A stretch of DNA of 64,000 bases from Octopus vulgaris. Lineage: Eukaryota. Location: assembly GCA_951406725.2 (NCBI GenBank), contig OX597831.1:24986001-25050000 (forward strand). Direction: 5' to 3'. The number at the start of each line of letters is the position of its first letter. Within the stretch, counting starts at the first letter, position 1. The position numbers and the translations under genes are program-made. The notes beneath the pieces are model-generated. The model did no database searches. It was not told the DNA's origin and worked only from the letters and a program-made list of their open reading frames with translations. Below, piece by piece: positions 1-64,000 of the stretch.

Positions 1-121
1 ACTTAGTTTCGACATTCATAGGTATGTCTTTGTGTGTTTCACTTGCCTGAACGTATATCATCCATTAGTTCAGTCTAGAACTGTCTCACATTAATTTCTA
101 CCCGAACAATAGATGAGAAAA
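1..121 (+). repeat. Left arm of unique-sequence inverted repeat (partner 1829-1949); probably extends beyond the window start
   Basis: Reverse complement of 1-121 matches 1829-1949 with 2 mismatches seen. Confidence 0.95.
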
Positions 122-154
122 GCATGGGTACCATTTCATTTACACCGGTGTCAA

Positions 155-366
155 CTACGACTGCAATTTTGCTCAAGCTTGATGGGTCTTCTTCTCAAGC
201 ATGACATAATGCCAAAGGTTTTGGTCATTGCCTCCATGAGGCCCAATACATGAAAGGTGCTCGACCATTTTGCCACCATGAGGCCCAACGCTCGAAAGGA
301 ACTCAACCACCTCACCTCCGTGAGGCCTGTTCAAGAGGAACTCAGCATCACTCAAAAGGAACTCAT
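155..366 (-). mobile_element. 5'-region fragment related to family C, with degenerate ~42-bp tandem units
   Basis: Units cc(t/a)cc(a/g)tgaggcc...aagg(t/a)(g/a)ctc at ~231, ~273 and ~315; 155-200 resembles the 5' parts of family C copies at 54120-54160 and 63770-63830. Confidence 0.5.
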
Positions 367-441
367 ACATTTCCCCACAACTACTATAGCTCCGGCTATC
401 TGAGGTACCACCTGGACACCTCATCACCCCTGTCTATCTCC

Positions 442-1068
442 TTAAACCTTTAGCATTTAAACTGGCCATTTCCAGCCAAAATATTCTACCTGTTTTATGC
501 TCAAACTGGCCAGATCCAACCTCTCACACCTGCCCTACAATGTCATTCTAAAAATAAACAATCATGGCACAGGAGTGGCTGTGTGGTAAGTAGCTTGTTT
601 ACCAACCACATGGTTCCGGGTTCAGTCCCACTGCGTGGCACCTTGGGCAAGTGTCTTCTACTATAGCCTCGGGCCGACCAAAGCCTTGTGAGTGGATTTG
701 GTAGACGGAAACTGAAAGAAGCCTGTCGTATATATGTATATATATGTGTTTGTGTGTCTGTATTTGTCACCCCAACATCGCTTGACAACCAATGCTGGTG
801 TGTTTATGTTCCCGTTACTTAGCGGTTCGGCAAAAGAGACCGATAGGATAAGTACTGGGCTTACAAAAGAATAAGTCCCCGGGTCTTTTTGCTTGACTAA
901 AGGCGGTGCTCCAGCGTGGCCGCAGTCAAATGACTGAAACAAGTAAAAGAGAGTAAAAGAGTATGGCATTGAAATCTCAAAGCTATGAGAGAAGGCATGA
1001 TTAATTGAAAACAATGTGAATACATCAGCATTACATTTGACAGAGTAATCTAAATGCTAAAGCATTAA
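442..1068 (+). mobile_element. piggyBac-type TTAA MITE (same family as 27715-27941), split by a SINE-A insertion
   Basis: ttaa(a)cctttagcattta ... taaatgctaaag(ca)ttaa ends; 442-565 plus 963-1068 is collinear with the intact copy. Confidence 0.85.
566..962 (+). mobile_element. SINE family A, full length (tRNA-like head, CORE-like segment, (GAGTAAAA)n tail)
   Basis: Pol III A box TGGCTGTGTGG, B box GGTTCAGTCCC, CORE/MIR-like caccttgggcaagt; ATGGCA at 564-569 and 963-968. Confidence 0.92.
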
Positions 1069-1253
1069 AGATACCTCTAATTCATCCTCACATTTTCCTT
1101 CCAAAATGTGAGTAGCCATTTAGTTCCTCTACAACAAGAACCTTCTCTCCTATGACATCTTCCCTCATACTTTAACATCCATCTAACATACAGTGACAGC
1201 ATCCTCTCACCTTGGGTTTGTTGACTTGTGAGGTACATAATGAACACATTAGT

Positions 1254-1540
1254 GCCTGTGGCATGCAAAACACCCATCCAGTACATGCTGTAAAGTGGTT
1301 GGCATGTGTGTGTGTATGTTTGTGTGTCTGTGTTTGTCCCCCCAACATCGCTTGACAACTGATGCTGGTGTGTTTACGTCCCCTTAACTTAGCAGTTCAG
1401 CAAAAGAGATCCGATAGAATAAGTACCTGGCTTACAAAGAATAAGTCCGGGGGGGGGGGCAATTTGCTTGACTAAAGGCGTTGCTCCAGCATGGCCGCAG
1501 TCAAATGACTGAAACCAGTATAAAAGAGTAAAAGAGAGTA
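1254..1540 (+). mobile_element. Family C fragment (1254-1304) joined to the 3' half of SINE-A (1305-1540)
   Basis: gtggcatgcaaaacaccc...aaagtggttggca followed directly by the SINE-A 3' half and tail. Confidence 0.85.
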
Positions 1541-1828
1541 ATCATAGTAGTATAGCATCCCTCAATCCTATGAGACAGTTGTTAATACAAAAAAAGATAT
1601 TACAGATTGGTGCAACCTGTTCAACTGCCAGATAGAAACATCCAAAAAATACTTATAGAGAACACTATTAAATTAAAAGCATGCATGCGCCCACCCCCAC
1701 CCCCTAACACACACACACACACACACACACACATGCAAAACACAGGTAGATTGAAGGTTGATTCTTTGATCATTGCAAATCAACACAACAGGTGAAGCTT
1801 TATGATTCTGACAGCCTCCCACACAACA

Positions 1829-1949
1829 TTTTCTCATCTATTGTTCGGGTAGCAATTAATGTGAGACAGTTCTAGACAGAACTAATGGATGATATACGTT
1901 CAGGCAAGTGAAACACACAAAGACATACCTATGAATGTCGAAACTAAGT
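1829..1949 (-). repeat. Right arm of inverted repeat (partner 1-121)
   Basis: Direct reverse-complement match. Confidence 0.95.
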
Positions 1950-2125
1950 CTTAATTATGAGTACAAGAACATTTGAGGTGAAGATGTTTTTTGGAGAATT
2001 TTTCCACAACTTTTGTTATAGTTGGATAAAAATTAGAATCTATAAAACTTCAAGAGTTTTATACAAGTTTAAAATTAACAAAGATATGTTTTAAATCTAA
2101 AAATCACAAGAAATATCAGATGTTC

Positions 2126-2279
2126 TACATACATACATATATACATACATACATTTATACATACCTTTCTACCTACCTACCTACATACATACATACATAC
2201 ATACATACATACGTATGTACATGCATGCATATATATACATGTGTATGTACATATACTTATATAAATGTATATGTGTGTG

Positions 2280-2321
<42 letters not shown>

Positions 2322-2393
2322 TATGTATATGTATGTATATGTGTATATATATGTATATATGTGTATGCATATATATGTAGGTATATATATATA

Positions 2394-2446
<53 letters not shown>

Positions 2447-2532
2447 GTGTGTGTATATATATATACATATATATTTCCACACACACACACACACGCCTAC
2501 TTACATACACATATACACCCACTCATGTACAC
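2126..2532. repeat. Compound (TACA)n/(TA)n/(CA)n microsatellite
   Basis: Visible low-complexity tract. Confidence 0.95.
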
Positions 2533-3240
2533 ACAGAGTGATTGCAATATTTTTAATTTGTCTCAAACAAATAAAATAAATATTTTATATGAAAATACTT
2601 AACCGAAACAAATCTGTCAAATTAGTGTTTGTTATTACATTACTTTCAGCTTTCAATTAAGTACCCACCAATCTTGTACTTTACACATGACGGTCTAAAA
2701 TATTAACTATACTTTCAGACAGCAACTTCAATAAATTCATTGCTTTCTTCAATTATCACCTTTATTTTTTTTTTTTTAACCAAATGTGTTGTCTGACTCA
2801 TTTTCACAGTATATGTTATATAATTTAATAACAGCTGTTGTGAGGTCTTGTTACACTGTTTGTTGTATGGCTCTTTTTGCATCATCTATTGTATGAGATT
2901 TTTGCAGCATCTGTTTTCTGCTGGTTTTTTTTTTCTTTTTTGAATAACCAACATTATGAAGAAGTGTTGCAGCACTTAATTGTGCAATCTCTGTATCAAG
3001 GGACATCATTTGAAGTGGTTTAATGCCTCAGTGCATTGTCACTTTGTGGTCTTTCTTAAGGAATCTCAATGACTTGCACTCCAGCCAAGTGGCTTTAATG
3101 AAGACACATTTTTTATTATTCCAAAATGTTCAATCAGACATGTTAAGACACTTAAAAAGAAAGGATTGCTCAGAAAACTATGGGTATTCTTGTAAGTCCA
3201 CATTATTTTTGTGGTTTTCAATGACTATTATGATAATACC

Positions 3241-3472
3241 TATTTCTTTACTACCCACAAGGGGCTAAACACAAAGGGGACAAACAAGGACAGACAAATG
3301 GATTAAGTCAATTATATCAACCCCAGTGCTTAACTGGTACTTAATTTATCGAACCCGAAAGGATGAAAGTCAAAGTCGACCCCAGCGGAATTTGAACTCA
3401 GAACCTAACGGCAGACGAAATACTGCTAAGCATTTCACCTGGTGTGCTAACGTTTCTGCCAGCTCGCCACCT
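3241..3472 (-). mobile_element. SINE family B (tail type a) with 14-bp TSD
   Basis: Matches the other B copies; CTATTATGATAATA at 3225-3238 and 3474-3487. Confidence 0.92.
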
Positions 3473-4105
3473 TCTATTATGATAATATCATTTGAACAAT
3501 CCACATTTTTGTGTTAATTCCTTGTTTATGTGAAATATAATGATATGTCATCCTATACTTCTCTAACATAATCCCACACTGGATATATTTGGGTTAGTGA
3601 ATAGGTTGATTAACCAACCCCAGTGATATATTAGTACCTACTTTATATAATTTCAAAGGTGAAGTCAATATCAACAGGATTTCATCTCAGAATATAAATC
3701 CAAAACTAAATACCATGACATAATTTATTTGGTGCTTTACTGATTATAGTAAACAGTTCTGTTATATTGATAATAATTTCTGATGTAGAAGTAAGGCCAG
3801 CAATTTTGAGGTACGGTAGTTGATTAAAGCTACTCCAGCATTTGATTGGTAAGAAACTCTCAAGAGAACTGAACAACAGAGAAGAAACCCTCTTCAAGCA
3901 AGTATTTCAGCCCTTAACTGCTGACATTTTAAGGGGGCCAGAGCATATCTAGGACATAACTCCTGGGTGCCCTTCTACAGAGACTTTTTAGTCCTTTGGA
4001 TATCAGAGACTTGTAGCTTTATACAAAAAGCATAGTTGACTTCATTGATCCTTGAGCTCAAAATACAAAGAGTCAGAAAAAATATTGCATGTTGTATATA
4101 TTTGT

Positions 4106-4417
4106 GAGGGTGCTTGGCTTAGTTGTTAGGGTATTGCACTTGTGATTGGTAGATCGTGATTTCAATTCCTAGACCAAGTGGTCTGTTGTGTTCTTGAGCC
4201 AAGCACTTGATCTGACATTGTTCTGCAATCACTTCAACCACGACAATGTCAATTTGATGGAATGAGGGGGCTAATATGCAGTTCGGCAAAAAGAGACCAA
4301 TAGAATAAGTACTAGGCTCACAAAGAATAAGTCTTCGAGTCAGTTTGTTCAACTAAAGGTGGTGCTCCAGCATGGCCATAGTCAAATGACTGAAACAAAT
4401 AAGAGAATAAAAGAATA
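4106..4417 (+). mobile_element. SINE-E head and core (4106-~4250) followed by a SINE-A 3' fragment (4278-4417)
   Basis: tggcttagttgttagg A box, atttcaattcc B-box-like motif, gtgttcttgagc core; then gttcggcaaaa...tgactgaaac. Confidence 0.75.
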
Positions 4418-5135
4418 ACAGAATGTATTTTATTTTGTCAATGATGTTAATTTTCGTAAAATATTCATGAGTAGCACTTTATATTTAAAATGCTAAAACG
4501 CAGAGAGAGCGAGAGAGAGAGAGATAGACAGACAGAGAGTGAGTGAGTGAGAGAAAAAAGAGAGAGACAAAAATTAAAAAAAAGAAAGAGAGTAGCACTT
4601 TGTTTTAAAAGCTAAAGTAGTCATTGGTTTTTAACCATAAAATTAACAGGGGAAGAAAAAGAAAAAAAAGAAAACGGAGAAAAAAGTAAAAAAAAACTGA
4701 AAGAAACCAAGACCCTCCCCTTCTCCTTCTCCTTGTCCTCCTCACCCTCCGTTAAACAGTTTGGTGTTATAGTGAAAAGTGAAAGCTGATTAGTATTGTG
4801 GAACCAATCTGAATGTTGAATCTAGCTGATTCTGTTGTCACATCAAAGAGGACATTCTAAAATAGTATATTGTGGGCCTGTCACTTCCTATCATTTCGCC
4901 ATAATACACATTTTACACTCAAATATACACAGCCAACACTTGATTTTTCCTTAAAGACATCTTCAATTAGAAAGCTTTCTTTTGTTTAAATTTTTTCTTC
5001 CGTTTCTTTTTTTTCCTTTTATTTTTCATGTTAAATCACCACTTCTCCCTTCCTTCCTTCCTTCCTTTTTGTCTTTTCTTTCTTAACTCTGCCCACCTTT
5101 CCTGCCCACACACCCACTAATCTGATTATGTTAAG

Positions 5136-5392
5136 TAAAGCGGCAGAATCACTCGTACTTTCTACGACATAACTCACTGCTAAAACACTAAGAGAAGCTT
5201 CAGAATTCTTGGAGCAATGGCAAAAATATTTTACCTTGGAGGATTTTCTCTGGCTTTTTACATCCTGCGTTCAAATATTCCCTTGTGGACCTTGTTAAAA
5301 TTAAGCTTCAGTCAAGTATTGGGGTCGATGGGGTTGCCTACTCCCCTTCCCTTCAAAATAGCTTGCCTCATGTTTAAAGTAGAAACCACTAA
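5136..5392 (+). mobile_element. Degenerate SINE-B (tail type b)
   Basis: gcggcagaatc, gttcaaat and aagtattggggtcgat...caaaatagcttgcct motifs. Confidence 0.6.
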
Positions 5393-5430
5393 TACTGTTG
5401 TTGTTGTTACTGCTGTTTCCAACAATGCTG

Positions 5431-5992
5431 CATTAAAAGCACCCAGCACATATTGTAAATGTGAAGGTGTAGGAGTGGCTGTGTGGTAAGTACCTTGCTT
5501 ACGAACCACATGGTTCCAGGTTCAGTCCCACTGCATGGCACCTAGGGCAAGTGTCTTCTACTATAGCCTCGGGCCGACCAAAGCCTTGTGAGTGGAAACT
5601 GAAAGAAGCCTGTCGTATATATGTATATATATATGTATGTATGTGTGTGTATATGTTTATGTGTCTGTTTGTCCCCCCAACATCGCTTGACAACCGATGC
5701 TGGTGTGTTTACATCCCCATAACTTAGTGGTTCGGCAAAAGAAACCGATAGAATAAGTACTAGGCTTACAAAGAATAAGTCCTGGGGTCGATTTGCTTGA
5801 CTAAAGGCAGTGTTCCAGCATGGCCACAGTCAAATGACTGAAACAAGTAAAAGAGGGTGTTAATAATGGCATCCAGCTGTAGAAACCAATCAAAATCAGG
5901 CTGGAACCTAATGCAGCTCTCTGGCTTTTCAGCTCTGGTCAAATCGTCCAACCCATGCCAGCATGGAAAACGGACCTTTAAAGGATGATGTT
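5431..5992 (+). mobile_element. Family C element split by SINE-A (pieces 5431-5465 and 5856-5992)
   Basis: taaaagcacccagcac...[SINE-A]...ggcatccagctgtagaaac...aacccatgccagcatggaaaacgga. Confidence 0.8.
5466..5855 (+). mobile_element. SINE family A, near full length
   Basis: Collinear with 566-962, with a small internal deletion. Confidence 0.92.
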
Positions 5993-5999
5993 GAATAGT

Positions 6000-7000
6000 T
6001 TAATTGTTATTATCGCACCATGAACATGGCTTTGTGCTGTTTCGTTGTCATTCTCTCGTAGTGCAGGGAGTCTACACAATATAATATATAAATATTAAGA
6101 TGTATGCAGAGCCTTGTAATGCTACTTTCTGTATGCCTTTGTTTGCACCACTTTTAATCATTCTCAATGTACCTACATTTATAGGGTATTTCTGCTTTCA
6201 AACATCTACTAGAGACACATTTTTATCTGTGCCAGTCAAGTACTGGGGTCAACAGCATTACCTTTTCCCCTTCCCCTCAAAATAGCTTGCCTTGCTTTTA
6301 AATCAAAAACCATTAATATTGTTGTAGTGATTGTTATGGTTTTCAGTAGTTCTACTGTTATTGCACCACAAGCATAGCCCTGTCTTGTATTCTGTTTTTG
6401 TTCAATTATTGCAAGGACTTTACATAATATAGTAAATATCTTTCACGATATGTATACAGAGCCTAGTAGTGTTACTTTCTGTATATGATGTATATTTGTA
6501 TAACCTCATATCTTAATTATGCTTTTATTTGCACCTCTTTTAATAATACCCAATGCACCTATATTTATAGGGTATTTCTGCTTTCAAATTTCTGCTAGAG
6601 ATACATTATCATCTGCTGGGACAAATATTTCAATTAAGAGGCAGTTCCATCCCTAGTTGTTCTTCATGACAATATCTGACTGATTAAACTTGATCTCCTG
6701 TCTTTGTTGATTAGCATATCTCAGAATATAGTTGCTTTGTTATTCTCTGAAATATATTTTTGTATACGTTTTGCTGCCTTTTCTTATTATGTTATAATAA
6801 TAACTTCCTATACATGAAAAACTCCGACTCTGACATGTCTGTAGTTGTATTTGTTTAGGTTATATCTGGAAAACTAGAGACAGTGTTTCTTCCTACCTAC
6901 GCATATTCCACATCATTTAATGCTTTTGGTGTCTAGAGGAAAGGCTTTGATCATGTTCTGCAGTCAGAAAAATTCTGCAGTGTCTGTGTATCTTTCTAAA
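6000..7000 (-). pseudogene. Highly decayed R4/Dong-clade non-LTR retrotransposon C-terminal (RLE) fragment, partly tandem-duplicated
   Basis: Minus-strand peptide pieces EHDQSLSSR, ATIF*DML, NQSDIVMK, CLLIEIFVPADDNVSL and PINIGALGIIK resemble R4/Dong motifs QDQSLPTR, TILWD, RPDIV, IDVSIP and PIIVGALG. Confidence 0.7.
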
Positions 7001-8804
7001 CAACTTTTCAAGGAAAAGCAATAAAGATATGTGTGATAGCATTAAAAAAAAGCTTGCAGTGAATACATTGTTGTGTACAGCCACACATTTTCCTGTTTAA
7101 AATGCAGAATCCGTGGTAACAAAAATTTTTTCCATATAAGGAAGCACATTAGTTCATTATTCTGTTTATTTCTCACATATAACATTTACAGACTTTCTTG
7201 TTACATCATAAGTCCATGATTCTTTAAAATGTTTTCATTTTATAACGGTAATCTTTGTTCACTGCTAGACCAGTTGCATTATGCAGATTTAATAGATATA
7301 GCAAATATTATAAACATATAATATAAGCTGATGTGTCAGATGTTAGAGGTAAATATTGCAGATATTATAAATAAATATTATAAGCTGATTTTATAGATAT
7401 GAGCTGACATATAAATATTCTTAGCAGATATTGTCAACTAACTTGGTGCAGTGTCTTTGTGGTACCGCTTCAATAACTCCAAATGTAGCCGCGTGGAATT
7501 TAAATACTCCAAAATATTTCACAGCAAAGTACTCTACCATCTGTCCTAACTTACTGCTCTTATTTCTTCAACTGTATATTTATAGTGAGTACTGTAGATC
7601 AAGAGACAAGTTTCTGATAATTGAGTCACTTAACATCTTTATTTCAAATTACAGAAAACTGACATTTCACTACCTTTAGCTCACGATTGCTCTTAGTGGG
7701 AAAGAAGCATCATCACTTTCTACTCCTTGTATCCTATAAACGAACGAATATATATATATATATACAAATTTAACAAGAGTTTGTCAGTGTCTGTAATTAA
7801 GGTCACTGTGAGAAGTGAAAACCTCTAGTGTTTCTGGCAAAGGTCCTTAGAAGGAATTGTAAAGTAATTAATGGCCAGAAGAAGTGAACAGGTTAAAAGG
7901 TATGGACAGGAAATAGATGAGGAGGTGATTGCAGTGAATATAAGATGTAGCAAGTTAAGAATGGTTTATAAGGAAGTGGGTGTCAAAAGAGACAGGTGGT
8001 TCATGAGAGAGAGAGGAGCATGGTAGGAATTGTTTGGTGAGTGCAATATATCCACCATATTTTCCCCTATAGATAGTGAAATTTAAATCAGCATTATATT
8101 TGATTTGATTTTTTTCCTATTTTTCTTTCCTAAATATTCTATATTCCTTCTATGGTAAGTTTGTGTTGTATATAAATCTGGAATCAAAGAATTCCTTTTT
8201 TTCATTTACCTCATTTTTTTCTGTCATTCTTAAAGAAAAGAAAATAGATAGATAGATAGATAGATAAATAGACAAATAGATAGATGGATAGATATTATAA
8301 CATTTATTTTAGATTCGAAAAGAAAAAAAAAATGAAGGGGGGGGGAAACAATAAACAAAAACATAAAGTTTCTTGTGAAAGTCAGAAAGTTTCCTTCTCA
8401 CATGATCAGTCTTACATTGAGTGCCAACTATAATCTCGTGTAGAGAACTGCCAGAATCAATGGAATAGTTCGTTCTACTTTGAATTTCTGTATTTCTCTT
8501 TCTTGGTATCTTTCTTCATGCTTCCCAACGCACCATCTCAAATCTAAATGAAATATGTTGGAGAGAAGTTTAAAATTTCCCTTATGTAACAGAGAACAAC
8601 TTTCTGCTAGTGATTCTCTTTCTCTCTCTCTCCCTCTTTTCTCTCTCTCTCTCTCTCTCTGTCTCTCTCCTCCAGATTCTGCTTCACTGACATTTGATGC
8701 ACTAAAAGTCACTTTCCATTTGGTAATATTAGCAATGCTTGCAAAGACTCTGGAAAAATTTTCTGTGCTGTAATGGCTATATAAATTTGATTGGAATTTT
8801 ATAC

Positions 8805-9218
<414 letters not shown>

Positions 9219-9787
9219 TGAACTTAAATTTGTTTTGTGAATAATAATAATAAAAATAAGAATATCAACAATTCAGTCCAGTTTCATAGATTTCAAATTT
9301 AGTTGTTTCAAAATAATTACATGGAAAAAGATATATATTCTTCTCACTTGCTCACAGTTTTCTTTTTTTATTGATTCATTTTTATATATTTACGTATTTA
9401 CTTTTTGTTTTGTTTTGTTTTTTTAAACAGCAGTAGTAAATTTGCATTTCTGTAATATTTTCTCCTTCTTTAAAGAAATATATATGATGTATTATTGAGA
9501 TTTTAAAAAAATAATTTGGAATTTTTCTAGCAGAAATTCAGTTTATTTGTGTGGTAGACAGACTATCAGCACTAAAGATTACTGACTTTTGCACAGTCTT
9601 TCTGTAATATAATGGTATGGACTTTAAATGCCAGGCCCAAATAATATATTCCATAGCAATTTCTTTCTTGTCAAAGATGGATGCAATAATCTTCAATGTG
9701 TGTTATGTTAGTGTGTGTATGTGCATATACATATATTTAAATATATATAAAATATACATGTATTTATAAATAAATACATATCTGTAC

Positions 9788-9862
<75 letters not shown>

Positions 9863-10045
9863 TTAGGGTAGGCATCATTATAGGATAATATATATCATTT
9901 GATCAACATTTAGAGGAGACGGGCCATATAAAAGCCAAATCTATTTTTGCAAGTGTAAACCTTGATATTGCAAATATTACCATTGTTATCATCATCAACA
10001 TCATCATCATCATTATTATTATCAGCGTCATCATCTTCATCGTCA

Positions 10046-11040
10046 TTTACTGGTCCCTGCTTCATAGAGTTGGGATCCAATTGATCATTCTAAGACACCA
10101 AAGGGTGTGTTGCTACTATTTAAGGGAGAGCATTTTTCTGAGTATCCAAGCTGTTCCTAGAATCTCTTGGAGCTCATAGATGTTGAAGTTACCAGGCAGC
10201 TTGTTGGCGGAGCACCGACAATGATAAATATTACTTCAGCTTTCATTGCCCACATCTGGCTTATTTCTATCTCTAAGTCTTTGTATTTTGATAATTTTTC
10301 TTTTGTATTTGTGGATGTATTTCTCTCTAATGGTAATTCCATGTCTATTATTTGGTATTTCTCATTCTTATCCTTGACAATGATGTTCAGACGGTTTGCT
10401 GTTACTACCAAGTCTGCTTAAATAGGCATTTCTCAGAGTATGGTCGCATTCTTGTTTTCTGTGACTGTTTCTAACTGATGTCCCCCCACTGGTCTCAGTG
10501 ATCTTAATTTTATATTCTTTACAGGTATTCCTGTGGATTTATGCAGCTGCCTTGTTATGAAGTTGGATATATTGTCTAAGCATTTTCTGGGCTTGTAATA
10601 TATGCTACAAGGGATGGTGGTGCTGTCTGTTATTATTCTATGTTAACTGGATTCTGCTGGAAGGCCCTGGTCTTGCACAGCAATGATGAGACCTCCTGTT
10701 TCTGGTTTAAGACCAAATGTTCTAAGCCCTTTCTGTCTCCTCTGATGGTCTACATCAGCATCCTTTATTCTTTTATGCATTTTTCATGCATTGCCTTTCC
10801 ATCCATTAAGCACTAGGTTCCAGTGTTTTTCAAGTTTCGGCCGGCTTTTTTTCTTCTTTGTGCACAAATATCTGCCACTTCAACTTCTGTAGGTGGTCAT
10901 TTTTGTGTTTCTAGTTCTTTACTATACTTTTTGGCCTCTTTTGTTATGAAGCAAGTGTTATTCCCTCCATCATGATCTTTGATTACTTGCAGGAAAGGTC
11001 TTCTGTATTTTTTCAAGGTATTTGTCCTGTCCTATGGTGG
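10046..11040 (-). pseudogene. 5'-truncated, frameshifted R4/Dong-clade LINE (restriction-like endonuclease end of the ORF)
   Basis: GLKPETGGLIIAVQDQGLP; ETVTENKNATIL; ORF 10157-10411 ANRLNIIVKDK..IIDMELP..KLSKYKDLEIEISQMW..IIVGA; terminal LGTAWILRKMLSLK* (stop ~10116); 3' end abuts (GAT)/(TAA) repeats. Confidence 0.88.
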
Positions 11041-11082
11041 TTCGATCTAGGGCATACTAACTACAACAGATTTATATATATA

Positions 11083-11222
11083 TAATAATAATAATGAAAT
11101 TATTGTATACAGTGCTCAGGTGCACCACAACTTGTCAAAAGTGCATATAAAGCATATGCAGTAATGTATAAATGTCTGGGAATTGAACAGTATATGAGTC
11201 AGATACATGCTTGCATATGTAT
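11083..11222 (-). mobile_element. 3' end of a LINE-like element with (ATT)n tail (second copy at 57716-57915)
   Basis: Highly similar to 57716-57850; the CR1-like assignment is inference. Confidence 0.7.
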
Positions 11223-11223
11223 G

Positions 11224-11262
<39 letters not shown>

Positions 11263-11492
11263 TCACTCAAACACATGTGCACACGTGTTTTCATTAGGAA
11301 GAAGATAGTACCAATAGGTTGTACAGGGTCTCTGGGTCGAGTGAGAAGGTGGGAGAAAGATATCTTCAAGCCAAAAACCTGGCCTGAATGCTAGCATCTG
11401 AGTGGACTCCACTAAAGGCGCCCAAGATGCTTGATGGTGGTCTTAAGCTGAGTGACCAGTTAACTCTAAATCCCACTTGCAAATTCTTATTG

Positions 11493-11913
11493 TACTCTCT
11501 TTTCTTTTACTCTCTTTTACTTGTTTCAGTCATTTGACTGCGGCCATGCTGGAGCATCACCTTTAGTCAAGCAAATCGACCCCGGGACTTATTCTTTGTA
11601 AGCCCAGTACTTTGTTCTATCGGTCTCTTTTTGCCGAACCGCTAAGTGACGGGGGTATAAACACACCAGCATCGGTTGTCAAGCGATGGTGGGTGGACAA
11701 ACACAGACACACAAACATATACACACACATACATATATATATACATATATACGACAGGCTTCTTTCAGTTTCCGTCTACCAAATCCACTCACAAGGCATT
11801 GGTCAGACCGAGGCTATAGCAGAAGACACTAGCCCAAGATGCCACGCAGTGGGACTGAACCTAGACCATGTGGTTGGTAAGCAAGCTACTTACCACACAG
11901 CCACTCCTGCACC
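11493..11913 (-). mobile_element. SINE family A, full length
   Basis: Reverse complement of the family A sequence. Confidence 0.92.
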
Positions 11914-13412
11914 TATAAAATATTTCTTTAACCTCAGTCCCTTCCTGAGACAGCCCTCTTATTCTTTGACACAAAACATATTTCTTAAAAATGTTCACAT
12001 TTAAATTAAAACCTGCCTTCTTGATTTTATGTATAAACGTTTTTCAGTTGTGTTCTGGACACCAGCTTCATAATGTGTAAGTTTGTTATTTCCTTAAGTC
12101 CCTCCAAATTCTATATTATTATTTTCAAAATTACAGGAAACGCATCATGTATTTCTCTCCTGAAGAATGAATCAGAGAAGAGTTAAATACTTAAGTAAAG
12201 AGCTTTTTAAACATGATAAATTATTCTGTTCTAAAACTGTTCCTTTTTAGCAGTACTTTAATGCAATTGACAAGTAAACGCATGCTATCACAGAAATATA
12301 CAACTTCGTTTACATTATCAGCTCATTAAGACTGGCTTAAAAATGAATATTAACATCACAGCAAACATTTTTTCCATCACTGCCAACAATTTCAATCTCC
12401 TCATTCTCACACCCATCACATCCCCCTACCTTCATTATATACAATCATTTATCTAAATTAATATTCTTTTCATTAAAACCCAATATTAACTTATATCGAG
12501 GAAATTCAACAGGAATGTTTTTGAAGATTTCTGATTTAAAGTTTTTATTTACATATTGTTTTTCGTTCGGTGTAAGTGGAATGGAGAAGAAGAAGAAAGG
12601 TTTCGGTAGAACGTGATAATATTGAATAATAAATAATGAGTTCTTAAAATCTTTTGGCCAACTTCAAAGACTTCTATGTATGTTGTCATATTCAGACATT
12701 TGTTTTATCACCTTTTTATAATTTTTTTTTTTGTTTTAATTTACCTCCTCCAATTCTTATCATAAGAATATCATATAATCTATACACGGCATAAATATCA
12801 AAAATACTGCTACAAAAATTCCTTCCTTTCTGATGTATAAGCTATCTCTTTATTACTGTCAGCAACTTTTTGACTTTTTTTAAAGTTTTCACTCATTCTG
12901 TCACTCTGTGTATCTAGTGATGGGTTTGTTTCCAATATAATATCAATCTTCATACTAAAGATACCAAACACCGAAAAAAAAAAAAAGAAGATTGCATATC
13001 AAAATAAGTTAGATATAAAGGCTGCCATCCTCAAATTTACCAAAAATACAAAGTAAATATCTAGTGTGGCTGTATGATAAAACATGTTCTCTTTACATCT
13101 ACATAATTTCTCATTTGTTCCCTTTATATAGCACCTTGAGCAAATGTCTTTTACCTCTGGTTAACTAATATTTTATGATGCCACTGTTAGCCATTTGTTT
13201 AATCTTCCATAGACATCACTCTCTTAGCATTGATATCTTGACTATTCTTCACTTGTGCTCTTTTTTAGTAATTACATTTACCCTTCTCTACTGCTATCTT
13301 TCTCAGCCATCGATTATCTATCATTCATTTTTTCTCTCTCTTACCAACAAATATGTTACTGCTATCAGAATCCCTCCCTCTCTTACCAACAAATATGTTG
13401 TACCACCAGAGA

Positions 13413-13458
<46 letters not shown>

Positions 13459-14127
13459 TTACACACTGCTATTACTATTTCTTTTCCTCTTGCTGCCTCT
13501 TGCATTTTCCCTGACTCTTACATACCATCATCTCATCAATCTGTTTCATATTTCTTTCATACTCTTACTTCTTTTTCCATATCACCCTAGTTACTCTTCT
13601 GCAATTGGCCTCTCCTCTACCTGTAATATTGGTAATGTTGCCATGTTAAATACAAACACTACAAACTGTAAGGTCGACAACAAATGAAAGGAGAATATGT
13701 AGAGTCAATAGGAAGCTTCATTTATGTCTTTTCAACGACATGTCAACTTCTCTGGTGCTGGTGCCACAGTAAAATACATCCCATACAGTCTGCAAAGTGG
13801 TTGGTGTTAGGAAAAGCATCCAGCAAAAAGCAAAGGAAGCCACAAAAATGATATTCAAATAAGACCAGGCCTTGTATTCCATTTGGGGAGGAGAGAAATG
13901 CTGAATAAGAAATGACTCACCAGAAGAGTAATATCCAGCTAGGAACATTTCCCACTTTCTGATTTCTTTCTTCTTTCTATCTTTCCACTTATAACACTCC
14001 AATATACATACAGCAGCACCACTGTGTAGAGAGTGTTCAGGCTCAGTTTGACATTTTGTATAAAAAGAAAGGAAAACACAATATCCCATCCAAAAATAAC
14101 ACTATTTGAAAAAAAAAAAAAAAAAAA

Positions 14128-14485
14128 TAGCAGTATCGCCCGGTGTTGCTCGGGTTTGTTTTGACCCTTTAGAATTGGAATTTTTGAAAAGTAAAAATTT
14201 TGCATTATGTAGCTTGTTATTCTCTTTAAGTGAACATATTTCTGGTTGAAATACACCGAAAAATGGCAACACAGCAGTCAAAAAATCGTAAAAAGTAAGG
14301 ATTTTCAAAGAAAAAAAAGCACCATTTTGATGTAAACAATTTTTGGTCTTAATCTGGTCCGATTTGAATTTTTTCTTCTACGGAATGACGAGCAAGCCTT
14401 CTTCTATCATACTCTCAGTTTTGGTCAACTTGCGCCACAGGGTCTTGGAGGAGATAGTGTTAGTTGAAGGCTACCAAACCTGCCA
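14128..14485 (-). mobile_element. Non-autonomous Helitron, 5'-truncated (same family as 38917-39312)
   Basis: Minus-strand 3' end cccgagcaacaccggg hairpin followed by cgatactgcta; collinear with the second copy. Confidence 0.85.
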
Positions 14486-14487
14486 CC

Positions 14488-14666
14488 TATGCTGGTGTGT
14501 TTACGTAGCCATAACTTAGCGGTTCAGCAAAAGAGACTGATAGAATAAATACTAGACTTCCAAAGAACAAGTCCTGGGGTCAATTTGCTTGATCGACTAA
14601 AGGCAGTGTTCTAGCATGGCCACAGCCACATGACTGAAACAAGTAAAAGAATAAAAAGAAAAGAAT
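14488..14666 (+). mobile_element. SINE-A 3' fragment abutting the Helitron
   Basis: atgctggtgtgtttacgt...tgactgaaacaagtaaaaga. Confidence 0.88.
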
Positions 14667-15194
14667 ATGAGAAAATTCTTGCCCAAGCACTGGACAACCT
14701 TCCCACGTAGGCCTTTCAGCCAGAAACAGGTTTGAATTTTTGCTTGTAAGTTTTTATCGAACTAACTTTGTGGACCAACATAGATCTCATAGCTTTAAAT
14801 GATCAGCCAGGTAACAACTGGTCTCACAGTGATAAGAACCTGAATAATTTTGGATTTCAAAACAGTGATTGTTCCCTTTCTGTCTAAGAATTTTAAAACA
14901 TATTACATGTTATTTATCTTTACTGACTGTCTTTCTGTCTACCTACCTGTATATATATGTGAAAAACTAGTGAGTGCAGTTGATACGGAAGTCCAATGTA
15001 TATAATTTTGTGTGTTTAAGTATGAAGTATGAAGTTAAATATGAATTTATGTACATGTCCTTGTTTGCCCTTGTTTTGTTATCAAATGGCAGTTATGAAA
15101 GTGCATCACCATTATACAAATAGTGTCCATTATTCCAATCTTCTGTAAAAAAATGTCCAGGTATTGGGAAATATTACCTTGCATGGAAACAGAT

Positions 15195-15536
15195 ATATAA
15201 ATACACACATACACATACATATATATATATACACATACACATATACATATACATATGTATGTGCATACACACATACATATATACCTATGCATACATACAT
15301 ATATATACATACATACATATACATACATATATATATATACACGTACATACATATATATAGATATACATACATATATATATATGTACATGTAGATATGTGT
15401 CTATATGTATATGCATGCTTAAATGAATGTCTGTATGCTTCTGTATATGTATACACACACACACACTTATGTATATAACCCATGCTAGCATGGAGAACGG
15501 ACGTTAAACGATGATGATGATATGTATATATTTATG

Positions 15537-15594
<58 letters not shown>

Positions 15595-15719
15595 CATACA
15601 TATGTATACTTATATATATGTGCGCACAAATGTATACATGTGGACATATGCATATTTATATATGTGTGTGTGTGCATCCAATATACCTATTTATAAGTAT
15701 ATCTGTACATACGTATACC

Positions 15720-15785
<66 letters not shown>

Positions 15786-15830
15786 TGTGTGTGTGTGCAT
15801 ATATGTGTGTATGCACTCATACTTACATAT
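15195..15830. repeat. Compound TA/CA/TACA microsatellite containing a family C 3' tip (15476-15520)
   Basis: aacccatgctagcatggagaacggacgttaaacgatgatgatg embedded in the tract. Confidence 0.9.
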
Positions 15831-16251
15831 TCATAAAATAGACCACGGGGAATCGTAATTAAATTCAGCATAAAATGTTTACTTAATCACTAGGCATTAT
15901 GTATTAAACTGATAGAAGCACAGCAGTTGATGTGAGAATATTACTGAGATTTGGTTATAGATTTTTCTATCTCAATGTGTGTCTGTGCATGTGTGTGTGT
16001 GTTCATTTGCACATACACACACACATACATACACATAGTGTAAAGACAAAACTAATATAAAAAAAGAATACACACATACTGTGAATCACCAAGTGATATT
16101 GACTGCTATTTCTACTATTAACTATATTGACCTATCCATCCTTATATCAATATAATACATTCTCTGTTATCCTGCTGATATATATCTGCTGTTAAAAGAC
16201 TAAATTTCAACTTTGTTCTTAATATATTAATATCATAGGTCAGAGATAAAG

Positions 16252-16503
<252 letters not shown>

Positions 16504-16505
16504 AT

Positions 16506-16702
16506 CCTTTCTATTAAAGGCACAATGCCTGAAATTTGGGAGAAGGGATAGTCAGTTCTATCACCTGGTACTTATTTCATCAACCCTGAAAGGATAACAG
16601 GCAAAGTCGACCTTGGGGGAATTTGAACCCAGAATGTAAAGACAGGCAAAATACCACTAAGGATTTCGCTCAGCATGCTAACGGTTCTGCCAGCTCACTG
16701 CC

Positions 16703-16704
<2 letters not shown>
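16506..16704 (-). mobile_element. SINE family B (tail type b) inserted in (TAA)n
   Basis: ggcaaagtcgacct...atttgaac...ctgccagctcactgcctt. Confidence 0.88.
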
Positions 16705-16781
<77 letters not shown>

Positions 16782-17186
16782 TATCAAAATTTGCCTCATA
16801 CATATATATATATATATATTTATATGTTTGTTTGTGTGTGTGTGTGTAAATATGTTTGTGTATGTTTGTGTATGTATTGATTTTTCACCCTTATTGAATA
16901 CTTCATGAAACTGAGTGTAACCTAAAAATGTATATATGTCAATAGAGTTTGATTTCTTCCTCAGTTTTTTTCTTTTCAATATAAGATTATTTTTTCTTCC
17001 CTGACCCATCCCTCCCCTTCTGAGATATTATTCAGTCTACATACTTATGTCATATAGGATTCAATGAAAGACACACATGACAATATCTCTACTTAGTTTA
17101 ACACTTGTCCATAGGATTGTGTCAGTTCCTCACCTGTATTTATCCCGCCTTCTGTTTCCTCTGTTTCCTTGTCTGCTTCAGTCCAT

Positions 17187-17401
17187 GGAGCTGGCAGTAA
17201 CGTTAGCGCGCCGGGCGAAATGCTTAGCGGTATTTCGTCTGTCGTTACGTTCTGAGTTCAAATTCCACCAAGGACGACTTTGCCTTTCATCCTTTCGGGA
17301 TCGATAAATAAAGTACCAGTTTCGCACTGGGTCGATGTAATCAACTTAATCCCTTTGTTTGTCCCCTCTATGTTTAGCCCCTTGTGGGTAGTAAAGAAAA
17401 A
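17187..17401 (+). mobile_element. SINE family B (tail type a), CpG-rich young copy
   Basis: gagctggcag..cgttagc..gagttcaaattcc..gactttgcctttcatcctttcgg..aagtaccag. Confidence 0.92.
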
Positions 17402-17800
17402 AATATATATACAGGTACCATGATGAGGTAAACCCTGATGCAGCAAGCAGAGTTGTTTAATAATAAATGCCTTGTGACTATATATATTATCCAAATTTTA
17501 TATTTTTGGCGTATCCATACATCTACTGGTTGGCTTGGCTAGGCTTGAAGAATTTGTCTTCCACTTGTTTCCTGTGACATTGTAATTACATGACTCTTGT
17601 ACTGTAACCTCTCAATATATCTGTGTGTGTGTGCATGTGTGTTGTGCTGATTTAAATTTAACATATCATTACTAAGTTATTTCTGTTTGTCAGCCATTTC
17701 AAATTTTGATTTCCTGAGTTCGAATTAGAACTCATTTACGTTCAAAAGTTCCTCATTATCATGCTTGCTTTGAATTCCAAATCAACAACTGTTTTCTTGA

Positions 17801-17880
17801 AACCACACCCACTTCCTTTAAGCCACACCCACTTCCTTAAAACCGCACCCCATTCCTTAAAACCACACCCATATTCTTAG
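17801..17880 (+). repeat. 20-bp minisatellite, 4 copies (aaccacacccacttccttaa)
   Basis: Exact 20-bp period with degenerate copies 3 and 4. Confidence 0.9.
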
Positions 17881-18383
17881 ACCTTATACATATTTAAACA
17901 TGATGATGGCCGTTTTCTTTTCCAGCTTTTATTTCATTTCCATTTGCCTTTGTCTTTTTTCTTTGTTTTCATTTTAGCTTTGGTACCTATAGATTAAACA
18001 ATTTTTCATATACCTGATGAAATGTTGAAACAAACAATGCATGTGATGTGACATGCCTAGAATGTGAAACGTTTTTTGGTTTCTTTTTATATAATTACAA
18101 CTCGAGTTCTCTGTCTGAATTTTCTGTTAATTGATTCCTTTCACACACCCACGCATACACACACACACACACACACACAAATGGAGTTAAACGCAGGTGT
18201 TATCCAAAATTCTTTTACTTCCGACATATGTTTCGAAGAAATTTCATGTAAACCCGAAGTTTCTACCTTTAAAAACAAGGACTTACAACCTTTTTACTTG
18301 TGTGATTTTTTGCTACCCTGGTAACTCTATCTATTTTTTCTTGTTAATTGTTAACAAGGGAAAAATACACTTATATAAATATA

Positions 18384-18463
18384 TAAGCTACGGGGACGTA
18401 AACACACCAGCATCGGTTGTCAAGCGATGTTGGGGCGATAAACATAAACACACACACTCAAAC

Positions 18464-18495
<32 letters not shown>

Positions 18496-18657
18496 GACAG
18501 GCTTCTTTCAGTTTCCATCAACCAAATCCACTCACAAGGCTTTGCTCGGACCGAGGCTATAGTAGAAGACACTTGCCCAAGGTGCCACGCAGTGGGACTG
18601 AACCCGGAACCATGTGGTTCGTAAGCAAGCTACTTACCACACAGCCACTCCTACGCC
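18384..18657 (-). mobile_element. SINE-A lacking its 3' third
   Basis: Head through ...tttacgtccccgtag. Confidence 0.9.
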
Positions 18658-19789
18658 TATACCTTCATACAAATATACCTACATAAATACATACATACAT
18701 ACATTCATACACACATGCATATATTCAAATGTTCTATCAATATTGTTAGATCATTAATGAACCACCATCTTCAAGTTAGTCAATGTCATTCTATCATACA
18801 TGTTTCCTTACAAAATTGTGTAGAAGTCACGTATTTGGAAGACAGGTTGATGGTTACAACAGTAAATAGATAAGAAGAGCACAACGGTGATTCGTAACTC
18901 ATTACAGACATGAAAGCCTTACCAACTCCATCTCAGAATATCATGTCTCTCGTGAGAGTGTTACATGATGTTTCTATTATGCAATGCCGGGAAACTGAGA
19001 TTAAAAATGAGACAGAATCAGAATGTAACACAGCTGAAAACCTACACGCTACACATTGAACTAAATCTTTGTATTAAATTTACAAACGTACAACTAGTAG
19101 GTTTACTTTAAATTGTACTTATATAATTAGTGACTTGTCTCGTTAAGAGAATAACTCGTAGCAACTTTAATCTTGCATTTCATTTCCCATGTATTATGTC
19201 ATCTCTTTTGTACTGTTCATGATGACATGTCTGACCAATGGATGTAATTTAAATGACATAATGAAGCTTTTCTTCGGCTAATTGGCAAAGTCGTTAGAGT
19301 GTTGAATAGAATACCTCATGTTATTCGTTTCTTCTGGCTGCTTTTGCTTTGAGTTCAAATCCGACTGAGGTCAACTTTGACTACAGCCTTTACAGACCCA
19401 ATGTATTAATTACCGGTCCAGTATAGATAATTAGCAGAATTGTTAGATAATTGGACAAGATGACTTGTAACATCTGTTCTGCCATTTTCCATATTGAGCT
19501 CAAACTATAACTCCTACCACAGGTCTGATTGTGACAGGAAATGGGGCCTTTGGATCCCAACTGAAGTGATTGACCACCAATATAAGATAAAGTGATACAA
19601 TGCCAATTGGTGCCAACATCTTGGATAATCAATGAACTTGGAATGTCAGATAAATGCTGAGACAGAAAAAGAGATTAAATCTTTCTTTTACAGGAAAGTA
19701 TCTTACATAAGAAGAGAGGAAAGCAGGAGTGAAACCAATCAATATAAATATACAATGTCAATCAGGGCCAATGAGGAAGCCTTCACAGA

Positions 19790-19950
19790 GCTACTTGTCC
19801 TGCTTGAAATAGCAGTTAAATTTCTTCCAGACCACATTGTACCATTTTAAGAAAGAGCATATTAGAATGATAGAGTTTCAAATACACTTACATGAAATGA
19901 AAATGAGATGGTCATGGTTGGAATGGTTTTGATTATAGGTCTGTTAGATA
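19790..19950 (+). mobile_element. Old dispersed repeat (related pieces at ~21750-21830, 31625-31760, 32040-32200)
   Basis: Shared gaaatagcag..aaat and ggtcatgg(c/t)tgga motifs. Confidence 0.5.
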
Positions 19951-20980
19951 AATAACAATAAAATATGAAGTTATTTGCATTGTTTTTTTCATTATACATG
20001 CTTGTTATCAGTATTGCCATTGTTGCTGTACCTACGATTCAGTAGCATTTGTAGCAGAAGTAGTAGCTGCAGTGGTAGTGGGAGGAAAAGGAAGCACAGA
20101 TAGAGTGGTAGCAATAGTTCTGTTAAAGCAGATCTATGTCATTCATGTAGTTCACTGATGAAACTTCAGGGAAGATTACCATAGATTTTGCTGCTCAGAG
20201 TTGAACAAGAAAAAGTTTATTAGAAACATTTATATGAGGGAAAAAAACAACAAAAAAAAACATTTTCTCAAGGGTTAGAATTATTTCAATTCATCCAACA
20301 TGTACAGGAGGCAATTATGGACATGTTTCATTGCTATTCTAACTTCTTCAGCAAGACTGCCTAGATAATTGTGCAATTTTGTACATTTGTTCATGCACAA
20401 AATAAACTGTTTAAAAACCAAATAATTCAGAGATACCATCCACCTGTAAAAAAGAAAAAAGAATAGCAGTAAATTAGTGTGAACATTAATAATTCAGGAA
20501 GCATTAAAAGATATAGACTAAGATTAAATTTTCAATCAGCAAAATTTTTTTACGAACCAAAGACAAATATTTACATTTACCTCATCAGGTAAAGGAGAAA
20601 TTACTGGACATTTTCCATTCTCATTTCAATTTTTTCTGAAAAACATGTTATCTAATATACATACTCAAGAAAGAATTTCTAGACAATTTCATTTTCCTGT
20701 ACCAGCAAATATGCAATTTTCAACATCTATTTTGGAAGAGTATGGTCCTATGTTGTACACTTCATTTTAAAGGTTTTGCTCGAAGCTATAATGCACTGCA
20801 CAAGCTCTCTGCATGTGTGCCTTGAGTGCCTGTCTTCCTATAGCAGAAACAGCTATAAGCCAATGAAGTTGGCTACATAATTTCTGTTCCCTTGTTATTC
20901 CATTAATTCTTGCATGTATGTATGTGATCATGATCATCATTTAACATCCATTGTCACTGCTTAGCAGAGACATACATATA

Positions 20981-21109
20981 TACATACATTCATAAATATA
21001 ATACATACATTCATAAATACACACATACATACATACATACATGCATGCATACATGCATGCATGCAAACATACATACATACATACATACATACATACATAC
21101 ATACATACA

Positions 21110-21141
<32 letters not shown>
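20981..21141. repeat. (TACA)n microsatellite
   Basis: Visible tract. Confidence 0.95.
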
Positions 21142-21142
<1 letters not shown>

Positions 21143-21966
21143 TTATGTATGTGTGCGTGTACGAACATGTGACCAAAGTAAACTACAGTTTTTCAAATCC
21201 TCTGTGGACATAACAGTTGTAAAGGCATCATGTTATTTTTTTCTGTAATACACAGAGAACCAACAGAAATTATGCTGATCTGTTTCATAGCTCATTGACT
21301 TCTCATCAAGGGATAAGTACCTTTCAGCTTTCTAGCCACTCTTAGAATTTGTAGCAATTCCTATTTAAAGCACACACAAACCTGAATTTACTCTATAACT
21401 GTTAGACTATCTTGCATTTTGGGCTTCACCTGTAGCATGATTAAATATTTAATATACAGTTTATGCATAATATGTGTGTGTGAGTGCTTGTGTTTGCATG
21501 TGTATCCATACACACACAAACACATATTATATATACATACACATACATATATAATATATACATTTAGTTCTTCCCCCTGGCCCACACGCAATCACGCCCA
21601 CACACATGCATGCATTCACAGATGTTCCTTACTTTTCTGTGTTTCCACAATCACATGTATTTAAAATCACTAAAGATCACGAAGTTACATTTAATTAAAA
21701 TAGTTATGCATCATAAAAGTTATCTAACGATAGGGTGTCCGTGTTGTTGCCTGACCTGCTTGCAATAGCATTCAGATTTTCTTCATGTTGTATTCTACCA
21801 TCTTAGAAATGGAAGAAAACATTTCATCAAAGCTGGAACCTGTTCATAACACTTCTCAATCAAATTCAAAACCCTCACTTATCTTCAGCACATATATTGT
21901 ATTTTTATCTATCTATCTGTAACTCTCTCTCATTTTATATATATATATATATATAGATAGAGAGAG

Positions 21967-22038
<72 letters not shown>

Positions 22039-22098
22039 CTGGTCCAACCCATGCCAGCATAGACAATGGATGTTACAGGATGAAGATAATGATGATAA

Positions 22099-22137
<39 letters not shown>

Positions 22138-22140
22138 TTG

Positions 22141-22563
22141 GGTGGTTGGCTGGTAAGAAGCTTGCTTCCAAAACCACTTGGTTCCAAGTTCAGTCCCACC
22201 ATGTGGCACCTTGGGCAAGGTTTTTTCTATTTTAGCCTTAGGATGACCAAAGTGTTGTGAGTGGACTTGGTTGACAGAAACTGAAAGAAGTTCATCATAT
22301 ATGTATATATATATATACATATATATATATATCTTGTTTGTCATGTGACTGTGGCCATGCAGGAGCACCACTTTTAGTCAAGCAAATCGACCCCTGGACT
22401 TATTCTTTGTAAGCCTAGTATTTATTCTATCGGATTTCTTTTGCCGAACCACTAAGTTACAGGGACATAAACACACCAGCATCGGTTGTCAAGCGATGTT
22501 GGGGTGGGGACAAACACAGGCACACAAACATACATATATACATATATATGACATGCTTCTTTC
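22141..22563. mobile_element. SINE-A 5' half (+, 22141-22320) facing a SINE-A 3' half (-, 22333-22563)
   Basis: Opposite orientations joined across a (TA)n tract. Confidence 0.85.
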
Positions 22564-22608
22564 TATCTATCTATCTGTCTGTCTGTCTGTCTGTCTCACT
22601 CTCTCTCT

Positions 22609-22647
<39 letters not shown>

Positions 22648-22653
<6 letters not shown>

Positions 22654-22860
22654 CAACAATTGAGGTAAAATTAATTAGTTATTAATCAATTTCACCAAGT
22701 ATTCAGTATGTAAAAGGACCATTTAAGGCGAATTCAAAATATTACATTAATATAAAGGGCTTAGTAAAATAAATTACTTTGCCACATACTGAACTCATTA
22801 GAAATAGCAGCCAAAAAGTTTTTAGCTATTTCTAATACTTAAAAAATTTCTCTCAGATAG
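22648..22860. mobile_element. Unclassified ~210-bp insert flanked on both sides by (TA)n, with an internal hairpin
   Basis: ttagaaatagc...gctatttctaa inverted repeat; (TA)n on both flanks. Confidence 0.4.
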
Positions 22861-22885
22861 TGTTTTATATATATATATATATATA

Positions 22886-23050
22886 TTGTTGTATTTCGGG
22901 GTTGGGGGGCAAATAAACACACTATATATTCATTCTTCACTCATTTATTATTGTTCTTATTCTAACTCATGTCCATTGTCCAGAAATCTTTCATCACACA
23001 TCTGTGACCTCTTCAGTGACACTTTCCATCTTCGTGTGTACACTTGTTCT
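22886..23050 (+). mobile_element. One arm of the TA-flanked foldback MITE family (see 43465, 57247)
   Basis: ttgttgtatttcggg...caaataaacacactatatattcattcttcactcatttattattgttc. Confidence 0.75.
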
Positions 23051-23874
23051 GCTAATTCCATTCTTATACATATGTGTGTGTGCGTACATATTTATGTACA
23101 TGTGTGTGTGTGTGTGTATACATATTTATGTACGTATGCGTGTTTAATTGTAAATTATATAAACAGCTACATGTCTAAATTTATAGAAAACTATATCTTT
23201 ACACTAATTATGATCTGGAAGAATGCTCAATATTAGAAACATGGATATAATAATTAATCCTGTTTGTTAATTTCACAGTTTCTTTTAACTTCTTTTCCTT
23301 GTTAATCTTAATTAAGAGTTCAGATGGTGCAGCTGACGAGTGTAATCTCTTTTGAATGATCCTTTCAAATCCCCCTCTGCTTCTGTCTGTCTGTCTGTCT
23401 GTCTTCCATTTTAACTCTCATCTTTATCGTTTACTTTCGTCTCCTTCTTTCCCTCACACTCTCTCTCACTTTGTCTCTAACCCATGTTATTACTTTCTCT
23501 GTTTAGTATCTCTCACTCATGTACTCTCTCTTTTTCTCTAATATCCATCATTCCCACGTAACCTCCCCATCTCCTTCACTCCCTCACTGTCTCAACACCA
23601 CCTATTTTTTTTTTTCTGTTATGTCATTACCTCACATTGTTTCTTATTCATACATCACACATGCATTCATTCACTTTCACATTTACTTTCACTTTCACAT
23701 TTACTTTCACTTTCACTTCTTCCTCTTCTACATCTTTTTCCTTGTCTTGGTTCCTCTCTTCCTCCTCTCTACCCATTTCTGAATACCATATCAATTCACC
23801 TCTTCTCCAAACTCTCAAAAGAAATTTTTCAAATCTACCAGAAATACATCTCCGCCCACCTCTCTCTCTCTCTC

Positions 23875-23931
<57 letters not shown>

Positions 23932-24122
23932 GTAAACAAAATACATACATATGTTTGCTTTGTTCTTATATCCATCATCACCAACCACCAACCACCAACC
24001 ACCATCACTACTAACTTTCAAACATTTCTAACTTAACACATATTTTTTCTTACTTTTATTTTCTCTTCCATTTGAAATCATGCAAGCTGTAAAAATAATA
24101 ATAATAATAATAATAATCATAG

Positions 24123-24153
<31 letters not shown>

Positions 24154-24557
24154 AATGATAATAATAATATACACCTACCCAATAAGAAGAGGAAGAAGGT
24201 GACTCTGTATTTAGACATTTATATATTTAACAGCTAGTGTTCTGAAGCAGTAGAAGTCTATATACGTGCATATTTCTGGACGGCCTGATCTGAAGAAGCA
24301 AGTTATTCAGGCTAACGTTGCCAATATTCTTCTATGCTGCCAATAAAATGGAAAACATTTCATCTCATGCTGATAATATATAAGTTATAACTGATCAATT
24401 TAGAATTAAACAAATAAAACTATCACAGAGCAATACAACAACAACAACAACAACAACATTGTCTAAAACGGTTGAAAAACTTCACACATTCTCTTTTCTA
24501 CTCTCTCTCTCTCTCTCTCTCTGGATATATATGTGTGTGTATGTGTGTGTACATATA

Positions 24558-24613
<56 letters not shown>

Positions 24614-24619
24614 TACACA

Positions 24620-24744
24620 TATATATACACACACACACATAAATATGTGTATATATATATACATACATACACAAATATAAATATATATATATATATACAT
24701 ACATACACAAATATATATATACATATACATATATACACACACAA

Positions 24745-24784
<40 letters not shown>

Positions 24785-24913
24785 TTGTGTGTGTATATAT
24801 GTATATGTATATATATATTTGTGTATGTATGTATATATATATATATATATATATTTGTGTATGTATGTATATATATATACACATATTTATGTGTGTGTGT
24901 GTGTATATATATA
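24620..24913. repeat. ~290-bp near-perfect palindrome of compound microsatellite centred on (TA)n
   Basis: The irregular interruptions are mirrored; + and - ORF translations are almost identical. Confidence 0.85.
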
Positions 24914-25086
24914 CACATATATATATATATATACACACACACAGACATACATATAGGTACACTATCTTTCATTCACTATGTGCTTCTCTCTCTTGTGGCT
25001 TTTCTATTATCACTATCATGTTTCTTTTTGGAAATGATCCCCTATCTTTTTTATTTTTGCATGTCTATCACCATCACCATCATCAT

Positions 25087-25117
<31 letters not shown>

Positions 25118-25149
25118 AGCATCTTCCATCATCATCGTCATCATCATCA

Positions 25150-25850
25150 TTTTTTCCATGCTTGATCAGATTCCATGGAACTTCTCCAACGTAATGTCTG
25201 ACCACTTGTTGCAGTCCTGAGATCTTTCATCGTTTGTTCTTGTAGTTCTCTCAGTCATCTTCTACGACAGCTTCCTGCTCCATGGATCATTTGCTACTTC
25301 TTCCCAGTAACTGCCATTCCACCCACGCCCACACCCATACATATGACATCTCCATATAAACTGTGTCTTTTTTCTTGCATATTCCAGTTAGTTCCTCTTA
25401 CACTCAATTTTTTTCTTTTTTTCTCAGCACATTTCTGCTTTGTTATTTATGTACACTTATATTAAACACCCAACAGGCTTGTAAGAAATCAGGCAAGCAG
25501 GGCATGCTTGCTTCATTTCCTGCCAGCCTTTCCACATCATCGAACATATTTTATGGTACACCAGTCAACATTGTGACATAGTTTAAAAATGTAGTGTAAA
25601 CATCCATACATCATCACTGCCATTCCAAATCCTCCTGCATTTGCCATTAAATTTTTGGTTCTCCAAACTTGTCTTGGTGTATATGTCAACCTGCAATTTT
25701 CACCATAAATTTTAGTGCAAAATTTCGACATATGCTGGAAAACGCAGTATATTCAATGGCCAGTTATCACATGCGAGAAGCATAAAATCTGCTTTCCTTG
25801 AGCAAGTACTCCCATTTCTTGACAACGGATGTAGAGATCTGTATCACTCG
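25150..25850 (-). mobile_element. Possible very decayed RTE-type LINE 3' portion with (GAT)n tail at 25068-25150
   Basis: QVWRTKNL...AVMMYGC resembles the RTE post-RT motif (VW...L...VLLYGCE); weak. Confidence 0.4.
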
Positions 25851-26019
25851 GAGTTGATCATTTATCTAGTGTTTATGTGTAGGCCTGGGCAAGATTCTGT
25901 TCGTAGAAAACTGACAGTTACTCATGTACTGCAAGGCTATTTCCTTTCTGCCACTAATCTTGTCCAAGAGAAAAGCTGCCACTTTAGAGAAGAAATACCT
26001 TGACCTGACACCAGTATAT

Positions 26020-26251
26020 ATTTCTTTACTACCCACAAGGGCCTAAACACAGAGGGGACAAACAAGGACAGACAAACGGATTAAGTCGATGACATCGACC
26101 CCAATGCATAACTGGTACTTAATTTATTGACTCCGAAAGGATGAAAGGCAAAGTCGACCTCGGCGGAATTTGAACTCAGAACATAACGGCAGATGAAATA
26201 CCACTAAGCATTTCGCTCAGCATGCAAGCATTTCTGCCAGCTCGCTGCCTT
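26020..26251 (-). mobile_element. SINE family B (tail type a) with 17-bp TSD
   Basis: ACCTGACACCAGTATAT at 26003-26019 and 26262-26278. Confidence 0.92.
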
Positions 26252-27714
26252 AGTGTAATATACCTGACACCAGTATATTCACAGACATTGCTGTCAAAAT
26301 GCAAAAAGCTTGAGCTGATATCACAAGAGATCTTGTCCAAAACTCCTACTATTCCATCAACCTACTACCCAGGATTGAAACTTTTTTTTTTCATTGAGCT
26401 CAGAACGGTGAAACAAATGTTGCAAGATATTTCATTCAATGTGCCAACAACCCAGGAAATATGCAGCATGCTTTTGCAGAGCACCAACCTCTACAAGAGA
26501 TTTATGGGTGGATGGATTGATGGACAAATGAACAAATGGATCGATACATGATGATCAGATGGATTGATGTATTGACAATCATATGAAGAAATGGATGATG
26601 GATGGATGGATTAGAAGCTGAAGCTTCTTGGGCTGTAACAGGAATTTCCCATTCTGATTGTCAAAGGATATAGTTATGTTATGTGTGTGTGTGTATTTGT
26701 CAAAGAGAGAGAGAAAATGAGCGTTTGTAAATGAATTATTGTATTTTTATATTATTTCACTGGTTTTGGTCATGCTAAGCCATACTGAGACACAACCATC
26801 AGTGATTTTGGTCAATTATATTGATCCTAGTCTGCTAGGCATTATATCAGTTTCTATCTGATGGCTAAATTCACTTATTGGGTTTAAGTTCCTTTAGAAA
26901 GTTGCCTGTTTCGGGGAATAAATATCCTGAAGAATTTAGACTGTTTTTCACTGATAGATGTAAACACCTAAACATATCCATGGTTATATATTCGCTGAGA
27001 GTGAGAGCGGGCCTGAGTATGCAAAGAAAACATTCATGAATCATATGTCTATTTGTTTTTTTTTATATACTTATTTATCGTTTATCCTTCAGTGTTTATG
27101 TGTGTGTGTATGTGTGTGTGTGTATGTGTATGTGTGTGCATGAGCATGTTTCTATTCCTATCTGTCTATTTACTTGTCTGTTTCCATATTTCTGTAAACC
27201 TATATATCTACCTATCGACCAGTCATTTATTCGTTTATCTGCTCTTTGTCTGACCCCCTCTCTCTCTCTCTCCCTTCTCTCTCTCTCTTATTTTTTTTTC
27301 CTTTCACTGTGTGTCTTTGTCACAAAGTCACAACTCTTACCCCCACCCCTGTAAATCATGTAACCACCACCCGACAAACAATAAGCCCCTCCCATCTATC
27401 AACTCATTCAATCACTCCCAAAGACAGACCATGAAAGATCAAGCTAATGAACTCCTATTTAGAAAGAAAAATAAAACTGATTATGTTTGTGTTTTTTTAA
27501 GTCAATTGCTTTTGTTTGTTTTTTTTATTTGTTTGTTTTTATCTGTATCAAAGAAAATATTGTTTTTTGGTTTTTTTTGTCTAGGATCCACTTCAGAATG
27601 CCTAAATGAGATATGAGATATTAAAATCAATCTAACTCCCACTAGTATATTACTGGTACTCATTTTTCCTGCACCAGAATAGTAAAACACAAAATCAACT
27701 CTGATGATTTGAAT

Positions 27715-27941
27715 TTAACCCTTTAGTATTTAAACCGGCCATATCCGGCCAAAATAGCTTATCTGTTTTATGTTCAAACTGACCAGATCCAGGCTCTCAC
27801 ACCTACCCTACAATGTTATTCTACATAAAGTAATTACACCATCAAGATCTTGAAGATATGAGATAAAGCATGATTAATTCAAATCAATGGGAATCAATAA
27901 GCATTATGTTTGATTGAATAATCAGAACACTAAAGGGTTAA
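27715..27941 (+). mobile_element. Intact piggyBac-type MITE
   Basis: TTAA|CCCTTTAGT ... ACTAAAGGG|TTAA. Confidence 0.88.
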
Positions 27942-28153
27942 AACTGAAAATGATGGCAATTATGTCTTAGCTGCCTTCACTATTCACTTCTTTCATGGTT
28001 GTCATCACTGCAGTCTTTAATCTCATGGCCATCACCACTGCCATCTTTAGTTGCATGACCATTACCATTGTTTTCTTAAGTTTTTTGTCTTGTAGCTATT
28101 TCTTCTCTTATTATTGACATGGTCACTACCATTGCAAAGACAAAAGAACAGGA

Positions 28154-28532
28154 ATCATCATCATCGTTTAACGTCCGTTTTCCATGCTGGTATGGGTTGG
28201 AGGGTTTGACTGGGGTCTGGCAAGCCAGGAGGCCACACCAGGCTCCAATCTGATCTGGTAATGTTTCTACAGCTGGATGTCTTTCCTAATGCCAAACACT
28301 CCAAGAGTGTAGTCTGTGCTTTTTATATGCCACCGGCACAGGAGCCAGTCAGAGCGAGGGGGCTGGCATCAACCATGTTCGGACGGTGCTTTGTATGTGC
28401 CACTGGCACGGGGAGTCAGTCAGGTGGCACTGAACAATGACCCACACATGAATGGTGCTTACTGCATGCCACCAGCACGGGGAGCCAGTCAGGCAGCACT
28501 GGCATCAGCCACAACTACAATTTCCATTTGAT
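28154..28532 (-). mobile_element. Family C element (internal minisatellite, (GAT)n tail)
   Basis: catcatcgtttaacgtccgttttccatgc...tacagctggatg...ttcctaatgccaa plus repeated ggtgct..atgccac units. Confidence 0.88.
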
Positions 28533-28760
28533 TGTGGTTTGATTAGATTTTGATCATAATAATAAAGTACATTTCTTATAAAACCATGCCACACATGGGA
28601 CAAAGTATTGAATGTCAATCTCATAATGCTGAGCTATATGAAGGAGATGATGAAGCACTGAGATATGTGATACATTGTTGTACTCAAGCAGACTTGCCCA
28701 CAACAACAGAATTGAGATCCTAAACCAAGGTGTTATGTAAAGGGCATTGCTGTAGATGCT

Positions 28761-29135
28761 TTGTTTGTTGTTTGTTGAGCAAAGCGGTCTTCGTCCCAGT
28801 AGTGGGAGAAAGTCCAAAATGTGGTCCTTTGCTATTCATAAGACCTGCAGAAGAGAAAGCAGGTCAACCCCGACACTGAGAACATCGATTGATGGATGAA
28901 TGTGCATCCAGGCTCAGCGGTTGTGTAGGAAGTCGGGGACAAGAAACAGGTAGAAAGAGTGAGAGAAAGTTGGAGCGAGAGAGTACAACAGGGGTCGCCA
29001 CCAGCCCCTGCCGGAGCCTGGTGAAGCTTTAGGTGTTTTTGCTCAATAAACACACAAAACGGCCGGTCTAGGAATCGAAACTGTGATTCTCTGACTGCAA
29101 GTCCATTGACCTAACCACTGGGCAATTGTGCCTCC
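28761..29135 (-). mobile_element. SINE family D variant (tRNA-Arg-like head, alternative 3' tail ending in (CAAA/CAA)n)
   Basis: About the first 190 nt match 52420/63006, then the sequence diverges; 16-bp TSD ca(t/c)tgctgtag(a/g)tgct at 28745-28760 and 29135-29150. Confidence 0.9.
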
Positions 29136-29150
29136 ACTGCTGTAGGTGCT

Positions 29151-29453
29151 GGTTTTGTGTTAAAAGCACTGGTGCTAGCTCCATGTAAAAACCACTTAAA
29201 AAATATTGGTGATGGTACTAGTGCCATATAAACTGTATTGGTGATGGTGTCACATAAAAAGCACTGGTGATATTGCCATGCAAAAAGTACCACGTACACT
29301 CTGTAAAGTGGTTGGCATTAAGAAGGGCATCCTGCCATAGAAACTAAGTGAAAACAGACTATGGAACTAGGTACAGCCCTTAACCACTTCCTATCAAGCT
29401 GTCCAACCCATGTCAGTATGGAAAATGGATGTTAAATGTTGATGAAGATGATG
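29151..29453 (+). mobile_element. Degenerate family C element
   Basis: taaaaagcac units, gtaaagtggttggcattaagaagggcatcc, aacccatgtcagtatggaaaatggatgttaaatg. Confidence 0.8.
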
Positions 29454-30085
29454 CCAACTTCAGTGATTGCTGTAGTTGATGTTTTAACCTCATATTGAGC
29501 AGTTCTAGAATTAAAAAAATGTTCCCACCAAGCCCGTTTCTCCTTTTACTTCGACACAGTATATTTCAGATTGCATTTACCAGTACAAGCTTTCTTCATT
29601 TTAAGAAGGTAGTACAACCTTTCTTCATTTCAAGTGACCATGTATGAGTTTTAGTCAATTGATCTGATTGCAAGTGAGTAAAGTACAATTTTGTGTCTTC
29701 TAGGTTTACAAAACATTAAAAATAAATAAATAAATACTAAATACTAAATATCTGTTTTTGATCTCATCTTGCTAGATTCTTGATGTGAAATTATATGTCA
29801 GAATAGATATTATCATAGCATGGGTAGATATGATAGTAACCAATGCATGTGTTTTTATTGGAAAAATAATCTTCCCAAGGTACAAACACAAATATTAAAC
29901 TGTTTTCTTCTTTTTTAATATGTTTAAAATTGGTTGATTAATCCTATTCATGTGAGACCGACTGAGAGTCATAGACAGGGGAAGAAAAGGGGACTATTTA
30001 TAAAAGATACAAAAAGAATAAAAGGGTCAGTATTTAAGATTCTACAAAAAAAGTATCTGTATCTCAATAGGTATAGAACATTATG

Positions 30086-30130
<45 letters not shown>

Positions 30131-30459
30131 CCACCCACGCTAGCATGATGATGATGCATGTTTGTGTGTGTGTGTGTGTGTATGACTTCTTGAAGAGAAG
30201 GTCCCTTTTATCTTCTATCACAAACATATGTTGAAAGACAGGCCATATCCTCAACATGCTAAGGATTAAATCGACATTAGTTGTACCACAAGAGACCACT
30301 ATCAGATTCGTCAGACTGTTTATCATTATAAGTATATGTATATATATATATCTATGATATATATATATGTATGTATATATATATATGTATATTTATATAT
30401 ATATAAATAATATATATATGTATATATGTCTATGATATATATATGTATGTATATATATA

Positions 30460-30508
<49 letters not shown>

Positions 30509-30529
30509 GTATATATAAATACATTTATA

Positions 30530-30617
30530 TGAATTTCAACATACATAGAAAATAACACACACACATATATATATATATACATATGTGTGTGTTATTTTCT
30601 ATGTATGTTGAAATTCA
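30530..30617. repeat. Perfect ~34-bp-arm inverted repeat around a (TA)n loop
   Basis: tgaatttcaacatacatagaaaataacacacaca / tgtgtgtgttattttctatgtatgttgaaattca. Confidence 0.93.
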
Positions 30618-31061
30618 AATAGTTTTTTGCAAAATCTTTAATACTAAACCTTTATTACTAATCTTGAATACTTTGTGTGAGTGTGTGTGTGTATAAACAT
30701 ACATATGTGTGCGTGTGTATATATATATATGTGTGTGTGTGCATGTGTGTATTTGTGGATTGGGGCATGTATGCATGTATATGAATATATATGTATATAC
30801 CTATATATGCATACACTTGCAAGCACATATGCACACATATATATTATGAAAAATTTCAGTGTAAACAAGTGGAGAAAAATAGAGTATACTCAATACTGAA
30901 AATAGAGTGTGAAAATGTTTATTAATATTTTGTGACTTCAAAATTTGTTACCCTGAATTTCACATTTCTAATCATTGAATGAGATTTGTAAGCCATACAA
31001 AAATATTTTTGAAAATGTAAACAACAATATTATAAAGTAGTGACAACTGTTCAAAGTAAAG

Positions 31062-31300
31062 TTACCTTTTCAAGTCATGCTGACTCATAAGAACCAGTTT
31101 CCTAGTTTCATGGTGAATATATTCAGCACCCGGATGGGATGCCAGTCCTTCACAGGGTAACTCATTTTTGCCAGCTAAGTGGACTGGAGCAACGTGAAAT
31201 AAAGTATTTTGCTCAAGAACACATGTTGCCTGGTCCAGGAATTGAAACTACAATCTTAGAATCATGAGTCTAATACTTTTATCACTAAGCCACATGTCCT
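31062..31300 (-). mobile_element. SINE family E (tRNA head plus CORE-like domain)
   Basis: Minus strand: gtggcttagtg..gtttcaattcctggacc..gtgttcttgagcaa..ttgctccagtccacttagctggcaaaaatgagt. Confidence 0.82.
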
Positions 31301-31408
31301 TACAGGTTACAATTGTTTAGCATTGTGAGATACAGAGCGATCTTGTTAGGGGTGATATTGTGAAAAAATGTGGTTAGCTGTTGAGTGGATACAATTTCAA
31401 GTCTAAAG

Positions 31409-31606
31409 CAGTGGTTTTTGCCTGCAACATCCTGTGCTGCATGTGGCCCTCCAGCAACCTTCCAGTTGCCTTCAATAGTCTTTCTTCTATAAATAAAAAG
31501 AAATTTTCTTTTATTAATTAGAGTTGTACTCTTTTTGGGTGTGACATCCCACCAAAAATCCAAGTTTTGGATCTGAACCAGGTATTTGAAAAGTTAAAAA
31601 TCCCTG
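31409..31606. mobile_element. Decayed hAT/Charlie-type MITE
   Basis: cagtggttttt ... aaaaatccctg ends; flanks gtctaaag/atctagaa resemble the Charlie NTCTAGAN target; internal gcatgtggccc. Confidence 0.55.
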
Positions 31607-31794
31607 ATCTAGAATGTCCATTAATCTTCAGAAATAGCAGTCAAATACTTCTCAAATCCTATTCTACTGAATTAAATAAGGAAGGAAACATTAGACAATA
31701 TAGTCCTAGATAATCTTCAAAAGCAGAGTGATTGAAATACCTTTTATCATGGGTCATATCAATCTTGGATAACAGGGACTAAATAATCCTGTCT

Positions 31795-31992
31795 ATTAAA
31801 GGCAGAAATTTTGGGGAAGGAGGCATGTTGATTACATTGACCCTAAGGCATAACTGGTACTTATTTCATCGATCCCAAAAGAATGAAAAGCTAAGTCGGC
31901 CTCAATGAAATTTGAACTCAGAATGTAAAGGTGGACAAAATAGCATCAGCGTTTCATCTGGCATGCTAACGATTCTGCCAGCTCACCACCTT
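31795..31992 (-). mobile_element. SINE family B (tail type b)
   Basis: actggtactt..tttgaactcagaatgtaaag..gattctgccagctcaccacctt. Confidence 0.85.
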
Positions 31993-32444
31993 TACATAAT
32001 AATATATATCATAAGCCAATGAGACTCAACATAGTCATTCAAAGTGCTAGAAACATCAGCCAAGCCTCATATTCATCAGTTACCTCAACACCAAACAAGG
32101 AAGGACACATATAGTAACGTAGTCTAAAATCCATTTGTAAAGATGGATTGGTCATGGCTGGATTGCCTTTGCAAATAGGTCTGCTGCTGGATCAGTGCTG
32201 ACTCATGGGAAGTTAAATAACTACAAAAACAGCAATCCTTAGCTTTATAATTATGAGTCCAGTAAATATGGACTGAATCTCTAAACATTGTATCTCCAAC
32301 AATATTGTGTGAAGATGCTTTGATAATATATACGATGGTGCTCCAGAATTGCCACGGTTAGAATGGCTTAAACTAGTGATTCTTAACCAGTTCTTTTGGT
32401 AGTGTCCTTTTAAGTAGTTCTTATGCCAAGCACCCACCTAAATT

Positions 32445-32785
32445 AGGGTAAGGGTAAAGACACTCTGTGGTTATGAATGACCATGGGATTGCCCCGGCAA
32501 AGTTACTCTCCAAGGCACAAGTCCAGGCAAGTTTGTTTATGGAAGACCAGCAATCACTCATGCATACCAGCCTACCGTCACCACACCACCAATGTTATCC
32601 AAGGGAAATACAAAGGCCAATACAGCTTGGCACCAGTGATGTCACAACTCATTTCTACAGCTGAGTGAACAGGAGCATCATGAAATAGTCTTGCTCAAGA
32701 ACACAACAGACAGCCTGGTCCAGGGACTGAACTCACTACTTCATGATTGGATGCCTGATGCTGTCACCACTGAGCCATGTGTGCC
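32445..32785 (-). mobile_element. SINE-E-related element with a different 3' tail
   Basis: Shared core cagctgagtgaacaggagca..tgaaat..cttgctcaagaacaca; distinct tail related to 25880-26015. Confidence 0.75.
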
Positions 32786-33019
32786 ATGTGTCTTCACAAA
32801 AAGTAACTTAGCATGCATGATAAATTTTTTATTTTTCTTCCCAGTGCCTGATGAGATCTCATCTCATCTTATCTTAATAAACATTACTAGTTTTATCATG
32901 TTTAATATAATTACAAGAATAGGTAAAATTTAGTATGTTAATTATATTGTCACACCGCCCCCTAAACCATAATGTCACCTTCAATATGCTTGGTGTCCCA
33001 TTCAGGATAATATCACCCA

Positions 33020-33231
33020 GGGTGGCGAGCTGGCAGAAACGTTAGCATGTCGGGCGAAATGCTTAGCGGTATTTCGTCTGTCTTTACGTTGTGAGTTCAA
33101 ACCCCACCAAGGTCGACTTTGTCTTTCATTCTTTCGGTGTCAATAAATTAAGTACCAGTTCCATACTGGGGTCGATCAAATCGACTGGCCCTCTCCCCAA
33201 AAATTTTGGGCCTTGTGCCTAGAATAGAAAA
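33020..33231 (+). mobile_element. SINE family B (tail type b)
   Basis: ggtggcgagctggcagaaacgttagc...ggccttgtgcctagaatagaaa. Confidence 0.92.
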
Positions 33232-33632
33232 GGAAAATGTTGAGAACCTCTGGCTTAAACAATCTGAAAAACTGACGACCAACGGTAGGAAATAAGTTTC
33301 TCAGGAGGAAATAGCTACATTAGAATAAAATTTTAAAGATCCTGAAAGTTTTAAGAGAAGATAAAAAAATTAAATGACTTTATAATAATCTAATATATTA
33401 TTAAATGGCTGTTTATTTTCCTTTCAGACAATCCTTTTCACTAAAACACTTCTCTAAAAAATATATAATGTTGTGTTAAAATCACTCTACATAAGATATG
33501 AATGTAGGAAATAACTCGACTGTCACAGTAAATGAAATATAGCCATAAGGATGGCTGGGGAAAAAAAAAACAACACATTATAAAAGAGAATATATGTATG
33601 TGTGTGTATATGTATATATGTATGCACACACT

Positions 33633-33678
<46 letters not shown>

Positions 33679-33886
33679 GGTAGGTGTATATATCTCTGTA
33701 TGTGTGTATAAATATATATATGCATATATATATATAAATATATATTTATTTATTTATAAACATATTTTTGTTTGTGTATATCTGTATATTCGAGTATACA
33801 TACATATATATATATGCAAACATAGATACATAAATATATTATATATATATAATTTATATTATAAATATATATTTATAATAAATATA

Positions 33887-33956
33887 TTAGCTCAGTTGCT
33901 TAGAGAGTGTCATGCTGATAACACAAATGTTGTGGGTTCAGGCCCCATACTGGCCA
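33887..33956 (+). pseudogene. tRNA-Ile-derived pseudogene (anticodon reads GAT; 5' acceptor arm lost)
   Basis: TTAGCTCAGTTG(C)TTAGAG..GCTGATAAC..GGGTTCA..CCCCATACTGGCCA aligns with eukaryotic tRNA-Ile(AAT), with CpG-type decay. Confidence 0.85.
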
Positions 33957-34040
33957 ATCCAATATAAATATATATATAAACATATGTATATATATATATT
34001 ATAAACACACACACACACACATAGATGTAAATATATAAAC

Positions 34041-34086
<46 letters not shown>

Positions 34087-34195
34087 ATAGATATATATAA
34101 ATAAATATATATATATATATAGACATAGATATATACAGGTAAAAACATATGTATATATATATAAATACTCACACACACACACATATAGCCTCAAT

Positions 34196-34314
34196 ATCAT
34201 TTAGCATCTGCTTTCCATGCTGGCATGGGTTAGATGGTTTGACTGAAACTGGTTAGCCAAAGAGCTGCATCAGATTCGGCATGGTTTCTACAACTAGATG
34301 CCTTTCCTAATGCC
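34196..34314 (-). mobile_element. Family C 3' fragment
   Basis: tttccatgctggcatgggtt...ctagatgcctttcctaatgcca. Confidence 0.8.
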
Positions 34315-34350
<36 letters not shown>

Positions 34351-34920
34351 ATGTATATTTCTGTATGTGTGTGTGTGCATGTATATATATTTGTTTGTGT
34401 ATATACATAGAGAGACAGCAAGACAGACAGATAGCTATGTTAATATATATACATAAGTAGACAGATCTCTATGTGCATACACACACACACATACACATAA
34501 ATCTGTGTGTGTGTGTGTACATATGTGTCAGTGTGTGTATACTTTATACGATATATAAATACCTATACATTATGTATAATCCATGACTCAAACAGGCACT
34601 TGTATACTTGTTAACAGAGTGCATATATCAATAAATATTTCTACAATACAGCATTATAGGTCCATTTTAGCTAATTTTCCAAATTAGTTTTATGCTCAAG
34701 AGTTTGTTTAAATCTCAGTTCTGACACTCAGAATGCTTCCTTATGATAAATGCTAGGACAGGGTTTTACTCAAACTCTCATATAGAGAAACCAGTTGGTA
34801 AAATTGGGTTAAATGGATCTATAACATTGGAGTGTGTAAATATTAAGGTATGTTTCTATGTATATGTGTGTATTGTATGTATGTGCTAATGAAGTTCATG
34901 AGCTAATTGTGTCAAATTCG

Positions 34921-35397
34921 ATGACAGCACCCCATAACTGGCATCCGTGCTAGTGGAGTGCTAAGAGCACCATCCAAGTGTGATCATTGCCAGGGCCGCT
35001 GACTGACTCCCATGCCAGTGGCATGTAAAAAGCACCATTCGAGCATGATCGTTACCAGCATTGCCTTACAAGCACTTGTGCTGGTGGCACGTGCAAAACA
35101 GCATTCGAGCAAGGTCGTTGCCAGTGCCACTGGACTGGCTCCTGTGCAGGTGGGACATAAAAAACACCACTTGAGCATGGCCGTTGCCAGTACCACCTGA
35201 CTAGCTCTCGTGCAGGTGGTACATAAAAGCACCCACTACACTCTCGGAGTGGTTGGCATTAGGAAGGGCATCCAGCTGTAAAAACTCTGCCAGATCAGAT
35301 TGGAGCCCGGTACCGCCATCTGGTTCACCAGTCCTCAAACCGTCCAACCCATGCCAGCATGGAAAGTGGATGTTAAACGATGATGATGATGATGATG
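34921..35397 (+). mobile_element. Family C element, ~5 units of 66 bp
   Basis: Units near 34950, 35014, 35081, 35147, 35213; ggcattaggaagggcatccagctgta; (GAT)n tail. Confidence 0.9.
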
Positions 35398-35492
35398 TAC
35401 TTAACTAATGCTTTGTTCTGATGCATATGTACAGTGAGTTCTACAGCAGATCATTATCATTATTATTGCAATGCTTAAGTGAAATATTGATT

Positions 35493-35700
35493 TCAAATTT
35501 TGGCACAAGGCCAGCAATTTTGGCTTTGGTGTTAAATTGATTAAATCAACATGACCCCAGTGTTCAAATGGTTCTTTGTTTATCGACACTAAAAGATGGA
35601 AAACTAAGTTGACCTAAGCAGATTTTGTGTTCAGAATGTAAAGCCAGACAAAATGCCCTAAGAATTTTGCTCTGTAATGTTTCTGCCAGCCCACCACCTT
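35493..35700 (-). mobile_element. Degenerate SINE-B (tail type b)
   Basis: ggcacaaggccagcaattt...cagaatgtaaag...ctgccagcccaccacctt. Confidence 0.8.
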
Positions 35701-35706
35701 CCCCAA

Positions 35707-35750
<44 letters not shown>

Positions 35751-35764
35751 TATATATAATAAAT

Positions 35765-35995
35765 AAAGCCCAGCCAGGCTCATGGGCCCTGTTTCCTGGT
35801 TGCAATGGCATATGTGTTCCCCAGCTGGATGGGACACCAGTCCATCGCTGCATTACTCATTTTTGCCAGGGGAGTGGACTGGAGCAACATGAAATGAAGT
35901 GTTTTGCTCAAAAACACACGTTGCCTGGTCCTGAAATCGAAACCACAATCTTACCATCATGATGCTGACACCCTAACCACTAGGTCACGTGCCTC
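35765..35995 (-). mobile_element. SINE family E
   Basis: Collinear with 31062-31300. Confidence 0.85.
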
Positions 35996-35996
35996 G

Positions 35997-36043
<47 letters not shown>

Positions 36044-36174
36044 TGCATGTATATATACTTCTAGCATAATAGAAGTTGTGCTTCCAACCAGCATGTCAGA
36101 GAAAGCTTTAATATTACTAAGTGCAATAGTCAGTGTGAAACCATTGGTAACATTTTGACCAATTATATCCATAA

Positions 36175-36566
36175 CGCAGGAGTAGCTTGCTAACCAACCA
36201 CATGGTTTCGGGTTCAGTCCCACTGCGTGGCACCTTGGGCAAGTGTCTTCTACTATAGCCTCAGGCCGACCAAAGCCTTGTGAGTGAATTTGGTAGATGG
36301 AAACTGAAAGAAGCCCGTCGTATATATATGTATATATATATATGTGTGTGTGTGTTTGTGTGTCTGTCTTTGTACCCCTAGCATTGCTTGACAATTGCTT
36401 GGTGTGTTTACGTCCCTGTCACTTAGCGGTTTGGCAAAGGAGACCGATAGAATAAGTACTGGGCTTACAAAGAATAAGTCCCGGGTCGATATGCTCGACT
36501 GAAGGTGGTGCTCCAGCATGGCTGCAGTCAAAATGACTGAAACAAGTAAAAGAGTAAAGAGAGTAA
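36175..36566 (+). mobile_element. SINE family A with the A box deleted
   Basis: cgcaggagtagcttgc lacks ggctgtgtggtaagt (deletion between AGT repeats). Confidence 0.9.
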
Positions 36567-36956
36567 CCAGGATTACACAACCTGACAATACAAAAATATA
36601 ATTGTTCTATTTCTCCCTTAGACTGGGCTGTTTAACTAATAATTTATCTACATTTATATAGAACAAGAGGTAAAAGAGCTAAATAAAACCAGGCAGATAT
36701 CTTGAAAGCACTCGGGTTTAAAGCAAACTAGGGTTACCTTGATAACATTGGGTTAGCATAAATTTTCAGACATACTGGTTTGACTGACAACTTGTACCGC
36801 TTTTTCTATATCTAATGATGCCCTCACAATAGGTATGATTGTTGGTAATGTATAGGGTAACCATCAATTAAAGATGTGATTTTGTTCATTCTTGTTAATT
36901 TTGTCATATTTATATGTGTATGCGTGTATATATGTATGCATGTGTGTGTGTGCATA

Positions 36957-37040
<84 letters not shown>

Positions 37041-37042
<2 letters not shown>

Positions 37043-37298
37043 GTGCCGGTGGCACGTTAAAAGCACCAACTGATCGTGGCCGATGCCGGACCCCCTCCCC
37101 CTGGCACCTGTGCAGGTGGCACGTAAAAAGCACCCACTACACTCACGGAGTGGTTGGCATTAGGAAGGGCATCCAGCTGTAGAAACTCTGCCAGATCAGA
37201 CTGGAGCCTGGTGCAGCCTCCTGGCTTCCCAGACCTTGGTCGAACCGTCCAATCCGTGCTAGCACGGAAAACGGATGTTAAACGATGATGATGATGAT
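37041..37298 (+). mobile_element. Family C element, 2 units, inserted in (TA)n
   Basis: ggtggcacgt..aaaagcacc twice, then the conserved 3' body and tail. Confidence 0.9.
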
Positions 37299-37313
37299 GT
37301 ATATGTATATATA

Positions 37314-37357
<44 letters not shown>

Positions 37358-38099
37358 CATCTTTGTATACACACACTTATATATGTATGCATGTGTATAT
37401 GTTTATATATATATACACACAGAGCATATACATATATGTTTGCATACATACATCTATATATACACACATATTTACATACGCACATATATATGTAAACATA
37501 TGTATGTAGATAGATGTGGATACGTGGATATATGAAGAATTATATCCATTAGCAATCATTAAGGTTTGATGAAATTCTTGTTGTCCATTATGTCCTTGTT
37601 GGTTGGTCGGCTGGCTGGCTGGTTGGTTGGTTGATTGGTTGGTTCATTCATTCTGTCTAAAAACTACTACTGAAATAAATCAAATATAGCTAAATAATTA
37701 AAGAACATTTTTGTTTTGGGGTTTTAAAAGAAACATTTTCCAAATTACAAAAGCATTATCATTATGTCTTCTTTTATAAACCCTTTCACATCTTGGGAGA
37801 AATTACAAACATCAATCATCCAGCACTTAAACAGTTCTTTATTTTATTATGTCCGGAAGGATGAAAAGTAAAGGGGTCCTTCGTCAAAGTTTGAACCCAG
37901 AACCTAAAGAGCCATAACATTTTCTGTTTTATACTTGTCTCCCCGTCAGCCTTACCCAATTAGGTTCTGTTGAGATTTTAGTATCTTTTGGCTTTATATT
38001 TTTTGTTTGGGTTACCCATCTCTTCTGTGTTGTATTCTTAAGATATTTCACATCAATGTTTTTTTCTTTAATATAACAAAAAAAAAAACATGATTTTTC

Positions 38100-38318
38100 T
38101 GTGGCCGTTGCCAGTACCGCCTGACTGGCCCTCGTGCCAGTGGCACATAAAAGCACCCACTACACTCTCGGAGTGGTTGGTGTCAGGAGGGCATCCAGCT
38201 GTAGAAACTCTGCCAGATCAAGATTGGAGCCTAGTGCAGCCATCTGGTTTGCCAGACCTCAGTCAAATCGTCCAACCCATGCCAGCATGGAAAGCGGGCA
38301 TTAAACAATGATGATGAT
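38100..38318 (+). mobile_element. Family C element, 5'-truncated
   Basis: One unit plus the conserved 3' body. Confidence 0.9.
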
Positions 38319-38916
38319 AGCACTTCAGTACTTGCCATTTTTTTATTTAGTCAAAGCTCAGTGCTGGTCAAATAGACCTATGAGCAATGGTCATTATTTT
38401 AAGGTGGCATGAAAGGATTTGAGGGATATTTGTTTCATATCATTCACAGATTTTGGCTGTTGCGATATCACTGTTGTTATTTAGCATGACTTCAGTTCTA
38501 ATAAATCAAACTGACCACAATATTTCAGCTAAAATAGACTTGACCACAATATTTCAGCTCTGCCCAAAGTTTCTTTCATTTCAATATGTGTGCTTCATTT
38601 GTTTCTCACATTTCAAGTCATAAAAAGTTATCATGGGCTGGGCCAACACTTCCCTCTTAATACATAAAACAACATACTCCACAAATGTTTTAAAAGTTCT
38701 TGGCTTCATTGTATTTTATGGTGTTTGCGTGATTCCCAGTTTGTGCGTGCAGCCCAAGTGCATCCCTGCAGTCCTGGTTTTAAGGATCTTACAGAGGTTT
38801 CAGATGTTGTTGCTGTTGTTTACCTCCACACTAGTCCCAATTCACCTCTGCTCAAAGGCCTTCTTCACATGTTTGTTTAGTCCTTTTTTTTTGTTTTATA
38901 GTGATTTTATTAGAAA

Positions 38917-39312
38917 CTAGCAGTATCACCCTTCGTTACTAGTGTTTGTTTCGACCCTTTAGAATTGGAATTTTTGAAAAGAAAAAAATTTGCATTATGT
39001 AGCTTGTTATTCTCTTTAAGTGAACATTTTTCTTGTTGAAATACACCGAAAAATGGCGACATGGCAGTCAAAATATCGTAAAAAATAGGAATTTTCATAG
39101 AAAAAAAGCACCTTTTAATGAAAAATAATTTTTGGTTTTAACATGGTTTGATTTGAATTTTTTCTTCCACGGAAGGAAGAGCAAGCCTTCTTCTATCATA
39201 CTCTCAATTTTGGTCAACTTACACCGCAGGGTCTCAGAGGAGATAGTGTTAGTTGAAGGCTACCAAACCTGCCAGACACACACAGACAACTTCAGCTTTA
39301 TATAGAGAGAGA
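38917..39312 (-). mobile_element. Full-length non-autonomous Helitron (~396 bp)
   Basis: Minus strand reads A|TC...CTAG|T with no TSD and a decayed subterminal hairpin; second copy at 14128. Confidence 0.88.
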
Positions 39313-39329
39313 TTGAGCCTGCTTCATTG

Positions 39330-39590
39330 AATATGTGATAGACCTGGGAATCATAAAAAATCAGGGTTTGGTATAAAAGATATAAGCTGTATTGTGCAAG
39401 TGAGGCCATTGTCCTATTATAGGCATGCAGGATGACAGTTGCATAAAGAAGTGATGATGAATCCAGCTAGAAGGAATCTGCAAAAGAGGAATACTGAGGA
39501 AGATAAAGGCAGAAGAGTAGTAAAAACTGACCTCTAGCTGTCGAGCCTCTTGAAGGTCACAGGTAATAAAGGACTTCAACAAGTATTGAA
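39330..39590 (+). mobile_element. Decayed RTE-type LINE 3' end
   Basis: gatgacagttgcataaagaag...gaaggaatctgcaaaagaggaatactgaggaaga...gtagtaaaaactgacct resembles RTE D.CIKK..EG...RGRPRK...VK.DL. Confidence 0.55.
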
Positions 39591-39615
39591 AAGCTGTTAT
39601 AAGACAGGGTGCTGT

Positions 39616-39845
39616 TTATTTATTACTCAGAAGAGGTTAAACATAGAGAGGACAAACAAGGACAGACAAATGGATTAAGTCGATTATATCGACTCCAGTG
39701 CATAACTGGTACTTATTTAATCGACCCCGAAAGGATGAAAGTCAAAGTTGATGTTGGCAGAATTTGAACTCAGAATGTAAAGACAGAGGAAATACTGATA
39801 GGCATTTCACCCGGCATGCTAATGATTCTGCCAGCTCGCTGCCTT
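39616..39845 (-). mobile_element. SINE family B (tail type a) with 12-bp TSD
   Basis: AAGACAGGGTGC at 39601-39612 and 39847-39858. Confidence 0.9.
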
Positions 39846-41049
39846 AAAGACAGGGTGCACGTGTGCATAGAAAAACTGGTGTAAAATGATGATAGTTGAT
39901 GATGACATTGGTATTGCTGTCCCAGCGAATGACAATATTGTATCAAGAACTATATTATCTCATGTTTAATGTTTCTTTTTCAGACAATAAGGTATGAACT
40001 AAGTGAAGTTGGTGGTTTATTGAGCGGGTTGTGCTATTGTATGAAAACACTCCTAAGTTGGCTTAGGATTTTTAAGATTCATTTTGTCAGTGTAGATAGA
40101 TGTTCGATAGGTATCAAAGATAACTTAATTGAAAACATTCCTTTTACTTTTAAATATTTGATGTTGTACCAAAATGAAAAACTGACAAATGATTAAACAG
40201 AGTCCATAGTTAATAGAGTGCTAAAATAGATGTTTTATCATAATTACTTAAAATTTGTTAAAATCCCAGGAAGGACAGCATTACCTTGTGGTATTTAATT
40301 ACTTCTCTTCACTATCTGAGTTCAAATTCCACTAAGGCAAACTTTACCCTTCATCCTTCTAGAGTTAGTAGTGAAAAATACCAGCTGAGCACATCCAATC
40401 AATATCCTTCCTCAAAGAGGTGTGGCCTTGTTTCTCAGTTTGAACTCAACATTTGAGAAAATATGAACCCTCTCTCTACAAACAAGAAACAATTAAAATT
40501 CTTAATACTGGTAAATCAACAGAAAAACAAGGAAGAAAATATTTATCTATCTATCTATTTACTTATGTATTTATTAGCTGCAAGCTAACAAAATTGTCCA
40601 AAATAATTTTAATCCAGCCTCTTAGTAATATCCATTAGGATTAGTGAATAAACAAATACATTTTTGTCAAATATGGTCCGTTAAGTAAAGAGACAAAAAT
40701 ATATGGTGAGTATATATTCAGTCAAATATACTTATCTAATGCAAATATAATAATGAACATAAAATCTTCATATGTGTGTATATACATAAATGCATACATA
40801 CATGCATATACGTATATATGTGTGTGTATGTGTGAGAAATCCAAATAAGAAGAAGACAAAAGAAATTTTTTAACAGAACTTTAATGATTTGCTACTATTT
40901 TTTCTGTACGAATTGTGCTTGCAATTCCAATTTATGCAAAAATTCGAAGGGAAAATTTATGTAATGTTTGCAGTTTTACACATTAGAGTGGTGCATCATC
41001 AGACTTACATTAAAGGTGTGCACTATCAAATTGTGCATCTTCCAGACAT

Positions 41050-41075
<26 letters not shown>

Positions 41076-41085
<10 letters not shown>

Positions 41086-41183
41086 CAGTGTACATTAAGT
41101 GTACTTTAACTTTTCTTTCTAGCGTAAAGGATTCCTATGATGGAAGCCTCTTAATGTGTTTTAATGTACACTGTATTTTATAT
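41076..41183. repeat. Small foldback with perfect 23-bp arms
   Basis: atataaaatacagtgtacattaa (41076-41098) / ttaatgtacactgtattttatat (41161-41183). Confidence 0.88.
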
Positions 41184-41282
41184 GAATAATATATAGTCTA
41201 TTGACTAACTTTTTTTATGCTAGGCCACTGGTAGTAAAAATTTCTAAAATTTTTATTACCATAATATTATTAATTAAATATG

Positions 41283-41353
<71 letters not shown>

Positions 41354-41696
41354 CGTTGCTGTTATGCAAAAGTGTTGTAAGTCCAAAACGTTGCTTTTTT
41401 CAGAAAACAAAAAAATAGTTTCACAATTCAGTAGCAAAACCATTGTACTACACCTCATAATTTTTGATATCTTGGCATAAGAAACAGCTGGAGATACGAT
41501 AGTTTGACAAAAGAACAGGCTATTGCACGCAAAAATTTTTTTAAATTTATATTTATCTGTATGACCAAATTTGGACATACAACAGTTTAACATAATACCA
41601 ACAATACAGTAGTACCATAGTAAATGAATATGAGAAAAACAGGAGATGAAGCACGATTTATTTATTATCAGAGGTGTTTGAAAACTGAGCTACTGT

Positions 41697-41801
<105 letters not shown>

Positions 41802-41997
41802 ACACATGTAGTCTATTTGCTAATCATATACTATATATTTAGTATTTAGTACTTTATTTAGTTTTTGGTAAATGTTTTATGATATCTTTAATTTTTTTCT
41901 ATATGGTATGATTTAAGTATATCATTGTTGAATTGCTACATGGTGGTTCTTCTCTAATTTATATACATGTTTATATATATATATATATAGATACTAT

Positions 41998-42054
<57 letters not shown>

Positions 42055-42090
42055 TAGATAGATAGATATTACAGGTACATAGATATGTAC

Positions 42091-42121
<31 letters not shown>

Positions 42122-42140
42122 TTATTATATAGAAGGAGTT

Positions 42141-42229
42141 TACAGACTAGAACTGTTTATTCAAGAGAAATCTTCAGGAAGCTCAGTGCTTCCTGAAGAT
42201 TTCTCTTGATTAAACAGTTCTAGTCTGTA
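42141..42229. repeat. 42-bp-stem hairpin with 5-nt loop and 1 mismatch
   Basis: tacagactagaactgtttattcaagagaaatcttcaggaagc-tcagt-gcttcctgaagatttctcttgattaaacagttctagtctgta. Confidence 0.95.
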
Positions 42230-42412
42230 GCTATGTATTGAGTAGTGGTTAACCCCGAGACCTACATATATATATATATATATATATATATAAAGAGAGA
42301 GAGAGAGAGATAGATAGAGAGAGAGATACATACATTCATGCATACATATACACACAAATAGGAAAATAGATAAATATGTGTATATCTATCTGTGTGTGTA
42401 AATATCCTTTTG

Positions 42413-42778
42413 TTCTTTTATTCTTTTACTCGTTTAAGTCCTTTGACTACTGCCATGCTGGAGCACCATCTTGAAGAATTCTAGTCAAATCAACTCAACC
42501 CCACAACTGAATTTTTAAGCGTACTACTTATTCTATCAGTCACTTTCACCAAACTGCTAAGTTATGCAGATGTAAACACACCAACACTATTTGTCAAGTG
42601 GTGATGAAGGGACAAACACACACATACAATAGGCTTCTTTCAGTTTCTATCTTCCAGATACACTCACAAGGCTTTGGTCGGCCTGAGGCTATAGTAGAAG
42701 TCACTCTCCCAAGTGCCACATAGTGAGACTGAACCCAGAACTATGTGGTTGAGAAGCAAGCTTCTTACCACGCAGCCA
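42413..42778 (-). mobile_element. Older, diverged SINE-A
   Basis: Collinear with family A, with many substitutions. Confidence 0.85.
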
Positions 42779-42851
42779 TTCATATAAATACATAATATAT
42801 TTACACACACACACATATATATATAGAGTGAGAGATGTGTGTGTATGTGTC

Positions 42852-42895
<44 letters not shown>

Positions 42896-43464
42896 ACACA
42901 CACACGCACACTAATGCAGGCATACATTGAAAGAAAGAATTATATAGGCTTAGCTGTGTGTCTAAGAAGTCTTTTTTCCCAACCAAGGGATTTGGGGTGC
43001 ATTGCTATTGCATGGCTCCTTGGACAAGGTTCTTCTAATGTAGTGCCACTTATATACATATACTTGTGTGAGACTATGATTGGACAACATGTATTATTTT
43101 TAAACAAGCATCATAATAAACAAGAAGAGTTGCTTGATTGCAATCATCCTTAAAAAACATGTTCACTTTTTCTTTTTGTGTTCACAGATCAAAAGAAAAT
43201 GGTATTTATTCAAAATTGTTATAAAACAGCAACTGCTCAAGATCAATGTTTATCTTACATAATACACACATATATCCACATATATATATGTGTATTGAAG
43301 CATGTCCCATCTCTCTCTATGTCACTCATTCTTTCTCTCCCTCTCTCTCTCATTCATTCTCTCTCTCTCTCCCTTTTTCTCTCTCTCACTCTCTTTATAT
43401 ATATATACATTTATGACTTTATGTTGCAAGATTCCTGATGTGAAACCATGTGTTGAAACAGTTA

Positions 43465-43882
43465 TTGTTATATTTCGGGATGGTCATTTTTTCTTTTTGC
43501 CAAATAACCACATGCACTATATATTCGGAGAGTTTATGAAAAAAACAACAAAAGACGAAGACGGGTGGTGTACAAAACAAACAAATGTATTAGTATAATG
43601 CTCAGGAATATAAAAAGTCTTTTACGTTTCGAGCCTATGCTCTTCTACAGAAAGGGACACAGAAAAAAAAAACAAGGAGAGAAAAAAATGTGTGTAGTGG
43701 TTAACAATCTATAATGGCTTGTTCTTCACTCATTTATTACTGTTCTCTTTCTAACTTATGCCCACTGTCCCGACACTGGTCATGAATTAGAATAAGGACA
43801 GTAATAAGCAAGTAAAGAACAAATATATAGTGCATGTGTTTATTTAGCAAAAAAAAAAAAAAATGTGACCATCATGAAATAC

Positions 43883-43885
<3 letters not shown>
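43465..43885. mobile_element. Foldback MITE interrupted by a ~195-bp Penelope-like insert (43527-43721)
   Basis: The left arm resumes (ttcttcactcatttatt) after the insert; the right arm 43785-43885 is its reverse complement. Confidence 0.78.
43619..43654 (-). ncRNA. Minimal type I hammerhead-ribozyme-like motif (variant core)
   Basis: cttt-CTGTAGA-a-gagc(atag)gctc-GAAA-cg-TA-aaag; A6 replaced by U. Confidence 0.5.
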
Positions 43886-43919
<34 letters not shown>

Positions 43920-43920
<1 letters not shown>

Positions 43921-44300
43921 CACTCAGCCCACTTTATGGGGTGATCATCATTTGGAAGTGCATGCAGCCATACAATCCATACCAAAACAGACACAGTAGT
44001 CTGGTGTAGTCTTCTACCTGGCTACTTCTTGTCAAACTGTCCAATCCATCCTAGCATGGAAGGCAGTTTGGCAAAAGGGACTGATATGATAAGTACTAGG
44101 CTTAAAAAGAACAAGTCTTGGAGTTGCTTTCTTTGACTAAGACTGGCCACAAACAAATGACTGAAACATGTAAAAGAATAAAAAAATATCTATGTCCATA
44201 CATGATGGACTTTGTTCAGTTTCTATCTACTAGAGCCACTTATATGGATTTGGTCGGCCTGAGGCTATATTGTACAACACACTTGCCCAAGGTGCCGCAG
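43920..44300. mobile_element. Cluster of degenerate family C (+), SINE-A 3' (+, 44067-44185) and SINE-A 5' (-, 44203-44300) fragments
   Basis: Recognisable family motifs. Confidence 0.7.
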
Positions 44301-45029
44301 TTATTTTTACTTGTATAATATTTCTACTCAGCTCTGGACCTGGATGATGTCATCGGAGTTTATTATCAGATATTTTATACCATTTGAAAGAGAGCAATCT
44401 ATGTTTATGAAAAATTATCTTATTCCATATTTATTGGATTAAATGAACAGATTTATTGTATATACAAATGGATGTACTTACCAAAAAAAAAAAAAAAATC
44501 ATACGCACTGTGTACACACACATGCTTGTACACACACACACATATACACACATGTGCACAAGCCATAATACGGGAATGAAAAAATATTATTAAGAAGAAT
44601 AAATAAGATATAACTGCATCATTGCTATTTTCCTTTTTCAGAAATTCCCCCTGTAGAATATCACAGAAAAATATAGTTTTCTTTCATATACTTTAAATTA
44701 TGAAGAACTATAATGAAATGAAAGAAAAAAATGAATATGCCAAACAACTTATGTAAAGAATTCAAAGGAATATCCAAGTTATTTGTATTTTTGTTTTTCA
44801 TCCTAATAATTCAAAAGATGACATTAATTCTAGAGTAGCATCCCTTCCCCAGAGTTCTGTCTCAGTAGCAGAACTAAAGAATTGTAGCTTTACTACATTG
44901 AGTTCATTCTTTACCATTTATTAGATTCTGATGGATAGCATGAGATGTGTAGACAAGATTGTGCAACAAGAGATATCATAACAATTTCTTCCTAAAAGCC
45001 ATCATCATTTTCATTATTATTGCTTTCTT

Positions 45030-45243
45030 AAGGCAGCGAGCTAGCAGAATCATTGGCATATCAGGCAAAAGGCATAGTGGCATTTTGTCCCTCTTTGTTT
45101 TGTGGTTCAAATTCAGCCGAAGTCTGCTTTGCCATCCATCCATTCAGGGTCGATAAAATATGTACCATTTGAGCACTGGGGTTGATTTAACCAACTTCTT
45201 CTTTCCCCAGAAATTGCTGGCTTGTGCCAAACTTTGAACCATT
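45030..45243 (+). mobile_element. SINE family B (tail type b) ending in (ATT)n
   Basis: aggcagcgagctagcagaatc...gcttgtgccaaactttgaaccatt. Confidence 0.85.
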
Positions 45244-45247
45244 ATTA

Positions 45248-45300
<53 letters not shown>

Positions 45301-45785
45301 GAGTGAGAGAGCAGTGCATGCCATCAAAGTGATACTGGGGTAAAATATACCAAGCCCCGTATACCCATCATGATTACCCGTCTGGTAAGGGTACACTAGG
45401 CACATGCATCACAACCATATGTGCACGACATGGTGATCTCATATCAAGATAAACAGCACATGACCTTGCAGGTGGAGCCCAGTTAGAATTTTCGTCTGGT
45501 TGAGTAGCCCATCCTGCTCAAATGGTCCCTGAATAAGGATTGTTTAAGGGTGTTGAATGAACCACCGTTTCCAAAGGTGAATTATCCAAACCTCTGAGAA
45601 TTCCTTTCAACACACAGCTATGATGCTACCCCACTACTTCTGCTCATGATCAGAGATGCACATATCGTCAGCCACTAAGGGACATGGCCAACTGGTTATG
45701 GTCAAACAGCTGACAAGCAAATCTGTGGTATTGAGCAGAATATTTGCTGTAGCCCATCTTTTATACCAAGACAAAACAATGTACA

Positions 45786-45786
<1 letters not shown>
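45301..45786. mobile_element. ~485-bp unclassified element inserted within (TTA)n
   Basis: GC-richer block bounded by (TTA)n at 45241-45300 and 45787-45849. Confidence 0.65.
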
Positions 45787-45850
<64 letters not shown>

Positions 45851-45857
45851 AAAATAA

Positions 45858-46427
45858 TAAGGAAGAGCCATTTTCATCGTACTTGTGGTTATGGCAAAAG
45901 AATGTACATGGTGGACGTCTCTGAAAGGTCTAGAGACAAATACTTTCCTCTCTGGTCAATCTCTCATCAACTTCTTCAAGTATCACTTGAAGAGGAAGGT
46001 GGGAGTAGAGAGGGAAGTTTTGTCTAGTGAATGTTTCAAAAAAAGATGGGTGAATGTAGCAAGGATGGCACGTGTGAATGACAGAACCAGTTTGAGCATA
46101 ATCCTATGACCCCCCCCCAAAAAAAAAAGGAAAGGAAAAAAGGCAGCCACTTACTGTAATGTGTTTTCTTTTTGCATGACACTATTTCCCAAGGTTCCCA
46201 TGGTCTTTTCTATCCACGGAGAAACCTAATCTGTTTTCTCTTTTTACATTGACATTTCTGTGATACACGATCCCTATTGATCGTCCCCACCTTTTTTTTT
46301 TCCATTTTTCACGATCCCTTTTCATCAGAATCCGCCCCTTTTTTTTTCTTCTTTTCTTCCCAAAAAGAAAAGCTCTACTTTGTATTTTGTCCCTTCTGTG
46401 TTCAGCCCTGCATGGCCAATAAAAAAA
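45858..46427 (+). mobile_element. Tx1/L1-like LINE 3' fragment (ORF2 C-terminus, 3'UTR, AATAAA)
   Basis: ORF 45885-46109 AKECTWW...FFKYHLKRKVGVERE...FKKRW; AATAAA at 46418; second copy at 59061. Confidence 0.72.
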
Positions 46428-46609
46428 TCTATTACTATTTATTTTCTGACTATTTTTATGCTTTTAAGCTTTTAATGCTATTATTTTAATGATTTGTCTG
46501 ACACGAGACTATATCAGCATTTTTGTGGTTAATTTTCCTCCCTCTCCACCCTTACATTCTTGACAAATTTTTTAGTCTAAGTCCAGTATACATACATACA
46601 TATATATAT

Positions 46610-46895
46610 ATATAAGAATTTTTTGGATAATAAGATAAAAAAACCAAGGCTATATAGATATTAGAGCATTTATATATAGAGGGTCTTACATCTATTTTCT
46701 TTCCTCCACCTCACTCTCTACTTGTATCACATCAAAACTAACTATGACTTAATTTTTCCTCTCACACCGTCTCCGATGACAGGATATTATTAATTAATAT
46801 CCTAGAAACAGCTGTAAGACCTTCGATATATAAATGCTCTAATATCTATATAATCTTGGTTTTTTTCATCTTACTACGCAAAAAATTCTTATATA
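46610..46895. mobile_element. Penelope-like foldback: ~88-bp inverted arms around a ~105-bp spacer
   Basis: 46610-46700 is the reverse complement of 46803-46895 with scattered mismatches. Confidence 0.85.
46769..46820 (+). ncRNA. Minimal type I hammerhead-ribozyme-like motif (variant core)
   Basis: gtct-CCGATGA-c-aggatatta(ttaat)taatatcct-a-GAAA-cagctg-TA-agac; U4 replaced by C, C/A mismatch at the base of stem II. Confidence 0.6.
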
Positions 46896-47751
46896 CACAA
46901 GCTGACATAGAACAAACTTTGAACCCTTTATTCGCAATATTACCGAATCTGGAACTTAACTATGGTCTGTCTATAGCACTTATTCAGCATTACCTGACAC
47001 CTTTGGGTCTCAATAACACCACTATCTCTTATATATGTATATGTCTATATAATTATTTGCAGAATCCAATAGGTTTAAAGTATTTTAATAATACAGACAA
47101 CAAGGTAGAGTCTATACTCCTTGTGTGAAAAAGTCCATAATGTTGAATTTTATTTTAATTCACCAGCAGAGAAAACATTTTCTTTGCATGATGTAATTGA
47201 TTTGTTTATTAATAACAAACACATCTGAAACAGCTGTAACGAACCTCAACCCACATATGTTAATTTACATACATACATATATATATGTGTATGTGTGAGT
47301 GTGTTTAGAGGGATATATTATCCAGGTAGATACCGTAGTAGCTCTAAGCTATGTTCCAGGTTACAGCTACTTTGACTTCTGCCAGCAACTGTTACAAAGC
47401 CAACGTCAACCATACAATTTTAGCAGCAGAGTGGATTTGAAATTCAAACTAACCTCCCCTCCTTTCCTCCTGAACCCTAACTAATAAACAACTAACTGAA
47501 TTCATTTCACTTTGAGCACCAAGCTGGTTGAAAGACCCTGAAGAAAGTGGCAGAGAAAATTTATATCTGGTTGCATATGCAACTGCTCACACATTGCAGC
47601 AGAGACATGTGTAGGTTGCTGTCACCATAAAAATACATTGCATGACATACTGAAGAATTCAAAGAAATAATTTGTGGGGATGTACTAGGCTCCATATTCT
47701 CTATTGTGTGTATATATATATATATACATGTGTGTATATATATATATATAT

Positions 47752-48160
47752 GTGGCTGTGTGGTAAGTAGCTTGCTAACCAACCACATGGTTCCGGGTTC
47801 AGTCCCACTGCGTAGCATTTTGGGCAAGTGTCTTCTGCTATAGCCCTGGGCTAACCAATGCCTTGTGAGTGGATTTGGTAGATGGAAACTGAAAGAAGCC
47901 TGTCGTATATATGTATATATATATGTATGTGTGTGTGTTTGTGTGTCTGTGTTTGTCCCCCTAGCATTGCTTGACAACCGATGCTGGCGTGTTTGTGTCC
48001 CCGTCACTTAGCGGTTCGGCAAAAGAGACAGATAGAATAAGTACTGGGCTTACAAAGAATAAGTCCCGGGGTCGAGTTGCTCGACTAAAGGCGGTGCTCC
48101 AGCATGGCCGCAGTCAAATGACTGAAACAAGTAAAAGAGTAAAAGAGTAAAGAGTAAAGA
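47752..48160 (+). mobile_element. SINE family A in (TA)n
   Basis: Near full length with a long tail. Confidence 0.93.
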
Positions 48161-48397
48161 TATATATATATATACAATTGAAACATTTCTGTCACATCCT
48201 GGGACCTTGAAGACTGCTTAAATGCAAGAAAGTATACTAGTCCCTTAATATTTGATATTCAATATTTCATCTATTCAGTAAGACAATCAATACTTCATTT
48301 CATTTTACTATTTATACTATATATTCTATATTCTACATTAATATTATAAAGAATATAAATAAAACATAAAAAAACAGACAGAGTTGGAATTCCTTTG

Positions 48398-48457
<60 letters not shown>

Positions 48458-48986
48458 TCTTGTCATGAACAACAATTAAAGTGTTCAGTAACATAAAGTG
48501 TTTATCATGTTCTTTAGACATGAATGTGTCTCTTGAGGCCTGCTAGTGGAACAAGTTGAGGACTCAGCTTGAGTACTTGTGGATCATGTTTTCTTGAGTG
48601 GACAGTAAAACCTGTTTTGCTTTTGAGTCATGAAACCACAATGACAGGTAAGGTTTCCATTTAGAGGAGCTGTGTTTTGCTTGCATGAAGTTCTTTGAAC
48701 TGAGAAAAAGCAGGACTGATGCCTGGTCTGGTGTTCTAATGCTTTGTTTTCCCAGGAAGAAAGGGGACTGTCACATCAACTCAAATTGCCTTTTAGTTGA
48801 TGACTGTATCCATATGACACAATCATCAACTTAGAGCATCAATATGGCATACCACTTTAAACCCATTTTAAAGAGGAAAGGTTAATCCAAGACAAGAAGG
48901 GGTCTTTTCAGTCTTTTTGAGAACAAACCACTCTAATACTCTTGGTTTGAATCACACACAGTGTTTTATGGCTTGTTTTACTTTAT

Positions 48987-49216
48987 TTAACCCTTTCGTT
49001 ACCAACCTGGCTGAAACCAGCTCTGGCACTGTTGTACAAATGTCTTATTTTCTTAAGATTTTAATTAAAATCTTCCAACAAACCTTGGTCATGATTTATG
49101 TTCTTAACACTAGCTTAATGATAACTAAGTTATTTTACTAAATTCTTTGTTTATATTTAAAGTAATTGAAAGATACACAGAGCATCTCAAAATAAATACA
49201 ATAATGAAAGGGTTAA
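48987..49216 (+). mobile_element. Second piggyBac-type MITE family
   Basis: TTAA|CCCTTTCGTTA ... TAATGAAAGGG|TTAA. Confidence 0.85.
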
Positions 49217-49671
49217 GCAAAGAATGATTGTCAACAATACAGGATACAGGGGTAGATAAAGCCGTAAAGCTGTGTAGCTGTATAAAGCCAGCTATTTTAG
49301 AATGAAATTTATCGGAAGAAAAAATATTGAAACATGTTTATTTAAAACATGATAATTTTAGTTACATTAGACAAACCAATAATATTGTTATAACAGCTCC
49401 TAAAATAAATCATTAGTATTATTGGCTTATTTATTCAGATGAGAAATTTTTACTTTATTACAAAGACTTATATAAAATAAATTTTTGTCACAAGATGAAG
49501 AATTGTAAATTAGTGTTTACCAAGTTCTGTAAATAGTTACAGCACTATGGATTAAAGTGTGTTTATATATTTATATGCACACACACATATATATAAATAT
49601 GTGTGTGTGTGATATATATATGTAAGATATATATATACTTAATGAGTTATATATATATGTGTAATAGATAT

Positions 49672-49715
<44 letters not shown>

Positions 49716-49750
49716 TATAAGAGCACCATATATGGTATATATATATATGT

Positions 49751-50078
49751 TAGAGCACTAAGAGCACCATCCGATCATGATCCCTGGCAGAGAAGCTTAC
49801 TGGCTTCCATGCCAGTGGCACGTAAAAAGCACCATTCAAACGTGATTGTTACCAGTGTCACCTTACACGCACTTGTACCAGTGGCATGTGAAAAACATTC
49901 GAGCGAGGTTGTTCCCAGTGCCGCTGGACTGGCTCCTGTGCAGGTGGCATGTAAAAACACCATTTGAACGTTGTAGTTGCCAGTATCACCTGACTTGCCC
50001 TCATGCCGGTGGCACGTAAAAGCCCCCACTATACTCTATAGTGGTTGGCATTAGGAAGGGCATCCAGCTGTATATATA

Positions 50079-50125
<47 letters not shown>

Positions 50126-50170
50126 CATCATCATCATCATCATCATTTAGCATCCGTTTTCCATGCTAGT
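49751..50170. mobile_element. Family C element (+, 49751-50070) broken at (TA)n, with its 3' tip inverted (-, 50124-50170)
   Basis: ~5 units, ends at catccagctg|tatata; then catcatcatttagcatccgttttccatgctag. Confidence 0.85.
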
Positions 50171-50201
50171 TTTAAATCTTTTATACATATATGTATATAC
50201 A

Positions 50202-50243
<42 letters not shown>

Positions 50244-50910
50244 GTTGTAATGATGAGTTACTACTAAATTAAACTAAAATTAGATTACCCTTGTATGTTC
50301 TATTCAAGCAAAACTAATTAGTGACCAGATGGCAAATAGTTTAAAAGACATAAAAGAAATGATAAATGGATAATGAAAAGACAAATTATAAACATAAGCA
50401 TTTTGTTATTGATTGCTTACTAAAATAACCAAACTTTGAATTTGTAATCCACTTTGGCTTTACATCTTTTATCAAATTACCAATGAAAATTTTTTGAATT
50501 CAAAAATAATGAGACTTAGTTTCTTGATCTTTAATTCCTGTTTTTAAAACAAAAAGTAAATTTTATGGTTTTAGGACTCTCACAACACCTTCCTTCTTCA
50601 AAGCATCCTTCGTTTTCACCACTACAAGGGTACGCTTTATAATTCAGCCTATAGTTGTTATTTCGTATCTTTTCATTTGATCTCCCTCTGCTATTAATCT
50701 GAGGTGTCCCCGGTTTAAGGAACCAGTGTGGTAAAACTTTAAAACTACTGCCAACTTTTTCAGCAAGACACATAGTTGGTGGGGGAGGGACGGACATGGA
50801 GACACACACACACACACTTTCTTTCTCTCTCTCCCTCTCTCCAGCAATGTACATTTTTTACTTACAATGAATAAGCATTACCTGATGTAGAACTTCATGT
50901 AAAATGTTGA

Positions 50911-50972
<62 letters not shown>

Positions 50973-51170
50973 ATGTGTGTGTGTGTGTGTGTGTGTGTTT
51001 GTATGTATAGGTATACGTATGTATGTATGTATAGGTATACGCATATATGTATGCATAGGTATAGATATGTATGTATGTATCTAGGTATATGTGTGCATGT
51101 ATGTATCTATATATGGGTATACATACGTATGCATACATATATATATATATATAGTTATATATGTGTGTAC

Positions 51171-51216
<46 letters not shown>

Positions 51217-52419
51217 AGAACTTCATAATTTGTTTCTGACAGTCAGAAGAGGCACATAGCAGAACTTATAAGTGTTACCTTTTATATTACAACATAGAAA
51301 ACACGCACATGCACACACACACAAACACACATACACACGCACACATGCACTATGTTGTAAATTCTTTCTGTTTCAATGCATGCTCACAAATCAAGTCACT
51401 TGCTAGACAAGTACATCTGTAAAATATATTTGTATGTGTGTGTGTGTGTGTCTATGTGTGCATATGTGCATGTTTGATAATGCCTTCTACACCACAAAGC
51501 ACAAAGAAAATAACAGAGTGATGAAGAACACTCTATTGCAGAAGCTATTTCAATAAATACCTATCTTAACAGTCGAGCTAAAAGTCTTAAAAATAATAAG
51601 AATAATATTCTACCATATTTGAACAGAAAATTCCTCCATAACATTGCAACAGACTTCAGCTGACTTGAAGATTAAATGTACTTGGCTATCATTCAAAATT
51701 GAGCATATTAACAAGCTATTGATGCTGTAAAGTTACAAATAATTGCCCTCCACTCTGCCCTGCTACCGTTTCCATTGATTTTAATTCTGACTGCCTCCTG
51801 TATTCAATATGTCTATAATCTCTACTTAATAATTCAACTCTCTGCATTGCTTAATTCCCCATTTCAAGTGCCATCTACTTCCAATCTACGATATTCTGAC
51901 ACTGTCTATTCAATACGTTTTTATCTTACCTGCCTGAAATCAGTAACTCTTAAGATATCAGATTTTTCAATTGAAATACATACTCCATCAGCTCTGCAGA
52001 CTCCAAGTACATTGCTCTTTGCAAATTGACAGAACTTGGCATAGTGGTGATTGCAACACAAGCACAAATACATGCGCATACAAACGCATACACACGAACA
52101 TATTCCGCACCACACATGCACATCACAGTATATCGTGTGTTATGGTAAATATGTTGTTTGTTAAAGATTAGTATATATACATTTATATCCACTTGGTCGT
52201 ATGTGACAGATGTGTGATGTGACTAACACAGGATGGATCAATGAATGCAAGCAAACACTATAAAGAACCATCTATGTGGTCAGAGAATCTGTCAGAAATA
52301 ACCGAGAATTCTCCCTCTATATCCAAAGCTAGAAAAGAATTTCATGAAGAAGCCATATTAGCTATGCGTGAACATGGTAATAATTTATGTGTTTTGCAAT
52401 TGGCTTACATAACATGAAA

Positions 52420-52807
52420 GGAGGCGCAATGGCCCAGTGGTTAGGGCAGCGGACTCACGGTCATAGGATCGCGGTTTTGATTCCCAGACCGGGCGTTGTG
52501 AGTGTTTATTGAGCGAAAACACCTAAGAGCTCCACGAGGCTCCGGCAGGGGATGGTGGTGATCCCTGCTGTACTCTTTCACCACAACTTTCTCTCACTCT
52601 TACTTCCTGTTTCTGTTGTACCTGTATTTCAAAGGGCCGGCCTTGTCACTCCCTATGTCACGCTGAATATCCCCGAGAACTACGTTAAGGGTACACGTGT
52701 CTGTGGAGTGCTCAGCCACTTACACGTTAATTTCATGAGTAGGCTGTTCCGTTGATTCAGATCAACCGGAACCCTCATCGTCGTAACCGACGGAGTGCTT
52801 CCATCCA
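52420..52807 (+). mobile_element. SINE family D (tRNA-Arg-like head; OR-like), young copy
   Basis: A box TGGCCCAGTGG, B-box-like GGTTTTGATTCCC; 14-bp TSD ACATAACATGAAAG at 52407-52420 and 52807-52820. Confidence 0.93.
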
Positions 52808-54073
52808 CATAACATGAAAGTTTGGATGTGTAATTAATATATGGGTCTCTCACCTATGGAATTCCATCCATTGCCTTTTTATGATGCTCTCATCTTTCAC
52901 CGACCTCTCCCTTATTCACTAATTCATGCCATCTTTGTAACAGGGGATAGTACTATATTTATTAAAATTATAACTTAGGGTATCTACGAGATACCACCAT
53001 GCTGAAAATAGCAGCAAGGGATCTGACTCTAAAACCACATTAAGTGTTCATATAGCACAAGGGGAGAAGGCAAAAAGACAAAATAAAACAAGTAAAAAAT
53101 TACTGGACAATTTCAGATCCCGGATTTCTGGCTTTGCATTTAGAAATGCTTTATCTCATCAGTGGAATATATGCAGAGAGAAACATAAATACATATATAT
53201 CATCATCATCATCATCATCGTTTAATGTCCGCTTTAATTACATATACGAACGTATACATTCATATATATGCACGTATGCAACAAGACCAGTTTAAAATGC
53301 CTGCTTCTTAATTCCATGTGATATATGGTTAAATACAATGGAGTGCCACAGTAAATATGCCTGTTTCTTAATTCCATCACCACAGTAAATACAATGATGA
53401 AATAAATTTAAATTTATATAAATAAGGAAAGATTACTTAAATTCGTCTCCACACTCACCTCTTTGCCATTCCACTTTTTTGTATACTGACTATGGTAGCT
53501 GTGAAGTTTCGGTTGCAAATATCGTTTACTTGAGCTCAATTTTTAATTAAAGATCTTATGCTGCCTATGCTCTATCAGGAAATGTTTATTCATAAGGTTT
53601 AATGTTAAATGGGCCATTTTTCATCTGTTATTGAATAATAGTTCTTGAGTTATCAAGTGCCATAAAAAATAAGCACTTTTGTCACTTTATGCAGGTCAAT
53701 ACAGTAGATTTCTATCCATTTATATCCAATTCCTTTCTCAAAAGAGCTTTAGAATTTGTTACAGATATCATTCTGCTTAGTAATTCTGACATTAGTATTA
53801 TCATGCATGCTAGGAAATCTTTATTATTTACAATAAGACTTTGGGGTCAAGCATAACAGCCAGGAAACATTTGTTAAACCATGAAAATGTACAATATTAT
53901 GGTTATGATAGACATTAAATATTCAGGATGACCATATTTCATTGCATTTACGAATGTTTTTGCTTATATATTGTCATGCTGCTTTCCTTCTCCAATTGTT
54001 TGAATAATTGGAAACATGAAATTCAGGATAATGATTCAAGAAGCCTTAGCTTCTAATAATAATTCTATATAAG

Positions 54074-54660
54074 CCAGTGCAGCATAACCAGCCTATTTAA
54101 GAGTACTCTTGACTCATTGGGCAATAAACTGTGCTTGTGAAGACCTGTTGAGGCAAGTAAAGTCTGTGTCGTAGACAATGACAGTACCGCCTGATTGGCA
54201 CCCATGCCAGTGGCACGTAAAAAGCACCATTCAAGTGTGGACAATGTCAGTGCCACCTGACTGGTTCTCATGCTGGCGGCATGTAAAAAGCACCATTCAA
54301 GCGTGATTATTAACAGTGCTGCCTGATTGGCACCCATGCCAGTGGCACGTAAAAAGCACCATTCAAGTGTGGTCAATGCCAGTACCACCTGACTGGTTCT
54401 CATGCTGGTGGCATGTAAAAAGCACCATTCAAGCATGGCTGATGCCAGTACTGCCTGACTGGCCCTTGTGCCAGTGGCACCTAAAAAGCACCCTCTACAC
54501 TCTCGGAGTGGTTGGCATTAAGAAGGGCATCCAGCTGTAGAAAAATTGCCAGATTGGATTGGAGCATGGTGCAGCCTTCCTGCTCGCCAGCCCTTAGTCA
54601 AACTATCCAACCCATGACAGCATGGAAAGCAGACGTTAAACGACGACAACAATGATGAGG
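54074..54660 (+). mobile_element. Family C element with 5 x 66-bp units in an ABAB higher-order pattern
   Basis: Minus-strand translation shows 22-aa units alternating ..HATSMRTSQV.. and ..RATGMGANQA.. Confidence 0.92.
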
Positions 54661-54700
<40 letters not shown>

Positions 54701-55534
54701 TATTTAATGGATACATGTTTTTAAATGCTACTAATAGTTTCATATGTTAAGAAATAACTAAAGTATTCATCAGGCATAAGCCGCATATTGTAAAAAAAAA
54801 ATTGAATAAGAGAAGAAACATGAAAAAACTGAGAAAGCAGAATATAGAAACACCAGGTGGACTACTTTTTTGCTGAATTTTCTGTTATATACATACATAT
54901 GTGTGTTATGGGGTTCAATTTCTGGACCGGTCTGTTTACTGTATCCTTGAGCAATGCACTTCATTTTATGTTACTCTTGCCTACTCAGTCGAAGTTGAAA
55001 GTCTGGGTGTTATGCCTGTCTAACATCAAAATATTTGCTGTTTACTGAATTATATATTGCACTAAATTATAGCATTTATATGATGCCTTAACTTAGAATA
55101 CTCACGATAAAAAAGAAGTTATTAAATTTTTATATTTGATAATTTAAATTTATAGGCTTTGTCTGGTACATCTCTTATACATATGAATATACACGTGTGT
55201 CCGCATGTGTGTTGTGCATCAGTAAAACTGGGACAACTGTCTTCTATAGGGAAGAGAGTTTCTTTATTGAACCACTTCTTAAGAATTCATGATTACCTTA
55301 TCCCAATATCTCTCATACCTCTGTGAAACTGCATATGGAGTAAGAGCAATGTATGTGTGTGTGTGTGTGTGTGTGTGTGAGTGTGAGTATATGGATAGGG
55401 GTGTTGGTTGGGGTTTACTTATCCTAGGATGAACTTAATGCTACACAATTCTTATGTGATTATATTTTAGTTAGATAAAGATTCAAGAGTGCAGGTATAT
55501 GTATTCATGCATACATGCATGCATGTGTGTGTGC

Positions 55535-55575
<41 letters not shown>

Positions 55576-55928
55576 TGTGTAATTTCGTTAGTGCTATTAT
55601 TGGTTCCCTATTATTATTAAAAAAAAATTGGGGAATCATATTCATTTGCGGAGTCATTTGTTTGGGCTGGTTACTCCAGCTGCACATCTAATTTGTTACT
55701 TATTTTAGCTGAAAACTTCTGAAGGGGAAAAAATAAATAAGTAAAATAAAAAATTAAAAAATAAATAAATGGATAAATGAATAAATGAATAAATAAAGGA
55801 ATAACATTATTTGTATTAGTATAGAGAATGCCCTCAGGGTTTTGTCTACAGTCACAAGTTATGAGACAAAAAAATATTAATCCCAATATCATGTACATAG
55901 TGATCAATGAAATTACACACACACAATA

Positions 55929-55987
<59 letters not shown>

Positions 55988-55990
55988 CTT

Positions 55991-56055
<65 letters not shown>

Positions 56056-56722
56056 GTATATGTCTATGTATCAATTAAATTCTTCAAAATTACATCAAAC
56101 TCCATAATGGCTTTACTAATGAACATTGCTACCAGGCTCCAATGCAGTAGCATTTTTGACATTGAACCGTATTTCAAATGGAATGAGAAATTCCTCTATC
56201 AAAGTTGCTCGAGGCACAGTCCTCGTGGCTAAGTTCTCTTCAGAAGTTTCAAATCTCAAGTGAAGTCAAGTAGAAGCCATTCTGCCTCTTGAAAATTGTA
56301 TTTCAATATTGAACATCTACTGAGGCAACCACAACAGCAAGAACATTGCCAACATCACCACAGCAATCTGTCACCACCACCAACACCACTATCATCGATA
56401 TTGCCACTCCTAGCTGCACTGCTGTCATTACCAACACCACTACCACCTGTCACAACCAGCCAAGCCCACTCTTACCATCTTCAACCCCATCTCAACGATC
56501 ATGATCACCAAAAAGTGAATAACTACAATTCTTGGAAGGCTTTACCTTCACATAAATTACTTTTGTTTGTTTATATTAATTTTTTTTCTTCTTCTTGTTG
56601 CCAGAAGGATACATTTTTTAGGCAAAGAATATACAAGAAATATGCTCTCACTATTATCCTGTTATTGGACTTATTTTTGGGCTATATATAGATAAATAGA
56701 CAGACAGATATATAGATATATA

Positions 56723-57117
56723 GGTGCAGGAGTGTCTGTGTGGTTAGTAGCTTGCTTACCAACCACATGGTTCTGGGTTCATTCCCACTGTGTGGCATAT
56801 TGGGCAAGTGTCTTCTACTATAGCCTCGGTCCGACCAAAGCCTTGTGAGTGGGTTAGGTAGACAGAAACTGAAAGAAACCCGGTGTATATATGTATATAT
56901 ATGTGTGCATGTGTTTCTGTGTCTGTGTTTGTCCCCCCAACATCGCTTGACAACCGATGGTGGAGTGTTTACGTCCCCGTAACTTAGCAGTTCAGCAAAA
57001 AACCCCAATAGAATAAGTACTAGGCTTACAAAGAGTAAGTCCTGAGGTTGATTTGCTCAATTGAAGGTGGTGCTCCAGCATGGCCACAGTCAAATGACTG
57101 AAACAAGTAAAAGAGTA
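56723..57117 (+). mobile_element. SINE family A, full length
   Basis: Collinear with the other family A copies. Confidence 0.92.
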
Positions 57118-57246
57118 CAGACAGACAGATAGATAGATAGTCAGTTAGTCAAATATCATAATCTAAGATTAGAAATATTTTGAAAATTATGTTTCTGCAT
57201 TTGTGTTGCAAGGTTCTTGATGTGAAATTGAGTGTTGATATAAATA

Positions 57247-57578
57247 TTGTTATATTTGGGGGATGATCATTTTCTTTTTTTTTTTTTTTTGGACAAATAA
57301 ACACACACACTATATATTCATTCTTCACTTCATCTTTATTATTGTTCATGTGCAGAAAAGGATATACCCCATAGAAAAACAGAATGAACTAAAGAGCACA
57401 GGAGGAGACACATGGAAGTGGGGGGGGCACTGAAGAGGTCAAGGATGTGTGAATAAAGATTTAAGACAAAGAACACTAAATTAAGATCATAATAAAGATA
57501 AAATGAAGAATGAGTATATTGTGTGCATGTTTATTTGGCCAAAAAAAAAAAAGGAATTACCATCTTGAAATATAACAA
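57247..57578. mobile_element. TA-flanked foldback MITE with ~95-bp degenerate TIRs
   Basis: TA|ttgttatattt ... aaatataacaa|TA; arms 57247-57342 and 57489-57578. Confidence 0.82.
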
Positions 57579-57715
57579 TATATTGAAAATATATTTTACA
57601 TAATTTAAACATTATCTGATATAGAACTCAACAGTGATTTCAGGTGTTTAATATCAAATCCAACAGATTTCCTGAGTTTCACTTAGATGGCCTAAAGAGA
57701 AACTCAGAGATTTAA

Positions 57716-57915
57716 ATAATAATGAAATTATTGTATACAGTGCTCAGGTGCACTAGAACTTGTCAAAAATGCATATAAAGCATATGCAGTAATGTACAAA
57801 TGTTTGGAAAGTGAACAGTGTATGAGTCAGATACATGCTTGCGTGTGTATGGAGGGGAGAAAATCAGGTGTAGTGTTGGAAAATCTCAGGAAGCATGGAA
57901 GAGTTGAAGGATGCA
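57716..57915 (-). mobile_element. LINE-like (CR1-like?) 3' end with (ATT)n tail
   Basis: Longer copy of 11083-11222. Confidence 0.7.
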
Positions 57916-58158
57916 TTTGATATAATAAACTCTCCCTTTCTCTCTTCCTCTCTCTCTACCTTTTTCTCTTCCTCCTCTCTTTCTCTCACACATACACAAT
58001 GGCACTGACCTGCCCATGAGTGCAGAAGTTGTTAGGTTAAGAGGTGAAATCAACTCACCACTTGGCAGTTAAATTTATGTTATCAACCTTGAAGCAATGA
58101 ATGGCATAATTCATCTCAATGGAATTTGGACTCAGAATATAAGGATTTGCAACTAATT

Positions 58159-58412
58159 TCTCTTTTACTTGTTTCAGTCATTTGACTGTGGCCATGCTGG
58201 AGCACCGCCTTTAGTCGAGCGAATCGACCCCCAGGACTTATTCTTTGTAAGCCTAGTGCTTATTCTATCGGTATCTTTTGCCGAACCGCTAAGTTACAAA
58301 GACGTAAACACACCAGAATCGGTTATCAAGAGATGTTTAGGGGACAAACACAGGACATTAACATATACACACACACACTTACATACATATATACATATAT
58401 ACGATGGGCTTC
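58159..58412 (-). mobile_element. SINE-A 3' half
   Basis: Tail through gaagcccatcgtatata. Confidence 0.9.
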
Positions 58413-59060
58413 CTAAGGATCACACAAAGGACTTTCGAAGGATCACACTAAAAATATTTAGGTACACTGCTATACAATATGGACAGAGTTCTGTTAATTG
58501 CATTCTCCTGGAATCTTCGCAAAGGTAAAATTACTTACTGCTTTATAGTGTATGCTTATATAAACTTCTGCTTAAGTATTTACTCACTCACACAATTTCT
58601 ATTAATTATTGATATCACACCTTGTGTAAACATAATGCAAGATCTTAGATGTTTATCTTGATTTGCTGGCTTTGTTTAGTGATACAGACACAAAATATCA
58701 TTATGGACTGGTAATTCTGTATTTAAGAAGTAGAACAAAGTAGAACAGGATTGCTTTTGAATAATGTCTTCATTAAGTCATCTTAGACCTTCTCATTAGC
58801 AACTTCAAAAAAGAGAAAAGTATTCTTAACGATGGCAATAATTGTGGTGCTATTATTCCTTCTATTACTCTGACATTGTTATTGTTTATCTTTTAGCTTT
58901 TACTTTTTTCAGATTTTCAGATATTGCATTACAGCCATGCTGGAGCAGTTCTTTGATGGGTACTTGACCCCAGAACTTATTTTTTAAAGTCTGGTACTTA
59001 TTCTATTGGCCCCTTTTGTCAAGTTACTAAGTTACATATATGTGTGTGTGTGGGTTTGTC

Positions 59061-59506
59061 TATCACTTGAAAAGGAAAGTGAGAGTAGAGAGGCAAGTTT
59101 AGTCTAGCGAATGTTTCAAAAAAGATGGGTGAATGTAGCAAGGATGGCACGTATGAATGACAAAGCCACCTTGAGCATAACCCTATGAACCCAGAAAAAT
59201 TTAAAACAGAGGGTTACTTACTTGCAAACAAATGTGTTAACATGTGACATTATTGACTGAGGTTACCGTGGTCTTTTCCGCAGGCTTTTCTTTCCACGGA
59301 TAAACCTTATCTGCTTCCCCTTTTACACTTTACATCATGACATTTCTGTGATACACGATCCTTATTGATCATTTTTTTTTCCTTTCCTTTTTACGATCCC
59401 TTTCGATCGAAAACCTACCCCACTTTTATTTTTCTCCCCAAAAAGAAAAGCTCTACTTTGTAATTTGTCCCGTCTGTGTTCAGCCCTGTGTGGCAAATAA
59501 AGAAAT
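59061..59506 (+). mobile_element. Tx1/L1-like LINE 3' fragment, second copy
   Basis: Collinear with 45981-46427; AATAAA at 59496. Confidence 0.72.
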
Positions 59507-60147
59507 ATAATTTTAGTTTCTTAAGTAACTGTCCATGTCCATAGCCTTCACAGGTCCTCTAACACCAATGAGATTGCTGAAGTTAGCATTCTTCATGAAT
59601 AGATTATCATAAATAGATTAGCAGTAGCAAGAAAATCATGAGCAGTGATGAGATTCCAGGGACTGAAATGATATCCTGTACATAGTGGTTAGCAGTGTTT
59701 TCTGGAGATAATGGGCAAATATCAATGACATGTGGAGCAGAAACGAAGGGGTTGAAAGATCCTGAGTGGTGATAACATGAGACCACATTACTGCAATGTG
59801 AAAAAAGCAGAAAGAGAATATAGCATGTGGTTATTTAGCCCTTACTTAATCTTCAAGCTGTAAACCTATAATCAAAGATGAATCATTTTCCTTTAGTTAC
59901 TTTTTTTCCAAGAATAGTGTGTTGTAACTGAATTATTTAATACGTTCTTTATCATTTAATATCATAAAATGCTTTGTGGGTATTTCACTGCTCTTTTTCC
60001 AGATTGAGTGATTACAAAGTGATATTTTCAGTCACTCATATGTAACATTGTTATGCAATGCATATATGTAATTAATTTTGGTATTGTTGTTTAGCATCAG
60101 TTCAGCAGATTTATGATGAAAGTTGTTTCAAGCATGGCCATTCTCTA

Positions 60148-60361
60148 TTTTACTCTCTTTTACTTGTTTCAGTCATTTGACTGTGGCCGTGCTGGAGCAC
60201 CGCCTTTAGTCAAGCAAATCGCCCCCAGGACTTATTCTTTGTAAGCCTAGTACTTATTCTATTGTCTCTTTTGCCGAACCGCTAAGTTACTGGGGATCAT
60301 AAACACACCAGCATCAGTTGTCAAGCGATGTTGGGGGGACAAATACAGACACACAAACATA

Positions 60362-60396
<35 letters not shown>

Positions 60397-60558
60397 GACG
60401 GTCTTCTTTCAGTTTCTGTCTACCAAATATACTCACAAGGCTTTGGGCGGCCCAAGGCTATAGTAGAAGACACTTGCACAAGCTGCTATGCAGTGGAACT
60501 GAACCCAGAACCATGTGATTCATAAGCAAGCTACTTACCACCCAGCCACTCCTACGTC
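60148..60558 (-). mobile_element. SINE family A, full length
   Basis: Reverse complement of the family A sequence. Confidence 0.92.
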
Positions 60559-60744
60559 TATGGCATAATGTATCAGGAACTACAGCATTCTGCAAGTCCT
60601 TTGTATGTAATTTTAAGGAAATTTCACTGCTGCTTTTAATTTCCACATAGAGACCCTACTCTTCTCACTGGCTTATAACCTGCTTAGATTGGATAGGATT
60701 GACCTTTTTCCGTACAAGGATTACAGTACGATCTCTCCACCAAT

Positions 60745-60811
60745 CTAACGGCAGACGAAATACGGCTACGCATTTCGCCCGGCATACTAATATTTCTGCC
60801 AGCTCGCCACC
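60745..60811 (-). mobile_element. SINE-B head fragment
   Basis: taacggcagacgaaatac...tttctgccagctcgccacc. Confidence 0.85.
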
Positions 60812-61174
60812 TACTTAGTCAACAAAAAGGTGTGACTTAAGTGAGGTTTAGCTACTGTATCTAGCACATATAGGCATCTTCATTAACTCATTGATTATAG
60901 GGGAAATGATGTCATTGGTAATGGAGAAACAACCGTGAAAATGGCAATTAAGAAGAGCACGATAAAGGGAAAATCATTACTTAAAATGAGGAATAGGATA
61001 TTAGTTTGATTTTGTGTTAAGGTTTTGAGAACTCAGATGCCAACACATTTAAATCATTCTTGTTAATAGATAATTCAAATCTAATTAAAATTCTAAGTGT
61101 TTGGCTAAGTATTGAGTGTCATTTATGAAAGTGGAATGAGAAGCATCAAATATTGTTTATGATGTGAGAAAGCT

Positions 61175-61290
61175 CTATCTATCTATCTATCTATCTCTAT
61201 CTATCCATCCATCCATCCATCCATCCATCCATCCACCCACCCACCCACTCACCCTCCCACCCACCCATCCATTCACACACACACACACAT
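61175..61290. repeat. Graded tetranucleotide microsatellite (TATC)n>(CATC)n>(CACC)n>(CA)n
   Basis: Visible tract. Confidence 0.9.
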
Positions 61291-61384
61291 TCTCTTTCCT
61301 AATATTCAAACATTATTGCTTATATGTTTTAAAATTGTAGTTAACAACAGAATTCCTTTGATCCTCAGAAATTACTGAAGGGGT

Positions 61385-61430
<46 letters not shown>

Positions 61431-61432
<2 letters not shown>

Positions 61433-61830
61433 CGCAGGAGTGGCTGTGTGGTAAGTAGCTTGCTAACCAACCACATGGCTCCGGGTTCAGTCCCACTGCG
61501 TGGCATCTTGGGCAAGTGTCTTCTGCTATAGCCCCGGGCCGACCAATGCCTTGCGAGTGGATTTGGTAGACGGAAACTGAAAGAAGCCTGTCGTATATAT
61601 GTATATATATATATGTGTGTGTATATGTGTGTGTGTTTGTGTGTTTGTCCCCCTAGCATTGCTTGACAACCGATGCTGGTGTGTTTACGTCCCCGTCACT
61701 TAGCGGTTCGGCAAAAGAGACCGATAGAATAAGTACTGGGCTTACAAAGAATAAGTCCCGGGGTCGATTTGCTCGACTAAAGGTGGTGCTCCAGCATGGC
61801 CGCAGTCAAATGACTGAAACAAGTAAAAGA
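61431..61830 (+). mobile_element. SINE family A, young full-length copy in (TA)n
   Basis: Intact GGCGCAGGAG start, CpGs retained. Confidence 0.94.
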
Positions 61831-61843
61831 TATAAAGAAGAAG

Positions 61844-61887
<44 letters not shown>

Positions 61888-62407
61888 ATTTGTGTATGTG
61901 TGAGTGTATAAATATATATATATATGTATATAAATATTTGCTTGTGTGAGTGCATATATATATATATATACACTTATGCCTAAACATATGTATGTGCGTG
62001 TGTATATGTATATGTGTCTACATATGTAATGAATTTATATATGTACACCCAAACACACACACACACACACATATGCATTTACACAACCAAACAAATACAC
62101 CTATGTGCACAGGTGTGTATATCTGTCTCAAGTGACAAGAAAACAGTTCAAGAAAAGTTTCATTAAAATATTTTTAAAAAACTTTTCTTTTATTCCAGAT
62201 TTGAGTTTTAACTTCTTTTACGTAGATTCTGACGTAAAATCATTTTTCTTGTCTCATTGTCTGTGCGTCATTAGCAGCATCTATTGTCCACCGTAACATC
62301 TGTCCACCTCTCTGCCTTGTCAACTTTTTTGTCTACTATTATTTTCTTGTCACTCTTTATACATACATACATAACTCCTTCCTCGCTTCTTTCTCTTTCT
62401 AACTTTA

Positions 62408-62430
62408 TCCATCTACCTAACTATCTACCC

Positions 62431-62481
<51 letters not shown>

Positions 62482-62488
62482 CATCTAC

Positions 62489-62537
<49 letters not shown>

Positions 62538-62558
62538 CATCTACCTAACTATCTACCC

Positions 62559-62599
<41 letters not shown>

Positions 62600-62645
62600 C
62601 CTACCTATATATATACACACAAACACACACAAATATATATATATA
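62408..62645. repeat. (TATC)n microsatellite
   Basis: Visible tract. Confidence 0.95.
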
Positions 62646-63005
62646 TGCTAGTGTCATCATGTTGTCAAGTATAATGACAGTTTTTATTAATTAAAAACAA
62701 TATTTATCAGTTGGAGAAACAAAGATTATTTTAATTGTAATGTTTACAGCAAATATATCATCATCATCACCACCATCATTTCAACACCTACTTTTCTATC
62801 CTTGCAGTTGGTCAGACAGAATTTGCTGATGCAAATTTCTTACAACTGGATGCTCTTCCTGTAGTTAACCCTCACCTCTTTCAAAGTAAGGGATTTACCT
62901 CATGGCCAGACATGTTTTCTCAGAAGACAGGAAATGCACGATAGCATTTGTATAATAGCAACATTCATTTACATCTAACACACATTGTGTAGATATGGTG
63001 ACAGT

Positions 63006-63390
63006 GGAGGTGCAATGGCCCAGTGGTTAGGGCAACGGACTCGCCGTCGTAGGATCGCGATTTCGATTCCCAGACCGGGCATTGTGAGTGTTTATTGAGC
63101 GAAAACACCTAAAGCTCCACGAGGCTCCGGCAGGGATGGTGGTGATCCCTGCTGTACTCTTTCACCACAACTTTCTCTCACTCTTACTTCCTGTTTCTGT
63201 TGTACCTGTATTTCAAAGGGCCGGCCTTGTCACTCTCTGTGTCATGCTGAATATGCCCGAGAACTACGTTAAGGGTACACGTGTTTGTGGAGTGCTCAGC
63301 CACTTACACGTTAATTTCACGAGCAGGCTGTTCCGTTGATTGGATCAACCGGAACCCTCATTGTCGTAACCGACGGAGTGCTTCCATCCA
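63006..63390 (+). mobile_element. SINE family D (tRNA-Arg-like head), young copy
   Basis: ggacTCGccgtc anticodon-like arm, TTTCGATTCCC B box; 13-bp TSD AGATATGGTGACA at 62991-63003 and 63390-63402. Confidence 0.93.
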
Positions 63391-63432
63391 GATATGGTGA
63401 CACATACAAATTTACCTATCTATTTTCATGTA

Positions 63433-63829
63433 TCATCATAATCAATCATCATCATCATTTTACGTCCGTTTTCCACGCTAGCATGGGTTGGACTGTTTGA
63501 CTGGGTCTGGGACGCCAGGAGGCTGCACCAGACTCCAGTCTGATCTGGCAGTGTTTCTACAGCTGGATGCTCTTCCTAACGCCAACCACACTGTGAGAGT
63601 AGTGGGTGCTTTTTACAGGCCACTGGCACAGGTGTCAGAGGAGGCTGGCAATGGCCATGATTGGTTGGTGCTTTTTACGTGCCACTGGCACGGAAGCCAG
63701 TCAAGGCAGCACTGGCATCGGCCACATTCGGATGGTGCTTTTTACATGCCACTGGCAAAGGTATCCAACTACAATTTCCATTTGATTTTTATTTGATGTT
63801 GATGTACTTGATTCAATAGGTCACCTCAC

Positions 63830-63830
<1 letters not shown>
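63433..63830 (-). mobile_element. Family C element, ~3 units
   Basis: catcatcattttacgtccgttttcca...gggtgctttttac units. Confidence 0.9.
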
Positions 63831-63831
<1 letters not shown>

Positions 63832-63909
<78 letters not shown>

Positions 63910-64000
63910 TATATATATATATAGTCTTTCAGTTTCTATATGCCACGAAGGTAGTCTTTCAGTTTCTGTATGCCAAATCCACTCAAAAAGCTGTGGTTGT
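63832..64000. repeat. (TA)n tract followed by a minus-strand SINE-A fragment with a 26-bp local duplication
   Basis: tagtctttcagtttct(a/g)tatgcca occurs twice. Confidence 0.75.

What the first reader, a model, noticed from the sequence alone, without database searches (positions are those of the whole stretch)
46769..46820. Minimal hammerhead-ribozyme-like motif inside a foldback element
Seen: full type I topology, with stem I gtct/agac, core CCGAUGA, a 9-bp stem II, GAAA, a self-complementary stem III (ACAGCUGU) and a UA cleavage site, overlapping one arm of an ~88-bp inverted repeat. Known: Penelope-like elements and non-LTR retrozymes carry minimal hammerheads with palindromic stem III that cleave as dimers. 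Inference: this is a remnant of a cephalopod ribozyme-bearing non-autonomous retroelement family. This copy has U4C and a C/A mismatch at the base of stem II, so it may be dead.
Basis: partly seen in the sequence, partly recalled or inferred. Interest (0 to 1): 0.75.

Follow-up and report, generated by a model that had tools for sequence, protein, structure and literature searches.

The report
Hammerhead tail of Penelope-like retrotransposon
This motif is one of thousands of truncated copies of the tail end of a Penelope-like jumping gene, a group already known to carry such predicted self-cutting RNAs; the one unusual point is that the youngest subfamilies spread with a core change that likely weakens cutting.

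Summary
It is not a stand-alone foldback element or a retrozyme. It is the 3' end of a Hydra-clade Penelope-like retrotransposon (PLE). Its 16-base 3' half occurs 5,989 times in the genome, against 5 for the reversed control. Longer copies lead upstream to a broken reverse transcriptase plus GIY-YIG-type endonuclease ORF with Hydra motifs (5 of 5 loci extended). The inverted repeat is the usual PLE inverted, 5'-truncated partner copy, set in (TA)n. The suspected lesions are mostly inherited: U4C is in 2,646 copies and is the majority state of the two youngest subfamilies, and position 10.1/11.1 is unpaired in nearly all copies. So the element kept spreading with a variant core. Cleavage is untested, and the 5' ends of copies show only a weak, ambiguous excess near the cut site. 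Hydra-clade hammerheads, including an octopus family, are published; this family differs from it. Earlier scan notes cover other PLE hammerheads in this genome, but none matched this sequence. Verdict: new member of a known kind, modest interest.

The parts
46587..46614 (.). (TACA)n/(TA)n microsatellite, left flank and likely insertion target
   Evidence: most family copies end in (TA)n
46609..46690 (-). Inverted, 5'-truncated partner copy of the PLE 3' end (reverse complement of 46813-46895); short 3' end, no tail
   Evidence: fold-back junctions are common in the family
46684..46690 (.). 7-nt microhomology at the inversion junction; it spans the mirror image of the predicted cut site
   Evidence: sequence compared with family copies
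46684..46895 (+). 5'-truncated forward copy: 3' UTR / pseudo-LTR of a Hydra-clade PLE
   Evidence: 46684-46816 is 93-95% identical to the 3' ends of ORF-bearing copies L106 and L135
46769..46820 (+). Minimal type I hammerhead motif: 4-bp stem I, core with U4C, 9-bp stem II behind a C.A mismatch, no stable monomeric stem III
46808..46815 (+). 8-nt palindrome; predicted intermolecular stem III of a dimer
   Evidence: duplex -11.1 kcal/mol; two copies co-fold through it
46816..46817 (+). Predicted cleavage site, 3' of GUA
   Evidence: hammerhead numbering; cleavage not tested
46896..47030 (+). 'Tail' of about 135 nt present at this end only; its distal part equals the 5' UTR just upstream of the ORF start
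   Evidence: L138, 46 nt at 85%, sense orientation before the start codon; 30 of 94 copies continue into it, read
47030..47051 (.). TA-rich right flank

Best explanation
The motif is the hammerhead-ribozyme motif at the 3' end of a Hydra-clade Penelope-like retrotransposon, left here as a truncated copy with an inverted partner, and it is predicted to cut only weakly and only as a pair of two motifs. Shown: family size, physical link to an RT plus endonuclease ORF, staggered 5' ends, two shared 3' ends, (TA)n flanks, and U4C as an inherited state. Inferred from published PLE work: a tandem master (pLTR-ORF-pLTR-tail) is transcribed; two motifs pair through the 8-nt palindrome to build stem III, and cutting after GUA frees the element RNA from upstream sequence; the element's protein nicks (TA)n and starts reverse transcription at one of two internal sites, giving the short end (about +79 from the cut) or the long end (about +214); early termination and fold-back give the inverted pair seen here. 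Inferred here: after U4C the cut is slow and is not needed at each insertion.
For: 5,989 exact copies of the 3' 16-mer against 5 for the reversed control. Staggered 5' ends reach more than 1.5 kb upstream. RT, then endonuclease, then the motif lie in order on one strand in L106, L135, L136, L137 and L138. Hydra diagnostics of Craig et al. 2021 are present: CxCX5C linker, no cysteines between the GIY and YIG words, CxxC and CxH around the conserved E and N, DKT. RT and endonuclease fragments are 51% and 37% identical to an intact 718-aa relative in the same genome. The tail equals the 5' UTR, so the template ran from one unit into the next. Core counts: C4 2,646, U4 2,475. In a fixed 18-mer context CCG 2,061, CTG 1,211, CCA 287, so CpG decay explains only about 290 of the U4 copies. 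On a 48-row tree the A and B copies with C4 form a clade (98/91) nested among U4 copies, and subfamily A is the least diverged, 8.6% from its majority. 62 of 100 copies run 5' through the predicted cut. In another PLE, hammerhead mutants did not affect insertion in vitro and cleavage needed protein (PMC11167929).
Against: No cleavage data. Pfam does not confirm the protein: GIY-YIG E 0.4 and 0.02, below the cut-off, and no RT family hit; a homologue search limited to longer proteins found none. Clade assignment rests on motifs and a by-eye comparison with the published alignment, not on a tree. No intact ORF and no tandem pLTR-ORF-pLTR copy of this family was seen among the 5 loci. The RWK motif reads R*K and WWK in the two copies that reach it. 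Conservation of the core across subfamilies is partly built in, because copies were harvested by those words, and stem I shows no covariation inside the family.
Confidence: 0.85

Rival explanations
1. Non-autonomous retrozyme or SINE-like element mobilised in trans.
For: Most copies are short and non-coding: 79 of 100 end within 200 nt upstream of the cut. Retrozymes are argued to derive from PLE pLTRs (bioRxiv 10.64898/2026.07.22.740005).
Against: No fixed 5' end; continuous homology into the ORF; no tandem arrays among the first 100 listed copies, which define non-LTR retrozymes.
Confidence: 0.07
2. The U4C core is a fully working variant in vivo: the cut is efficient with dimer or protein help and sets the 5' end of many templates.
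For: 5' ends are about twice as dense at -7..+11 (14.9 per 1,000 nt at risk) as at +12..+45 (6.8), and three times as dense as inside the motif (4.3). A viroid U4C variant keeps enough activity for infectivity (PMC3088659). All other core bases are kept in the C4 subfamilies.
Against: No sharp edge: 4 of 100 copies start exactly at the cut, all at fold-back junctions where the base is ambiguous; 1 of 94 in the other sample. An RT stall at the structure or local microhomology would give the same pattern. U4C 'considerably decreases activity in vitro'.
Confidence: 0.3
3. Chance motif in an AT-rich foldback (MITE-like DNA element).
For: No Rfam hit; the monomer minimum-energy fold is not a hammerhead.
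Against: 0 strict hits in 300 control windows; 0 in three 865-kb controls; inverted arms differ in length from copy to copy, unlike terminal inverted repeats; link to an RT ORF.
Confidence: 0.01

Closest known systems
Hydra-clade PLEs and their hammerheads, including Hydra-1_Obim (Craig et al. 2021, PMC8557442; passages, supplement searches and supplement part 2 of 59 seen)
   Same: C-terminal endonuclease with CxCX5C linker and no CCHH, DKT motif, (TA)n targets, inverted 5'-truncated partner, one-sided tail, sense-strand type I hammerhead near the 3' end, stem III of about 4 bp by palindrome; many listed Hydra motifs have a U.U mismatch at the base of stem II.
   Different: A different family from Hydra-1_Obim: its listed hammerhead and RT sequence differ by eye. 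All Hydra motifs in that table keep U4. Here the tail is about 135 nt rather than 30-40, the 3' UTR is about 1 kb, and the unit is about 3.9 kb rather than under 3 kb (L138).
Minimal hammerheads of metazoan PLEs (Cervera and De la Pena 2014, PMC4209133; parts 1-2 of 4 read)
   Same: Type I, short stem I (4-5 bp), long stem II (7-9 bp), palindromic stem III, proposed dimer, thousands of solitary copies, opposite-strand pairs 100-700 bp apart.
   Different: Their consensus keeps G10.1-C11.1 after one extra base and a canonical or U3-A8 core; here there is an unpaired base on both sides of stem II and U4C.
Poseidon PAc element of Anolis (Frangieh et al. 2024, PMC11167929; passages read)
   Same: Two shared 3' ends that bound a tail copied from the start of the next unit.
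   Different: Other clade; PAc start sites and cleavage were measured, here they are inferred from genomic copies.
Non-LTR retrozymes (Cervera and De la Pena 2020, PMC7229834, passages; Li et al. 2026 preprint, part 1 of 5)
   Same: Type I hammerhead, high copy number, link to PLE pLTRs.
   Different: Retrozymes are 150-450-bp tandem arrays without an ORF; this family is dispersed, 5'-truncated and ORF-linked.

Membership tests
PLE (endonuclease-bearing) | Single ORF with RT followed by a GIY-YIG endonuclease | tested here: met
   Order RT, endonuclease, motif in 5 of 5 loci; all broken; Pfam GIY-YIG only below cut-off
PLE (endonuclease-bearing) | 5'-truncated copies with an inverted partner | tested here: met
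   Window copy, L106, L136; 38 of 100 copies flagged as fold-back by a crude test
PLE (endonuclease-bearing) | Tail at one end, copied from the start of the next unit | tested here: met
   longer than the 30-40 bp described
PLE (endonuclease-bearing) | Tandem pLTR-ORF-pLTR copy | tested here: inconclusive
   Not seen in 5 loci of this family; implied by the tail; motif upstream of the ORF seen in the sister family L133
Hydra clade | CxCX5C linker, CCHH absent, CxxC and CxH beside the conserved E and N | tested here: met
   against the description
Hydra clade | DKT and RWK motifs | tested here: inconclusive
   DKT present in L127 and L138; RWK reads WWK and R*K in those decayed copies
Hydra clade | Placement in the clade on an RT tree | not tested
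   Reference proteins were seen only as supplement text
Hydra clade | Insertion into (TA)n | tested here: met
   both shared 3' ends themselves finish in TATA, so the boundary is blurred
Type I hammerhead (minimal PLE type) | Three-stem topology with CUGANGA, GAAA and UH | tested here: inconclusive
   Topology met; core met in 2,475 relatives but this copy and 2,646 others have C at position 4
Type I hammerhead (minimal PLE type) | G10.1-C11.1 pair | tested here: not met
   A.A, A.G, C.A or U.U in nearly all copies; U.U is common in published Hydra motifs
Type I hammerhead (minimal PLE type) | Covarying stems | tested here: inconclusive
   Stem I invariant inside the family, partly by selection; other families in the loci keep the topology with different stems
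Type I hammerhead (minimal PLE type) | Self-cleavage as a dimer | not testable with these tools
   Only the palindrome duplex was computed
Non-LTR retrozyme | Head-to-tail arrays of 150-450-bp units, no ORF | tested here: not met
Non-LTR retrozyme | Circular RNA | not testable with these tools
   Only assembled contigs were available

The most novel reading that the evidence does not exclude
A natural experiment: a PLE lineage fixed a catalytic-core change (U4C) on top of an unpaired 10.1/11.1 position and still made more than 2,600 insertions, possibly twice independently. That would be genomic evidence that fast hammerhead cleavage is dispensable for PLE retrotransposition in vivo, or that the PLE protein rescues a crippled core.
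Probability: 0.4. Interest if true: 0.55.

Novelty: new member of a known kind. Interest (0 to 1): 0.3.

Why it matters
The role of hammerheads in PLEs is an open question: they may process the element RNA or merely ride along (PMC8557442), and in vitro insertion did not need cleavage (PMC11167929). This family offers matched natural U4 and C4 versions in near-identical context, plus an intact-looking sister family with a canonical core, so the question can be tested with a small panel. The window copy itself is an ordinary dead fragment. Standard descriptors that demand CUGANGA would miss about half of these motifs.

Tried and rejected
Rfam scan: no hammerhead model hit. Pfam: nothing above cut-off for this family's fragments or for the intact 718-aa relative. 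Protein homologue search among longer proteins: 0 of 142 candidates passed, weak evidence. Sequencing runs: no RNA holder listed; the 4 runs laid were contigs, which cannot show RNA ends, so cleavage and expression stay open. Alignment A1 held one row on the wrong strand and was not used. 5'-end pile-up at the cut: weak and ambiguous. An idea that the sister family L133 lacks a hammerhead was dropped when one was found upstream of its ORF. Lunse, Weinberg and Breaker 2017 on PLE hammerhead variants is not held; I saw only its title, and it or its supplements may already list these motifs. Searches for print on this family or core ('octopus Penelope hammerhead'; 'U4C hammerhead'; Hydra clade and cephalopod; core words) found only the papers cited. 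Repbase and Dfam could not be checked. A CCA count for subfamily D was not run.

Full report
Verdict. The motif is real. It is the hammerhead motif at the 3' end of a Hydra-clade Penelope-like retrotransposon, a known association. The only unusual point is a core change shared by the youngest subfamilies. Cleavage was not tested.

Observation. The window reads GTCT, CCGATGA, C, a 9-bp hairpin, A, GAA, the palindrome ACAGCTGT, A, AGAC at 46769-46820. A strict type I descriptor finds it alone in the window and nothing in 300 control windows; a relaxed one finds a second motif at 54773 on the minus strand and 0.003 per control window. Rfam gives no hammerhead hit. The single strand prefers a fold with stem II plus a 3-bp competing helix that the private C at 46780 allows (-12.3 kcal/mol) over the hammerhead fold (-8.2). 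Two copies co-fold through the palindrome (duplex -11.1).

Family. A 121-base query gave 1,513 candidates, 40 scored, with matches at 89-100%. The 16 bases from GAAA to stem I occur exactly 5,989 times, against 5 for the reversed control. Copies share two 3' ends, at about window 46895 and 47030, followed by (TA)n. In a sample of 94 copies, 83 align at least to the first end and 30 continue into the longer tail. 5' ends are staggered over more than 1.5 kb. The inverted repeat is a second, shorter copy joined head to head through a 7-nt microhomology; arm lengths vary between loci. Craig et al. describe this arrangement and the one-sided tail for PLEs.

Parent element. Walking upstream gave a C-terminal endonuclease and an RT. 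An RT fragment search scored 150 of 6,501 candidates. In L106 and in all four further loci that I extended (L135-L138), RT, endonuclease and the C4 motif lie in order on one strand, the motif about 1 kb after the ORF. All five ORFs are broken. The endonuclease has the CxCX5C linker, no cysteines between its GIY and YIG words, and CxxC and CxH beside the conserved E and N; DKT is present. These are the Hydra diagnostics. Pfam gives only sub-threshold GIY-YIG hits, and also misses an intact 718-aa relative, to which the fragments are 51% and 37% identical. The family is not Hydra-1_Obim: the published motif and RT differ by eye. The distal part of the tail lies in sense just upstream of the ORF start in L138, so templates ran from one unit into the next.

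The suspected lesions. With a free spacer, C4 cores number 2,646 and U4 cores 2,475 (controls 1 and 2). In one fixed context the counts are CCG 2,061, CTG 1,211 and CCA 287. CpG decay of CCG should give CTG and CCA about equally, so most CTG copies belong to true U4 subfamilies. I sorted 148 copies that passed a motif filter into five groups by stem II. Groups C (22 of 22) and E (4 of 4) are U4, D is 7 of 8 U4, B is mixed, and A, which holds the window copy, is 73 of 101 C4 with 16 CTG and 10 CCA; part of this sample was picked by CTG patterns. A is the least diverged (8.6%, against 12-22%). On a tree of 48 of the 148 copies, the A and B copies with C4 form a supported clade (98/91) inside U4 copies. 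So U4C arose in a master lineage that went on spreading. D-type copies make up about 9 of the first 100 C4 listings, a hint of a second origin that I did not resolve. Position 10.1/11.1 is A.A, A.G, C.A or U.U in nearly all copies; U.U is usual in published Hydra motifs and C.A is listed for PLE-X1_cBra. Contigs from runs under three organism labels also show C4 as the majority among sequences at least 85% alike to this copy.

Is there a footprint of cleavage? An earlier scan note suggested the test. Among 100 copies anchored near the 3' end, 22 start at +12..+50, 16 at 0..+11 and 62 upstream of the cut. The rate is 14.9 per 1,000 nt at risk at -7..+11, 6.8 just 3' of that and 4.3 inside the motif. 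There is no sharp edge: 4 of 100 start at the cut, all at ambiguous fold-back junctions. Partial cleavage, an RT stall at the structure, or local microhomology could each give this. It is inconclusive. That most templates were uncut at their 3' motif fits a weak or dimer-dependent ribozyme.

Mechanism. Shown: the anatomy above. Inferred from PMC4209133 (parts 1-2 of 4 read; monomers inactive, dimers weakly active) and PMC11167929 (passages; two internal start sites define the tail, cleavage needs protein, hammerhead mutants still insert): a tandem transcript brings two motifs together, the palindromes form stem III, and a cut after GUA trims upstream sequence; the element protein nicks (TA)n and primes at one of two sites; early termination and fold-back give the window's structure. 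PMC3088659 (passages and section 8) states that U4C lowers activity in vitro yet supports viroid infectivity, and that U.U is the best-tolerated mismatch at 10.1/11.1. I therefore expect slow cleavage that is not needed for each insertion.

Novelty. Hydra-clade hammerheads, one from an octopus, are in print. I did not find this family or a high-copy U4C core in four searches, but the most relevant paper, Lunse et al. 2017, is not held and repeat databases could not be checked. The scan's earlier notes cover other PLE hammerheads in this genome; none matched this sequence. New member of a known kind; interest 0.3.

Noticed in passing
window 47110-47260 (+), motif at 47159-47243: A decayed copy of a second, older hammerhead family: relatives read TTCAC, CTGAAGA, a long stem II of about 55 nt, the same palindrome, then GTGAA; 299 candidates, 40 scored at 77-87%. 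The window copy has a damaged core.
   Followed up: partly
window 54720-54777 (-) and 53662-53829 (+): A third, canonical-core type I motif on the minus strand, with a Hydra-like RT remnant about 0.9 kb away on the plus strand; probably another decayed inverted PLE pair.
   Followed up: partly
L133 2010-4163 (-), motif at 4324; L134 motif at 1884: A young sister Hydra-like family with an intact 718-aa frame and many equal-scoring copies. Its hammerhead has a canonical core, U.U at the base of a 3-bp stem II and a 4-bp stem III, and lies upstream of the ORF in L133. A natural positive control.
   Followed up: partly
L046, L065, L136, L142, L150, L189, L259, L278, L075, L022: At least seven further type I hammerhead families with different stems and palindromes turned up by chance in 865 kb of fetched loci; none in three controls.
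   Followed up: no
first 100 listings (for example G000:C1:4847371): About 9 of 100 C4 cores belong to the divergent subfamily D, which suggests a second origin of U4C or an old C4 state eroded by CpG decay.
   Followed up: no
window 47705-48000 and about 13 other places in the window: A common interspersed repeat of 250-300 bp at 75-91% identity lies just downstream; not identified.
   Followed up: no
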